Source: Camelus ferus | Lineage: Eukaryota | DNA length: 64,000 nt | Direction: 5' to 3' | Assembly: GCF_009834535.1 (NCBI RefSeq) | Contig: NC_045696.1 | Location: forward strand, 10,232,001-10,296,000 | Shown: piece after piece, positions 1-64,000 of the stretch | How the letters are laid out: each line of letters starts with the position of its first letter | Position numbering within the stretch: position 1 is the first letter of the stretch | The notes under the pieces: generated by a model | What the model was told of the DNA's origin: nothing | The model's input: the letters and a program-made list of their open reading frames with translations, nothing else | Database searches by the model: none | Translations under genes and position numbers: made by a program

Positions 1-344
1 CTTTAGTAGTATCAGTAGTAGATTTTTTTTTAATTATCATGAAAATAGTGTATCTCTTATAACTAAACTGTATAGAACCATAATAAACTAAAAAGTGAAA
101 ACTGCCCTTCACCACCCCCACCCCCAACAACAATTTACACTTTCCAGAGATAATCACTGTGAAGTTTAGTGTAGCTCTTTCCAGACTTTTTCCACAGTGG
201 GTGTATATTTTCAATGTTATTTATTATACAATTGATGGCATTTTGAAATTTCAGTGATCATGAGTGTTAATTGATGAATTCTGTATATTGAAGGGTTTTT
301 TTCTTGGTACTCTACTAATTTTTGTGTTCTTTGTTTCCTAAAAG

Positions 345-548
345 ACTCCTCACGTATCAGTCTCCGAACCTGATATTCCGTCCTCAGAAAGTACTGAGTT
401 ACCTGTGGACTGGAGTATTAAAACTCGACTCCTTTTCACCTCTTCTCAGCCCTTTACCTGGGCAGATCATCTGAAAGCACAGGAAGAGGCTCAAGGTGTC
501 ATCCAGCATTGTAGGGCAACAGAAGTTACTTTGCCTCAAAGTATACAG
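345..548 (+). CDS. DONSON: DONSON internal coding exon (exon 3 by human numbering; gene starts upstream of window)
   Basis: AG at 343-344 and GT at 549; 204 nt encoding [51 protein letters not shown]...QSIQ. Confidence 0.9.
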
Positions 549-1506
549 GTAATTCTCAAAGTAAATAGCTATGTTTTAAGCTAACAAATTAAGTGTAAAA
601 TGTACTTCTCTGCAGAATATCAGAGATAGTTCCATTAAGTTTTTCTTCTGACATTTAAAACACAGAAAGTTGGGAAAATTTTTAATTTCCCAAATGATAC
701 TTTCATACTTTTTAAAATCAGATTCAGTAACTACTCATTAAATTTAGAGAGCTATCCTGAGAATAAGTCAGTGTTGCATGGAGGAATTGTTTAAACTAAT
801 CATTCTTTTCTAAGGCTTTTTGAGAAAGAAAATGTAAGGAAAAGAAATGAAAAGCAGTTGAGTAGGATTGCCAAGGCAGATTGGTTATTTTACTGATTTT
901 TTTCACGTAATATATACTCTGTTTTTTAAATGCACTAATTCTTGCCATTAGGGTGATGGTCTGTTTTAAATTCAGTAGAGTTAATAATGAGTTCTGGAAT
1001 GATTTTAGAGAAATGTAATTGCATTACTTTCAAGGAGCTCATCAACTCAAACCAGGTTATAAGAGATTACCTAAAAGAGGCCTGTCTTTTTCGACAAATA
1101 GATCTGGATGATTTGTGATTCACATCATTTTTACTGGCTACTTTTGGAACCGTTTGTGAGGGAAGGAGGTTGAACATAGTGTTTCCTACACATGCATCCC
1201 CACACACACCCCTGCTCTCGTGGTAGAGATAGTTACTGTTCTCAAGGGTGGTAGAGACAGGCGAATGTTCCCATCTGTGTCTGAGTGTTCCTTCTAATAT
1301 GTGGTTTAACAGATTGTAATTGCTGGCAGATAAGGTTTTCCTAAACAATAATAAACTACATTTTAGCCCCTGTAACAGTTACTAACACTTTCCTATAGGA
1401 AGCAGTAAAGATTCTGAGAATGTGTTTAGTATATTCAGTGTCTTTTTAATTAAATTCTCTACTTTTAATGGGGCAAAAACTGTCCAACGTTTTGTCTGGA
1501 TTTTAG

Positions 1507-1685
1507 GATCCCAAACTCTGCACTGAGCTCCGTTGTGCCTTCCAGCAGAGCCTTATCTATTGGCTCCACCCTGCCTTTTCTTGGCTACCACTGTTCCCTC
1601 GTATTGGAGCGGACAGAAGAATGGCTGGAAAGACAAACCCATGGTCGAATGATGAAACCCTGCAACACAATTTAATGAGTGACTG
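1507..1685 (+). CDS. DONSON: DONSON exon 4
   Basis: ttttag/gtaag flanks; [39 protein letters not shown]...MSDW. Confidence 0.92.
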
Positions 1686-1902
1686 GTAAGATTAGTAAAA
1701 ACTTGTACAACCCAGTAGCGAATTTTCATTTTAGCAGTATTCTCACCTTATTTTATGATGTGGAAATGTAAAGTGGTAGAAGGATTTCTATGTCCTTCTG
1801 AATTATTTAAACTGTTAATAACCAAGATTTAAACTGTTTACTTTTTTAGCTCTTATTCACTCTTTATGCAGTTGTGGAATATATATGTGTTCGATAAGTA
1901 TA

Positions 1903-2503
1903 TAGAGACATAATTTTTTTAACATACAGAAAACCTCTTTATTGAAGAATAACTTAATGTACACAGACTCTTCTAAGTGTACAATTAAATGCCTTTTAGT
2001 AAATTTATATCGTTGTACAACCATTGCTAAGTTTTAGATCGTTTACCTCATCCCAGAAAGTTTTCTCATGCCCATTTGCATTAATTCCTGATCCCACTCC
2101 TAGCCCCAAATGACCACTGATTTATTTCTGTATCAGTAGATTTGCCTTTTCTAGACATTGTATATAAATGTAGTGTTCTGAGTTCTTTCCCTTAGAATAA
2201 TGGTTTTGAAGCTCATCCATATGGTGTCATGTATAATTAGGTTTCTTTTTATTGCTGAATAGTATTCTACTTCAGCATTACTTTCTAATTTTTTTTTTTG
2301 TATATATATTTTTTTATTGAAGTATAGTTAGTTTACAATGTTTTCTCAATTTTTGGTGAACAGCATAATGCTTTAGTCATACATGAATGTACATGTATTT
2401 GTTTTCTTACTCTTTTTCACCGTAAGTTACTATAAGATATTGAATATAGTTCCCTGTGCTATATATACAGTATAAACTTGTTTATCTATTTTAGAGACAT
2501 AAT
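1903..2503 (-). mobile_element. Truncated L1 3' end plus older L1M-type fragment inside one target-site duplication
   Basis: TAGAGACATAAT at 1903-1914 and 2492-2503; T-runs at 1914-1920 and 2289-2299; TTTATTGAAG L1 termini at 1938 and 2313. Confidence 0.7.
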
Positions 2504-2840
2504 CTTAAATGTTACTTCTTATCAGTGGCTGCTTTCTTTCTCATCAGTAGAAGCTGCTTATTAAAAGTCAGCAACCACTTATTAAGTAAGTTTTGTTGAA
2601 AGAAAAAATGGCTAGTGTTTAAATGGTGAACACTATTTATTTAGAAGTCATCAATGAGTCCCATGACCAATTTCAGTTCTTTAAAAAGCCAGGTTGTGTG
2701 TCATGGCAAAAATTCAAACCATTATCTGTAATATTTGTGTTTTAAATCAGGTGAGTATCAAATTAAACTATACAAGATTAAATAGTAGGTGTTGAGTTAA
2801 GTGTTTAATGGTACCTAAAGAAAAATTTTTTGCTTCATAG

Positions 2841-3019
2841 GTCTGTGAGCTTTACTTCTCTATATAATCTGCTGAAGACAAGACTTTGCCCCTTTTTCTA
2901 CGTTTGTACCTATCAGTTTACTGTCCTGTTCCGTGCAGCAGGATTAGCTGGAAATGATGTAATCACAGCTCTCGTATCTCCTACGACCAGAGGTATAAGA
3001 GAAGCTATGAAAAACGAAG
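2841..3019 (+). CDS. DONSON: DONSON exon 5
   Basis: catag/gtaaa flanks; [34 protein letters not shown]...[13 protein letters not shown]; inside ORF 2830-3087. Confidence 0.92.
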
Positions 3020-3321
3020 GTAAAACTACAGGTTTAAGTGAGAATACCACACCATACAGTAAAGTTTCCTTAAAAGCTAAAATTTGAACTGTCTTTTGAA
3101 TTCTCTTTTACCAGTTTTATCTAATTAATTACTTTATTTCTTCATTTTTTATTTTTCTCCAGCATGTAATTAAGCAGTCCACTGCACATGGCTTTATGTT
3201 AGTGGTGTTCCCTTCTCTGATCTCTAAACATATATTGAACTGAAAAGTCTCAATCTGGATATGTTCTGTAGAAATTCTTTTGCAGTACAAATTAACCTAC
3301 CACCTTTTAATCATGATTTTA

Positions 3322-3520
3322 AGGCTGGGTCAACCCATTAGTGGATCATGAAATCTATGTAGTGGGCTTATTCAGCACAGTTTAAAATAAATGAAATAGA
3401 GTAGAATATAGTTGATGGAGGAGTACCAGATGTAGTGAGAGTACGTGTTGTTTCCTGAACCTTTTGTTTCAAGGATGTGTGTGTTGTGAGCTGCTGTCAA
3501 AAAAGCTTGAAAAGTACTGT
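3322..3520. mobile_element. MER103-like hAT-Charlie DNA transposon remnant
   Basis: TCAACCCATTAGTGGATCATGAAATC...AAATGAAATAGAGTAGAATA...AAAAAAGCTTGAAAAGTACTG resembles the recalled consensus. Confidence 0.5.
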
Positions 3521-3642
3521 CTTAACCGTTCAAGTGTAAAACCTCATTTTCGGATATCATACTCTACAAGTTGGGCACACCTATTGAATTCTTTTAGATT
3601 ATATCAAAGAAAACTCAGTTACATTTTTCTTTTCTCATGTAG

Positions 3643-3721
3643 GTATTGAATTTTCTCTGCCTTTAATAAAAGAAAATTGCCATGAGAAGAAGAAAGCATC
3701 TGAAACAAGCTTGGGACATGA
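3643..3721 (+). CDS. DONSON: DONSON exon 6
   Basis: tgtag/gtatgt flanks; (G)IEFSLPLIKENCHEKKKASETSLGH; phase consistent with neighbours. Confidence 0.85.
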
Positions 3722-3839
3722 GTATGTGATTAAGAGAACCTTTCACATCATGTGGTGACTTAGGGGTTCAGTGCAATAGTTTTATAGAGGAAACAGCGTT
3801 ATGAAATGGGAACCGTAACTGACTGTAGCAATTTCCTAG

Positions 3840-3944
3840 GGAGCAAGCAGTCAGCGATGAGGATGAAGAAGAAAGTTTTTCCTGGCTAGAGGAGATGGGT
3901 GTGCAAGATAGAATCAAAAAACCAGACGTACTTTCTATCAAGTT
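3840..3944 (+). CDS. DONSON: DONSON exon 7 (followed by U12-type intron)
   Basis: cctag acceptor; [34 protein letters not shown]; donor GTATCCTTT at 3945. Confidence 0.88.
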
Positions 3945-4425
3945 GTATCCTTTCATTTGCTGTTAACTGGAATTGATTTTCATTGAATTAAGTTAGTGGC
4001 AGTTTTTTTTGACTATAATCTTAAATTATCTTTAAGATCCTATTAAAACTGATTCTCCATCATGACACTAAAAAAAAATCCTTAAACAAAAAAGAAAAAA
4101 GCCCTAAGGACCAATAAACCCTAAATTATTTAACTTTTTTTAAGTGAAAATGTTCCATTTTGGTTAAATGTAGGGAGGGAATAGAACATATTTTTGACTA
4201 GAAAAGAAATTAGTTTTTTTAGGTATCAATTTCTAGCAAATTTAGACAGTCAAAGGAAATCATTTTGATTTAAATAGATGCCTTATAATTGCAGTGAAGA
4301 GGATTAGCTAGAGCAGTTCCAGTTTGGAATGGGGAAAATGGTTTCAGGTGATTCAGGATCAAGATAACTGCTTTTCCTATTGGCATGGGATTTGCATTTG
4401 CAATTTCCTTGATTGTCATCTTCAG

Positions 4426-4624
4426 GCGTAAAGAAAAACACGAAATACAAATGGATCACAGACCTGAGTCTGTTGTGTTGGTAAAGGGATTGAACACCTT
4501 TACATTGCTAAATTTTTTGATCAACTCTAAGAGTTTAATTGCTACCTCAGGTCCACAGGCAGGACTTCCACCAACTCTCCTGTCCCCAGTAGCTTTCCGG
4601 GGTGCCACAATGCAAATGCTTAAG
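4426..4624 (+). CDS. DONSON: DONSON exon 8
   Basis: ttcag/gtaat flanks; [21 protein letters not shown]...[21 protein letters not shown]. Confidence 0.92.
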
Positions 4625-5366
4625 GTAATAAAAAGAAAACAAAGGAAATTCTACACTAATATCTAGCTTTTAAAGTCATACTTTTTGTTTTGATAGGATA
4701 AATTCTTTATGTGTTTTTAATAACTCCTAATATCTACATGGTACAAATTGTTTTTTGCTTTCCTCCCAGTAAAAAAATTCCTTGGTATAAAGTTCTATCA
4801 GAGCAATTAAATGAAAATATATTAATTATATGAAATGTTATACTTGAATTATTGCCGTAAGAAAAAGTTGTTTAATCTCATTTTGTCTCATTTCTTAACC
4901 AGTAAATGAACAGAGCCAAGAATGTTACGTAAAATTACAGGATGTCTCAAAAACTGGATCATGGATAAGTGAAAAGAATAACTATATATCCAAATTATTG
5001 AAAAAATTACACATGTAAATAAAAAATGTATACTGAATATAGTAGTAACACAATTGAATTTTTAGTTTCCCAATATTCTGTATTGAAACTATACTCATAA
5101 GTCAGAAAGAATACCATATTAAGAAACTGTTCTCTAGAATTAATACTTAAATTGACAATCTCATAATTTGGAGAAGAGGATTCTGGAAGCTGAGAATTAC
5201 TTAACATTTTTTACTGGTGTAACATTCTTTTGACGGCTTATGAACTACTTTTGTTTCATAACTATTAGAGAAGAAAACCCAGATGAGAGAAGTTATGGAA
5301 CACATTTTAGCTAGGGACAAAATCTTGAAAGATGGTGACCATGATTTTCTTTAAATTTTTTTGAAG

Positions 5367-5579
5367 GCACGCAGTGTAAATGTGAAGACACAAGCTCTTT
5401 CTGGATACAAAGATCAATTTAGTTTGGAAATTACAGGTCCTGTCATGCCTCATTCTCTACATTCCATGACCATGCTCCTCAGATCTTCACAGAGTGGGTC
5501 ATTTTCTGCAGGACTGTATACACACGAGCCAACTGCTGTGTTTAATATCTGCCCACCAATGGATGAAGTACTAGATAAG
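5367..5579 (+). CDS. DONSON: DONSON exon 9
   Basis: tgaag/gtgag flanks; [32 protein letters not shown]...DEVLDK. Confidence 0.92.
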
Positions 5580-6028
5580 GTGAGACTGCTGTGAGCAGAT
5601 CGTCTGCCGTTTCCTCAAGCTGGATGGAGGAAATAAGCGATTTATAAGCCAAAATGGGGCGTTTCAAGTTATTAAACTGTACTACTTACTATTATCACTA
5701 GTTACTAAGAGGAAGGGATAAAGACTGAGTTTTTTGTGAGATAAATTTTATGAATTCAGGCTGATGTATTCAACATTGACTAAGAAACTTCCCAGTTCTT
5801 TTCATTGTCCTCTGAGATCCAAAACTTAATAGTGCCTGGCTCCTTTACTATAAATTGTGGGTGTTTATTTAACCATGTTTGCCTTTTAAAAACTTTGGAC
5901 ATACGTAGTTTTTTATTTAGAGTTTATGAAAGACTCTTAAATTGTCCGTTTTATCAGTTTGCTACTTAAACTCTTCAGTGTTCAAAGACTGACGTGCTTT
6001 TAATTAAGTTGCATTCAAATTTCCACAG

Positions 6029-6166
6029 GAGGCTGTTCATGAGGAGCTTGCTAACTGTGGATTGCACCCTAAGACTCTGAACCAACTTAGTCAAACACCA
6101 ACACTGGGGAAATCATCTTTACGGCATGTGGAAATGAGTGACTACATTTATAGTTGGAGATCCTGA
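6029..6166 (+). CDS. DONSON: DONSON last coding exon
   Basis: ccacag acceptor; [45 protein letters not shown] then TGA at 6164-6166. Confidence 0.9.
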
Positions 6167-6811
6167 ACACCAAAGTAAGCCTAACAGGAGTCTTTTGAGG
6201 AAAAAAGCCTTCTAGCAAAGAAATTCAAGATCCTTATTCCTTTGGCTTTAAAGTTCACTTTGGAAGTTAACAGGAATATAGCTTTTTAAGTATTCAAGTG
6301 TTTATAAACATTAACCTTTTATAGTAATTTTTATTACATGCAGTAAGCAGAAGGATTAAGGTTTTAAAATCAACATACTGTTTTTACTATTTTGATTAGT
6401 CAGATACGAAGATGAACTTTTTAAGAAGTTTAAATAACTTGAATGAAAATTCTAGATCCATATAACGTGATTATAAAATGGGTAGAAAACTTGAGTGTTT
6501 CCTTGCAAGTGGAAATTGAGGCTTAGGACCAGTTACGGCATTGTGACTAATAGCATCAGGGCAAATCTTTAACAGTTCACTTAGGATTACCAGCCAGTTC
6601 TAGCTGTACAGAGGGAGAAAACAAATGTAGACACAGCTACCAAGCTGACTGCTGCTACCACCTAGTTGTTTAGTTCCTACCTGTTTAAAAGTTTGTTTTA
6701 ATGTACGTTAATTCAGATAAGAGTATTTTGTATTCCACATAGAACAGTATTGAGTTGTAAAGTATGCTCAGCTGTCGTGACAAGGTAGTATTTAATATTT
6801 TCTTGTAGGCA

Positions 6812-6813
<2 letters not shown>

Positions 6814-6844
<31 letters not shown>
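6814..6844. repeat. (TG)n microsatellite in DONSON 3' region
   Basis: Uninterrupted TG run. Confidence 0.95.
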
Positions 6845-6847
<3 letters not shown>

Positions 6848-6860
6848 TCAAACTTTCTTA

Positions 6861-6961
6861 AATAAAAGCACTTAGAAATCAAAACATTGGGTAAAGAAGT
6901 AACAGTAGTGAAGAAGTATGTGTTCACTTTGCAATTCAGAAAATAAACCACCACATTTATT
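6861..6961. terminator. Convergent polyadenylation signals of DONSON (+) and SON (-)
   Basis: AATAAA on + at 6861-6866 and 6942-6947; AATAAA on - at 6956-6961 (TTTATT), another at 7123-7128. Confidence 0.55.
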
Positions 6962-7865
6962 CCAGAGAAGTTTATATTTGGGCCTTAAGCTTTTGAAAAT
7001 AAAGTTTAGAGACATAGCATATGGATACCACTGTAATACACATGAAATATTCTATCAGACCCTAAAAATTAACATAAACTTAAACTTTCTCATAGTCAAC
7101 AAAATAGTGGCTGGGTGCCGATTTTATTAGATAAGTTGGTTACAGCATTTTAATTATCATTTTACGTCTATCTAGGTGTAGCTGAAATTCAAAATGCACA
7201 TCAAAGTAAAACTATATCACAACTCAATGCCATACTAAATGTACTTGGCCTCTGCAGAATTCTAGTCAGACTTCATTTTGACTCCCTTCTCATTCATGGC
7301 CCAGGTGGCTTTGACAGAAACGCAGGACTTAGTGCTGATCATCACACAACAAACCACTTTCTTTTTATAACCTCTACAAAATTTTAAAGGGGACACGGTG
7401 GCATTAGCCCTGTGGAACAGATCTTGCTTGATTACCTCAATAACACTGGCCCAGTATCTGTCCAGCAGAACCCATTGTGAACTAGTACAAGGTGCACAGC
7501 CCTTCACTGATTACAGGCAAGTGTTACAGCAGCCTAGCCGTAAGGAAGGGGAGTTACATCATAGTACAAAATACAGTATAAAAGCGTTATTTAACATTCC
7601 ACACTGAAGATTACGGATGCCTTCAAACAATCGTTTGGATGTTAGCCACTTAAACAAATACATCACTAAGGTAAACAATATAAACATACCAAAACCCTGT
7701 ATGGTTAAATACAATTTCCATGGTACAAAAATCAAAGCCTGGAGATGTTTGTACAGATTGCTTTTTACACAATGTCTTAAATTGCCAAATATTTACAACA
7801 TTAAAGAGGAAATACATTTTGATGCAGAGTAAAATTATCTGAAATGATTAATATAAAACCTCAAT

Positions 7866-8024
7866 CTATCTACGTGAGGCACTCCTGAAGCAAGTGGCAT
7901 TAGCCATGAGGTCCTTTGGTACAAGGCCCATTGCTTGAAGAACCACAGTAGCTGCTGTGGCTTTAGCATGCTTCTTATTAGGGCTGGCAAAGCTGGGCTG
8001 GTAAGCGCTTCCATTTATCAATAC
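7866..8024 (-). CDS. SON: SON last exon, downstream acceptor (completes the dsRBM; spliced total 2481 aa)
   Basis: AG at 8025-8026; VLINGSAYQPSFASPNKKHAKATAATVVLQAMGLVPKDLMANATCFRSASRR then TAG. Confidence 0.85.
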   Translation of the reverse strand, partial: VLINGSAYQPSFASPNKKHAKATAATVVLQAMGLVPKDLMANATCFRSASRR

Positions 8025-8077
8025 CTATTCAAGAAAAACATACAATTGGGCTGGTAAGGGCTTCCATTTCTCAATAC
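8018..8077 (-). CDS. SON: SON last exon, upstream duplicated acceptor (short C-terminus; spliced total 2448 aa)
   Basis: AG at 8078-8079; VLRNGSPYQPNCMFFLNRY then TGA; resembles recalled canonical mammalian SON end ...CMFFLNRY. Confidence 0.85.
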   Translation of the reverse strand, partial: VLRNGSPYQPNCMFFLNRY

Positions 8078-8575
8078 CTATTCAAGAAAAACATACAAGG
8101 AACAGCATCAAACTTTAATATCTATTAGGTTTGTATTTTTTTTTCACTAAATGCTAGAAAAATACTTTATAAAAATCTAAAACCCCATACTATGTAAGTC
8201 AAACTAATCTCAACCCAGAAAGAAGCAAATCATTTGAGAAAAGGGACTGCAAATTAAGAGCAGGTCTCCAAACTGAAGGGGGGAAAAAAACCTGATAAAA
8301 ACTAAATTATTTCCCCGGGTTCCACTGGAAAAGGGCAACAAACCGTTCACCAGATTTTGCCCACCTCTGTCCCTCCAACATTTAAAAAATATATCAACAG
8401 GTCATATTAAAGCATATTTAAATGTTTAAAAATTCCACTACTATACCCACATATAAACATACTCCCAACCCATAACACATTAATCCTGTGATCGTATAAT
8501 GCTAATCCCTTACCCTCTAACATTAAGTCATCAAATTAATAACTGTATACAATTAATGCAGAAATTCATATTTAC

Positions 8576-8691
8576 CCTAAAGAGAAAATGTTTGCGATGA
8601 TCAGGGCCACTATCATGGACCAAGAGAAATTCAGGTGGTTGCCACCTTCTCTTATTACAGATTTCCATCAAGGCAGACACAGGATGTTTGC
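8576..8691 (-). CDS. SON: SON exon 11 (dsRBM N-terminal half)
   Basis: GKHPVSALMEICNKRRWQPPEFLLVHDSGPDHRKHFLFR; canonical AG/GT. Confidence 0.92.
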
Positions 8692-8798
8692 CTACAGAGA
8701 AAGAAAAAAAAGTTACTAATTATTTCTACATCTGTGGCAACAAATTATAAATTCAAGGAGAGGGTGGGGCAAGAGAAAACTCAAAAGCACACTCTCAC

Positions 8799-8870
8799 CT
8801 GACAGATCTTTCATTGCAGCCGAGAAGTTCCCAGACCTCTTTTGTGCTCTTTCTCCTACAGCAACAAGAC
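8799..8870 (-). CDS. SON: SON exon 10
   Basis: 72 nt, GLVAVGERAQKRSGNFSAAMKDLS; AG/GTGAG. Confidence 0.9.
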
Positions 8871-10415
8871 CTTAAAACAAAAACAAATTATGTTCACTGA
8901 ATAAATTTCAAAGCATCATTTAAAAATATTCAACTCCCACTACCCTTAATTTCTGTTTAAATCTTGACTTGTTTTGCTGTTTCAATATACAAATCTATAC
9001 GTAGTCATGTCTTAGTATTAGAAAATTGTATAAAATTAAAATGTTCAGAAAATACTAGAATATATGACTACATACATAAATTGCCATAATTAACTCCAGA
9101 TGTTTCCCTGTAAGTTTAACATAGTCGATATCTGCAAATGATTTCTAAAGGTTTCCCATTCCTTAAAAAAAGATGCTCACTTTAGTATGTTCCCCAAGGG
9201 ACAAGGACTTTAGGCCAAAACAAAGTAAAAAAGTGAGAAAAGTTTTCTCATGGATAACTGGGTCCAATTTTTCCCCAGCAAACAAGCCCTTTCTGACTTC
9301 ACAGCCTCATTTTTCCAAAGGGGTTCAGCTATATTACTATCTAAAACCAATGTTTTCCATTTATCCTAGGGGGAATTCTTCAACTAGTTATTTGTCAATT
9401 CTGCCACTATGTTTTCCTAAACCCAGGTCACGTTGCATAATTCCAAAAGGACTACTCCCTGGAATTATGCAGTGCATCCACAGATGTTTTCTTTCAATAA
9501 ACCACCTTTCATGACACAAAGAATCTATTCAACTTGTATTAAGTAGTATAATGACAATGTGACAATCAGTACAATGTCTTTTTCAAACTTAATCTGAATT
9601 AATGCTATAGTATACAATGATTCTTAGGTTATTTCCAGCTTATTTTTGATTAGCAGAATTATAATAAATTCCCTCCAATTTGGAATAAAATTCTAATCGT
9701 TGTGTTAACACAGTATTCTTATGTGGATGACAATGTAGAAATTCTGATGCAAAACATTTTTAAAACACGTAATTCAGTCAGAGCTAGTTGGTTTCCAAAT
9801 TCATTAAGACAATTTAATTACATTAACTTCAACTTAACTTTCGATCTAATTACGAAGATCAGGAAAATAAATTCATTTAAATTTTTCCAGTTTTTAAAAA
9901 TCAGGCATAAACAAGCTATTAAAATCACATTGAGCTGGCAGCCCCAAGAAACTACACTGGACATTATTCCAAGGGAAGAAATGCAACAAGAAGTGGTAGC
10001 ACTGTTGTCAGCAGGGGGTCTACTACTCTAGCCCCAGGATAGAGAACTCAATTACTAAGCTTGAAAAAGGACATGCAAAAAGGGCTTATAAAGTGAAGAC
10101 TAAAGAGCACTCTAACAGGAAATAAGGAGAATATATCGGGTAAAATAACTGAAAATGAAAAAATAAATCCAATAAATAAATAAATAAATAAAATAAAATT
10201 CTAGAAACAAAGGCAAGCATATGCTCCCTGTCAAGACAACAAAATGGAATTTCATTTTCTAAACATATCAAACTTAAAATTTAATTATATATTCACATAA
10301 AAGTTGCCTTTTAATTTCAAATTAGTGTTTCCATCTTTTTTTATGTAGTGTCTGAAATGGGTTAAACTTTTGTTTTCTTAACAAGGAGCTGTACATATAT
10401 CGTTAAGTGTCTCTA

Positions 10416-10546
10416 GGGAGGAGGTACAGCTCAGTGGCAGAGCGCATGCTTAGCACGCATGAGGTTCTGGGTTCAATCCCCAGTACCTCCTTTAAAAATA
10501 AATAAACCTAATTATCTCCCCACCCCCCCAAAAACAAACAAAATAA
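10416..10546 (+). mobile_element. tRNA-derived SINE (camelid Vic-1-like)
   Basis: A-box AGCTCAGTGG, B-box GGTTCAATCC, then CCCAGTACCTCC, AAATAAACCTAATT and C-rich/A-rich tail. Confidence 0.8.
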
Positions 10547-10850
10547 TGAGCAGACTAAAAACAGAGAAGATATGGGTGGTGGGAAGGGACAGACTGGGAT
10601 TTCAAAATGTAGAACAGATAAACAAGATTATACTGTACAGCACAGGGAAATATATACAAGATCTTGTGGTAGCTCACAGCGAAAAAAAAAAATGTGAGAA
10701 TGAATATATATATATGTTCATGTATAACTGAAAAATTGTGCTCTACATTGGAATTTGACACATTGTAAAATGGCTGTAACTCAATAAAAAGAAGTTAACC
10801 CCCCCCCAAAAATAAATAAATATAAAAAGAGAAGATAGGAAAAAATAAAA
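10547..10850 (+). mobile_element. L1 3'UTR fragment with polyA tail
   Basis: ATAAACAAGATTATACTGTACAGCACAGGGAAATATAT...TGTATAACTGAA...ACATTGTAAA...CTCAATAAAAA typical of laurasiatherian L1 3' ends. Confidence 0.75.
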
Positions 10851-11008
10851 CGAAATTTGGTATCAAAGTTCTCCTAAATATACTACATGGGATATTTAAA
10901 AAAAAAAAAGTGCCTCCAGTTCAGGATCACTGAAATCAGAAAACAAATGTATGACAGCAATGAAAGCCCAAGTGTTAAAGGTATGATAAACATTCTTAAA
11001 AAACTTAC

Positions 11009-11156
11009 CTTTTCGGTCTGTCTTAAAATCAACTAGAATAGGTTCCTTATTTCCTTCTTTGTTTTTTCCTAATCCTTCTCCTTCTCTCCAGCCCATTTTT
11101 CTCATCAAAACGGCTCCCATTCCTCCAGTTACTGGGGCTGCTCTTAAGAACTGATC
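11009..11156 (-). CDS. SON: SON exon 9 (G-patch domain)
   Basis: DQFLRAAPVTGGMGAVLMRKMGWREGEGLGKNKEGNKEPILVDFKTDRK; G-patch glycine pattern; AG/GTAAG. Confidence 0.93.
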
Positions 11157-11839
11157 CTATCCAAAGAAAGAGGTAAAATAACCCCATTTTATAGTTAGAA
11201 TTTGACTACAAACTCAGTGTAACTTTTAAAGAGAAAATCTTATTTTACTTCTAAATCTGATAGTTGTTTCAGCAATTAAATTGAAAAACTTCTATACTTA
11301 TATACATACTGTAGTGTGTATGTTCTAATTTTTTTTCACATAAACATGACAGTATTTTGAAAGTCAAATAAGGCAAATGAATGACAGTTTTAAAACAGTG
11401 GCACTCATGCCCCCCTCCAAAAAAAAAAAATCAGAACACTCCTGTTTTCGTCCACTATTTAGGTTCACTGGTATCTCTTCTTAGCTTGCAAAATAAAAAG
11501 AAGGCAATGTTAAAACAGTCAATAATATTGTCCCAGGTGTACCTAGTTAATGAATAAAGCCCAGAAATCATTTAGAAATAGTTTGGACACTGAAGGAAGC
11601 ATACTGTTACCAAACAAAGTTGTTTTTCTTTTCCCATTCTACCATAAATCAAGTTTAAATATTTTACTTAGAAAATTCCTATGAAGCAAAAAGGTAACTC
11701 TTAAATAAATCTACACAGTAAGAAATGGAAGACAATCACATAAAATACCCTGTAATTATACCAAACTGAACTTGAATTCTTTTAAAACCTAGCTGGATGT
11801 TAAAAGACTTTTAAAAAAACTCCTTAAATGTTTACATAC

Positions 11840-11919
11840 CTAGGCCTCGGTAGCAGCAGTGTTGTGAATAGTAGGGCTGGCACTGACCGGGGCAAGAAGA
11901 CAGCTACAAGGATTTGGCC
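11840..11919 (-). CDS. SON: SON alternative 80-nt frameshifting cassette exon in intron 8
   Basis: TTGTTTCAG acceptor, AG|GTATGT donor; GQILVAVFLPRSVPALLFTTLLLPRP then RISS-stop in exon 9; resembles a recalled human SON isoform tail. Confidence 0.7.
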
Positions 11920-13412
11920 CTGAAACAAGTTTCCATACAGAGGGGTGAAAGTTCACAGGTTATTCTGTGAACAGTCATCTCTCTTGTATCCAACCCACTG
12001 AACCATAATTTCCATCAAAGCAGCAAACCACTTAATGTCACAAGATGCACAGCTATATACATTAGCATGGTCAACAGTCAATTATTTTCACATGTTAAAA
12101 AAAAATATGATGCCTCTTGTTAAAGGGCAGAGTGTACATAGATGTACATTTAACAAATCACTGAATTGTGTTGAACTTTATGGCTATTTAAAAAAAATTT
12201 ATAACGTAACATCTCCAAATTATGTTCTATTTCCCTTTGTTATTAAATATTTTAGATTTATATTCTCTAGCAAATATAAGCAAAAGTTACTAACTTATCA
12301 ACAGAGGGAGTCAAAAATTCTGGTAGCTCTGGAAATAGTAATCACTTCCTCTACTGATGAGTTAATACTAAATCTTTTAAATCTTGTTTTTACACAGTAG
12401 TAATACTGTATACGCTTATTTTTTTCCCAGCTAAATTTTTAATTATATGCTGGGGAGAACACATGCCAATGACATGTGACTAGACATTAAGTTCAACAAG
12501 GTGCTCTGATGGAAGGAGGCAGCTGTGGAGGTAAAAACATACCCCTGGTTCAGTTCCTTATTTGGTGCAGGCCATGCAGTGTTGATGTATAAAGAGAAAA
12601 GTTAGCTGATGCTTGGATACCAACTGCTTTGTTGCTACACACCTAGAATGACTTTTACTTACTTCCAGGTTCATCCGCCCCTCTTTTCCAGGAAACACTC
12701 CTAAAAAAAAGGGCAACTGTGCAGAGTATAATACAAATCCCCAAGTAATCCAGGTTTCCAACTTTGCTTCCATTCTCTAATATCTTTAAATGTTTCTTTA
12801 CACCAGTGTGTACACAGTTCACCAAAAAGCTAATTCATCTAATGAGACTACAACAGTAAATGATATTCATCACATCATGTCCAACTCATTTCATTCCAGA
12901 AAATAACTGGTTCGAGTCAATAACCATTTAAAAAATTTTACTAGTAATAAAACTCATGCTTTTTATCTAAGAATATACTGCAACAAAAAGGAATATAGAG
13001 AATGTTGACATTCCATGTGGTTTTTAACATAAAAAGAGGCTGTTGGGCTATAGCAAGGCAAGAAACGCCAAATGACCATTTGAAAAAGTTTTCTGAACAC
13101 AAGTATAGTTTTGTGATGTTTGACAGTGAAGATGAATGTTAAATTTAACATTGCCTAGTGACTTTTTCCATGTTTTTGCTCATTTCTATAAGTAAAATGT
13201 TCCTGCCTTAATTGAAATTAGCAGCAAATATGCTTCAATAACACACAAAGGAAGTTTTCCTGAAAGCATTGCTTTCTTCTGTAATTATTTAAAAATTGGG
13301 CGAATGAACACAGCTTTATCTCCTGATAATTTATCCAAGATGATTTACATTACAGTTACATCTTAAATGATGTAAATTATTCAAAATCTGTCAACTATCT
13401 ACAAGCCTGGGA

Positions 13413-13413
13413 A

Positions 13414-13470
<57 letters not shown>
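13413..13470. repeat. (AAT)n microsatellite
   Basis: About 19 perfect AAT units. Confidence 0.95.
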
Positions 13471-13471
<1 letters not shown>

Positions 13472-14603
13472 GAATGTTTACAGGGAACCAATTGAATCAA
13501 TTTGTAAAAGTTATGTTAACATGATTTTGTTTAGAAGTCTGGAAGCATTACGCATCAGAACTTGAGTGTACAAATGAAGACCAACATTTGGCAACGGAAT
13601 CACATTCTAAAGTTTCTAAAAAGTAATGTACATGACTGATTATTACATGTCTAAATACCCAAATAAGCTCCAAGTCCAACTTCCTGAGATAGGGAGTACT
13701 CAGCTTCAACATTAAACAGTATTAAAGAATTAAAATTGTTGAAGAAATAGTTGTACATTTATAACTATTCCCAAAGAGATGAAAGCCATTTTCCAAACAC
13801 TATTATGGATCACTTTCATATTTTAAATACTGTAATATTAGTCCATAACTAATTCATTAGCTTAAAATATTTTGCTAGATTTTCATTTTTTTTTCTAACA
13901 CCAACTCCTAGGAAACTACTTAAAAGTTGTAATATTTTTAATCAATCTAATAGTGTACTCACTATATACATATTAGTGTTAACTATTCTCCACCCCCACC
14001 AAATGGGGGCGGCAGGCAAAGTGAGGATATACTTTATATTAATTTGTTAATAAGATCACCAGAGGTAATGCTATCAAAATTGAGGGGGAAATATTACAAG
14101 ATTAAAAGGTTCAAAGCAACCAAAAATCTGCTTTTTCAGAAATTCAGCTCATTCAGTGGCACTCATGGCAGTTTTCTATAGGTACCCATTCACATTACTG
14201 ACCACCATCCTACAAGACAGTAAGAAGGCACTTGGAGACTGAAATTCCAAGGAATTACTTGCCCACAATCACAAAAGGAGCCAGGAGTACAGCAGGATAA
14301 AGAAACCTTTCCAATCCATTAGACCACGCAGCCTCCCAGTTTCAGCACTGCTATGCTGTCAGTACTCCTGAAACAAATTTCCCCATCACCCATCCAACCA
14401 AGCCACATCCCTTCACCAAGAACACATTTCTCCAGAAAGCCCTTCATAACCACCTAAGGTTCCCCCAACGAGGCAGCCGTAGGTGGAGTTCACACGTCTC
14501 ACTGCAGGTATCTGAAACGAGGAGTACCTATATCTTCACAGCACGAGGCGTCCGTCCTCTCCCTTGAATTTAGGTCTTAACATATCCTGTTTTTTCATGA
14601 GAT

Positions 14604-15042
14604 CAGTGGTTCTCAAATTGAGCCTGTGGATCACCAGAGGCCACCAGGGCCTAAATGGTGGTCCACAGATAGTATTCCCCATCCTCATCCCGCCCAATTC
14701 ACCACCCTTCAGCACTGCCCACCCCACATTTCAGCCATCCTCCCCCAGCCTTCCAGTCCCCTGGCAAGATCACCACATGCAGACTAATACTGGGGCCTCC
14801 CAACCACTTGCTGTAACCAACAGCTGACAACCATAGGGATCTGGGGCTGGAGATCACAACAGGAGTGCGGAATAAGGGCCAAGGGAGCTCACAGGAGGGT
14901 GCAAGCACTAAAGAAGAGGGAAAGAAGGACAGGAATAGAGGAATGGAAAATCAGGTGGCATAGGGCTCTTGGGGGCAGTGATTCAGCAAAAATAAACCTG
15001 TAATAAAGTATCCCATGATGAGAAAAAATTTGAGAACCACTG
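14604..15042. mobile_element. Non-autonomous hAT-Charlie-type DNA transposon with intact terminal inverted repeats
   Basis: Perfect 16-bp TIRs CAGTGGTTCTCAAATT (14604-14619) and AATTTGAGAACCACTG (15027-15042). Confidence 0.8.
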
Positions 15043-15401
15043 CTTTGAAATCATTAGTTGTCCAACAGGAACTGTGGAATATTCTGAACAGCACCTTGAG
15101 ACACCCTGTTAGCATTCAAAACACAGTTTAAAAAACCACCCCCACAAAACCCAGCAGCAACAACAATAAAAAATAAACTCAGGACATAAACTGAGTGGCT
15201 CTTGAGCCATATTTATACATTAGCCATTGTCTCATGAATCAGGTCCATCTTCAGTGTCCATCCTGGAGTACATACACATAGCAAATTTACTCATCAACTT
15301 TGGTTAGAGTCACTGGCCTCTTGGTGCACTTTTAATTAAACATTTTCTTAAATATTTTAACTTTGTACTTGGACACTGCTGTATGTGCGTAAGCTGTGTA
15401 C

Positions 15402-15518
15402 CTTTTTAATCCAGGCTTGGGCACCAGTATTAGCCAACTGTTCTTGTGTCAGAACCTGCACTCCTGTACTTCCTGTGAACTGGCCAGGAATGGAGTTCAG
15501 CTGAGCCCAGGCATCAAT
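15402..15518 (-). CDS. SON: SON exon 8
   Basis: 117 nt, IDAWAQLNSIPGQFTGSTGVQVLTQEQLANTGAQAWIKK. Confidence 0.92.
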
Positions 15519-16157
15519 CTGAAGAAAAGAAGATGCCTCAATTAAGTAAAATGACATACCTAGTTAAAATACCACTGGTATTAATTCCCTACATGAAATG
15601 GTTTACTTTCCTGAAAAGGCTAACAGACTTAAGTATTCAACTTTTAAAAACAGTATTACTGAATCTGTACATATTTAAAATTGTTTTCCCTAAACATTCC
15701 AAATCAACAGTTCAAAAACTGTTCACTGGATCCCATTAATAACAAAATTTGAGATTTTTTTATATCTCTAACAACTAAAAAGCACAACTATAATACTCAT
15801 TCTTCAAAATATCACATGGACACATGAAAAACATAGAAAACTGCTCATATGGCAAAGGATTCCTGCCCTCCTTACACATCTCATAAATGCATCCTAATAA
15901 TGCCAACAACAGAATTTTTAATTACCTTTGAAGTATAAATTCATAATAAATTCAAGATATATGCTTAAAAAGTAATACTTACAGGAAATTGGTCACCCAA
16001 ACACTGTGATCGTTAAAGAATCAGCTTTCATTCATTCAAAGTATATTTACTGAACACCTGGTATTGTCAGGCAATGTATTTTCTATCTGTACATTTACTT
16101 ACTGTTTCTATATATTTACTACAGAAAAGTGAAGGGGATATGGAGCAGCTGTCCACT

Positions 16158-16310
16158 GTTAAAAAGCAGACTCTGGATTCAGACTGCCTAGGTTTGGATC
16201 CCAGTTCCTCTACTCTAGGTTTTGTGACCTTGGGCCTCATTTAGCCACACTGTTTCCTCAGCTGGAAATGGAAACTCATTATAGTACCTACACCTCACAG
16301 GGCCAGTATG
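16158..16310 (+). mobile_element. MIR SINE
   Basis: GCAGACTCTGGATTCAGACTGCCTAGGTTTGGATCCCAG...TGTGACCTTGGGC...TTTCCTCAGCTGGAAATGG core. Confidence 0.7.
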
Positions 16311-16604
16311 GGCACTTAGCTATTCTTATATACCAGATTATAAACTCTTTGAGGGCAGGTAATTTTTCCTATTTTCATTCTCTCAAGAAAACAGCTCCTG
16401 TCCCCATGGTACACAATAGTTATTAAATGACTAGCCTTGGGGGGCTATATATTACTCTCACTTAAAATAAGCCTAGCTAATTAAGATAAACGATTTATTT
16501 CTTTAGATTTTCAAGTTTCTACATCTCAACAGCATGGCACAGACTTTGCTTATGTAACAACCCTCTAGATAGTGAAATTATCAGACATTCAAACTGCCAC
16601 ATAC

Positions 16605-16715
16605 CCGTTCCTGAGCACGATTTAACATGCTCATAGCTTCAAGGTCAAATGCGTTCTCGCTGAGTCTTTTCTGAGCAAGTGCCCGCTCACTCATTGCTGT
16701 AGAGATGTCCACAGG
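16605..16715 (-). CDS. SON: SON exon 7
   Basis: 111 nt, PVDISTAMSERALAQKRLSENAFDLEAMSMLNRAQER; AG/GTATGT. Confidence 0.92.
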
Positions 16716-17920
16716 CTAAGAAAGAAAACATAGATAATTATCTCAAATTATGGTAGACGCCCTGAATTCTGAAAAATGCTCATATCTTTAGTTGCTACAA
16801 GTCAAAAACAATAGTCTTATGTATCAAAATTCTGTAAAGTAGGGAGAAGACTCAAAAAGATAAAATAACCTTAGAAAATACATAAGGATTCTTATAAAGT
16901 ATCAGGCAGCACTTGAACCCAACCCAAAATCTGACAGATTTCATGTTTTTTTCACATCAAATTACAAACCCAGAAAGTTCCATGAAGAACTGAAAAACCT
17001 CTAGCCTTCACTAACAAAACAGTCATTTATAGTAAACTGAGAATTTTTTGAATTATTAACTTTGTAACTCATTAGCAGTTTTCATTTTACCCTACTTTTT
17101 ATTAGCATAACCTTCAGAAGCAATAAGCAAGGTTCTTAAATAAGCAAGCACAAAACCAACATGTCAGTGATCTTTCCCTTGCTCGTGTGCACATCTTTTC
17201 ACCTCTCTGCAGTTGTTCATACAGTTTGGTCTTAAGAACTCAGTTTCTTCAAAGAATATATTCACTATATAAATAAATGAATTTTTTGTTTTCAGCTTAT
17301 GTACATTTAAGATAGAAGTTAGAATATTTCTGTGGGGGTACATACTTAAAACATAAATTGAAACACTTAAGATTGTTTGACATGTCTTAGGTCCTCACTT
17401 TCAAAGCTCATATTCTATCTGTAAAAAGCTTATGCTAAGCAGAGGTGACTTAACTTTTTAAGATGTTTTATAATGTCCAGGAATAATTTTAAGGATAACC
17501 TTTAGAGCAAATTCCTTATTTGTCAAATCTGTGGAAGGCTCAATCAACAACAGAAGGAAAAAAACCATCAAGTAAGTATTTGATGTTTTCTGTTCTAACA
17601 TTAAGAGCTCAGGTTGATGTGTCAACTCACCAATTCCTAATACTTGTTTATTCATCTAATATGACTTAACCCATTAATATATTCTAGTATTTCACCCATG
17701 AAAATTCATTTTTTGAAAATGCTTATCTGACATGGGAAGCTTTTCCTAAATTCATATACAAAGAATGATTAGTAGGTACTGCACAGATATGACAAATATA
17801 AGTAAGCCAGTAAAATAAGTTAACAGCTAAAGTTTTTTTTGAATAGCTAAGAAAGCTAAGGTAAGGCTACCTATAATTTATGTAACGTGTATGAAATACT
17901 TCTTTTAAAAATAAAACCTA

Positions 17921-18074
17921 GTGAGGAGGCTGTAGCTCAGTGGTAGAGTGCCTACATAGCATGCATGAGGTCCTGGGTTCAATCCCCAGTACCCCCATTA
18001 AAAAAATAGATAAACTTAATTACCTCCCCCTTAAAATTTTTTTTAAAAAATTGTAATTAAAAAAACAAATATTT
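17921..18074 (+). mobile_element. tRNA-derived SINE (Vic-1-like)
   Basis: TAGCTCAGTGGTAGAG...GAGGTCCTGGGTTCAATCCCCAGTACC, A-rich tail; possible degenerate TSD AAAACCTA/AAGACCTA. Confidence 0.8.
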
Positions 18075-19511
18075 AAGACCTATATAGTAGAGAAGGGTAT
18101 ATGACTGAGAGAATAATTAGATCTGATGCATAAGGATTACTAATCTTCCTTTTCCTATCTTCAGAATCCCTTAACACTCCATCATTCTTAGTTATCTTGC
18201 TGAATCATCTAATATTCCTTTAGCAAAATTAATTTTTTCTTACACAAGGTACCACAAAGTACAGATTTCTATATAGTTGCCTTCTTAAAATGAAAGGAAA
18301 ATTAAACTGAATTCATTCTGTAATTATTTATTAGACTGCGTACAGATCTCATTAACAAAAGATCCTAATTTCTTAGTTAACTTTGTAAATTATCCACACT
18401 AATTATAGAGTATTTCTGGGGCTTATATACGCAAAGCCAGACTGAAACACTAAAAAATTCAGTATGTTCACTTCTCACTTCTAATTACAATAGTCCCAGT
18501 CTATTACAATGCTGGGACTTTAAATGGGAACCCAAATATTTCAGGTCAGAATTTTAAATTTCTTTCACCTGCCTTAAGATGTTTCTGAAAACTGTCAGGT
18601 AAGATCAGCAATGTAATTTTTGAAGGCCCAACAAATGTATCTCAAGTTCTGTTAACTAACCTTGCCAGAATTACTTTGTTTCATACCCAACTACAAATCT
18701 AAGTGGTAAGGTGTTTAGGTATAAATAGTAAGTTTTTATTCTAAAAAGTTGAAACTCAGAGGAGACCCTGGGGAAAATATACCTACCCACCACCACCCCA
18801 AGCTCTGATCCCCCAATTTCCAACTGTAAAATAGCCATATGTAGTTATGATGGCTCTGAAAACACCAACTCTTCTAGAATAAAACTACTTCTCTCCAACT
18901 GGAAAACAAATTAATATACCTATCTGTGAATTCATCCTTCTGAAGACATTTTAAATCTTCGAATTTTCCTCTTTAAACCTTTATTAAGGAAGCAAATAAC
19001 CTAAATACCTTACTATTTCTCCTCAGGATGAAACTTCAAATCTTAGTAATATTTTACGTTAAATTCACATCTCACTCTGAAAAGAATTTTTAACTTATTT
19101 ATTTAAATAATATTTATTTAATATAGTAATGTTGATATTTAATATAAATTTACCTTAGATGTAATTACAACTAGTTTTCTCCTGAGGTAATAGAAGTTTT
19201 TATTCAACAGGCTTACCAAGTGAGCTGCAACTTCATGTCAAAACTTTGTTACCAAATAGTGATTTGACTATTTCACATTCAAACTTTTTAATATGAAGAA
19301 ATACACTCAAAATAGAATCAATCAAGATCATCTTAATCTCTTAAAGATCCCCAAGAATTTGCATCAAAAAGCACATTTCCAGGTTTTCAAGGTAACTCAT
19401 GATATGCAATAAAAAGCCAACTATAATCCACAAAGCATTAATATTCAAAGATTAAACCAAGTGTTATGAATCAGTATTAAAACACTCAAAATACCACAGC
19501 TACCCTTTAGA

Positions 19512-19628
19512 ACAGTACTGTCCAACAGAATTTTCTACAGAGATAGCTAATAAGCACTTGAAATATGGCTAGTGCAATTAAGGAACTGATTTTTCAGTGG
19601 CTGACTTAGTGACTACTATATTGGACTA
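19512..19628. mobile_element. MER3-like DNA transposon remnant
   Basis: CAGTACTGTCCAACAGAA...AGCACTTGAAATATGGCTAGTG...TATATTGGAC. Confidence 0.5.
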
Positions 19629-22600
19629 TATAGTGTGGTGTGTGCGCGCGTGTGTGTGTGCGTGTGTGTATAACATATAGTGAACTAATATAAAAGAGCT
19701 TTAGAGTCTTAAAATTATCTTTTAATGTTACTTGAAAACAGTAATGTGTAAAAGGTACCAAAATGATGCTAAAAGTTTTGAGGTTAAAAACGGGGGAAAA
19801 AATAATCTTAAATTTTATAGAAAGTTACTATTATCAAGCTATCAACAGCCTTGTTTCCACTAATACAAAAGAGACTTTCTACCTAATGTGTAGTATTATT
19901 CTAGGTTTTATGAGGGCAAATGTTTAACTTTCTTTCTCTAAGATTTGTTCTAAAAGGTGAAATCCACATCAAAAAGACTATCCTGAATTGTAATTCCAGT
20001 TTTCCCATTAATAAAAATCTGTCCAAATTATTTCACCTACTTCAGCAACACAGATTACTACTTCTATAACCTAAAAAGTTGTCAGGAATAATGACATACA
20101 TAATGTAACTGACACCAGGTAACAAGCATTTCATGGCTTAAGTTATAATGGTGTACCACTTGTATCTTCCTCATTTAAAATGTCCTTCCAAGTCAATTTA
20201 CTTCCCCTCTTTGTTAACCCAACTGTTTACACAAATAGGACAATTACCTTAAGCGTTTCGAATAAAGTCAATGAAAGAATATAAAAGAGAATTACTAGGA
20301 GAGGTGATCAGTCAGGTAAGGGAAATAATCCCTGTAATACGCAAATTATTTTCTACACAGTTATCTCAAATTAGGAGATGATATAAAAGGAAAATTTTAA
20401 TTATAAGAAAACAGAATTAAAGAAAAAGCACCTGACCTTCCTATAAAACATTATTTTAAAATATTTAGCAAAAATTAATAAAATGTAAGGAGGTTAATAC
20501 AGAAAATGACACCTACAAGAACAAAAGCCACATTAAATACAGAATGTCTCAGTTGTTATATGGCTTGACTACTTTTAAAAAATGAATTATATCATCTTTT
20601 AATTATTTCACATTAAATTCTCTAATGTAACTCTTAGCTAACTTATATATTTAATCTAAATGAATTCTAACAAGAAAACAAACAGATAACCCATGAAATG
20701 TTTCAAAGAAATTCTATGTTAATCACCTAGAAGAATCTAAGGAGAGAAGAATGAATAACAAGGCTGTACTTAACACATTTTAGCACTGCCAAGACCTATG
20801 TGTTTCACTTCCAATTAAAATTTTCATCTTACCATAAGAACTCAGCTTTCCTAAACTTCAAAAATTTAGAGCTTCTAAATGTAAGGGAATTTTAGCTCCA
20901 TTGGGACATGTAAATATTCAGTAATAGCAAATCAGGAACAGCTGCCAGAAACAAAAACTGTCCTAACACGTAAGCAATCACTAGACCTTAATGGCAAACT
21001 ACCTCTGGACATTTATGATTGATGGTAAACCAAGGAAATTTTATGTCAGAGATACATTTTTATCTTCTACCCAATAAGCCTTCGCTAACTTTATTATCAA
21101 GAATTAATGCCCATGAGGACAATTTTTTAAATGTTTTCCAACATTTTTGATTTCAGTTTACAAATCAAATTCACACAAATATGCTCAGAGTTCTGCAGTC
21201 ACTCCTTACTGAGGATGATGCTGGTTGGCTTCTGGGTAGGAAGACGATGCTATGGCAGAAGGGCACAGTCTGATGAGTTGATATTCCATAAGATAAGGAT
21301 TTATGTTGATCCATCCACGGCTATCCACTCATACTTATGTCAAAGAGCACTCACGTGCAAAACAATCGGTGGGATTAAGGATCATAGCAAAGCTGAGGTA
21401 AAATCTGTGATCTTTTCCTAAATGTTTTATGCTCAAAACTAAAGAACCACAAATTCCATTTATATTTATTAAAATGAAAGACAGGTTAAAAAAATTAAAA
21501 ATACTATTCAGTTAAAATATTGACCATTTAAAAGAACTTTTCTTTTTTTACTCTATGAAGTATTCCAACCCAACAGGAAATCAAGTCAGTGCTCCCATAA
21601 AATGTCACTAATAGCATTCTACAAACACTGGCATATAGAACATTAATCTTACAAATATATTTGTAAGATACAGGTAAATACTGGAACTAAATATTTTATA
21701 TTATGAACAATTTCCTCTAGGTGTTTATCATTGCTACTGGATAAAAGTAGAGCCCTGGAAAGCAGAAGCAAAATTGTGTCCCCTTCCTAAAATGTTGGGA
21801 TTGTTTTACTTGATTTAAAGTCAATATATATTTTTTGAGTCTAATCTTCTAAGAAACTAGCTTAGACCTCTGATGTCAAATAGTTGTATATTATCCTCTT
21901 CACAAGAGAAATCTGCTTCAAGAACAGAACTTTTTTTCCTCCTGCTTTAATAAAAGACTCCTTTACTTATTATAAAATCTAAATACCCACCTACTCCCTC
22001 CTGGGATTTCTTTGGAAAAGAACTTTTCATTAAAATCCAACAACCACTATTGATGACAATGTAAGAAGGCACCACAGCTTCAGTGTTCAGAATGAAAATG
22101 GCTGAATACTTATATGTATTTATATACGAACTCTCAAGCAAAGAGAAACATAATCACCAGGATTCACTAAGCACTTTCCCCATGTTCAAGTTAAAACAGG
22201 TATGGTCACGTCTTCTCAGGAAAATCCCTTGGAATTATGCACTATTTATAAGGCTTCACTCACTGGAAAATTTTTCTCACATAAATAATCTCCTTTATGT
22301 TTTTTCCAACTCTGTTAAATGCTTAATCTTCAAGAAGTTACTAAAAGCATATGTATCTGAGTTTCTAAGTCAGCCTGTTCAGCCCTCTTACCATAGAGGG
22401 TATATTATATTCAGCTACTGCAAGATTTAAGTCAGCTGCAAATGGCAATTAACCTTTCCTTCTTGTGATGTGCAGGCAGTCTGATTTGGGAATCAGCAAC
22501 TGAGCTACTTAACTGGCTTCATTAAAATATTGTCCAAACAAGCTCTCTCCCCCTCACTGGTAGTGGTACAATTTGCTTCAACTGTTGGACCCCATGTAAA

Positions 22601-23650
22601 AATATAGATCATCAACAGTGACTGTAAGTTGGATTGGCTAGTTATATACAGCTTCACTGTATAGAATTTGCTCTTTTCAAATGCCACAGGTCAAAATAAA
22701 CAGTGAAAACATCACCTGTGAATAGCTCAGGTGGGGGAAAATACTATCAAAGTTTCTGATTTGGGTTCTGTTCACTTTTGACTTTATAAACAGGATTTAC
22801 TTGTAATATTAGAGGTATTTATTGGATGATGATATGGCCAACAAAGGGAACCTAACGGTGAAGAGCAGAGGTCTCTCTGACCTACACATCCCAGAACTGC
22901 AAGGAAAAGAACTGGGGAAGAAGTCCCATGTTGTAAGAGGGCATCAAGTATCTAGTCCAGTCCTTGGACAAATGTTTGGGCTTTGGAAACCAAGAGCAAG
23001 AGGTGATGACTAGTCTATGGTATCATTTAAAACTCCCACCCCCCTAGTAAGTCTCCACCCTCCCAGATCCCCCAAGCGTGATTTTGCACAACAAGTTAAA
23101 TAAAAGTAAACTGTTTATTAAAAGATACAGCAAAGGTACAGATACAGAGATACATACAAAGATACAGATATATATATATATTTACATATATATACAGTTT
23201 TGCTGTTTTCATGTGCACTATTATTTAGCAGCACATTATTTAATCAGGCGGCATTTTAATGGGGTTGTTTTGACACTTGATGTTATTACTGCGTCATTCT
23301 GACAAGATACAACTATAGCCTCCTGGAAATTTCAAGGTGTGAAATCCACTTCTCCAACTTTTAATAGTAGCAAAAAAGGAAGGAGAAGGGAAATGGAGTA
23401 CCAAGGCTGAGCATTAGGTTAAACACAAAAATTCAAAAGGGCCAAGGTAGCACAGGGAAGGGGAAATTATTAAAATTAGCGGCTATCTGACAAACAACCC
23501 AGAGAAATAGTAAGAAACCATTATTTAAGGGCAATGGGCTATGTATTCAAGATGCTCACATCAGCCTACAATGACCTTTTCCAATCCACTTCTTGTGTTG
23601 AACCTGAGGGTCTGCCTCTCTCTGCTCAATCCCTCCACCCAATACATTTG

Positions 23651-23905
23651 CTACCACCAAAATCTAGAGCTATAGAGCCTTGAAGCAAAACGAGAAGCTA
23701 AGTAGTTGTACCTTGGGCTACCTTCCCACAAGTGCAAGGAGGGCCCAATGTTGGGTAGGGATGTGATAACACTGTTCTCTGCAATTCGATGCTTTTCACT
23801 TTGTGGCTTGGTTCCACAAAGTGAATTGCATCGAGTTACTGTCAAATGAGAAGCTGCGGGTTGTTTCATCTGTCGTCTAACCCGGCCCTGCCGTTTAACC
23901 CGGCC
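23651..23905 (-). CDS. SON: SON alternative terminal exon (SON-B-like short isoform lacking G-patch and dsRBM)
   Basis: TTCTTAG acceptor 100 nt after exon 6; GRVKRQGRVRRQMKQPAASHLTVTRCNSLCGTKPQSEKHRIAENS...SRFWW then TAG; minus-strand AATAAA at 23114-23119. Confidence 0.8.
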   Translation of the reverse strand, partial: GRVKRQGRVRRQMKQPAASHLTVTRCNSLCGTKPQSEKHRIAENSVITSLPNIGPSLHLWEGSPRYNYLASRFASRLYSSRFWW

Positions 23906-24005
23906 CTAAGAAGAGTGAAACAGAATCCAAATCAGATATAAAGTAACAATAAAATGCAGATTTAGGTATAAAAAAGGAAAAATACATAATATTTCTCTTA
24001 CTTAC

Positions 24006-24194
24006 CTCAGAGGGCAAATTGCTGCTGAAAACATTATCGTCATCTTTGTTTTCTTCACCGTTTTTCTCTACAGGAACCCACTCTCCATAAACACTATCTG
24101 CTTCCTTTTTTCGATGTTGAGATCCAGATGACACAGGGAATTCTTTTGTTAATGTTACCTGGCTTTTTGGTGGAGTTGGCTTTGCCGCAGCAAT
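24006..24194 (-). CDS. SON: SON exon 6
   Basis: 189 nt, IAAAKPTPPKSQVTLTKEFPVSSGSQHRKKEADSVYGEWVPVEKNG...NLPSE. Confidence 0.92.
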
Positions 24195-24374
24195 CTAAAA
24201 AATAATGTTTTTCTTAATTAAAACTCAATATATTTCCAACATAATCTGAAAATGATTTTGTGCATTATTTCTCACAGTATTTAACCTAAATTAAAAATTA
24301 AAATCTATTTCAGTTTTACTTAAATAGTTCTACAAGTTGTGCTATTTCACCAGTCCATAAACACTAATACTCAC

Positions 24375-24521
24375 ATTCAGATTGAAAAAAATAGGTTTGG
24401 GTTCACTGAGTTTAAAGGGATGATGATAAAAAGGAGGTTCTTCTTCCTCTTCATCCGAAACATGAGGCTTATTCACTATTACATCATCATCTTCTTTACT
24501 CTGTGCGATTTGTTTGCATTT
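24375..24521 (-). CDS. SON: SON exon 5
   Basis: 147 nt, KCKQIAQSKEDDDVIVNKPHVSDEEEEEPPFYHHPFKLSEPKPIFFNLN. Confidence 0.92.
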
Positions 24522-24694
24522 CTTAAAAAGTAAACACAAATAAAACATAAACCTTACACTTTATGCAGAATAATATGTAATTTCTTAAAACCAAAACCAC
24601 GTAAAATCAACTTTCAAAAATAAAACAAGATTAATGATAGGTTACAGATAAGTAACTTAGCTTATGAGCTATTATTTAAACACAATCTAGTTGG

Positions 24695-24850
24695 TCAGTC
24701 AGTCAACAACATTTATTGAGCACCTACTATGTGCAGAGCACTGTACTGGGCACTGTCCAGGGAATACAAAAAAATAAAGTAAAAGACATGGTCCCTGCTC
24801 TCAAGGAGCTTACAATCTAGTTCAAGAGACGGAATACATACACATGGGAT
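24695..24850 (-). mobile_element. L2 3' end
   Basis: CAACATTTATTGAGCACCTACTATGTGCAGAGCACTG...GACATGGTCCCTGCTCTCAAGGAGCTTACAATCTAG. Confidence 0.75.
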
Positions 24851-26203
24851 AATTGAGGAACGCTTTTACAGAGCAACACAATTAACAAGTGCAAACTGAT
24901 ATAATACAAACTGAGTACATAAGTGCCGAAAGAACAAAAGCTTAAAAGAGAAAAGAATCAGGCAGAATTTGATAATTAAGGAATATTCCTGGAAGAGTCT
25001 GAAGCCAGATTTTCATAGTTAAGAACAAATATTAGTGGAGAAAGAAAAAGAAAGTCACCTTAGTCAGGTGGCAGTAAAGAGGTTAAAAGAAACTTATTAG
25101 AAGGGACAAGAGGGCTGAAGATGAGGCTAAAACATATAGGGAAACACTAAGTTTTCACAAGGTTTTGAATAAGGAGCTTGGATTTGATAAGCAAGCAATA
25201 GAAGCCTTCACTAGGTCCTTAAACTTAAAAAAAAAAAAGTTGTAATTCATATTGAAACACATCTAGTTGAGGAAACAGATTAAGAACTGTATAATCCCCA
25301 AATCTATGGCAAAATAAATTGTGAAACATTTGCAACTGGGTTAGATAGTAGCATGTCTCGCCATAAATGTTTTGTAGGTTGAGTCTCTAAAGGAACAGAA
25401 CTCAAGAATGGAAAATAAGGCATGGTGGAGAGGGTACAACTGATGAGGTCTGACATATAAAGCAAAGTCAATTCCTTCCTGAGAAGCAAAGGAACAGACT
25501 CAATTACCTGGCTTTATAAAAGGGTCAGAGTTCAATTTGGGTGGACTTGTCTCTCTATACAAGCAGTAGAACTTGTCACATCCCTTATCAATTGAAAATA
25601 TTATAGTAAGATAAAAAGCCCATTTAGCCAAAAACAGAGTATACCAAGCTTGTAACCAAGGGGAACAGAATATATTGACAGTGGCAGGCTGGCATAAGGC
25701 TAGCCAATAACAAGTTTCAATATCTGAAACAGTGTGGTATTTCTGGATCCTAGCAGCAATATTTCAGCGTCCTCCAAAAAAAAAAATTAATAAAACAAAA
25801 GCCAAAAGACAAAAAAAAGCCTCAATTGAAAAGATCAAATTCTTAAAAACAAAAATAAGTGTGTTTAAAATATATATGTTACTGCCAAAACCCGAACCGC
25901 AGGAAGAACTGATAATGGCCAGCCATTATCACCAATGGCTGGTACCAAACAGCCAAAACCCGAAATGTTGATGCGAAAGAAGTTCCTTTCAGGCAATGGC
26001 CAGCTATTCTCATTAATTTCCAAGCTCCGGTGGCAAAACATCATTTCTGAAGATTGTCTGTGTCTTTGCGTATATGCAGTACACTCGTGGCGATCAGTGA
26101 ACTCGTCGTGAATGGGAACGAAACTGTAGGCGAGCTTCTGCGTGTTGCTCACTCAACCTCCTCCATTCAAACGAACCGTCCCACTCCTCAGTCAGTTTGG
26201 CTT

Positions 26204-26209
26204 CTAAAA
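26204..26209 (-). CDS. SON: SON alternative exon 5a coding part (Phe-stop; SON-E-like truncated isoform)
   Basis: Strong acceptor TTACTTCCCATTACTTTTGCTTTCCAG followed by TTT TAG, in frame after exon 4 (...IEELTE-F-stop). Confidence 0.65.
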   Translation of the reverse strand, partial: F

Positions 26210-26438
26210 CTGGAAAGCAAAAGTAATGGGAAGTAACTTTTAGCTAGCGGAGCTTAGCCATCCCGGATAATGGCCTGCTAAACAGAGCTTCTGCTGCTGC
26301 CACGTCTGTATTTCGGGTTTTGGCCACTCGGTGCCAGCCATTATCAGTTCAGCCCACAATTCGGGTTTTGGCACGCTCCAGAGTCAACATCACTGGAATA
26401 ATCCATTAAAGAATGAAAACAAATTCTGTCTAGCTTAC

Positions 26439-26599
26439 CTCAGTTAGTTCTTCTATAGTAGCTCCTCCTGACTTTTTAGCAACTTTCTCTTCTATGGTAG
26501 GTGGAGGTGCAGGTTTTAGGTTTGGCGGTAAAGGAACACCAGCCTTAGCACACATGGCAGCTGCATTAGCTTTGGCTATTTCAAGTAACTGAGCCTTAT
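26439..26599 (-). CDS. SON: SON exon 4
   Basis: 161 nt, KAQLLEIAKANAAAMCAKAGVPLPPNLKPAPPPTIEEKVAKKSGGATIEELTE; TTTTGCAG/GTAAG. Confidence 0.93.
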
Positions 26600-26767
26600 C
26601 TGCAAAAGGAAAATATAAGAAGCAATTTTCCTAAAAGACTGTACATGTTGTATTATCTAAGTTTTATATGCTAACAGAATTAAAGGCATCAATTTCCTGC
26701 CCTAAGCTGTCATTAATTCACTCTTTGGTTCAAGGTTTTTAAGCAAATGCCCTCTAAAAAACTGGCA

Positions 26768-26910
26768 GGGAGGGTATAGCTCTCGTGTAGAGTGCATGCT
26801 TAGCATGCAGGAGGTCCTGGGTTCAATCCCCAGTACCTCTGTTAAATAAATAAACCTAATCCCCCCCAACAAAGGAATAAAAAAAATTAATAATAAATAA
26901 ATAAATAAAA
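26768..26910 (+). mobile_element. tRNA-derived SINE (Vic-1-like)
   Basis: GGGAGGGTATAGCTC...AGAGTGCATGCTTAGCATGCAGGAGGTCCTGGGTTCAATCCCCAGTACCTC with (TAAA)n tail. Confidence 0.85.
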
Positions 26911-28103
26911 AGAGTTAAGTCCACATTAACCTTTCCATTCAAACACTATACAAAACAGCTAAAACTATACAACTACAGTGATCACCCTGCCACACACTCT
27001 AAGATACACACTTGCCAAAGTTTACTTTATTTTCCAAAACTATCACACCCTTAAATTACTTTCCTTTGAACCTCTGACATTTTAAATCACTCTTTGAGAC
27101 CAAATTCAAAACTGCCACTTCTTCAAAGTAGTAAGTCTTAAATCAGAATTTAACCTTCCTCTCCACTGTGCTCCTACAGTACCTAATCTATACCAGTAAT
27201 TAACAGCAATCATCACATTCTTCTCTTTTTGGCAATTTCACTATTTGGTAAAAGAGACATGTGCATTATCTTTCTCCTCTACTAAGTTTTAATCACTCCA
27301 AGAACTACATACTGTTCCTCTGCTTTTAATTAAAAAAGAACTCAGACACTATCTGTTGAACTGAACACATTCTCCCTTATTTTCTGTTAGGGTCTTTTTC
27401 TTTAGACAACCCTGACCTGGAAATGTCCAATCCACACAGATAATGATACATTACCCATTATTCTTACAGGTAGTCATGCATAATCCATCAAGTTTTAGTC
27501 ATCTCTCCACACTTTTTTAAAACTAGGGGAAATTAGAGCACTTCATTTAAACTAAAGCAGATTATTAAAATTACTTTAATAAATTTTACTTCATTTCCTA
27601 TTATCACATCCACCCAGGTAAATAACTCCCAACATGCAAAATTTCCTACTCACTTCCATTACCCATTACACCAAGCAGAATTATCTTCACAAACACTTAA
27701 CAGTCCTGTATTGCCATTTTAAGACATGTATTTTACAAAAAAGAAACACTTAGTTTTAGGCTTATTTGCAACAATACTATGTTGGAGTACATATAACAAA
27801 AATCTGAGCAGATAACTAGCCTTGTCTTTAACTGGACTTCCACTTGCCATTTTTAGTTATGGAACATGGTTCAGGCAAAATGAAACACATATGGAAATAC
27901 CTTGGTTCTAATATACTCCAATGCAGATCTTTTTAACTCTAATTACAAATGTATTCATTCCTACATTTTCTAAACACAAGCTAATCATAAAAATTTAAAG
28001 ATAAAAATGTTTATCTTAAACCAATAAACCCAAGTATTCCATTTGACTAAAAACAACAAAAAACCCAGATTCCCTAATACCATTAAATTTTAAAATGACT
28101 CAC

Positions 28104-31100
28104 TCAAATCCGTCAGACGTTTAGGTGATCTGCCTCTTTCAGAAGACCTGGATCGTTTACGACGGATGGGAGATCTGCTAAACCTTCTTCTCAAAGGTGT
28201 TCGTGATCGCCTTAATCTGACTGGTGATATACTGAAGCTTCGTCTTCTTGCCACAGACCTTGATCTCCTCCGACGGCTAGGCGTACGACTCCGTCGGCTT
28301 GGGGTCCGGCTCCGTCGACTTGGGGTGCGGCTCCTTCGGCTCGGGGTGCGGCTCCGTCTGCTGGGGGTGCGGCTCCTTCGGCTCGGGGTGCGGCTCCGTC
28401 GGCTCGGGGTGCGGCTCCGTCGGCTCGGGGAAATGCTAAAGCTCCTTCTCCCTGCAGATCTAGATCTTCTTCGACGACTAGGAGTGTGACTCCGGCTCCG
28501 ACGACTTGGGGTGCGACTTCGAGCTCTACCTGTTTTCCGGTTATCCCTGGAGCTTGATCTTTTCCTTTTTCTTTCCCTGGACTTGGATCTGTGCTTTGGA
28601 GATCTTTTGCGCTTCTCTTTTGATACAGATCGCCTTCCTCTAGACTTTGATCTTGACCTGCTGCTCCTCCTCCTGCGTCTTGATCGTGACCGTGAACGTG
28701 TCTGAGAGCGATGAGACTTTGACTTAGATGATCTCTTCCTTGCCCTGGAACGAGATTCACTGGTGCGCTTTCGTGATTTGTGTTCAGAAGACTTGGAACG
28801 CTTACTTCGAGATCTTAACGAAGAGTCTCTTTTCTTCTCTTTCTCACCTTTGTCACGGTTCTTATTTTTCTTGCTTTTTTCATGTGTGTCCTTAACTTTC
28901 ACAAAAATTTCATAATCATCTTTCTCCTCTGAAGAAGACTCTGAAGCTCTTTCTGGTATACTAATAACCACCGGACTGGTAGCAGATTTATCCCGTTCAA
29001 CTTCACTCGCAAGTGAAGATCCTTCAATACCAGCTCTAAGACTTGTAAGACGTTCCATGTCCTTAGGAAGTAATGGTCTCACTAAATCTGCTTCATTAAT
29101 ATCATCAATATTGGCAGAAAATCCCGACTCAGGCAACATCTCTTTAGGAGGGAGAGATAATTCTTTATCTTCTCCACTACTTTCTTTAGAACTGAGAGCA
29201 ACTGCTAATGTCTGGTCACTCTCTTGTATAGGGAATGGTCCTTCTGCATCCTTACTAATAAAGTTATTATTAGATGGTAAATCAAGATGAATGTCTTTAG
29301 CAGGCAAAGGTCCCTCTATGTCAGCTTCACTACCACCACTGGGGCTGGTGGAAATTACCATGTCATGTTCAGTATCTTGAGTAGTTAAAGGTACTTCAAT
29401 ATCATATTTACTAACTGAACTGAGAGCAGATGCTGTGGCAAATTCAAAACCCTTACCAGTTCCCATGGCATCAGGTTCAAGAGCAAGGGGACCAGGGGAA
29501 GACAGAGTTCCTCCTACATCAGCTTCACTAACACTAGGGCAGGTATCCAATACTGTGCATTGTTCAGTCTCGTTGGTGGGCACAACTTTCTCTTCACCAA
29601 TTTCACCAACAGCACCAGTGCTGACAGCAGACACTGTATTATGGTCCATCTCTTTAACAATTAAGTGATTATTTATATTAAGATCAATATTTATACCATT
29701 TTCAGTTTCATAGGAGTCATTTTTCAGGTGTCCTTCAGCATGTGGCTCTTCATCCGAATGCATGGGAATCTCCTGCATGCCAGTCTCTGGAGCAAGATTT
29801 TCATCACCAGATAGTAAATTCATTCTTTTTATAACACTAGATTCCAGTGTTATTGGCGTAGACTCTAAAACCATGTCAGTAGGTATTACCTGAGTCTGCT
29901 CTGAGATGGTGACAGCAGGCTCTGAAATTGTCACAGTGGATTCTTGAACAGAAATAGATGGTTCTGAAACAATCATGTTAGGCTGAAGGACTGACACCAC
30001 TGGTTCCAGGACTGGTACAGCAGGCTCCAGGGCAGAAACAACTGGCACAGGAATGGTAACATGCTCTGGCTCAGACAATGCCAAGGGCTCTGGGACAGCC
30101 TCGGCCAGTGGGTCCTGGATAGCCTCCACTGGTGGGTCTTGGACGGCCACAGCCGGTGGCTCTGGGACAGCCACGGCCGGTGGCTCTGGGGCAGCCACGG
30201 CCGGTGGTGCTGGGGCAGCCACAGCTGGTGGCGCTGGGACAGCCACGGCTGGTGGCTCTGGGACAGCTACAGCTGGCGGCTCTGAGACTGCCATGGCTGG
30301 CAGCTCTAGAGTACTCTGGGATGGCTCTGGGATAGGTACTGCTGGTTCCAGCAGAGACATAGATACCTCTGAGGCAACACGTCCTGAAGCTCTCATGCAA
30401 TCGTAAGTTTCTGCCATCTCTGACATAACAGAAGGCTCTGATGTTAACACAGCTGGTTCAGCTGACATTATGGGAATTTCAGACACCACGTAACTCACTG
30501 GTCTCTCTGGAACGATTTCATGCTCCTCTGCTACGGCAGCAGACTCTACCGGTGTGGAAGTAACCGAAGGCTCTGGCTCTAGTGGTGGTTCTGGAACAGT
30601 CACAACAGCCTCTGACGCTAACACTGAAGGCTCAGATGCCGACACTGAATAATTAGCGGGCACTGCCGAAGGCTCTGAAATCTCACTCTGACTCACAGGA
30701 GGTTCAGGCAGCGATACAGACTCTTCAGGAGGTAATGCTGGCACCTCGGTAGGCCAAGTATTTTCAGCTGTTAATGCTGACTGCTCTGTGGATAATGCTG
30801 GACCCTCTGGTGGTTCCTCAGGAGGCAATGGTGGTGTCATTGGTGGCTCTTCAGGTGGCAATGGTGGCATTGTTGGAGGCTCTTCAGGAGGCAAAGGTGG
30901 CACCATATATGCCTCCGTGTATGTATCAGTGTAAGAATCGGTGTAAGAATCAGCTGCCATAGACATCATTGAACGATCAGCAGTGTAAGATGACATCATA
31001 GATCGGTCAGCTGCAGAGTACGATGACATCATAGACCGGTCAGCAGCAGAGTATGACGACATCATAGACCGGTCAGCACCCATGGACATCATAGATCGGT

Positions 31101-34085
31101 CAGCCATTGGGGACATCATGGAGCGCTCGTAAGCTGACATCATAGAGCGTTCATAAGCTGACATCATAGAGCGCTCAGCCATAGGGGACATCATAGAACG
31201 CTCATAAGCTGACATCATAGAGCGCTCATAAGCTGACATCATAGAGCGCTCAGCCATAGGGGACATCATAGACCGCTCATAAGACATCATAGAGCGTTCG
31301 TAAGATGACATCATGGAACGTTCTGCAGCATAGGACATCATCATAGAACGTCTAGATGCTAACATCAGGGGTCTAGGTGCTAACCTATATGGCCTGGGGG
31401 CTATTCTATAAGATCTGGGTGCTATCCTATAGGGTCTAGGTGACATCCTATAGGGATCAGGAGTTAGTCTGTAGGGATCATGGCCTAATCTATAGGGGTC
31501 CTGCCCTAACCTGTAGGCGTCATGACCTAGCCTGTAAGGGTCATGACCTAACCTATAGGGATCCTGAGCTAATCTGTAAGGATCTTGAGCTAACCTGTAG
31601 GGATCAGGAGATTTGGAACCCAACATAGCAGAATCTTGGGTACTAGATGCTAACATCTGGGCATCCATGGTACCAGACGCTAACATCTGAGCGTCCATGG
31701 TGCCGGAAGCTAACATCTGAGAGTCCATAGTGCCAGATGCTAACATCTGGGAATCCATAGAGCTAGTTGCTAACATCTGGGAGTCCATGGTGCTGGTTGC
31801 TAACATCTGGGAGTCCATGGTGCTGGTTGCTAACATCTGGGAGTCCATGGAGCTGGTTGCTAACATCTGGGAGTCCATGGAGCTGGTTGCTAACATCTGG
31901 GAGTCCATGGAGCTGGTTGCTAACATCTGGGAGTCCATGGAGCTGGTTGCTAACATCTGGGAGTCCATGGAGCTGGTTGCTAACATCTGGGAGTCCATGG
32001 AGCTGGTTGCTAACATCTGGGAGTCCATGGAGCTAGTTGCTAACATCTGGGAGTCCATGGTGCTAGAGGCTAACATCTGGGAGTCCATGGTGTTGGATGC
32101 TAGCATCTGGGAGTCCATGGTGTTGGACGCTAGCATTTGGGAGTCCATGGTGTTGGATGCTAACATATGGGTCTCCATGGTGTTAGAAGCTAACATATGG
32201 GATTCTTGGGCCATCAAGGGATCCACTCCCACTGTTACAGAAGTCTCCCCCACTAACGTAGTAGGCAGCTCCTGTGCTACCGTATTATAGGACTCCAGCG
32301 CTGTCGTCGAGGGCACCTCCAGGGACTGCGACACGGTCATCGTTGACAGCTCCGTTGTTGTCACCACAGACTGAACAGAGATCTCCAGCGCCACAGTTGC
32401 CACAGGCTGCCCAGGCAACTCTGGCGCCCCAGGCTGCCCTGGCAACTCCAGCACCCCTGTTGCCAAAGGCTGCCCCAAAAGCTCCAGTGCTCCAGCTGCC
32501 CCAGACTGCCCCGAGAACTCCAGTGCCCCAGTCGCCATGAGCTGCCCAGGCAACTCCAGTGCCCCAGTTGCCACAGGCTGCCCCGACAACTCCAGTGCCC
32601 TAGTTGCCGAAGGCAGCCCTGGCAACTCTGGCACCCCAGTCACCGAAGGCTGCCCTGGCAACTCCAGCGCTGTCGTTGCCACTGGCTGTCCTGGCAACTC
32701 CAGCACCATCGCTGCCTCAGGCTGCCCCAGCAACCCTGCTGCGGTTGTCACCTCAGGCTGCCCAGGATGTTCCACCGTTGTCATCCCCACAGGCTGCTCC
32801 AACTCTGTCGTCGTCACAGGTTGTTCCGTCAACTCCATTGCTACCGTTACCACAGGCTGCCCTGGCAACTCTACTGCTGCTGTCACCGCAGGCAGCCCTG
32901 GCAACTCCTGTGCCATCACAGGTGGCTCTGGTACCTCCTGTGGTGGCTCCAACCCCATGGATGGTGCTGGAAGCCCTGGCAATTCCTGTGACAACTGTGG
33001 CACTGATGTCACAGAGGACCCCGGCAACTCAGGCACTGCTGTCGCAGGGGGTCCTAGCAACTCAGGCACTGGGGTAGAAAGGGGCCCTGGCAACTCTGGC
33101 ACCGGGGTAGCAGAGGGCCCAGGTAACTCCAGCACTGGAGTCACAGGGGGCCCCTGCAACTCCGGCATGGAGGTCGCAGGTGGCCCCGGCAACTCCATCG
33201 CTGAGGCCACCAACGACTCCTGCAGCTCCAACGCTGTGGTCTTGGGCAGCTCCAGCACCTCCTGTGGTCTTGTCATGGATGAATCTGCAATCTCCGATGG
33301 TACTTCTACAGGCTGCTCTGGCAATCTTAGCACTTCAGTTGCCGATGACTCTGGAAAATCCGTTGTTGTTGATGTGCTTGGCTCAGGGTGTACCTCAGCA
33401 GGTGTCTCTGATGATACAAGGGTTTCTGGTGGCTCTAGCACTTTTGCTACTGGAGGCTCTAACATGATCTTTGATGGCTCTGGAGGTGTGCTCTCCAAAG
33501 ATTTCAGCACAGACTTCATCTGATACTCCACTGACATTGTTACAACTGGCTCAGATGACTTCGGCGCTACTGTAGTAGTAGGCACTGGTGCTGCTGCAAG
33601 GGAATCCAGAATTTTTGTCATGGATGGTTCCAGCGTTACTGCCACAGACTGCTCTGACTGCACTGAGACTACTGATGTAGATGCAACTGACAGTTCTGCC
33701 ATTTTTGAGGCTGACTTCAGAGTTTCTAAGGTGTGTGGCTCTGATATTTCCATCGATACTACAGGAGGTTCTAGCACAACTGCAGGAGATTCACTGGTGT
33801 CAGACAGGCCAAACACTCTTACAGGATGCTCCAGTGCTGTCGAAGGTTCAGAATCAAACTTCAAAAAGGAATCCGATTCTAAATCTATGTTCCCATCATG
33901 ATGTGATTTCGACTTTGATTCAGATTCTTCTGACTGTCTTTTGTACTTTTTTTCCTTTTCTTTCTTCTTTTTCTTCTTTTTATTTTTGTGCTTTTTATGC
34001 TTCTTTGACTTTTTGGTAGGAATTTCATCAGTAGGATCTGTTTGTACAGACACGCATCTACTTTTTCTGGAAGCCTCCTTCAAGT
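28104..34085 (-). CDS. SON: SON giant exon 3 (5982 nt: K-rich segment, repeat arrays, RS domain)
   Basis: Inside 2001-aa ORF 28090-34095; TTTCAG acceptor at 34086-34087, GTGAGT donor at 28103; MDSQMLATSS, YRL, SMMSAYER, PPLPPEE and PSRRSRT repeats typical of SON. Confidence 0.97.
28262..28520 (-). repeat. Coding 21-nt tandem repeat (PSRRSRT) in SON RS domain
   Basis: Repeated GGGGTGCGGCTCC units. Confidence 0.9.
31640..32200 (-). repeat. Coding 30-nt tandem repeat (MDSQMLATSS) in SON exon 3
   Basis: About 19 units of TAACATCTGGGAGTCCATGGAGCTGGTTGC, central ones identical. Confidence 0.95.
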
Positions 34086-35821
34086 CTGAAATCAAGGAAA
34101 ATTAACTTTAACTTGTCAAACATTCCCCTAAATAGATTTAGATAAATCATATAAGCCAGAACTTAAATTCCATGTTAAAACACCATAATATATGACACTT
34201 GTTGTTAAATAAAATAAACTATTTTCCATAAACCAGTTAATCTGAAGACTAACAAATTTCTAATACTTCTTTTACAACTAAAGCCTGGGTTAAAAATAAG
34301 TTCTTAATTATAAAAACTTTTAGAATTATATTAAGATATATTCTAAATTCATTTAAAACAATTATTTTCTCCAGCTCTCAAAATGTAGCAAATTACTTTT
34401 AAACTACACTTACAAACGAATATCCTTCATATTATTAACTGCTAGAACTCCTATAAAAAGTACTCATGTTAAATAACTTTTGTGACTATTTTATAACCTT
34501 TATTTATACAGGAAGCAACATGGCACTGGCTCTGAACAGACTGTCTGCTTCTGGATCCTGAGATCAATCCATCACTCACTGGATGAATGGACATAGCCAA
34601 ACTGCTGACACTGTCTTCTAGAGTTAGAGGGCAAAGTGAGTTAAAACTTACAAAGTACACTGAACAATGCCTGGCACAAAGTAAGCCCTCAGCAAATGCT
34701 GGTAATTGCTTTTATATAGCATATAAAGGTCTGAACAACAAATGTAAAAACTCAATATAGAACTTGAATTTTCACCCATGCTACATCCTAATAAAAATGA
34801 CACCTCTTCCCCCCCAATACTAAGATTACTAAGAAATAATTTTTTTAATGTTTCTATTTCAAAGAATGATAATAAAGTCATCTGGGGAAGGAAATTCTTA
34901 CAGCCCTTAACACATAACTTAAAAACATTTCAATCTGTCTATCTGAAAGATTATAATCCACTTTATAACCAGATGAGATTTACTCTAGTGCCAATATAAA
35001 CTTAGATAACCTTAGTGATCTGAGAAAAAGCTAATCAGAAATCCAGGTCATTAAGATTACAGAAAAAGTGTACCAATACAGGACAAAATCTATTCCAAAA
35101 CGAAACTAATCATGGTCTGCTAATTCTTTGTTAGGTACCAAATATCAGCTAGATTCATGGTTGCCAGAACCATGAATCTAAACATGGCTAGAGTCTGTAC
35201 TTTTTAAACCTTACTCTATACCAAAAATAAAAAACATTTAAAAGAAACCCTCATACCACACTCCCCCCTTTCCAAAACTAAAACATTATTTTTGTGGTTA
35301 ATCATAAATCCTTCATTTCTAAGCATCAATTATTTAATCAATTCCAAAAATGCTAAATATCCATCAACAATTTCCTCTCCATTCACTGCACTTTTAGAAG
35401 TAGATGCAGAAACAAGGTCATCTCTAAGCTTAAGCTTTACAATAAAACCTCCCAGTGTTTTAATACTGTTACAGATTTGATCCAGGCTCCTTTACCTTCA
35501 AAAATTGATGTTTACACAATTGTTCAATGAACAATCATTCAATGAAAACCTGCATTCAAAATCCTGGCACTGACGAACTACAAGATTGAATCAAATAAAG
35601 ATACTGATATTCCACCAGCAAAGCAAAAAAGTGCATCAATGTTCATCTTCCACTACAATTGTTATTTTCAAAAGAGAATTTAAAGAAAATCTTCAGTAAA
35701 TCAATTAAACTAAAACTTAAATTTATATAACAAACATCTTTTATACCCTGCAATCAAGAAATACAACTTAACTAATAAAAAATTGTAAAGTTTTCAAGAC
35801 AGCTGATTATCTCCAACTTAC

Positions 35822-35988
35822 CTGGTTTATATCGTAGTTCTGTATCTAAGACCCCAGAAAGTACTTCCTCTATCTTCTGAACTATTTCTTCATTTGGTAG
35901 GCTCCTGGCAGAGGCAGCTGCATCTCCTGCCTGGTTTCCTTCAACAGGTGTATTTGTTTCACCATTGAGCTGGCCTTCACTCCTTCCG
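35822..35988 (-). CDS. SON: SON exon 2
   Basis: 167 nt, GRSEGQLNGETNTPVEGNQAGDAAASARSLPNEEIVQKIEEVLSGVLDTELRYKP; AG/GTAAGT. Confidence 0.92.
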
Positions 35989-38953
35989 CTTGACAAGAAA
36001 AATCATCAAAATTCATTAATATTTTTATTATGCCATATAATAAACATTTGCAACTCAACTGATTAAAACAATCTTGTATCATTAATACATTTTACCATTC
36101 TGTATTTCTTTTGGATCATATTCCCCACCAATAGTGCTTCCTTAAAACTATGTATTTATAGTTGGTACATTTTTATATTCACAGTTATTTAAAGTTTTCA
36201 GAACCGTGAAAGTTATGAAAGTCTTTAAAATTGGTTTCTAAGCTTATCTTTAAAAAAAAAAAAAAAACTCCCTAACCAGCATATTTACTTCAGGGGAGAA
36301 AAATATTCAGATCACAATCACAAAACCAAATAAAAATACATGACCTAACATTATGGTAGAAGCTATAGCCACAGTAAAGCCACACCTATGCATGGATCAC
36401 AAGGATCAACAGTATTCAAGGAACACAAAGTTAGCCACAGACACACTGGGTAAAAAAGGGTAACTTGGGGCATTGGATCAGGTTTAAACTAATCAGACTT
36501 ACTGAAATGCCATAAAGTTTGAGAAGAAAAATGTTTTTATATAACTTTTACCCAATTATCAAAAATCATGTACAACAATTCACTTATATTAACAGTTAAT
36601 GAATGAAAGCTTAACATACTTTCAATTCACGAAAGAATACTCTTAATGGACCTAAGAACATAATCATTTAGCTAACCATTTGTACTATTTTGTGTAAATT
36701 TACAATATTGTTTTGAAAAAAAATTTCAACAGCATGTTCAATTTAACTTAAATTTTAGCTAACAAAAGAGATCAACTACGCTCCACTACCTGATAAAAGT
36801 CTGAACGGCCAAAGCAAAAAAAAATCAGTTGTTAACCAAGTGTTATTAAAGAACATTTGGTTTTCCTAATACAATGAATCATATAATAGTATTCAACATT
36901 TATTAACTATTAATTAGGGTCACATGGTTCTACATTTTAAAACTCATTTATCCTAAAAAAAAAACAAAAGTCTAGAATCAGCAATATTGTTCTGATTTTT
37001 AAATGAGGAAAATGAGGCACAGAAGACAAAAAAACTTAGCTGAAGGTCACACAACTATTAAGAGATAAAGCTGGTATTCAAAACCAGAGCTGTCTTCACC
37101 ACCACCTGTATATAATAAACAACTCATTTCAACTACCTAAATATCAGCCTCCTCACCCAAACCTATATATGTAAAATACATGAGGAAAAAAACTACAGCT
37201 CATTGAAATGGCAATTACATTTTTCCTAAGCACTTACACAGTGCTTAACCTTACTAAAAAGACCACGGATTTAAAAATCGGAAAAGTAGGACTTTAAAAA
37301 CAAAAAACAGTAGGTCTACAAGAAAGTAATCATCTTAAAACTTACAATGTTCATTCAACTACTGGAAAGTGGAGGAAATTTCAAAACACCTAAATAATCA
37401 TCAATACATTCCTACAACACAATTCTATGGAGCTGTGAAAAATATTCCAAAGAGTACTGAGACTGCGATAGAAGACAAACTTGTTCACAACACAAAGATG
37501 AAAAAAAAAAAAAAAAACCCCAAAACAAAACGGTCACATATCACGAAACATGTGCATCTGTACGCACAATTTAAAAACTCAAGAACAATAAAGAACATCA
37601 ATAACTATGTGGTGATTTTTAAAATAATTTTCTTTTTTCTAGATTTTTTACAGCAATGAAACTTGTTTTCTAGTACAAAAACCTATTTTTTAAAGGTATA
37701 GAAACAAAACATTACGATTAGCAAACCTAACTACTTATTGTGTGCAATTTATTAAAAAGTTTTCAAAAAACTATTCCTTTAGCTCAAGGTCGTTTCTAAT
37801 CAACCTAAAAACTACTAGATATTAACAAAATTTTAAAAAGCAACTCAATGAATGAGCAGATATATTTCCAACTTAAAAATACATGTTGCAAAAATAATAG
37901 TTCTAGCGATACTCTATCTTTGCCCAATAATCCTGTTAATTTGAGCGCTCAAATTACAATTGTGTTTTCCGCTGATTTTCAAATTCACGTCCGTCCTGCT
38001 CTAGTCCTCAAGTTTTAAAATACAACTAGCAATACATTTGAACTCGGAACAAATATTTAACGTTATACAAAGCAAAAATACTAAAGATAACCACTGAATA
38101 ACAACATGACCCACGGTATTTTCCTTTCTGAGTAAACAAGTATTTCTTTGGAAATCTGACATTCAAATTTTGTGTAACCAACGGTAAACTACAGAGCAAT
38201 GGCAAAAGTAAGCATGTTGGTCAAATACGTCAACAGGGGCGGGGGTAGCAAAAAAAAAAATTAGACCTACACATAAAGTCCACTTTCCATTTGCTAAACT
38301 AAGAAATTACTAGTAATTCAAAGTCCTCTTCCGTCCTCACCTCGAATATTCTGTCAAAATAGCTAACATTAATTTGAATTATTTTAACTTAAATTTTTCA
38401 TGTTAGAATGCTGCCTGGTGGAAGCCACAGGACACTAGGACCGAAATAATCTAATTGAAATATCCCGACCCCCAAATGGTCTGAAGCCTGCAATAATAAA
38501 GCGGATTTAAGATTACCCAAGAAACGGCCGTTAGAGACCCTTTCCGGTCATAGGCACCGGCCGGCGAAATTCGCGGAGGCGGAGAGGGGGAGGGGAAGCG
38601 CGGCGGCGGAGGAGGAGCTGAGGAAGGAACTAGGCCCGTCCCCAGCGGACAACCAGGCCTACAAGTAGCCAAAGGGTAGGGGATGACCAAATCGGGGAAA
38701 AGGATGAGCAATCTCAACTCGGTTCTAGAAGAGGGAGCCTGGGGTTACCTCGGAAAGGGCGAAATTCCTCGCTGAGAAAGGAGAGGGAGGATGGCGGGGG
38801 GGGGGGGGGGGCGGAAAATGGATCCCAGGCCCAGGCGGGGCTGTAGCGGGGCCTGAGACGAGCAACGACAGCGTCTCTAAAGAAAGGTGCCACGGAAAGC
38901 TACATGGAGCCCTATCGGTCCCTTAGGAGCAGAAGAGTCTGGGAAGCGTTTAC

Positions 38954-39030
38954 CTTGAAAGCTCTTGTTGAATTTCCCGGAATTTACTGACCACGAAAGA
39001 CCTAAAAATCTGCTCGATGTTGGTCGCCAT
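38954..39030 (-). CDS. SON: SON exon 1 coding part
   Basis: Kozak GCCATGG; MATNIEQIFRSFVVSKFREIQQELS; AG|GTAAA donor. Confidence 0.93.
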
Positions 39031-40014
39031 GGCGTCCGCTCCGTTCTCTCAACTCCTCCTCGCTAGTCCTCCAGGCTCCCAGCATGCCTCGGGAGGAGGC
39101 GCAGCGGCCAATTCCGTCTCTCGCCGTTCTGATTGGCTCCTGTGGGAGCGCCCAGGCCGACACTCTCCGCCTCTGGGCCAATCAGTGAGCACGGCCGAGC
39201 TCTCCTCCGCTGTTTCTGAGCGTCTGGGGTAGAGCTGCTGACGTTTGCGCCGCGCACGACTATGTCCGCCATGTTAGTGACTGACGCAGGCGCCATTACA
39301 GGAGAAGGCTCTCTTGAGGCGACCGTGTCAGCTGAAGTTGTCAGTCTCCAACAGTGGTTGGGGTGCTTAATAGGCTTATTTTAACCACTGAACGCCCAAG
39401 ATTAGATTTCACGAGTTAAAAAAGGAAGGAGGGCAGTATGGTGTTTGATGGGCCCTCCAACATTCTCGGATGGCACCGAGTTTCGGCAGATCCATCCGGG
39501 AAAGCGCTAACCAGCGCCTGCCCCCACTGTGGTGCGAATAAGAACGCGTTTTAACCCTCGTCTCGCTCGCATGGCATCCTATAATCGGCCTCAATTTTTT
39601 TTAAGCATTAGACAGAGGTCCTAAGCGACCTGCGACCAAAGCCTGTTGCATTCTGATCTCGTTGGGAGCCAGGCGTGTCACGAGACTTTTCCCCAGTAGC
39701 TGGTCAGTTCAGACCCGTGAGCAGCATACAATTAGCTGAATTTGGCTTTAGCATTTTGGCGCTCCCGGTCCTCTGAGCTCAGGAGGCTCTGGAGGAGAAA
39801 TAGCGACCTTACGTGGCAGCTGATAACCATAGTGTTACACTGTAAACGTACAAGGACTTAATAGCTTTGCTCTGGAGTAGGATCAGGCCGCGCCCTGCCC
39901 GAACGGGAGGGGATCACCCGGGACTGCCTCGCGGTACGGACCGTGCGGGCCAATGGAGAGGCGAAGCCCTCCGGGGGCGGGGCGGGGGGGCGCGCGAGCC
40001 GGATCCCCCTCGGC

Positions 40015-40057
40015 CGACTTCCGGCGCGGGGCGGGCTGCAGAGCCCCGAACGCGCAG
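40015..40057 (+). other. GART: GART non-coding exon 1 (approximate start; alternative donor after 40101)
   Basis: CAG|GTGAGG donor after 40057 and GG|GTAAGT after 40101 at the end of the CpG island. Confidence 0.55.
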
Positions 40058-41539
40058 GTGAGGCTCAAAGTGAGAGCGCCTAGACCGCTTTGTGTCTGTG
40101 GGTAAGTTTCTCCGCTTTTCAGTGAAGTGCATTCATGGTTTGGTTTGGCGACTTAATACTAGAAGTTGAATGAAACTGTAGAAACTGGTTTGGCTGTAGG
40201 AACTTTCATCTCATTTGTAAGTGCGGTGGGTGAGGGTTGGCCATGTGCTTTTCACTTTTCACTGAGGTTTACGTAGAATCTGTCACTTTCTCTGCTTTCC
40301 AGAATGTCAGGGCTTTTTCGTATCATCTTGCTTTTTTTAGGTCACACACCGAAATTACATATTTTCTCGTTAAGCACCCTTTGTCTCTTGCAGATTATTT
40401 AATCCAATTTTGTAATTGGATTCTACTTTATATTATTCACCAAATCCTTGAAATGGCTTTTGCTTTTCCTGGCTCTCTAATTCTCGTTATGTTATCCATT
40501 TAGACGGCTGAGGCCCAAAAAGTTTAAGTCCCTCAAAATATCTCAGCCAGTAAGTCTTAACCCAAACCAAGGCACTCTGGCTGGTGGCCTCCTAACCACT
40601 CCTGGCGTAGATTCCCTCAGGCTGAGTCCTAATCCTATTTCAGCGATCCACTGGTGTAATCAGAACAATTGCCCTTTACTGCCCCTCCTATTCAAACTAA
40701 ACGTAATGTTTTATATAGATTTAAAGGTATGTTTATTTCAGATGTTTCAATACACATGGCAAGTCTGTGTTTTCCATTAATCTGAAATAGTTTTCCCCTC
40801 TTTGAGATGATAATTTAGTAATTCTTTTCTTTCTCATGTTTTCAGTTGTTAAAGCAAAATTGCTTCCGTTAGAATCCAGGCTCCACCCTCTATTAGCTGT
40901 GTGCTCTCCGGGAAGTTAACCTAACTGAACCTCAGTTTCTTATAAAATGCGGATAGTATTCCTATGTACCTCATAGAATTCTAAAGATTAAGTGAAGTGA
41001 TTCGTGAAAAGCATTTGTAGTAGCATCTGGCACAAAGTGCTTAAAAAAGTTTTTATATTGTCAATTTAGTTTCTTTTAAATGTGTAATCCTAGCATCTCA
41101 CAAGAAGTGACCGATTTCACATTTTCCTGTTATCAATTTGCCTTCTACATAATTAAATATATTCTGAAAATTAGTAAATGACTGTGACGAATTATTCATT
41201 CCTTGGCTTTTTTTTTCCTTGTTAAAACTGCTTTCTATCAGTTTAGGCAAAAGTAATAAAATATAGCAGGTTAACATTTACTACTGCTGAGTGTAAGAAA
41301 TTGTACTAATAGTTTATGTTTCATTTCAGTTAATCCTTACATGGCCACATAAAGCAAACTCTCTTAATTTCACCTTTTAAGGTATGAAGAAATTGAGTTA
41401 CAGGTAGTAAGAGCTTAACCAAGGAAGGCCACATTGCTAACTTGAGTTAAGACACAGTTGCCCATCCTGCTCAGGACCAAACGCCAGAACTAAGTGAGAC
41501 GTGTTCAAGTTTGATTTTTGCCTTCTCTACCAATTATAT

Positions 41540-41820
41540 GAAATTCAAATTGCAGTGTCCATAAATAAGGTTTTATTGAAACAAAGCCATGTTTTTCTTT
41601 ACAAACGTCTGATAGCTTCCTATTGCTTAGAGCAGAAATAGGCAAACAGTGACCTACAGCCCACTGCCTATTTATGTAAGTTTTTACTGGGCATAGCCAG
41701 TCCACATTTGTCTATTTATGTCTAAGTCTGCTTTCGTGCTTCTGTGGCAGAGTTCAGTAATTGCGACAGAGACTATATGGCCCTCAAAGGTGAAAATATT
41801 TACTCTCTGACCTTTTACAG
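41540..41820. mobile_element. MER58-like hAT-Charlie remnants
   Basis: TCCATAAATAAGGTTTTATTGAAACA and GCAGAGTTCAGTAATTGCGACAGAGACTATATGGCCC...AAAATATTTACT. Confidence 0.6.
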
Positions 41821-42223
41821 GCTCCAGTCTTAAATGTTTCTTTCAACTTACTATAACTTTAAAGTCTAGTAAGACTAAAGGTTTAAAAAGTTATTTTAAA
41901 TTTGGGGTCTAAATTTAAAATGATTTATTTTTAACTGAGGTTTGATGATTATTAAATCTTCTAAAAGTGAAGCCCAAAGAAAGGTGTTTGTTCGTAGATT
42001 TTTTTTTTTTAATGGAGCAAGGCACTCAGCCACCATTTATGAGTGGTCGTATTTCTCAAGTTATGAGTCCTAATATTTCACAAGTGAATTGCTGGAATAA
42101 AATGTTGTTTGTGTGATTACAAATGACTACTTAAATCATGTTTAGAAATCGTGATTTTTAAAATATATATATTCCAAGGTATCAACTGTGGTTTTCTTTC
42201 TGCAGCTTTCATTTTCCTGTTGA

Positions 42224-42406
<183 letters not shown>

Positions 42407-44542
42407 TGATAGTTAACGATTGTAAATGATAAACTGCCAACCACATCTGTTCTTTATAAGATCAATTGCTATTCAGATTTGAATGCTTTTCTTAACCCAA
42501 AAATTTATGTGGTAATTTGAATACTTGCCAGATACTTGTAAATTTAAGTTATCCTGTTGTTAGAGTGTGGCATTTCCTTACCTTAAATTATTTTAAATCT
42601 TTAAGATTACATAACCATTGAAAAATTCACAAAGTGCTTAATATAGGCTAAAGTGTTTCGGTGTGTATTTGGGGGAATGAAAAATTGAGCAGTGCTATTA
42701 AATGTAAGTTCTGGCAGTTCTTACTCTGTGATGGATCTCAACCTTTATCTTTTCCACTGGTAAATATGAAAAAAAATGATCAGTTCTTATGCTACGTTAA
42801 ACTCTTCAGTCACTTCCTATAGTACTTAGCATAAAACTCAAACTCCTTACCATTCCTGTTAAAAGCTTTTGTGATCTGCCCTCTGCCTGCCTTTCCAGCC
42901 TGATTTTTTTTCCCCCAGCCTGATCGTTTATATCCTTTGTTTTCTTCTCACTGTTCTCCATCCATGCAGTCCTGCCAATTTCCCAAACAGAGCTGCCTTG
43001 GACTTTGTATTAGAACCCAAGCATTACTGGCTCTTCATCATTCAGGCCTCAACTTATGTTACCTCCTCAAAGAGGACTTTCCTAAAGTTTTTAAATAAAG
43101 CATGTCCACTCCCATTTCATTTGTTGTCAGTTATGAATCATTATCTGTACCTACTTTTACTTTTCTATTGTCTCTTATCTTCATTTCCCCCATAGAACAT
43201 TAGCTCTAGAATGTAAGCTACATGAGGGCAAGGAACTCACCTGTCTTATTTTGCACTGTGTGCACTATGCCTAGTACCCTACATGGCACATAATACTTAC
43301 GGAGACAACATAGATCCAACAAGCCACAAACTGGGAGAAGATAACTGCATACATAGGGCCAAAATTAATAAGAAAAAGATAAGTAAGAGAATATTTGCTT
43401 CCCTGGGATCTTAGCTATGGGAATTAGGTATTGTTTTGTTTTGCTCTGTTTTGTTTTATTTTGTTTTAAAGAACTGACACATTTTATCTAGGTGCAATTG
43501 ATGTCATACAAACCAACCCATAAAAGTCTCCCAAGATTGTGGTGAGGCTGCTGTCACTTGCAGCAACAGGTTAGGTGTGTCATCCTCCTCTTGCCACCCT
43601 TTGCTGTGCTGATATAGTTGGCTCTGCTCAGCCCAGTTGTGTATGCAGCTACTAACCCAGAGTGCATGGTACTCCATCCTTATCCCACTGAGGCAGTTCC
43701 TGTAGTTTGAGAGTTCTGCCTTTTCTACACATATCCCCTGCACATCACAAATACCACATATGTGCAGAGTAATTTGAGATTTCAGCCAGCTTAAGAATGG
43801 TGACCCATATGCGGTGAAGCAGAAGAGTGCCTATATAACCAACCCATGGTTAGTGCATGGTTGGTCCTACTACTACTTAGAACTCGATCAAGAAAGAAAG
43901 TTTACCTGGCTTGTAGGTTGGAGAAGTGAGCTAGGTCTTATAATCATTCAGTTTTTAGCATAAACATCTTTATACAGAGACCCTTCCTGGCTTAATCAGA
44001 AATAGCCCTCCAACTTACCTCATCAAATTTGCCTAACGTATTCACACTTGGTATTATTTCGCTTGGAGATTTATTTCCCAACATTCCCACGGTGCATCCT
44101 AAATGGAAGGACCCTGTGTTGTGTTCACATCTTAATCCATTGAGTAGGGCACTGTCTAGCACATAGTAGTTCTCAGGAAATCTTGAATGAATGACATTAA
44201 AAGACCAGTTTTTGGGTATATTCTCTGATACACTTCTTTGCTTACAATCAACACTAGTGACGTGAACATCATAGTCAAGAAAGTACCTCTTGGGAAAGTA
44301 ACTCCTGGGAAACTTATTCAGCTCTTTGCTATCACTGTAGTGATAGCAGGGAACTGAGTTTTGTTGGTTACTCTATAATGCACTCTGCTCTGAACTTCTC
44401 ACAGTAAAACTCATCTGTACCAGTAATAGAAAACCAACAGTTAATAGGCATCCTAAAGTATAGTGCTTTTCAGCATGACATTTAGTTAACTTAAATGGTG
44501 TTTTTTAAATGAGGTGGGTTTGTTTCTTTTTTCTGTTCATAG

Positions 44543-44638
44543 ATGTCTCAATCAGTGATCACACTGCCCTTGCTCAATTCTGCAAAGATGAGAAAATTGA
44601 ATTTGTAGTTGTTGGACCAGAGGCACCTCTGGCTGCTG
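44543..44638 (+). CDS. GART: GART exon 3
   Basis: DVSISDHTALAQFCKDEKIEFVVVGPEAPLAA; AG/GT. Confidence 0.93.
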
Positions 44639-45045
44639 GTAAAGTTCATTTCTTTTTATTTTTATGGTATACACAGTGCCAACAGGAGCTTGGAGATCAT
44701 CTAATCCAGTATATTTTAAAGATGAGGATTTCTAATATAATATTACATTGGAAAAAGCTTTCATCTCCTTGAAATTTATGGATTCTAAATTTTTTTTTCC
44801 CCAAGCATCAGTGATGTGATGAATGAGAGATCAAATTTGTAGCCATGGGAAATACAACAAGTAATTTATTGGATTTCAATCACGTATCAGTAGCATTTAT
44901 GTTTACAGCCTGTAAACAACATGAAAAACTTATTCTCTGCCATCTGTCTTAGCTCAATGTAGATTTAGTCTAATGCTAATTCTTCAGGATGAAAAGGCCC
45001 TGCAGAGACCTTGACTCACCTAAGGCTGCTTGTTTCCATCACTAG

Positions 45046-45220
45046 GAATTGTTGATAACATGACATCTGCAGGAGTGCGATGCTTTGGCCCCACAGCAGA
45101 AGCAGCTCAGTTAGAGTCCAGCAAAAGATTTGCCAAAGAATTTATGGACCGACATGGAATCCCAACTGCACGATGGAGAGCTTTCACCAAACCTGAAGAG
45201 GCCTGTACCTTCATTACGAG
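45046..45220 (+). CDS. GART: GART exon 4
   Basis: GIVDNMTSAGVRCFGPTAEAAQLESSKRFAKEFMDRHGIPTA...; AG/GTAAGT. Confidence 0.93.
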
Positions 45221-46258
45221 GTAAGTAGAAGACTGCCTGTGAAGGGCAGTTGTCTTGTTATGATATATGAATATACTATATATTATAGTAAGTATATGGT
45301 ATTATATATTATATGTCATATATAATATAGTATATTTACTTATAATATACTAAGTAATATATATATTATACTAAGGCAATTCTAGGGAAAAACTCATACT
45401 ATGTAAATTGCCTTTTTCCCAACATCAAAATAAAATGGAATTCTATGCATATAAAGGTATACAATCTTGTGGCCTTGCAGAAAGATACATTTTTTAATAT
45501 TTATTACTGAATAGTTTCTAGAGGAAAAAATACATTTGGTTCTATAGTCATGTATTCTTAGCCAAATTGACGCAGTGGCATCTTAAAACATAAAGGATAT
45601 TGATATTTTCATAAATAATTAACTAAAGTGAGGAGTCATCACTTGGCCTTCTGCCACCACTATTCAATTCTAAATCATAAATTAAACATCCTGTTCTCTA
45701 TTATATGGAAAACATTGAGCAATAAAAATATTGGTAGATATATACCTTTGGCCCCTTTTTTGTTGACACTTCTTACTTGGTATGTTTTCCTTTTAGTTAG
45801 GTCAGTTTCATTCTTAATTGTTCTTTATTCTACATTGAATTTTATTATTTCCTAGTAGCCAAACACCTTAAAAGTAACAATTTTGTTACTTACTTCAGTT
45901 AATGATCTGTGTGCCCATGTTTATATGGGTCTTATACAGCACATCTTCTTGAAGGAGAGTATGATTCACAGCTTTATATCTTAAAGATCACGCCATATCC
46001 ATACTAAACAACTGCTTTTTTCCCCCAAAGATTTTACTTATATGATCTCATGATAAGTGAGAAAAGCAAAAGTGTACCACATGGTGATAACTATAAAAGA
46101 ATACATAAGGGAAAAATCCTGGCAGGAAGTACATCAAAATGGTGTTAGCAGTTTTTTTCTTTCTGCTTATCAGTTGTTGCTATAGCATATCCAAAGCATT
46201 TTAAACTTTTGAATCATAAGAATTTATTGGATGTTGAAAATTACTCTTGTCTTCACAG

Positions 46259-46370
46259 TGCAGACTTCCCTGCTTTGGTTGTGAAGGCCAGTGGTCTTGC
46301 AGCTGGGAAAGGGGTGATTGTTGCAAAGAGCAAAGAAGAGGCCTGCAAAGCTGTACAGGAGATCATGCAT
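46259..46370 (+). CDS. GART: GART exon 5
   Basis: ADFPALVVKASGLAAGKGVIVAKSKEEACKAVQEIMH (ATP-grasp loop). Confidence 0.93.
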
Positions 46371-47163
46371 GTAAGTTGATCCCTCTGAAAGAAATTCATA
46401 ATTTTCTAGTCACCCTGGATAAATAAATTCTTTTAAGTTTACAATATTCCTAAGGCAAGGAAAACATAGCAAACACACAGATAAATTATTTCTCATTATA
46501 CTATGTATTATAATCCATAATCTATAAAAGGGTTATTATAGATCTACAATGATTCTATTCCTTGGAAGTAGGTTCTACCCAGAATCCTTTGTCAGCTGCT
46601 GAAAAGTAGGAAGTCCTCAGACTGTAGGACATATAAATAAATTCTCAACCATTCATGAGAACAAAAGTATTTGTCCTTTGTGTCCCAGAACTAAGAGAGG
46701 TGAAGCAAAGAATTAATACACTTTGCCTTTTTTATGATCTATCTTGGTTTGGTTGGGTTTCTACCCCTTGTAGAAATCTACTTTCACGGATATTCTTTGC
46801 TATAATTATTTAAGCAAACATTTATGATTATAATCAGAAATAAGAGTTAGATGGTAATAATGAAAACATCTGTTTTTCTGTAACCTTATTTGAAACTGGA
46901 AAGCTAGATCCCCAGGAGAGTTTTAATGATGTGTTCATCTCATCTGTACCAGTGCTAACTCTACATCATTGCCACTTTAAAAATAGAAAACATTCATATG
47001 TTCCTTTAAGGCTTTCAGAAATGGAAAGAGAAATTATAATACTAGTGCATTGGTTTCATAATACAAATGGTAGAAAATAACAATAGCTAATTAAATATTA
47101 AAGGCTTATAATTTACTTCTCTTTTTGTTATTGTGTTTTGTTTTGTTTTTTACCTACAATAAG

Positions 47164-47232
47164 GATAAAGCTTTTGGAGAAGCTGGAGAAACAGTTGTTA
47201 TTGAAGAACTTCTTGAAGGAGAAGAGGTTTCT
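47164..47232 (+). CDS. GART: GART exon 6
   Basis: DKAFGEAGETVVIEELLEGEEVS; AG/GTACGT. Confidence 0.9.
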
Positions 47233-47722
47233 GTACGTATATTCATCTTTTGGGCTTTTATAGAGGATAAGAAGCTGTGTTAATCTGATCTATGAGCCCC
47301 AAAAAAGCTTCATTTACTCTGGTTACTTTATCTAAGAGCATAAACCAAGCGGTTACAAAGGAATTTGTATGTTTAGTATTAGAGATACAAATGAAAAAAG
47401 AACTTATCTTCTTTCAGTCATCCCCAGTGTATCAGTAGGGGACTTGGAGTTGTAGCACACATTATTTCAAGGAGAGAAGGACTGAAATATTTTACTGTGA
47501 GGGTAGCTTGATTTTTTTTTTTCCATCCTAACCTAGCTTAAAATTTACAGATCCTTCAGAAATTAAGTGTATAATATCTTCTGATTCTTAATGTAGAAAT
47601 CTTAGGGTTATGTATGTTTTAAATCATTTTATTTTAAAAATGAAACTTCCTTTGAGAAGAGTTAAGGTACATATAGTCCTCCTTATTAAGTTTTTTTTTC
47701 ACTTTTTGGCATTTAAGATTAA

Positions 47723-47905
<183 letters not shown>

Positions 47906-48893
47906 TAATTGGTCTTCTCAAAGAGCTCTTAGATGACACATTTCTGGGTTTTTTTTTTCCCCCCGTGAATGATAGTACTAATCAGCAATTTGGTTTTCCT
48001 GTTAAGTGAAAAGTATCTTTTCTGGTCTCACTCTAAAACTAACCTTTTCTAAAAGCCTTTAAAGTACTAACTTAAGTATGGATTGAGCAGATCCTTCTAG
48101 CCACTCCTCTCTACACCCTATTTTCAACCCATGGGAGCCAATTATAATCTAGAATTATCTTTTATTCTTGTTTGCATATCCAGGGCCCAACAAATAAGAC
48201 TCAGTAAGAGTGTATGTGGTAAATAGAGGACCAAGTCAGACTATCATTTGTTCTCCTAGTCTTTCTACTTCTTAATGGATAAAGTATGCTTCCAAACAAT
48301 TTCTGACAAATTTTTATTAAAAATCTGCATTGAGTCTATTATAAATAGATTAGCACTTCAGAAACTCACCCATTCCTTTCACTAATGATAGTTATAATTG
48401 TATACAGTGCCTTTATTTTTCTTAATTGAAAGATTAAAACCCAAACAGGGTTTACTTTAGACTATTTAAGTATTAAAACTACCATTTGGTAAAAGTGATT
48501 TTAATATGAAAACTATCTCTGGGTCTAATTTCTACAATTTATAAACTCTAGATTCTCAAGTTTATAGGCTTATGAAGTATGTGTAGGATATACTGGAAGT
48601 ATACAAAGAGCCTCAAGGTGGATGAGGACATTTTTAGTTTTTATTATGTTTCAAGAAACTATTTTTAGTGGGCTTTAAAGATGTAAATGTTTGAAAAATC
48701 TCTAGGTTTGGTAATGAAGGGCGATTGAAGAGTCACTTAGTCCTGAAATGGCAGCTGACACTGATCAATAAATACATAATCCAGCTTCTGCTTATGATCA
48801 TCAGAGGTCTTCTTTCCCATTTCAGAAGAATAAGGCTAAATACCTATTTACTTGATAGGGTCAATGTGAGGATTTTGAAAGTTTATGAATTTA

Positions 48894-49056
48894 GGGCGGT
48901 AGGCTATAACTCAGTGGTAGAGTGCATGCTTAGCATTGCACAAGGTCCTAGGTTCAGTCCCCAGCACCTCCATCAAAAAAATAAGTAAGTAAATCTAATT
49001 ACCTTCCCCCTGCAAATGAATAAAAGAAAAGAAAAAGAAAAATTTATATACAAAAA
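48894..49056 (+). mobile_element. tRNA-derived SINE (Vic-1-like) with perfect 16-bp target-site duplication
   Basis: AAAGTTTATGAATTTA at 48878-48893 and 49057-49072 flanking the SINE head and A-tail. Confidence 0.88.
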
Positions 49057-49176
49057 AAAGTTTATGAATTTAAAGTGCTTAGCCCAATGATAGTTCTCAT
49101 TGTCTCACGTGATACTACTTACAGGATGATTCTTTAAAATACCAATTGCATTTAAATATTTATGTGTATTACCCAG

Positions 49177-49264
49177 GTTTCTAAGGATCTGTTGCTAAAA
49201 ATTAAAAATACCATTCTTCAGAGGACTGTGGATGGCATGCAGCAGGAGGGTGTGCCATACACAG
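49177..49264 (+). CDS. GART: GART exon 8
   Basis: VSKDLLLKIKNTILQRTVDGMQQEGVPYT; AG/GTAAG. Confidence 0.92.
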
Positions 49265-49277
49265 GTAAGCATGTTGA

Positions 49278-49586
<309 letters not shown>

Positions 49587-49756
49587 TAAAGTACTACTGT
49601 GTAAAAGATGTGTGCTGTTTTAATCTTTTAAGATTTATCAGCCTTGAAATAATTACCTTTGAGAAACATATGCAAGTTCTGCTGGTATCCCGGTGAATAA
49701 ATTGTCTAAAGGAGAGCTGGAATTTCTCTCACCTGTCACATTGATTGTTTTTCCAG

Positions 49757-49925
49757 GTGATCCTCCCACTTCTTAAAAGCGATCTTTATGAAGTGATTCA
49801 GTCTACCTTAGATGGCCTGCTCTGCACCTCTCTTCCTATTTGGCTTGACAGCCACACTGCTGTAACTGTTGTCATGGCGAGTAAAGGTTATCCAGGAGAC
49901 TACACCAAGGGTGTAGAGATAACAG
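49757..49925 (+). CDS. GART: GART exon 10
   Basis: VILPLLKSDLYEVIQSTLDG...VVMASKGYPGDYTKGVEIT. Confidence 0.93.
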
Positions 49926-51595
49926 GTGAATATCAGGGAACAGAAGGTTGGATTACAATGTGACAAGTGACCAGGACCACAACAGGAGTTTGTCCCATGC
50001 TGTGTTCTCCTTTTAAGGATGTAAAGCCATCAGTAACTTTGCAGGGGTTCTTAACATAACCATATTGCTTGTTGGATATGAGTGTCCAGATATCCAAATT
50101 ACTGCCATCCGTTTCCCTTCCTGCACAATGAAGATTTAAGTGGGCCTAGCCAGATTTCCAGAGTATCGCCCAGTGCTGCCTTTCTCTTCATCCTCCAAGA
50201 GCCAGGAAGATAATGAGAATGTATGAGAGTCGGAGGAACATTGGTATAAAGTACATCAATGCAATCAATTTCAGAGGTGTGATCTCTGAATGATCACAGA
50301 TTAACCCCCCAGTTGGCGGTGCACCCCATAGTCACTTGGATGGCAGAATTTAAAGTTTCAGAAGTATAACCTTCTCTTCCTTTTCTCTTTATAGGAGATG
50401 AGGCATCTAGTTAAATGATGTTAAATAAAACTATTTTAGAATGTTAAATAAGTCCCAGCGCCATTAAGCCCAACAGCAGACCTCTCTGATCCCTAGCAGG
50501 CTGTAGTTTGGCCTCCCTTAGGACCCCAGTCCTGTGTTTGATTCAAACACTGTATTTACTGTCTTGCCCAGACAATAAGTCCATTGCCCTGTTGATCCCA
50601 CACGTGGCAACTGGGCAGCTAGAAATTGATTACCTTTTGAAATAAATAGAGGATGGATAGAATCAAGATCTTCTGTGTTGGTGAAACTTCCCTAAGGTTG
50701 AGGTGAGAAGTATAAAAGTAATCTCTGACACTGCATTATTGGGTGTTAACGACACCAGCAGATATTTGGGTACCTATGACTGAATGCCTCTATATAATAA
50801 AAACATCTAGGGAAGACATATGATTAGTGCTAAAAGAGAAGTGAAAATGGAAAAGGACAAGCTGGGGATTTAAGATTTTTTTTTTAATTAAGAGGTTATC
50901 TTTGTATAAACTGTCCGTGTTGATCATTTCAGAATTTAGAAAATGCCATCTAATAATATTTTAGATGTAGAATATAAATAAGATCTCAAAAGTAATTGAA
51001 AAGAAAATGAAGCCAGGGATTTTCTTTTAGGCTGAGCCCAAAACCTAATTTAAATCAAATTTGTCTTAAAATTTTATAAATGTTGTATTAGCGAGAAGAT
51101 TAAGAATGTGTTTGGTATTGCAATGATCTTATTGGTTATTTTAAAAAGAAAGAAAGCAACTTTATTTAGTTGGCTATCAAAAGCAAAAAAATTCCTTTAA
51201 GTAAAAAAATGTGATCATATGCAGGATTTATTCATTGTTTTTTAATCTTTTTTTTTTTTTAACTTGTCAGGGAGAAAATAACTGTGTATTTTTGTCTCAA
51301 ACTTTTCAGGGCTTAGCATCTTTTTTTCCCCCTCACTCATTGAAATAATCATTCTTACATGAGATTTATGATAACACAAGGTTTTAGGACTACAGTTGTC
51401 ACCCTAGAATAGAACAGACTGTTCTTAGGAGAAAGGGTCTATTTACTATTATATTACATTAATTCCTTCCTGATAGGATTCTTGTGAAGGTTCATTTAAG
51501 TGAAATAAATATTTTATTTTTAAATTCTGGAAATTATAAACCACAATATAAAATATTATTATTGCTATTGACATGTCAAATGTGCTCTCTCACAG

Positions 51596-51827
51596 GATTT
51601 TCTGAGGCTCAAGCTTTAGGACTAGAGGTGTTCCAAGCAGGCACTGCCCTAAAAGATGGCAAAGTGGTGACTAATGGGGGTAGGGTCCTTACTGTAACAG
51701 CCATCCGGGAAAATCTTGTCTCAGCCCTTGAAGAAGCCAAGAAAGGACTAGCTGCTATAAAGTTTGAGGGAGCCATTTACAGGAAGGACATCGGCTGTCA
51801 TGCCATAGCTTTCCTTCAGCAGCCCAG
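51596..51827 (+). CDS. GART: GART exon 11 (end of GARS domain)
   Basis: GFSEAQALGLEVFQAGTALKDGKVVTNGGRVL...YRKDIGCHAIAFLQQP; donor AG|GTAAG; read-through gives TAA at 51829-51831. Confidence 0.93.
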
Positions 51828-52050
51828 GTAAGTTTCTGACCAAGTGATTATAGCACAGCTTCAGAACTGGCATAAATGGCTATGGAGTAAACTCCATTAA
51901 CCCTGTACTAGGGCATTCTATATTCTTAACTCTTTCTGAGACTGATCTGATTTTGATTTGCACTTAGCTTGAATCAAAACTTACTAGTTACAATAATATT
52001 CAAATGAAATTTAAAAAACTTCATGGCAGCTCCTCATGTTTGAAAAGTTC

Positions 52051-52138
52051 AATAAACTCACAGTGATGTTAGGGATTTTTTTCACATTGTATGCTTTAAA
52101 TATACGCAATCATCATTTGTCAATTATTCATCAATAAA
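52051..52138 (+). terminator. Candidate intronic polyA signals for monofunctional GARS mRNA
   Basis: AATAAA at 52051-52056 and 52133-52138, downstream of the in-frame TAA in the exon 11 donor. Confidence 0.55.
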
Positions 52139-53580
52139 GAGGGGGTAAAGATTTTTATCCCTTGAGTTATATATTTACATACTACTATTGCATTTATGTC
52201 TTAGTCCCTGGTTTTTGTCAAAGAATTCAAGATGAAAATATTGGCCATCTAACTTTGTAACTTAATTTAACTATAAATTTTGGCCATCTCATTTGGTCAC
52301 TGCATTTATATTTATTACTGAAGTGTGTTTTTTAACCCCTTATTGATTCATTTATTGTCATGTACAACTAACTATTCCTTTGTAAAATCAATGAACTATT
52401 ATTTGCAAATGTGGGTGTTTTGATATAAGGACGTGTCACAATTACTATTGTTCACAGAGTTCATCTATGAGAAATAAATTTGTTTTAGGACAAAATGCGA
52501 AATTTTTAGCAACTTAATTCAAGCTATACTGTTATTGATAGGCAAATTTTTTTAATTTAAATAATGGAATTTTTTTTTAGAAATGAGAATATCAAAATAC
52601 CATGCTAAAATTTTGTTTTTTATTTTAAAATGACCAGATTCTATTGAAATTATCTATTTCAAGGGACTTGAAATCTTAATACTAGTCTAAGTTCTTTAAA
52701 GATGAAGAAAATGACAGGCTACAGTGCCAGCTGCTACCAGAGAAAAAGCTGTTTTTAACCACTAGAACTTCGTTTCCTATCTGTGTGTGACCCTGGACTG
52801 CTAATTTTATTGGGGTTAACTGCCAAAGCTCTCAAGTCTATTCTTACTTTGGCACCTTGTTTCTAGTAAGACTTGACATATTTCTTCATGTATCACTACA
52901 TCCTACTGGGCCATGTCATTTTTGTAAGGCAAGACCACTCAGTTCGCAGTGCCATTTACAGACTTGATCTCTAAGTGTACTGCTTCAACTTGTTGGCCTT
53001 GTTCTAGGTGGAAATGATGCAGTGAATATCATTACCTGGTGTTGCTTTTTTCATATTTTTTTTTATCTTAGTTTTTACTGTCTTTAGCTATAAGGAAACT
53101 GATATAGTTCTCTATTGTAGTAAGAGCTCAGTTTCATTTTTGAGGGATTTCTTTTTCTTATAATCCTAATTTTCACTTTTTTGATTCAGTTTTGGCACTC
53201 CTTTCCTTCCCATACCAAAATCAAACAAAGAAAGGTTGTGGCGAAATATCAGTATATTTAGCTGCCTATGAGAAGTATTTCTGGAAGAAACAGTTAAGCT
53301 AGAGAAGTAGTTCCAAATAGTGATGATCATCCGGGGAGGTTGTTTAAACACATTTCAGTTCCTAGGACCTGCCCTAGACCAGTTAAATCAAAATCTATGG
53401 ATGGGGCCCAGCACATTAGGAGATACGAAAATCACTAGCGATATCTTCAGCTAAATAATTTTTTTATTGAAGTAGGGTTAACTTAAATAATATTTTAAGA
53501 TTAAAATAATTTTCCCCTGGCATTTGGGTGACGTCTTAGTTTATTTATTTTTTTATTTTTTTATTTTTTTAACTTTCTAG

Positions 53581-53675
53581 AGGCCTGACTTACAAGGAAT
53601 CTGGGGTAGACATTGCAGCTGGAAATATGCTGGTCAAGAAAATTAAGCCTTTAGCAAAAGCCACCTCCAGACCAG
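53581..53675 (+). CDS. GART: GART exon 12 (start of AIRS/PurM domain)
   Basis: [31 protein letters not shown]. Confidence 0.93.
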
Positions 53676-53966
53676 GTAAGTCAGATCCTGACCTTTGCTC
53701 GTTAGTTAACTATGACAAACATTGTGAACTGATTTAGGCTTTGTAGTTCACTGAGGAAAATGTTCCAGATTAATGCCGAGTTGCTGTCAGACTTGCCCAA
53801 TGTAAGCCAAGCTCCTAGTCTTCTGCTTTCTTGTCTCTAATATTAAGAAAAGCATTTTTTGTCCATGATTTTCAACTCAAAAGGATATGTCTGCCCCTTT
53901 AATATTTAACTGCCTTCTTAATCAGTTCTTGGCTATTGAAATGCAGCTAATAATTTTCTCCAACAG

Positions 53967-54076
53967 GCTGTGATGTTGATCTTGGAGGTTTTGCTGGTCT
54001 TTTTGATTTGAAAGCAGCCGGTTTTAATGATCCTCTTCTGGCCTGTGGAACAGACGGCGTTGGAACTAAACTGAAG
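53967..54076 (+). CDS. GART: GART exon 13
   Basis: [37 protein letters not shown]. Confidence 0.93.
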
Positions 54077-54454
54077 GTAATCAGACACTTATGTGAATAA
54101 AGGCCTTTTGTGAAAGATAAGGCTTTACTGTGTATCAAATATATATCTTTCCCCTCTTGACATAAATGTACCATAGAGACCATACCAAATAATCATGTAA
54201 TTGGCCAGAATATCTACATGTTTCTAGTAACACAGTATTGTTGAGGCTCTCTAGATAAAAGGGTAATTTGGGGGAATTAAAGAGAGTACTTTTGGACCAA
54301 GGAGCTTATCAGAATTTCGTGGGGTTTTTTTGTCTTTAGGTATTCAGAGCAGCTAGCCAAAAGTCAATAATACTTGTTAGCCTCCACTGAGAAATTACAA
54401 GATCCAGTTTGGAGCTTATTCTCTTACGTGGATGTTTACATTATTCTTCTACAG

Positions 54455-54653
54455 ATTGCGCAGCAGTGCCATAAACACGATACCATTGGTCAAGATTTGG
54501 TTGCAATGTGTGTAAATGATATTCTGGCACAAGGAGCAGAACCCCTCTTTTTTCTTGATTATTTTTCCTGTGGAAAACTTGACCTCAATACAACTGAAGC
54601 TGTTGTCACTGGAATTGCTGAAGCTTGTAAAAAAGCTGGATGTGCTCTCCTCG
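54455..54653 (+). CDS. GART: GART exon 14
   Basis: [42 protein letters not shown]...GCALL. Confidence 0.94.
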
Positions 54654-55593
54654 GTATGATAATCCATTGTAATCACATGTCCTTAATTGAATTTCAGCCC
54701 TATATATAAACATAATTGGTGCCAATATAGCTAACAAGAGAAACTATATACCACAAGATGAGCCAAATAAAATACAGATAATACTACCTAAGGAAAACTT
54801 AGACCTTGCTGCCCTCAAGGCCCCCTGTCAAGGGTTTGTCCCCTTGAGGGGACAGACCCCGACTCATATGCCGTCAGCCAGGCCTTACCTTTCTCTGTGA
54901 TCCTTGGCCACCATTTCCACTTCCATCTCTCTCAGTGCCAAACAGACAGAGTAGGGGTTGTTTCCTCCTGGCCCTGCAGCAAAGGCAGATCAGTTTCTGG
55001 CATTCTGTATCTTAAGCCTTATTTTCCCACAGAAATGACACAAGAATAAAATGTATCCAAGCTTTACAGAAATATTGCTTAAATATATAAGAGAATTTTG
55101 AACAAAATGAATTTGTAGGTTGACCAACGAACAAAACTTCCTCTTTTATGTTGCCATTTCTGTGGGCAAGACTTTCCCAAAAGCCAAAATTGCCTTTCAA
55201 CCATCTTTTAGAACAGTTTCTAATTTAGATCTGCCTGCCTAGACCTTGTCTTTACACAATTTGGTGGTAAAGTGAACTGTGGCATATTTTTTAGGCCAGA
55301 GCATTTGGAGTAGGCAGGCCTGATTAAATCACTTATCTAAGCCTGTACCATTATCGGAACATAGAATGATTGTAAAGATATATATGTGAAAGCACTTCTG
55401 AAACTAAACTGCTAGAGAAATGACATTAAATTCAACTGAGCATTCATGACGCAAAGGTAATGATGTTTGGAGGCTATACTTACCCTTTGTGGGAATTAAT
55501 GCTATTTCCCCTGAAATCGTACTTGGTTGAAAGTTCTGTTAGGCAGCTAATAGAGTACATTTCATCAGCTGTTTGCTGTTTTCTTTCTGCCAG

Positions 55594-55845
55594 GAGGTGA
55601 AACGGCAGAAATGCCTGACATGTACCCACCTGGAGAGTATGACCTAGCCGGTTTTGCCGTTGGTGCCATGGAGCGGGATCAGAAACTCCCTCACCTGGAA
55701 AGAATCACTGAAGGGGACGTTGTTATTGGAATAGCTTCCTCTGGTCTTCACAGCAATGGATTTAGCCTTGTGAGGAAAATTGTAGCGAAATCTTCCCTCC
55801 AGTACTCCTCTCCAGCACCCTCTGGCTGTGGTGACCAGACCTTAG
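55594..55845 (+). CDS. GART: GART exon 15
   Basis: [24 protein letters not shown]...[16 protein letters not shown]...DQTL. Confidence 0.94.
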
Positions 55846-56095
55846 GTAAACATACTCGTGTTTAAATTCTGCTGCTTGGAAATGTCTGAGCAACCACTGA
55901 GAGGGGTTAGTCTTTCATTACTTAAAGTTAGAATGGAACAAATTACTTATCCTGTCATTTGACTATTTGAACATCATTGTAGAACTGGTGGGTCGGAGCA
56001 GGGTCACGATCATTCTCTATTTCAGAATTGTTTTTTATATATGCTTTGCTTTTGTGGTCATAGACTTAAGTTTTTGTCTTATCTTTCTTACACAG

Positions 56096-56248
56096 GGGAC
56101 TTACTTCTAATTCCAACTAGAATCTACAGCCATTTGCTGCTACCTGTCCTACGTTCAGGACATGTTAAGGCTTTTGCCCATATTACTGGTGGAGGCTTGC
56201 TAGAAAACATCCCCAGAGTCCTCCCTCAGAAATTTGGGGTGGAGTTAG
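56096..56248 (+). CDS. GART: GART exon 16
   Basis: [51 protein letters not shown]. Confidence 0.94.
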
Positions 56249-58402
56249 GTAAGATCACTAAAAAGAACTTATGCTCAGAAAAACACTGGGAGAAAAAATA
56301 CATTATGGGAGGAAATTCCATGGGTAGTTAGTGCACACGCGATTATACCTGCAAAATTCTTAATCATTGGAGCTTCTGGGGGAAAAATAAGACCCTTTTC
56401 TACCTCTTTGCTTTATTAGCCTTGTTTATAAGGCATAAAATCTCGTGTAACTGACTTATATATAAGATGAAGCTGACTTATATAAGCAGATTCTCCAAGG
56501 GGTTTGGGAAGCTCAAGCTCTATCAAGATGGAACCAAGAACATGCTGGGAAGGGAAGTGGTAGTTACTAAGCAGTCCGTGCTGGGGATAAAGAGGACCTA
56601 GACCAAGGCACAGAGAAGGGAGACAGATTGGAGAATCACTCTGTGCTTTGAAGGAAAAAGAAGTCCCAATGTCTCTTGTTTAGTAGGTGAGTAATGATAA
56701 CGTCCATAACACAGGAGGAAGAGTAGTAGATTTTGGAATAGGAAGTGGGAATACAGCGTTTTAAGTCTCTGAAGTGTTTATTGTAATGTTTCTGTGAGCA
56801 GAAGTTAAGTTGGGTGCTCGTGCAGATCGTAATAGTTATTGTCAAGAGAGTGGAGGGGACCAAAAGGTTGTTCCTCAGTATTCCATCCACCTTGAAGGTT
56901 GGCAGAGGTAGAATTTCTTAAAAAGAACAGTCAGAAGCAGGGAGTAAACCATGTAAAAGTATCAACTCCAAGCCAGGATTTCAGCATGACACTGGTCAGC
57001 ATTGTCAGGTGCAGCTTAGAGGTCTAGAATGAGGACCCCCAAATAGGCCAGTATATTTCATCATTAGCTCAAAAAGCAGCTTGGTGAGGGTAGATACCAC
57101 CTCCCAGATTATGGCATGTGGAGGGCGACTAGGCAGAGATATAGAGACAATGACTGAAGGTTGTGTTTCAGGAAACTTACTGGTAAAAGGGAAGGAAGAA
57201 TGACAACTATGGTCATGGCAGAAGCGAGGGGTAGGGCTTTCCCTCCATATTTTTATAGAGTACAGAGACAAAGTCAGAGAAACCGTTCCAGCTTTCATAA
57301 TCGACTAATATGCACTTGGTTTCAGGTAGCAGGACCTGAAGAAGTTCACATGAAATAATGCCTTGTCCCAGTGAAGTAAGAAGGGCTAGTGAGGCTTGAG
57401 GATAGGAGTAATTAAGCGGTCTAGGTCAGAGACAAGAGAGAGACAGCAGGCGGCACAGAAGGTGAAGTTCACTGTGTAATTGTTCGTTCTCCCAAAATAA
57501 GAATGTGTGTAGCCCTGAAACAAGAACAGGAAAAAACTGAGTTGATCCAGCTATGGGGTGGAGCAGCTGTGGGTGCAGGTGAGTAGACAGATCTGCTGGG
57601 CTAACCACAGAGTCAGAATATGTGAAGCTGGGGAAGAGTCAGAAGAGTCGGAAATAGGTTGTGTAGAAGTGAGAAAACAGGCAGGGTGAGCTCGGACCTG
57701 GTCAGGGGGGATTCCAGCCTAGCCAGGGAAGCAAAAGGACCAAGCTGGGCGGGGCAGGGGTGAATGGGAGTCCCTTCATTAGCACAGTGTGGAGTTGAAG
57801 GATACATCGGAGGGTCATATAGTAGTTCTAAGACATTCCTGGGATAGTAATGCTTCCTTGTGAGCAAAAACAAAACCTTAAAGAAGGAATCATCATCCTT
57901 GTCAGTCATTAAAAACAATGGCCTGGTGATGAATGGGGAAAGGAGGCAGGGCTAATCTGTGCATCTGCCAGCTTCTGTGCTATAAATACTCCCATCCTAG
58001 CCGGTTTTTAAGTGGCTGTATTTAACGGCCTCTACACACTGGCTTTAGCATACCACTGGTTAAGGGTAACTCGAAGGTCACCACATCAGGAAATTGAGAG
58101 TTGATCTAGCCATATTCCTGAAAGCCATTAGGATATCTAGTCCATAAGGGGATTTCTAAGCATATCCTCAGTTAATGCAGCACAGACCTCACTCAGTTGT
58201 CAGTACTGGCCAAGTGTGACAACACAAGTGTTCTTAATGCCTCAGGTACAAATGGATCCCCCTAGAAAACCTCTGAAAGGCCAGTGTATAGTCTACTGCA
58301 TATAAATAGCAGTGCTGGTTATAATTTCCATCACTTGGTATATGTGCATACTTTTATACTTTGTGTCAATAGGTTAACTGAACAGCTCTTGCCTGTTTTC
58401 AG

Positions 58403-58609
58403 ACGCCCAGACCTGGAAGATCCCCAGGATCTTCTCATGGTTACAGCAGGAAGGACACCTCTCTGAAGAAGAGATGGCCAGAACATTTAACTGTGGGATC
58501 GGGGCTGCCCTCGTGGTATCTAAGGATCTGACAAAGCAGATTCTGCAGGATCTTCAGCAGCACGAGGAAGAGGCCTGGGTGATTGGCAGGGTGGTTGTAT
58601 GTCCTGAAG
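58403..58609 (+). CDS. GART: GART exon 17
   Basis: DAQTWKIPRIFSWLQQEGHLSEEEMARTFNCGIGAALVVSKD...AWVIGRVVVCPE. Confidence 0.93.
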
Positions 58610-58639
58610 GTAACTGCCCCTTATTCAGTTGCTCTTAGG

Positions 58640-59025
58640 TATATAATCTTAAATATAACCGACCCCACCCTGCAAGCTCTCTGCCCACCTTTCATCCCAG
58701 CCATTGCTATGGCAACTGTCTTTATACGGCTATAACATGCCAGCACTCCTGTCAGTAATAAACATGTCTCTTCATTTCGGCCTCAGGGCTCTGACACCTC
58801 TGGGTAGCAGTCACATGTGCACAACCACACCCTGAAGGACAACCTTTGACCAATGGGGTGAGAGCTAGTGAATAAATACCCACTTGAGGGACAGAAGAAG
58901 GGAGCAGCTCTGAGGCGCAGTCTGCATGGCTCTTTTGAGGGTCCCATTTTAGTCCCCTAGGATCATTTCCCAGAGTAAACTCCTCGTGTGCAAGACCTTG
59001 TCTCAGGCTCTGCTTTGTGGTTCAG
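58640..59025. mobile_element. LTR16/ERVL-like solo LTR remnant
   Basis: CCATTGCTATGGCAAC, ACAACCTTTGACCAATGG...GAATAAATACCC, CCTTGTCTCAGGCTCTGCTT motifs recalled for the LTR16 family. Confidence 0.5.
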
Positions 59026-59700
59026 CTCAATTCAAGGAAGAGTGAGCGAGCACTCTGACAAGTTCTGTGTATTACTCAGGACTCTGCTGGAAGTACTAGA
59101 AATTGGCATAGTGGCAGATAACCAACTGAGATTCACTAACAGAGATGTCAAGTCTTGTTAATTTTGTTTGTATTTGCCTTTCATTCTTTTTTGTGTGGGT
59201 TTCATTTTCAGGCAGGCTCCCCAAATACCGGAAACATGTCTTGAGCCCACATCCTTCAGCTTATGTTGCAAAAGAGAGGCCCTCTCTTTCTCAACATCCT
59301 ATATCCAATCTTTGAATGGCCTTGCTTGCGTCACATGCCTACCCTTGTGGCCAAGAGGTCGTAGCACTATTGTGGATGGAAGATTTGCAGGAAGGGGGAG
59401 ACAGAACACTGTCAGGCAATAATATATCCACTGTATGTTTAGATATAGTGCTGTAGCTTTCAGTTGGGTAATTATATATGTTCACCTTAGGGAGGTTTTT
59501 ATGCATGAGTAATGATCAGTAAAGCACACCTATTATTTTATGTTTTAATCCTTGCATATCTTATTTTCAGAATAAAATACAGTATTCTAAAGTTTTTATA
59601 AAATATTGTTCTTTCCAAAAAAAATATATTGTTCTTTCCATATTACTGTTATGGAATACAGTCGTTCTTTACTTATTTATTGGGTGTATTTAAAACAAAG

Positions 59701-59838
59701 GTTCTCCTCGTGTGAAAGTCAAGCATCTGATTGAAACCATGCAAATAAATGGATCAGTACTGGAGAATGGCACCCTGAAAAATCATTTCTCTGTTCAACC
59801 AAAAAAGGCAAGAGTTGCTGTCTTAATATCCGGAACAG
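59701..59838 (+). CDS. GART: GART exon 18 (linker and start of PurN domain)
   Basis: GSPRVKVKHLIETMQINGSVLENGTLKNHFSVQPKKARVAVLISGT. Confidence 0.92.
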
Positions 59839-60793
59839 GTGAGATGTGGCTTCCTTTTTACTACAGAGCTGTAGAAATGCTCCACCTTTTCTCCCTCCCC
59901 ACCCCCTCACCCCCAAAGAAACCCCTCCTTCAGACTGTGAGAACACTCAGCATAGTGGAGCTGGGTATCATTAAGGAGTGTTATCTTTTCTACATCCTCA
60001 GTCTTTCTACTTTTCTCAGGCATTTGAGACAGCTTCTAAAGGAAAGGTAGAGGGTGTCAGGAAGATGCTTGAAGAGAGAGAAACCAGAAAAGACAAAAAG
60101 AACAGAAATCTCAACTTCTTTTGAATCCTAGCTTTGTAGTTGAAAAGTCTTACAACAGTTGTGGCTTTTTTAAATTGTTAATAGTAATGAGAATATGACA
60201 GCTGTGTTTGACTCTTGTGAACAGAGGAGTAAAGTGATAAAAGCACTGTATTCTCTCAGACGGATGCAGCACGATTTTTCCCCAATATTGTAAGTAACAT
60301 TGCTATGAACATTCTTGTAAATATTCAGTAAGTCCATAAGTGCATAGCTAATTACTTTAGGATATATTTCCAAAAGTATAATTGCTTTACAAGACCATTT
60401 TAAGGTTTCAGTATACTTTAGACCCAAGATGATGGTAAAGCAGAGAAACTATTCTAAAGGGCCGTAGTGGTTTATTCTTGAGAGGGTTGAGTTTTCTTGC
60501 TTAATTAAGCAGCTTATTCTTCATCAGCCAGTTTTAAAATCATGTTACATTGTTTCTACTGCTATGCTAAATCATAAGATATTATTTCGCAGGAGCAATT
60601 ACATATCCTTGAACCAGGAATGCCTATGTTTTCATAAGATATTAATCCATTATTCCAAGAGGTAGGGAATTTAAAAGCCTTACATATTTTGCCAATCTTT
60701 TCTAAGACAGTCAAAAGCCTTGATCATTCCCTGTTCAAAATGGCACACACTTTAAAAAATGGGAGCTCACCTGTGTTTTTCTCACTTTTTCAG

Positions 60794-60924
60794 GATCGAA
60801 CCTTCAAGCTCTCATAGACAGTACTAGGGAGCCAAGGAGCTCTGCACACATTGTTGTTGTGATCTCCAACAAAGCTGCAGTGGCTGGCTTAGATAAAGCA
60901 GAAAAAGCCGGAATTCCCACCAGG
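60794..60924 (+). CDS. GART: GART exon 19
   Basis: GSNLQALIDSTREPRSSAHIVVVISNKAAVAGLDKAEKAGIPTR. Confidence 0.93.
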
Positions 60925-61170
60925 GTGAGTTCCTTTGAAACGTGTCTTTCCCGCAGGCTATATTTAAACTCTTAATCTACCCCTAGGTGTTCACTTTGGA
61001 TTCCTGGATTTGGGGTGGGTGTTGGGCTTGCCTTTCTATTTCATTCTGTCCATTCCTTAATTCTTGACATCTTCAGAAGGAGATGAAGTATGGCCTGTGT
61101 AAAGATTGAGTTTTAAATTATTTGGGGTTATTTGTTGGAAACAGATTGTTCTTATCTTTCTCTATCATAG

Positions 61171-61312
61171 GTAATTAATCATAAATTATATAAAAGTCGT
61201 GAAGCATTTGACACTGCAGTTGACCAAGTCCTTGAAGAGTTCTCCACAGACATAGTCTGTCTTGCAGGATTCATGAGAATTTTATCTGGCCCCTTTGTCA
61301 GAAAATGGAATG
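61171..61312 (+). CDS. GART: GART exon 20
   Basis: VINHKLYKSREAFDTAVDQVLEEFSTDIVCLAGFMRILSGPFVRKWN. Confidence 0.93.
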
Positions 61313-62335
61313 GTAAGCAAAAAATGTCTTACACCACATTGAGAAATTGACTGAAAATGGACTATGGGGAGGTTAAGTTGCCAGCCAATCCCAGTCATGA
61401 GATATTTACTGAGACAGTTTATTTTGAAACAGATCATAATTGAATTTCCTTTGCCTTAGCCCAAAGAATGACCCAATTGTGGTTTATTATCCTTTTTTCT
61501 TTATTGGTTTTCTTTGGTCTGCTGTAACTACATTTTCTAATATAGCTTAGGTTGGGTTCACAAATGTAGTATTTCATCTTCTGAATAAATATTGGGAAGA
61601 GACACTTATACTTGTTTAGAAGCAAGAGAAAGTGATTCCCTGGATCCCAAAATGAAGAGCTCTTCCTCTGCTGAGGAAGTGGGAGCCGTTGCCAGAAGAT
61701 GGCAAGAAAAGCTTGGTTGCCAGATGTCATAATACCTGGTGTTAATGCCTTTTCCACAGAGGCTTTGACTGCTTCCTGTTGTCCTTTTTTGTGCCCATAT
61801 TTGGTCAGTAAATGCATTTTCTCTCCAAAGAGTCTGTTTTCCTAAGTGAATACAGTTTGAGTAGAGCACTTGTGGTGTAACAGACAACAGGCAGTGCCTT
61901 TGGTGACATGAGGCTCACGCTGGCATGGTGGGCGTGCCACTTCGTGGTTAAAAGTCAGGCACATAGACACTATACAGGAACCTCCTGTCTCTGTCTTATA
62001 TTATGTGCCAGCGACAAGCTGAATTTTCTTCAAGGGCTCTAGGATCCAGATTATACCCTCTCCCATCCAACTCTGAGTCACTGCAGGTGCCTATTCAGAG
62101 TCCCTTGGTGTGTCTTCAGCCATGCAAGGCAGAAACCTGCTGCTCCCAGGACCTCCTTGCATGAGAACCTATATTTCCCTTTACCTCATTTCTGTCTTTA
62201 ACAAAGAAACATCCATCCCAGAGAAATCCTGTTCCTGTTGACTCCTGATTCTAGACAGGAAAGTGTATGTTCCTTTGACAGAATAGGTAAGATTTTAACA
62301 TTCTGACCACTATGCATGCTTTTATTAATTTCCAG

Positions 62336-62451
62336 GGAAAATGCTTAACATCCACCCATCCTTGCTTCCTTCGTTTAAGGGTTCAAATGCCCATGAACAA
62401 GTCCTGGACTCCGGAGTCACACTCACTGGGTGTACTGTGCACTTTGTAGCT
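62336..62451 (+). CDS. GART: GART exon 21
   Basis: GKMLNIHPSLLPSFKGSNAHEQVLDSGVTLTGCTVHFVA (NIHPSLLP catalytic motif). Confidence 0.94.
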
Positions 62452-62547
62452 GTGAGTATGTCTTTTTCTATCAAAGTATTACTAGTGTTTATGTGTAAAT
62501 TGTACTGGCCAGAGGTTAATGTTCAAAACTTTTGCTTTCTTTTCCAG

Positions 62548-62739
62548 GAAGATGTAGATGCTGGACAAATTATTTTACAAGAAGCTGTTCCAGTGAAGAG
62601 GGGAGACACTGTTGCAACTCTATCTGAAAGAGTAAAATTAGCAGAACATAAAATATTCCCCTCAGCCCTCCAGCTGGTGGCCGGTGGAACTGTGCAGCTT
62701 GGAGACAATGGCAAGATCTGTTGGGTCAAAGAGGAATGA
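62548..62739 (+). CDS. GART: GART last coding exon
   Basis: EDVDAGQIILQEAVPVKRGDTVATLSERVKLAEHKIFPSAL...ICWVKEE then TGA. Confidence 0.94.
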   Translation, partial: EDVDAGQIILQEAVPVKRGDTVATLSERVKLAEHKIFPSALQLVAGGTVQLGDNGKICWVKEE

Positions 62740-64000
62740 AGCCTCCTAATCCAGGAATGGAGCCAGCTTCGGGAGAATTCTGACTGCTTACAGGGAGGCT
62801 TTTTATCATAGACTTAGCCTAAACAATATCTAAGACATGTACGTATTGTCTCCAGTGGTGTGGTCTTTCGCATTTTACCGTTTTGGGGCCTCCTTGTTCA
62901 TTCAATCAGACTAGCCGTTCAGAATTCCAAACTTTCAGCCAAACAAGATACGAAAACTTAGTCTTTCTTATTTTTTGAAGAGTTAATCAACAAGTCTGAC
63001 AAGTTAATATTTCTTCCCCATATTAGGTATCTGTACTGATTTGAATTGAGACTTCTCTAATTATTCTGATCATAAGTTGGTGTCATAAAATATCTGGGTA
63101 GCTCCCATTTCTGAGGGACAGTTTTCTTTGTGCTCTGAAGTATCATTAAACATTCCTCTAATAACTGACAATTTCTGTAATACCCAGATTTTAGCTTCAC
63201 AGTTGGGAGGATGGAGGGCAATCAACCCAGACTAGTAAAGAGTATAATGGGACTACATTTATTTCCCACTGCAGCCAGTCATTTCCAGTCTGGTATGCAG
63301 TTCTGGAACTGGGAGGTTTAGGTTGACATACTGGGTACACGCACTTGACCCTACACACAGGACACCAAGCTTGGGACCACATTTCTATCATAGCTGAGCA
63401 AACAGGGAATGGCCACCTGGCCCGTAGGCAGGCAGCCAGCCTTCGATACTGAGCCACCTTCAAGATGGTGTGGCCTAAGAGCTCTGCCTACCCGACAGGG
63501 GTGCAGCCTTACAGGAAGGGTACCTAGAAGCCCTGTTCAAGTCCTCATGTAGAGTTTAAACTCAAACCCTAACAGCACAGGACTCTTACAGTAGTTACGT
63601 ATAAAAGACAGTAAACTCTCACCTTCAGACAGGAAAGAGTAGGGGGTCAAGAGGAGCAGAGTGGAGTTCCGACAGGGACCTTTGCCAGGAGACCCTAATC
63701 ACTGCCTCTGGTGCTAGTAGGATTCCCCAGGCAGCTGGCCGACATTACCCTACCTCTTGTTGACCGCGTCAGCAACTGCCATCAAATGGGAAGGACAGGT
63801 ACATCATTTCACACAGGTGCGTTTGCTGCAGAAGCAACGGACTCACTGGTTCTGGAGAGTTCACTCAACATAGTTAAGCACGTATTCTGTATATGCCAAA
63901 CACTATCCTATGAAGCCTTTAGAAAGTTAAAAGATATAAAGGAAAATGTTATTGGTTGATAAAATCACATACTGTTAATAAAAGTGGAGGCTGGTACCAG

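Follow-up and report, generated by a model that had tools for sequence, protein, structure and literature searches.

The stretch of DNA analysed here, referred to as the window, comprises 64,000 nucleotides of Camelus ferus and carries on its minus strand a gene that an earlier note had called SON, an assignment now backed by matching protein records. SON is a nuclear-speckle scaffold, mutated in ZTTK syndrome. At 28268-33197 of the window many coding-type tandem repeats were found, with periods that are multiples of three, which fits the large repeat exon of SON. A convergent neighbouring gene occupies positions 1-6166 (+) and, by synteny, we take it to be DONSON. An overlap of the SON 3' region with the coding region of this neighbour was considered and rejected, as the latter appears to end at 6166 (+), about 1.8 kb away. 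At 7154, 7128 and 6961 the SON strand contains poly(A)-like hexamers, which would bring the 3' ends of the two genes near each other. The only Rfam match was tRNA-like (RF00005, 61.8 bits, 10420-10491 on the plus strand); it is located in a SON intron (window 10410-10500) and in all likelihood represents the head of a SINE of tRNA origin. The features around the last exon of SON are collected in Table 1.

Table 1. Features of the 3' part of SON, in window coordinates.
Feature	Positions	Strand	Description
Putative G-patch core exon	11009..11156	-	assigned by position; splice sites, and G-patch in matching records; exon-protein match inferred
72-nt exon before the penultimate	8799..8870	-	linker between G-patch and dsRBM
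Penultimate exon	8576..8691	-	helix 1, strand 1, GPDH loop, beginning of strand 2
Branch-point-like sites, upstream acceptor	8107..8130	-	A at 8108 (31 nt above AG) and at 8125 (48 nt above); consensus scan
Upstream copy	8047..8098	-	21-nt intron end, AG (8079-8078), first 30 exon bases coding VLRNGSPYQP
Short tail	8018..8077	-	upstream acceptor; 19 codons and stop, without helix 2
Branch-point-like heptamer, downstream acceptor	8054..8060	-	A at 8055, 31 nt above AG; consensus scan
Third AG	8050..8052	-	inside upstream copy, in frame with short tail; AG listing
Downstream copy, long-form role	7994..8045	-	pyrimidine tract, AG (8026-8025), exon start VLINGSAYQP
Downstream copy, short-form reading	7994..8045	-	N-C-M-F-F-L-N-R-Y-stop-stop
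Long tail	7866..8024	-	downstream acceptor; 52 codons and stop, completes dsRBM
Helix 2 codons	7932..7976	-	KKHAK at start (7976-7962); model helix 117-131 mapped onto translation

The last acceptor of SON is contained in a tandem duplication. TRF reported an array at 7994-8098 with a period of 53, 2.0 copies, 96% matches and no indels, and direct comparison of the two 52-nt copies, at 7994-8045 and 8047-8098 with a spacing of 53, gave 50/52 identical positions (96%). When a 4.6-kb stretch was compared with itself without gaps at lags of 20-200, the highest 52-nt match was 50 in the real sequence, and the maximum in 100 first-order Markov resamples of the same stretch was 34 (mean 30.2). Self-comparison and TRF thus agree with the 53-bp tandem duplication proposed in the earlier note. 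Also in line with that proposal, alignment of the copies places the end of the intron, the AG and the start of the exon in both, the duplicated unit spanning -21 to +31 of the acceptor. Read in the sense of the transcript, the two copies match at every position from -21 to +7, and up to +30 only +8 (AGA/ATA) and +19 (CCT/GCT) differ, which in residues means R/I at codon 3 of the tail and P/A at codon 7. Since the unit ends at -21/-22, the branch-point region was not copied.

The penultimate exon, which encodes positions 1-36 of the Pfam dsrm model, ends on a codon boundary (phase 0), with its donor, GTAAAT, at 8575. Translation from 8077 reads VLRNGSPYQPNCMFFLNRY and then a stop, immediately followed by a second one; translation from 8024 gives a 52-residue tail with NKKHAK, and the acceptor shift of 53 nt (17x3+2) accounts for the change of frame between the two. 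These are the products foreseen in the earlier note, which had assigned the KKxAK helix to the downstream product, and this helix is found both in the translation and as helix 117-131 of the structural model described below. In the short form, the codons of helix 2 belong to the 3' UTR. The earlier statement that both stops fall in the terminal exon holds for the annotated forms, in which neither stop precedes the last exon junction by more than ~50 nt, the AS-NMD criterion; because of this position of the stops both mRNAs are predicted, unless a rare 3' UTR intron exists, to escape NMD, which is compatible with the layout of the locus.

Some further observations were made on the frames flanking the tails. 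Past the double stop, the short-form frame stays open for ~60 codons (window ~7835-8014, minus strand). The read-assembly record P0068 continues through the short-tail stops into this open frame, and in an old human cDNA, P0156, a shift into it occurs towards the end, in agreement with the frame of the window; these matches hint at conservation at the nucleotide level. The beginning of the last intron (8530-8575, minus strand) reads VNMNF, as in the mammal-type read-through records P0002, P0004, P0118, P0129 and P0134, and the shared reading reflects either retained-intron forms or a conserved donor region.

The dsRNA-binding motif (dsRBM), whose contact motifs are named helix 1, the GPxH loop and KKxAK at the start of helix 2, was compared in the two forms. 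For the long form, Pfam dsrm (PF00035; gathering cut-off 23) gave 42.2 and 40.2 bits and covered 1-64 of the 66 model positions, much as for the bird and coelacanth proteins (51.7 and 45.9); the short form remained under the cut-off, with 21.1 and 20.2 bits over positions 1-36 of 66. The short form does pass DND1_DSRM (model 2-47 of 80), and this match may account for its continued labelling as the domain. AlphaFold models were built for a matched pair, P0144 (long) and P0006 (short), which share the same starting methionine and were given the same 28 non-mammalian rows. In the long form the elements H65-75, E82-87, E97-103, E106-108 and H117-131 were obtained, namely the arrangement alpha-beta-beta-beta-alpha with block pLDDT of 79-90 over residues 61-130. 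In the model of the short form the second helix is absent, and with pLDDT falling from 74 to 33 and four of the five models averaging below 50, this low-confidence model is informative on little besides the absent helix. Foldseek found 38 PDB matches at E<=0.001 for the long model, those listed being dsRBD-containing chains, with TM 0.87 and rmsd 1.7 against 1di2_A; for the short model there were 0 matches at this threshold, and TM 0.44, E 0.03 over 46 columns. No solved structure of SON was present among the 56 PDB sequence matches.

The three RNA-contact regions, helix 1, GPxH loop and KKxAK, are all present in the long form and align to the motifs of ADAR1 and TRBP; across 29 rows E71 and G90-P91-D92-H93 are invariant, and K117, K118 and A120 are at least 90% conserved. 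The short form retains the G-patch, helix 1 and the GPDH loop and lacks helix 2 with KKxAK, both in sequence and in the model. Pfam scores, AlphaFold models and Foldseek, in which only the long form passes the DSRM profile and folds with helix 2, support the view, already put forward in the earlier note, of a complete dsRBM in the long form and a truncated one, without helix 2, in the short form. The tip of helix 2 of dsRBDs contacts the phosphate backbone of the RNA, as described in the available part of PMC12665498, and loss of dsRNA binding by the short form is expected by analogy with this binding mode. In comparison with the type-1 dsRBDs of TRBP, Staufen, ADAR1 and Xlrbpa (1di2), the long form shows the same fold, with GPxH and KKxAK aligned, whereas the short form spans 46 columns only.

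Both tails, which the earlier note had ascribed to mammalian SON isoforms, were recovered residue for residue in human database records. The long tail is carried by cDNA FLJ33914, AAL34500.1 (SON isoform D) and CAA45282.1 (son-a), and the short one by RefSeq NP_001399061.1 (isoform I) and, with four changed residues, NP_001278341.1 (isoform H); A0A994J4Y9 is also among the annotated SON isoform records matching the tails. Full-length isoform F presumably ends in the short tail as well. Both tails are annotated in human, Macaca fascicularis, Marmota monax, Phyllostomus discolor, Pipistrellus kuhlii and Rhinolophus ferrumequinum. Human cDNA and RefSeq records, together with read assemblies, show both AGs spliced to one shared donor. 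All of this concerns mammals other than the camel, and as far as cDNA, RefSeq and assembled-read records go, both acceptors are used in mammals. Among the cluster members listed there are at least 14 short-tail read-assembly proteins on 310 contigs and at least 12 long-tail ones on 401, figures that count assemblies among the listed members, not molecules or expression levels, and that leave out P0006 and P0144 (mixed source), P0065 and P0069 (retrocopy-like) and P0066 and P0068 (cut or odd).

An artefact, either a mis-assembly or a tail existing only in gene models, could be suspected from several database tail variants that do resemble model artefacts, such as intron read-through in birds and GALT-type tails. 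Against it, other species share the two fixed differences between the copies, both tails are found in human records that are curated or named as cDNA as well as in spliced frames from read assemblies, and apparently intronless SON copies carry the short junction; we regard this explanation as extremely improbable.

The GALT-type variants have their own pattern. The comparison concerns the human records P0088 and P0085 and window positions 8050-8066 (minus strand): the sequence reads GALTRPN in NP_001278341.1, and GSPYQPN in NP_001399061.1, in the window and in other mammals, so that within the upstream copy GALTRPN would represent a frame change of local extent. GALTPN was found in pig, peccary, dog, marmoset and narwhal models and GALTSN in an ape model; these look like projections of the human GALTRPN reading. 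We take GRCh38 to carry two compensating indels at this site of SON, and such indels at the upstream copy could bias the mapping of junctions. As for the intronless copies, the diverged SON records P0014, P0114, P0116, P0065, P0069, P0113 and P0117 share substitutions at residues 47, 61 and mostly 96; the group spans several exon junctions without introns, P0113 lying on contigs of up to 18 kb, and two of its members are named 'Protein SON' of Pan. All five of these records that reach the tail have the short junction, and the group is probably a primate processed pseudogene derived from a short-tail mRNA. P0058, a mammal-type fragment of SON with the long junction, sits on a 265-base contig assigned to Pseudomonas donghuensis and is probably contamination.

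To place the duplication in time, as the earlier note had suggested through bird, amphibian and fish SON, 358 proteins were fetched, 33 without the anchoring exon pattern were set aside, and the others were assigned to mammal-type or other by exon sequence, not by species label. The 98 mammal-type records comprised 57 with the short tail, 32 with the long tail and 9 with other ends, mostly intron read-through or cut; only species with an annotated short tail count as short, so that losses of the upstream AG are invisible in these counts, and many species records are computed gene models. The 227 non-mammalian records, which cover birds, crocodilians, turtles, amphibians, lungfish, coelacanth, ray-finned fish, sharks, lamprey, molluscs and others, divide into 200 with the long tail and 27 with other ends, the short tail being absent. 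The exact long tail is present in 27/32 mammal-type long-tail records, and the UniRef100 entry of P0144 is labelled Theria. The exact 19-residue short tail, present in 44/57 short-tail records, extends from the marsupial Gracilinanus agilis and the afrotherian Rhynchocyon petersi to primates, rodents, pika, bats, carnivores and cetartiodactyls. Codon 3 of the tail is V/I/L in 196/196 evenly spaced non-mammalian tails; at this codon the downstream copy is therefore ancestral and the Arg of the upstream copy derived. Judged from these protein records, the long tail is ancestral and the short tail a mammalian derivative, and the duplication predates the marsupial-placental split (~160 million years ago), a dating that depends on one named marsupial. 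No monotreme or xenarthran record was found among the proteins and clusters searched, which returned no full-length mammalian SON. Exact pattern scans for the region gave 0 hits in prokaryote genomes and 0 in viral contigs, and three weak metagenome loci out of 368 pattern matches, tried as copies from other species, were rejected, 19 residues at 68% being attributable to chance.

The likeness of the copies might alternatively come from ongoing gene conversion, unequal crossover or a recent duplication, and not from old selection, an identity of 96% being high for an old and partly intronic repeat. However, the R/I and P/A differences are kept across therian orders, and conversion should have erased them somewhere, which makes this explanation very improbable. 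Two reptilian and avian gene models bear on the same point. The turtle model (P0330) closes with CIFFLLNR and the kiwi model (P0334) with YFLNR, the first ten residues being absent from both; they would represent the one acceptor of the ancestor made to fit a gene model with a short tail, with no duplication in these species, and they suggest that the acceptor tract was conserved before the duplication. If so, the argument from the identity of the copies is weakened.

How the splicing machinery could choose between the two AGs was considered from their surroundings. Pyrimidines occupy 11/17 positions at both acceptors and 13, 13 and 16 of 17 at the three upstream acceptors, so that by pyrimidine count both last-exon acceptors would be weak. 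A splice-strength score cannot separate them, because they are identical over -20 to +3; as they are weak and identical from -21 to +7, the choice would rest on branch point and position. The branch-point candidates in Table 1 come from a consensus scan, and their actual use is conjectural. Those of the upstream acceptor fall outside the duplicated unit, and the one at 8055 lies inside the Pro-Tyr codons (7-8) of the short tail, in the upstream copy; the candidates at 8108 and 8055 are at the same distance, 31 nt, above their respective AGs. RNA structure as a switch was discarded, since 261 nt around both acceptors fold like shuffled sequences (z = -0.07). Between the two main sites, at distances of 27 and 26 nt, there is the inner AG at 8050, and a pig record, P0105, carries the 10-residue tail predicted for it. 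In their alternative use of two acceptors for one exon with one shared donor, the SON sites are similar to TASS/NAGNAG and other alternative 3' splice sites, but they are 53 nt apart, the whole acceptor is duplicated and the choice shifts the frame in a terminal exon. TASS are defined by sites within 30 nt in the available part of PMC8055015, a distance exceeded by the two SON acceptors; if the AG at 8050 were used, all three sites would chain into one TASS cluster.

The duplication could be a tolerated accident, fixed as the C-terminus of SON is partly dispensable, with the short form a by-product devoid of role and its tail sequence frozen only through overlap with the splice signals of the long form. 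The branch-point candidate falls within codons 7-8 of the short tail, whose codons 11-18 coincide with the long form's pyrimidine tract and AG, and the turtle and kiwi models would imply that the acceptor tract was already constrained before the duplication; because its codons double as long-form splice signals, conservation of the short tail need not mean protein function. Moreover, as reported in the available parts of the two sources, the depletion of SON in mouse ES cells is rescued in part by a SON devoid of its conserved C-terminal region (2026 preprint, 10.64898/2026.03.20.713095), from which it follows that the domain may matter little, and the DSRBD is dispensable for targeting to a transcription site (PMC3258111). 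This account leaves unexplained that the purely intronic tract of the upstream copy is still 21/21 identical to the downstream copy, and that the upstream AG has been retained from marsupial to cetartiodactyls although one base change would abolish it. We therefore hold it to be unlikely, though well worth keeping in mind.

At the opposite extreme, the short tail could itself be functional, as an interaction surface or a C-terminal degradation signal, so that the event would swap one activity for another. Hydrophobic C-termini can act as degradation signals, and the 19 residues are identical in 44/57 records from marsupial to human, in a form that keeps the G-patch, helix 1 and the GPDH loop. 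However, the tail is predicted to be disordered, with pLDDT below 50 at residues 110-119, and its invariance can be explained by the splice-signal overlap, which renders this proposal improbable in our opinion.

The reading towards which we lean, by a little, is that of a conserved, built-in splitter that yields a dsRBM-competent and a dsRBM-null SON, both escaping NMD. A 53-nt tandem duplication older than the therian split would have copied the last SON acceptor and, with it, ten codons from the start of the terminal exon. The upstream acceptor would keep the old branch-point region and the downstream one would use the equidistant candidate inside the upstream copy. Selection of the downstream AG yields the ancestral protein and, by profile and model, a complete type-1 dsRBM, and selection of the upstream AG shifts the frame, brings in a stop after 19 residues and takes away helix 2 and the KKxAK lysines; from the binding mode of dsRBDs, the resulting domain would probably be neither stably folded nor able to bind dsRNA. 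Both mRNAs would be translated, since both end in the terminal exon, and SON would be split into competent and null pools, perhaps at roughly comparable levels. Regulation of the ratio between the isoforms is possible.

SON promotes splicing at weak splice sites. A stronger version of this splitter would make the duplicated acceptor a regulated, NMD-independent switch that sets the dsRNA binding of SON, with only the long form binding and SON possibly autoregulating the choice; such a regulated switch seems doubtful to us at present. In the available part of 10.1101/2025.01.24.634786, autoregulation by the dsRBD of full-length SON through a conserved dsRNA in a short isoform of the SON B or SON E kind was proposed; the structure is a different one, located upstream, and the proposed mechanism would depend on which tail is made.

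Within a full-text literature that included few subscription papers and no supplements, neither the duplication nor a pair of last-exon acceptors nor a truncated dsRBM of SON was found to be mentioned in the available portions of PMC3424538, PMC4394511, 10.64898/2026.09.28.755153, PMC8455679, PMC7906411, PMC12665498, 10.1101/2025.01.24.634786, PMC3258111, PMC7671692, 10.1101/2024.11.16.623931, PMC8055015, 10.64898/2026.03.20.713095, PMC10422072 and PMC7439338. Again in their available portions, PMC8455679 describes SON as 12 constitutive exons, with exons 5a and 7a as the only alternative ones, PMC7906411, PMC12665498, PMC10422072 and PMC7439338 treat the SON dsRNA-binding motif as one intact domain, and PMC12665498, a 2025 review, lists SON among dsRNA-binding proteins and its dsRNA substrates as still unidentified. 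The SON isoform sequences are thus already annotated, and their origin by duplication and its consequence for the domain were not found in the literature searched. SON B and SON E (exons 5a/7a) likewise lose the dsRBD through alternative processing, but they end far upstream, whereas the loss described here is confined to the last helix, with the G-patch kept and a duplicated acceptor as the cause. Highly conserved alternative events, known as poison exons or AS-NMD, autoregulate splicing-factor genes. The SON case is similar, being a conserved alternative event in a splicing-factor gene that yields an inactive product; in contrast to poison exons, the stop is in the last exon, and the predicted outcome is a translated domain-null protein and not a decayed mRNA.

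If the common reference SON ends with the short tail, as RefSeq isoforms H and I do, its 'dsRBM' would lack the RNA-contacting helix, and domain-deletion or binding experiments on it could not address dsRNA binding. Were the regulated switch to prove true, the dsRNA function of SON would perhaps have been assayed mostly with the wrong isoform, the domain being dead in the curated human forms, and the long form would be the one to test on structured pre-mRNA, for instance Alu pairs or the conserved dsRNA of SON. The interpretation of last-exon variants is also concerned, as they fall in coding sequence in one form of SON and in untranslated sequence in the other. More generally, the locus would offer a clean and datable case in which duplication of a splice site led to a frame-shifted, domain-null isoform, retained since the marsupial-placental split.

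Follow-up and report, generated by a model that had tools for sequence, protein, structure and literature searches.

A hairpin in intron 4 of camel SON encloses a candidate truncating splice site and very probably corresponds to a vertebrate-conserved dsRNA

Introduction

Nuclear speckles are organised by SON, and its loss of function causes ZTTK syndrome. In leukaemia, most of the rise in SON comes from short isoforms without the G-patch and dsRBM, according to the available passages of a paper citing Kim 2016 (PMC8455679), which also names the "exon 5a" of that study. How might the ratio of long to short SON be set? The camel locus raises this question because an earlier reading of its letters (hereafter the original prediction) had placed a hairpin of about 490 nt in SON intron 4, around an alternative exon that would truncate the protein, and had proposed that the structure acts as a splicing switch. 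We asked whether this hairpin is real, whether it is constrained, whether it is already known, and which of several possible roles fits it best.

Results

A three-helix hairpin in the SON sense strand

The element lies at 26373-25883 on the minus strand of the window (the whole 64-kb stretch of DNA that was analysed), within SON intron 4, after the small exon that follows the giant exon (Table 1). All four complementary pairs of the original prediction were found where it had put them: TGCCAAAACCCGAA (25883-25896 with 26360-26373), GAACTGATAATGGC (25906-25919 with 26337-26350), GCCAAAACCCGAAAT (25952-25966 with 26310-26324), and an inner pair, AAGCTCCG (26022-26029 with 26248-26255). A repeat search joined these pairs into arms of 37 nt (84% complementary) and 33 nt (85%), and in the SON sense strand, which is the minus strand of the window, G-U pairs extend them into helices of 21, 15, and 23 bp around a loop of ~340 nt. 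The arms take up ~64 and ~84 nt of the intron, and weaker inner helices form besides helices 1-3. When the whole 64-kb window was filtered for inverted pairs (seed 12, at least 28 nt, at most 600 nt apart), only three passed; two were the SON element and the third was an AT-rich palindrome at 45259-45347. Folding of the sense RNA, the reverse complement of 25850-26440, gave -216.7 kcal/mol against -166.1 +/- 7.4 for shuffles (z -6.8), and none of 100 shuffles folded as well. With three helices and this fold score, the ~490-nt hairpin is real, and it belongs to the SON sense strand.

Table 1 Features of the SON locus and its intron 4 hairpin (window coordinates).
Feature	Position	Strand	Sequence or basis
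SON giant exon	34101-28097	minus	
SON exon 4 (161 nt)	26439..26599	minus	last 53 codons read KAQLLEIAKANAAAMCAKAGVPLPPNLKPAPPPTIEEKVAKKSGGATIEELTE; sequence and translation
Exon-4 donor GT	26438-26437	minus	directly after exon 4
SON exon 5 (KCKQIAQ...)	24375..24521	minus	constitutive partner of exon-4 donor; sequence
Helix 1, 5' strand	26353..26373	minus	UGCCAAAACCCGAAUUGUGGG; MFE: 21 bp, 4 G-U
Helix 1, 3' strand	25883..25903	minus	CCUGCGGUUCGGGUUUUGGCA; kept in read-through peptides (..LPAVRVLAV..)
Helix 2, 5' strand	26336..26350	minus	GAACUGAUAAUGGCU; 15 bp, 1 G-U
Helix 2, 3' strand	25906..25920	minus	GGCCAUUAUCAGUUC
Helix 3, 5' strand	26310..26332	minus	ACCGAGUGGCCAAAACCCGAAAU; 23 bp, 4 G-U
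Helix 3, 3' strand	25944..25966	minus	AUUUCGGGUUUUGGCUGUUUGGU
Inner 10-bp helix, 5' strand	26248..26257	minus	MFE
Inner 10-bp helix, 3' strand	26020..26029	minus	pairs with 26248-26257; includes the predicted 8-bp pair
Candidate alternative 3' splice site in loop	26204..26234	minus	pyrimidine tract, AG 26211-26210, then TTT TAG 26209-26204
Extra segment, 3' arm only	25910..25943	minus	arm alignment, repeat search, local fold
U-rich flank 3' of hairpin	25653..25882	minus	colinear with other sources, conserved less

The element corresponds to a dsRNA described in human SON

The available passages of a 2025 preprint (bioRxiv 10.1101/2025.01.24.634786) describe a "conserved dsRNA in SON" in human, labelled dsRNA_chr21_1350 in the legend of Figure S4 and dsRNA_chr21_281376 in the drawing of Figure S5, and report its conservation in 176 vertebrates. 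The text of Figure S5 gives helix 1 as UGCCAAAACCCGAAYYGYRGG, helix 2 as GAACUGAUAAUGGCU, and the 3' flank as YAACAUAUAU, all of which match the window, and the helix 3 strand AUUUCGGGUUUUGGCYRYUYGGU is the window's helix 3 3' strand. As far as these passages go, the human and camel elements share the gene, the position in the intron, three helices with the same letters, and equal lengths of helix 1 (21 bp) and helix 2 (15 bp). Both are non-repetitive, have a long loop, and span ~490-500 nt in total. They differ in coming from different species, with a few lineage-specific changes in camel such as a TGG where 36 sequences from other sources have an Arg codon.

The same preprint passages report A-to-I editing of three adenosines in helix 1 in human brain, so the duplex forms as RNA; the AAAA run of camel helix 1 at 26369-26366 is the counterpart of the adenosines that the human consensus drawing shows as edited. 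They also report an overlap of the human element with TIA1 and KHSRP eCLIP signal, and a single significantly covarying base pair. In one human RefSeq isoform the 3'UTR covers part of the dsRNA (Figure S4 legend), and a human short SON isoform without the dsRBD is described; the 3' arm lies in the 3'UTR of the short isoform in human, and in camel the candidate acceptor with the in-frame TTT TAG may give rise to a similar isoform.

The camel element is very probably the orthologue of this vertebrate-conserved dsRNA of SON pre-mRNA, with paired arms, an acceptor and stop in the loop, and a 3' arm that lies in a candidate alternative last exon. A real functional element was thereby recognised from sequence alone. 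The authors of the preprint had already put forward an autoregulatory switch as a hypothesis, and since both the element and that hypothesis are in the preprint, little discovery value remains: the hairpin finding is correct but already known, and the role as a splicing switch is still hypothetical. What the camel locus adds to the available passages is an excess of G-U pairs in the sense strand, retention of CpGs, a competing insert in the 3' arm, and a conserved flank of ~230 nt.

Constraint on arms, loop, and flank

Conservation was read from translated pseudo-ORFs, which cover 25868-26152 in many sources and 26243-26383 in one; the stretch from 26152 to 26243, with the acceptor, lies outside this coverage. 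The read-through peptide of 25868-26152 matched 16 clusters at 90% identity, and at least 44 distinct sequences from other sources, with the same locus and the same flank, begin xSNTQKLA. Most of them (36 of 44) are colinear over 92 residues with 1-9 differences, and the other eight have a frameshift or a deletion, which marks the stretch as non-coding; in addition, none of the six ORFs across the element had a Pfam match at E up to 1. Two of the 44 sequences were found on 512 and 415 contigs.

The read-through peptides are ~95% identical in the element and ~80% identical in the flank, which supports the purifying selection that the original prediction had suspected from the persistence of CpGs and the lack of a recognised repeat. 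Arm conservation elsewhere, on which that prediction hinged, was likewise found, as orthologous copies at the same locus in many other sources. One further source (P0018) covers the 5' arm of helix 3 at 93% identity. Sequences from other sources also run on into the window's own 3' flank: residues 94-171 of P0026 aligned by tblastn onto 25871-25653 at 79.5% identity, P0040, P0041, P0044, and P0002 extend to 25703, and conservation thus continues for ~230 nt beyond the hairpin.

Within the strong arms the sole clade-level substitution seen, C to U at 25902 (six sequences), keeps its pair as G-U. Several other substitutions, each seen in a single sequence, would disrupt pairing should the opposite base be the same as in camel, a one-sided reading from peptides. 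The primary sequence of the loop is as strongly conserved as the arms, so pairing is not the only constraint on the element. A search of the loop centre with the plus-strand ORF 26051-26233 found no match; two weak matches in the representative search with the loop centre, to long multi-stretch proteins, were taken as spurious. An exon-4 peptide search for related loci in metagenome contigs gave 598 pattern matches, none of which was confirmed.

Strand bias and CpG content

G-U pairing between the arms is biased toward the sense strand. The core arms hold ten mismatches, eight of which are transitions; each of these eight becomes a G-U pair in the minus (SON) strand and a C-A mismatch on the other strand. 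The full arm alignment has 35 mismatches, of which 15 are G-U on the minus strand versus four on the plus strand, and the energy of the arm duplex is -97.3 kcal/mol in sense versus -82.5 in antisense. Transcription-linked mutation bias is expected to yield part of this G-U excess.

About 20 CpGs had been noted in an otherwise AT-rich intron, and the count agrees: 21 in 491 nt, with an observed/expected ratio of 0.74 and a GC content of 48%. The rest of intron 4 has a ratio of 0.15 and 34% GC, and intron 3 has 0.03 and 33%; even in the neighbouring coding exon (26400-26599) the ratio is 0.12, below that of the element. Such a step could reflect conservation at the level of DNA, as an intragenic enhancer, a small unmethylated CpG island, or clustered factor sites, with the hairpin being incidental. 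Short motifs repeated on both strands (four copies of GCCAAAACCCGAA, and the (G)ATAATGGC family) and a loop as conserved as the arms would also be in keeping with DNA-level function. A DNA site, however, would not need core-arm mismatches to pair as G-U only in the sense strand, as eight of eight do, and the reported editing of helix 1 in human brain and the one significantly covarying pair also speak for an RNA. We consider a purely DNA-level explanation improbable.

A second pairing within the 3' arm

The 3' arm carries an extra segment that the 5' arm lacks. In this segment the 5' strand of helix 2 recurs (GCCAGCCATTATCA at 25918-25931 and 26333-26346), so the 3' arm can fold back on itself. 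The segment contains a local palindrome, TGATAATGGC/GCCATTATCA, with a local fold of -15.8 kcal/mol, and as modelled this palindrome can compete with helix 2. In addition, a single 13-nt word builds both helix 1 and helix 3, so that register-shifted pairings are possible.

The extra segment is kept in the read-through peptides of other sources as ..PAIGDNG(R/Q/W)PLSV... The camel TGG breaks the centre of the palindrome in this species, while in the 36 Arg sequences the palindrome GAUAAUGGCCGGCCAUUAUC is perfect if the codon is CGG, which peptides cannot tell from AGG. These features raise the idea that long-range and local pairing are the two states of a bistable, co-transcriptional switch, tuned by helix 1 editing and the dsRBM of SON, that sets the amount of truncated SON. 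We regard this as speculative and rather unlikely; if true, it would constitute a structure-based feedback loop of SON, unlike the poison-exon loops of other SR proteins.

The element is a singleton rather than a mobile-element copy

An inverted repeat in an intron could also be the remnant of a non-autonomous DNA transposon, MITE-like in its terminal inverted and subterminal repeats, whether recent and neutral or ancient and co-opted. The element resembles MITEs and other short DNA transposons in having inverted termini (a perfect 14 bp), internal short repeats (each arm carries a 13-nt motif twice, and there are several short subterminal ones), and a transcript able to form a hairpin, and GC and CpG content change sharply at its ends. 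Its own genome, however, holds no second copy. DNA searches of the 2.09-Gb assembly returned the element itself only (one candidate each), although the same search with a SINE as positive control gave 1805 candidates and recovered copies down to 80% identity. A 26-base pattern with up to three mismatches matched only the two arms, and the five other exact matches to the terminal 14-mer have nothing further in common with the element. A CpG-degenerate version of the 14-mer gave 149 matches versus 23 for a reversed control, a count that is uninformative as the control keeps a CpG.

Nor do the ends look like those of an insertion. No direct repeat of 2-9 nt, as a target-site duplication would leave, is present at either end: the left flank ends ..TATGTTAC and the right flank begins CGCTCCAG... 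Copies occupy the same locus in many other sources, so the element is not a recent insertion, and the editing sites of the human orthologue are classed as non-repetitive in the available preprint passages. Rfam at E up to 1 gave no match within 25883-26373, and in 23000-29000 it gave only a tRNA-like SINE and a sub-threshold lncRNA model. The original prediction had recognised no repeat here, and the element is indeed not a repeat copy. Unlike MITEs, the SON element is also orthologous across many sources and under constraint; a transposon reading is highly unlikely, given that the element occurs once, lacks a target-site duplication, and has orthologous copies. These copies rule out a recent insertion, and an ancient mobile-element origin, though conceivable, would not compete with a present function.

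A foreign or contaminant origin was rejected, as blastn found no match in plasmids or phages. Exact searches with the arm pattern or a loop 21-mer gave no match in viral contigs or in bacterial and archaeal genome contigs, and the arm pattern had no match in JGI metagenome contigs.

The loop holds a candidate acceptor followed by a stop codon

With the exon-4 donor GT at 26438-26437, the 5' arm begins 65 nt into intron 4, in agreement with the predicted distance of about 65 nt. The prediction of a strong acceptor in the loop, directly followed by a stop, also held: the 20 nt preceding AG 26211-26210 are 85% pyrimidines, and TTT TAG (26209-26204) is in frame with exon 4. No canonical poly(A) signal (AATAAA or ATTAAA) occurs from the acceptor to 24717.

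A good acceptor with an immediate in-frame stop could instead define a poison cassette exon, as in SR-protein genes, spliced between exons 4 and 5 and leading to nonsense-mediated decay rather than forming a terminal exon. SON is itself an SR-like splicing factor, and high non-coding conservation is typical of such exons in the available passages of PMC11357089 and PMC12632421. The exon would need a donor, however, and the only downstream GT in any consensus context is GAG|GTTGAG, ~50 nt past the acceptor, which by eye is weak; other sources appear, from their ATG start, to have GTTGAA at this position. The available preprint passages call the overlap a 3'UTR of a RefSeq isoform. We found no paper naming a SON poison exon, and SON is absent from one supplementary file of a cryptic-poison-exon paper (PMC11632617). 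A poison exon is thus a very improbable reading of the loop.

A functional duplex that is not a splice-site switch deserves more weight. It could serve as a docking or editing platform (for ADAR, ILF3/ZFR, STAU, or TIA1/KHSRP) that controls whether SON transcripts with intron 4 are retained in the nucleus, how their 3' ends form, or how they decay, or as a self mark for dsRNA sensors. The reported human helix 1 editing and TIA1/KHSRP eCLIP overlap (bioRxiv 10.1101/2025.01.24.634786, available passages) are consistent with a platform, as are a conserved U-rich tract directly after the 3' arm and the absence of a canonical poly(A) signal in or just after the element. Of the sequence words in 25500-26700, a share of 0.83-0.86 is found in RNA-labelled runs of a close relative, so RNA samples do contain intron 4 sequence. 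On the other hand, the mature short isoform has lost the 5' arm by splicing, and any action of the duplex must therefore precede or replace that step; an enclosed acceptor with the arm 65 nt from the donor is the classic layout of a splicing regulator. We judge a platform without a switch to be possible but on the unlikely side.

How the duplex might control SON splicing

The splicing-switch reading holds, as a hypothesis, that the duplex shifts the balance between long and short SON and that the dsRBM of SON itself may read it. Once the 3' arm is transcribed, the duplex may loop out the alternative acceptor and draw the exon-4 donor toward the downstream intron, which would favour splicing of exon 4 to exon 5 and hence full-length SON. 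Opening or occupying the duplex would then shift output to truncated SON without the G-patch and dsRBM. Candidates for opening or occupying it are A-to-I editing of helix 1, dsRNA-binding proteins including SON, slow folding, and the competing palindrome of the 3' arm. The direction of the switch is a guess, and the one sketched here is rather more doubtful than probable. Either way, a deeply conserved and edited duplex around the splice site of a short isoform is a plausible control point for the SON isoform ratio.

ADAR substrates formed by an exon and its intronic complement are familiar from GRIA2 Q/R and from ADARB1, whose self-editing creates a 3' splice site. Like these, SON has a conserved intramolecular pre-mRNA duplex edited before splicing, an arrangement that can couple editing to splice choice. 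Unlike them, the human SON sites reported in the available passages are intronic and lie in helix 1, so they cause no recoding. The SON recoding site R571G is in the giant exon and is a separate event from helix 1 editing (PMC8659423, available passages).

Conserved complementary intronic regions are known to loop out or expose an alternative exon through competing pairings, as with R1-R5 of ATE1 and the PCCRs of BRD2/BRD3 (available passages of PMC7797038, PMC10789245, and PMC8052449). SON shares with these systems the conserved complementary intronic regions around an alternative exon but differs in having one arm in the regulated exon itself and in its far longer arms (59 bp in three helices). 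SON is absent from the main text and five supplementary files of the PCCR paper, whose catalogue leaves out alternative exons by design (PMC8052449, available passages), and from the DZF preprint; a literature search for the 13-mers of the element returned nothing on the SON element.

Shares of sequence words in other sequencing runs serve as leads only: 0.91 in organism A, 0.87 in organism B, and 0.36 in two further runs. Four pig-gut RNA runs from three studies had a word share of 0.41, likewise only a lead.

A long-range hairpin in SON intron 4

The minus strand of the window encodes SON, and a hairpin-forming inverted repeat (hereafter the element) lies in its fourth intron (table). The nested complementary pairs of the original prediction are all present where it had placed them, and a repeat search fuses them, giving arms of 37 nt (84% complementary) and 33 nt (85%). 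Each arm carries the word GCCAAAACCCGAA twice, four occurrences in all; allowing at most 2 mismatches, the word has 4 matches in 64 kb against 1.21 expected, a count reached in 3 of 100 shuffles. Filtering the whole 64-kb window for inverted pairs (seed 12, minimum length 28 nt, maximum separation 600 nt) left three, two of which are the element; the third is an AT-rich near-palindrome at 45259-45347 (38-nt arms, 74% complementary, 13 nt apart).

Folding the SON-sense RNA of 25850-26440, the check that had been proposed, confirmed a stable hairpin (-216.7 kcal/mol, z -6.8; equalled by 0 of 100 shuffles), and the opposite strand folds at -196.1 (z -6.65). The suggested persistence of CpG in an AT-rich intron also holds: the element has 21 CpGs, with an observed/expected ratio of 0.74 at 48% GC, against 0.15 in the rest of intron 4 (GC 34%) and 0.03 in intron 3 (GC 33%).

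Features of the SON locus and of the intron 4 element
Feature	Position	Strand	Basis or remark
SON giant exon	34101-28090	-	2003-codon open frame bearing the typical MDSQMLA and RS repeats
SON exon 4 (next after giant exon)	26599-26439	-	encodes ...KAQLLEIAKANAAAMCAKAGVPLPPNLKPAPPPTIEEKVAKKSGGATIEELTE
SON exon 5	24521-24375	-	sequence
SON intron 4	26438-24522	-	from the limits of exons 4 and 5
Element	26373-25883	-	starts 65 nt past the exon 4 donor
Arm helices, minimum-energy fold			21 bp (4 G-U), 15 bp (1 G-U), 23 bp (4 G-U)
Inner helix, 10 bp	26257-26248 / 26020-26029		contains the predicted 8-bp pair; among the weaker inner helices

We reverse-complemented the right arm, aligned the left arm to it and classed the mismatches by strand. 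The core arms differ at 10 positions, 8 of them transitions, and all eight pair as G-U in the minus strand, where the plus strand has C-A; across the whole arm alignment, G-U numbers 15 in the minus strand vs 4 in the plus among 35 mismatches, a bias partly expected from transcription-linked mutation asymmetry. In sense, the arm duplex gains ~15 kcal/mol of stability over its antisense form. This strand difference is evidence for constraint on SON-sense RNA, and we consider an element acting at the level of DNA highly improbable.

Elsewhere in the window, the plus-strand frames at 51-63 kb are presumably GART-like, to judge by their peptide motifs. A weak Rfam match to SMAD5-AS1_2 at 23287-23415 on the minus strand (24 bits vs a gathering score of 50, E 0.014) is probably a chance match or a shared repeat.

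A single-copy element with counterparts in other organisms

A transposon was our initial reading of the element, prompted by its terminal inverted repeats, doubled subterminal words and sharp composition step. Whether the query was the whole element or only the loop, a search of the 2.09-Gb genome gave the element itself as its one candidate, in keeping with the original remark that no repeat was recognised there. The same search with a positive control, the tRNA-derived SINE of SON intron 3 at 26760-26900, gave 1805 first-look candidates, of which 40 were scored and proved 80-94% identical. (This SINE has a narrower core at 26770-26841 on the plus strand, with an Rfam tRNA score of 34.4 bits, and its sequence seems to resemble the camelid tRNA-SINE.) The terminal 14-mer has 7 exact genome matches, 5 of them outside the SON locus and without further likeness to the element, and a 26-base two-block pattern with at most 3 mismatches matches the two arms only (control 0). 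A CpG-degenerate 14-mer gave 149 matches vs 23 for its control, a count that is uninformative because the control retains CpG. There was no target-site duplication at the element's ends, nothing similar in plasmids and phages, no exact match of the tried patterns in viral, prokaryotic genome and JGI metagenome contigs, and no Rfam match across the element. The single genomic copy, the absent target-site duplication and the presence of copies at the same locus in other organisms rule against a transposon, which we regard as very unlikely at most.

Conservation was read through translated ORFs called on public contigs, using as query the minus-strand stop-to-stop frame 25868-26152, which spans the 3' arm and half of the loop. 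It matched 16 clusters at 84-96% identity and one further cluster at 55%, a value lowered by frameshifts. Cluster members included, 44 distinct sequences begin xSNTQKLA: 36 follow the window colinearly through 92 in-element residues, with 1-9 differences, and the remaining 8 carry a frame shift or deletion, which, at the level of these translations, shows the stretch to be non-coding. One sequence is identical to the window except at residue 1, and two were found on 512 and 415 contigs. The foreign sequences run on into the window's U-rich flank (..AVTYILNTLIFVFKNLIFSIEAFF..), colinear to 25703-25653; judged by this continuity, they are the same locus in other organisms rather than dispersed copies. 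In P0026, a foreign ORF peptide, 5 of 92 residues differ in the element part and the flank part is 79.5% identical, so the hairpin and loop are under stronger constraint than the sequence 3' of them. The purifying selection suggested at the outset agrees with the 36 colinear sequences and the less conserved flank.

With the 5' arm as query, a further search gave a single foreign ORF, P0018, 93% identical over 26380-26243; between the compared stretches (25868-26152 and 26380-26243) falls the loop centre, 26152-26243, with the acceptor. The 90% cluster of this 51-residue SON-intron ORF also includes a 709-residue Flavobacterium S9 peptidase, which looks like a clustering artefact of the collection. 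When foreign peptide variants were back-mapped to single-base changes, the sole shared substitution within the strong arms was C to U at 25902 (6 sequences), which keeps the pair as G-U; some singleton substitutions would disrupt pairs if the partner base were unchanged.

Correspondence to a published human SON dsRNA

A conserved dsRNA in human SON was presented in January 2025 (bioRxiv 10.1101/2025.01.24.634786). In that preprint, Figure S5 gives consensus helix 1 as UGCCAAAACCCGAAYYGYRGG (21 pairs), helix 2 as GAACUGAUAAUGGCU (15 pairs) and a helix 3 strand as AUUUCGGGUUUUGGCYRYUYGGU, with the flank YAACAUAUAU. Because these letters and helix lengths agree with the window's, the element is, on this comparison, the orthologue of the published structure. 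The window's G-U positions are Y-R in the consensus, so those positions vary compatibly with pairing. The preprint also reports that all helices are conserved in 176 vertebrate species, with one significantly covarying pair by R-scape; that three helix 1 adenosines are edited in brain, the strongest site being chr21:33557388 and the sites being classed as non-repetitive; and that eCLIP signals of TIA1 and KHSRP overlap the dsRNA. Its authors' proposal is that the duplex is bound by full-length SON or other proteins, and that these modulate short-isoform splicing; the splicing-switch idea as a whole thus already stands in the preprint. The main rival explanation, an element for protein docking, editing or retention that leaves splice-site choice alone, seems to us unlikely.

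A candidate truncating exon in the loop

The acceptor and stop predicted for the loop are borne out as sequence features: the 20 nt before AG 26211-26210 are 85% pyrimidines, and TTT TAG follows directly, in frame with exon 4. Just two further AGs of intron 4 reach that score, and upstream of 25772 no other AG meets the 0.8 threshold. Between the acceptor and 24717 there is no AATAAA or ATTAAA, only the variants AATATA (25676) and TATAAA (25518); the sole AATAAA of intron 4 (24717) lies in a stretch (24700-24860, minus strand) that seems to resemble a MIR-type SINE core. SON has a pair of alternative exons, termed E5a and E7a, and short isoforms called SON E and SON B, according to PMC8455679, and E5a is likely the candidate exon at 26209. 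We give a poison cassette exon very little credence.

Our preferred reading, held tentatively, is that the duplex would exclude the alternative acceptor and favour the exon 4-exon 5 join, and that its opening would raise the truncated isoform. With the 3' arm transcribed, the acceptor would be looped out by the duplex, favouring that join, and helix 1 editing, dsRNA-binding proteins or a competing local 3'-arm fold could shift the balance towards the truncated isoform. Such competition is suggested by an extra segment at ~25910-25943, found in the 3' arm only, which copies the 5'-arm strand of helix 2, with GCCAGCCATTATCA at both 25918-25931 and 26333-26346. This segment makes up a palindrome with the helix 2 partner, and it is kept in the foreign sequences. 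The original interpretation stands in its structure, conservation and context (the pairs, the fold, the same-locus copies), to which the RNA-level bias is added, and its regulatory part is unproven: function is what we infer from these observations.

Directly 3' of the hairpin, the U-rich stretch 25653-25882 (minus strand) stays colinear with the foreign sequences over 230 nt or more (~80% as peptide, lower than in the hairpin) and could be the remainder of the short-isoform 3'UTR, or else the place at which the reported human TIA1/KHSRP binding occurs. In each of four RNA runs labelled pig gut metagenome, drawn from three studies, 0.41 of the words sampled from 25500-26700 are present, and one run of 1 million letters contains 0.91 of them.
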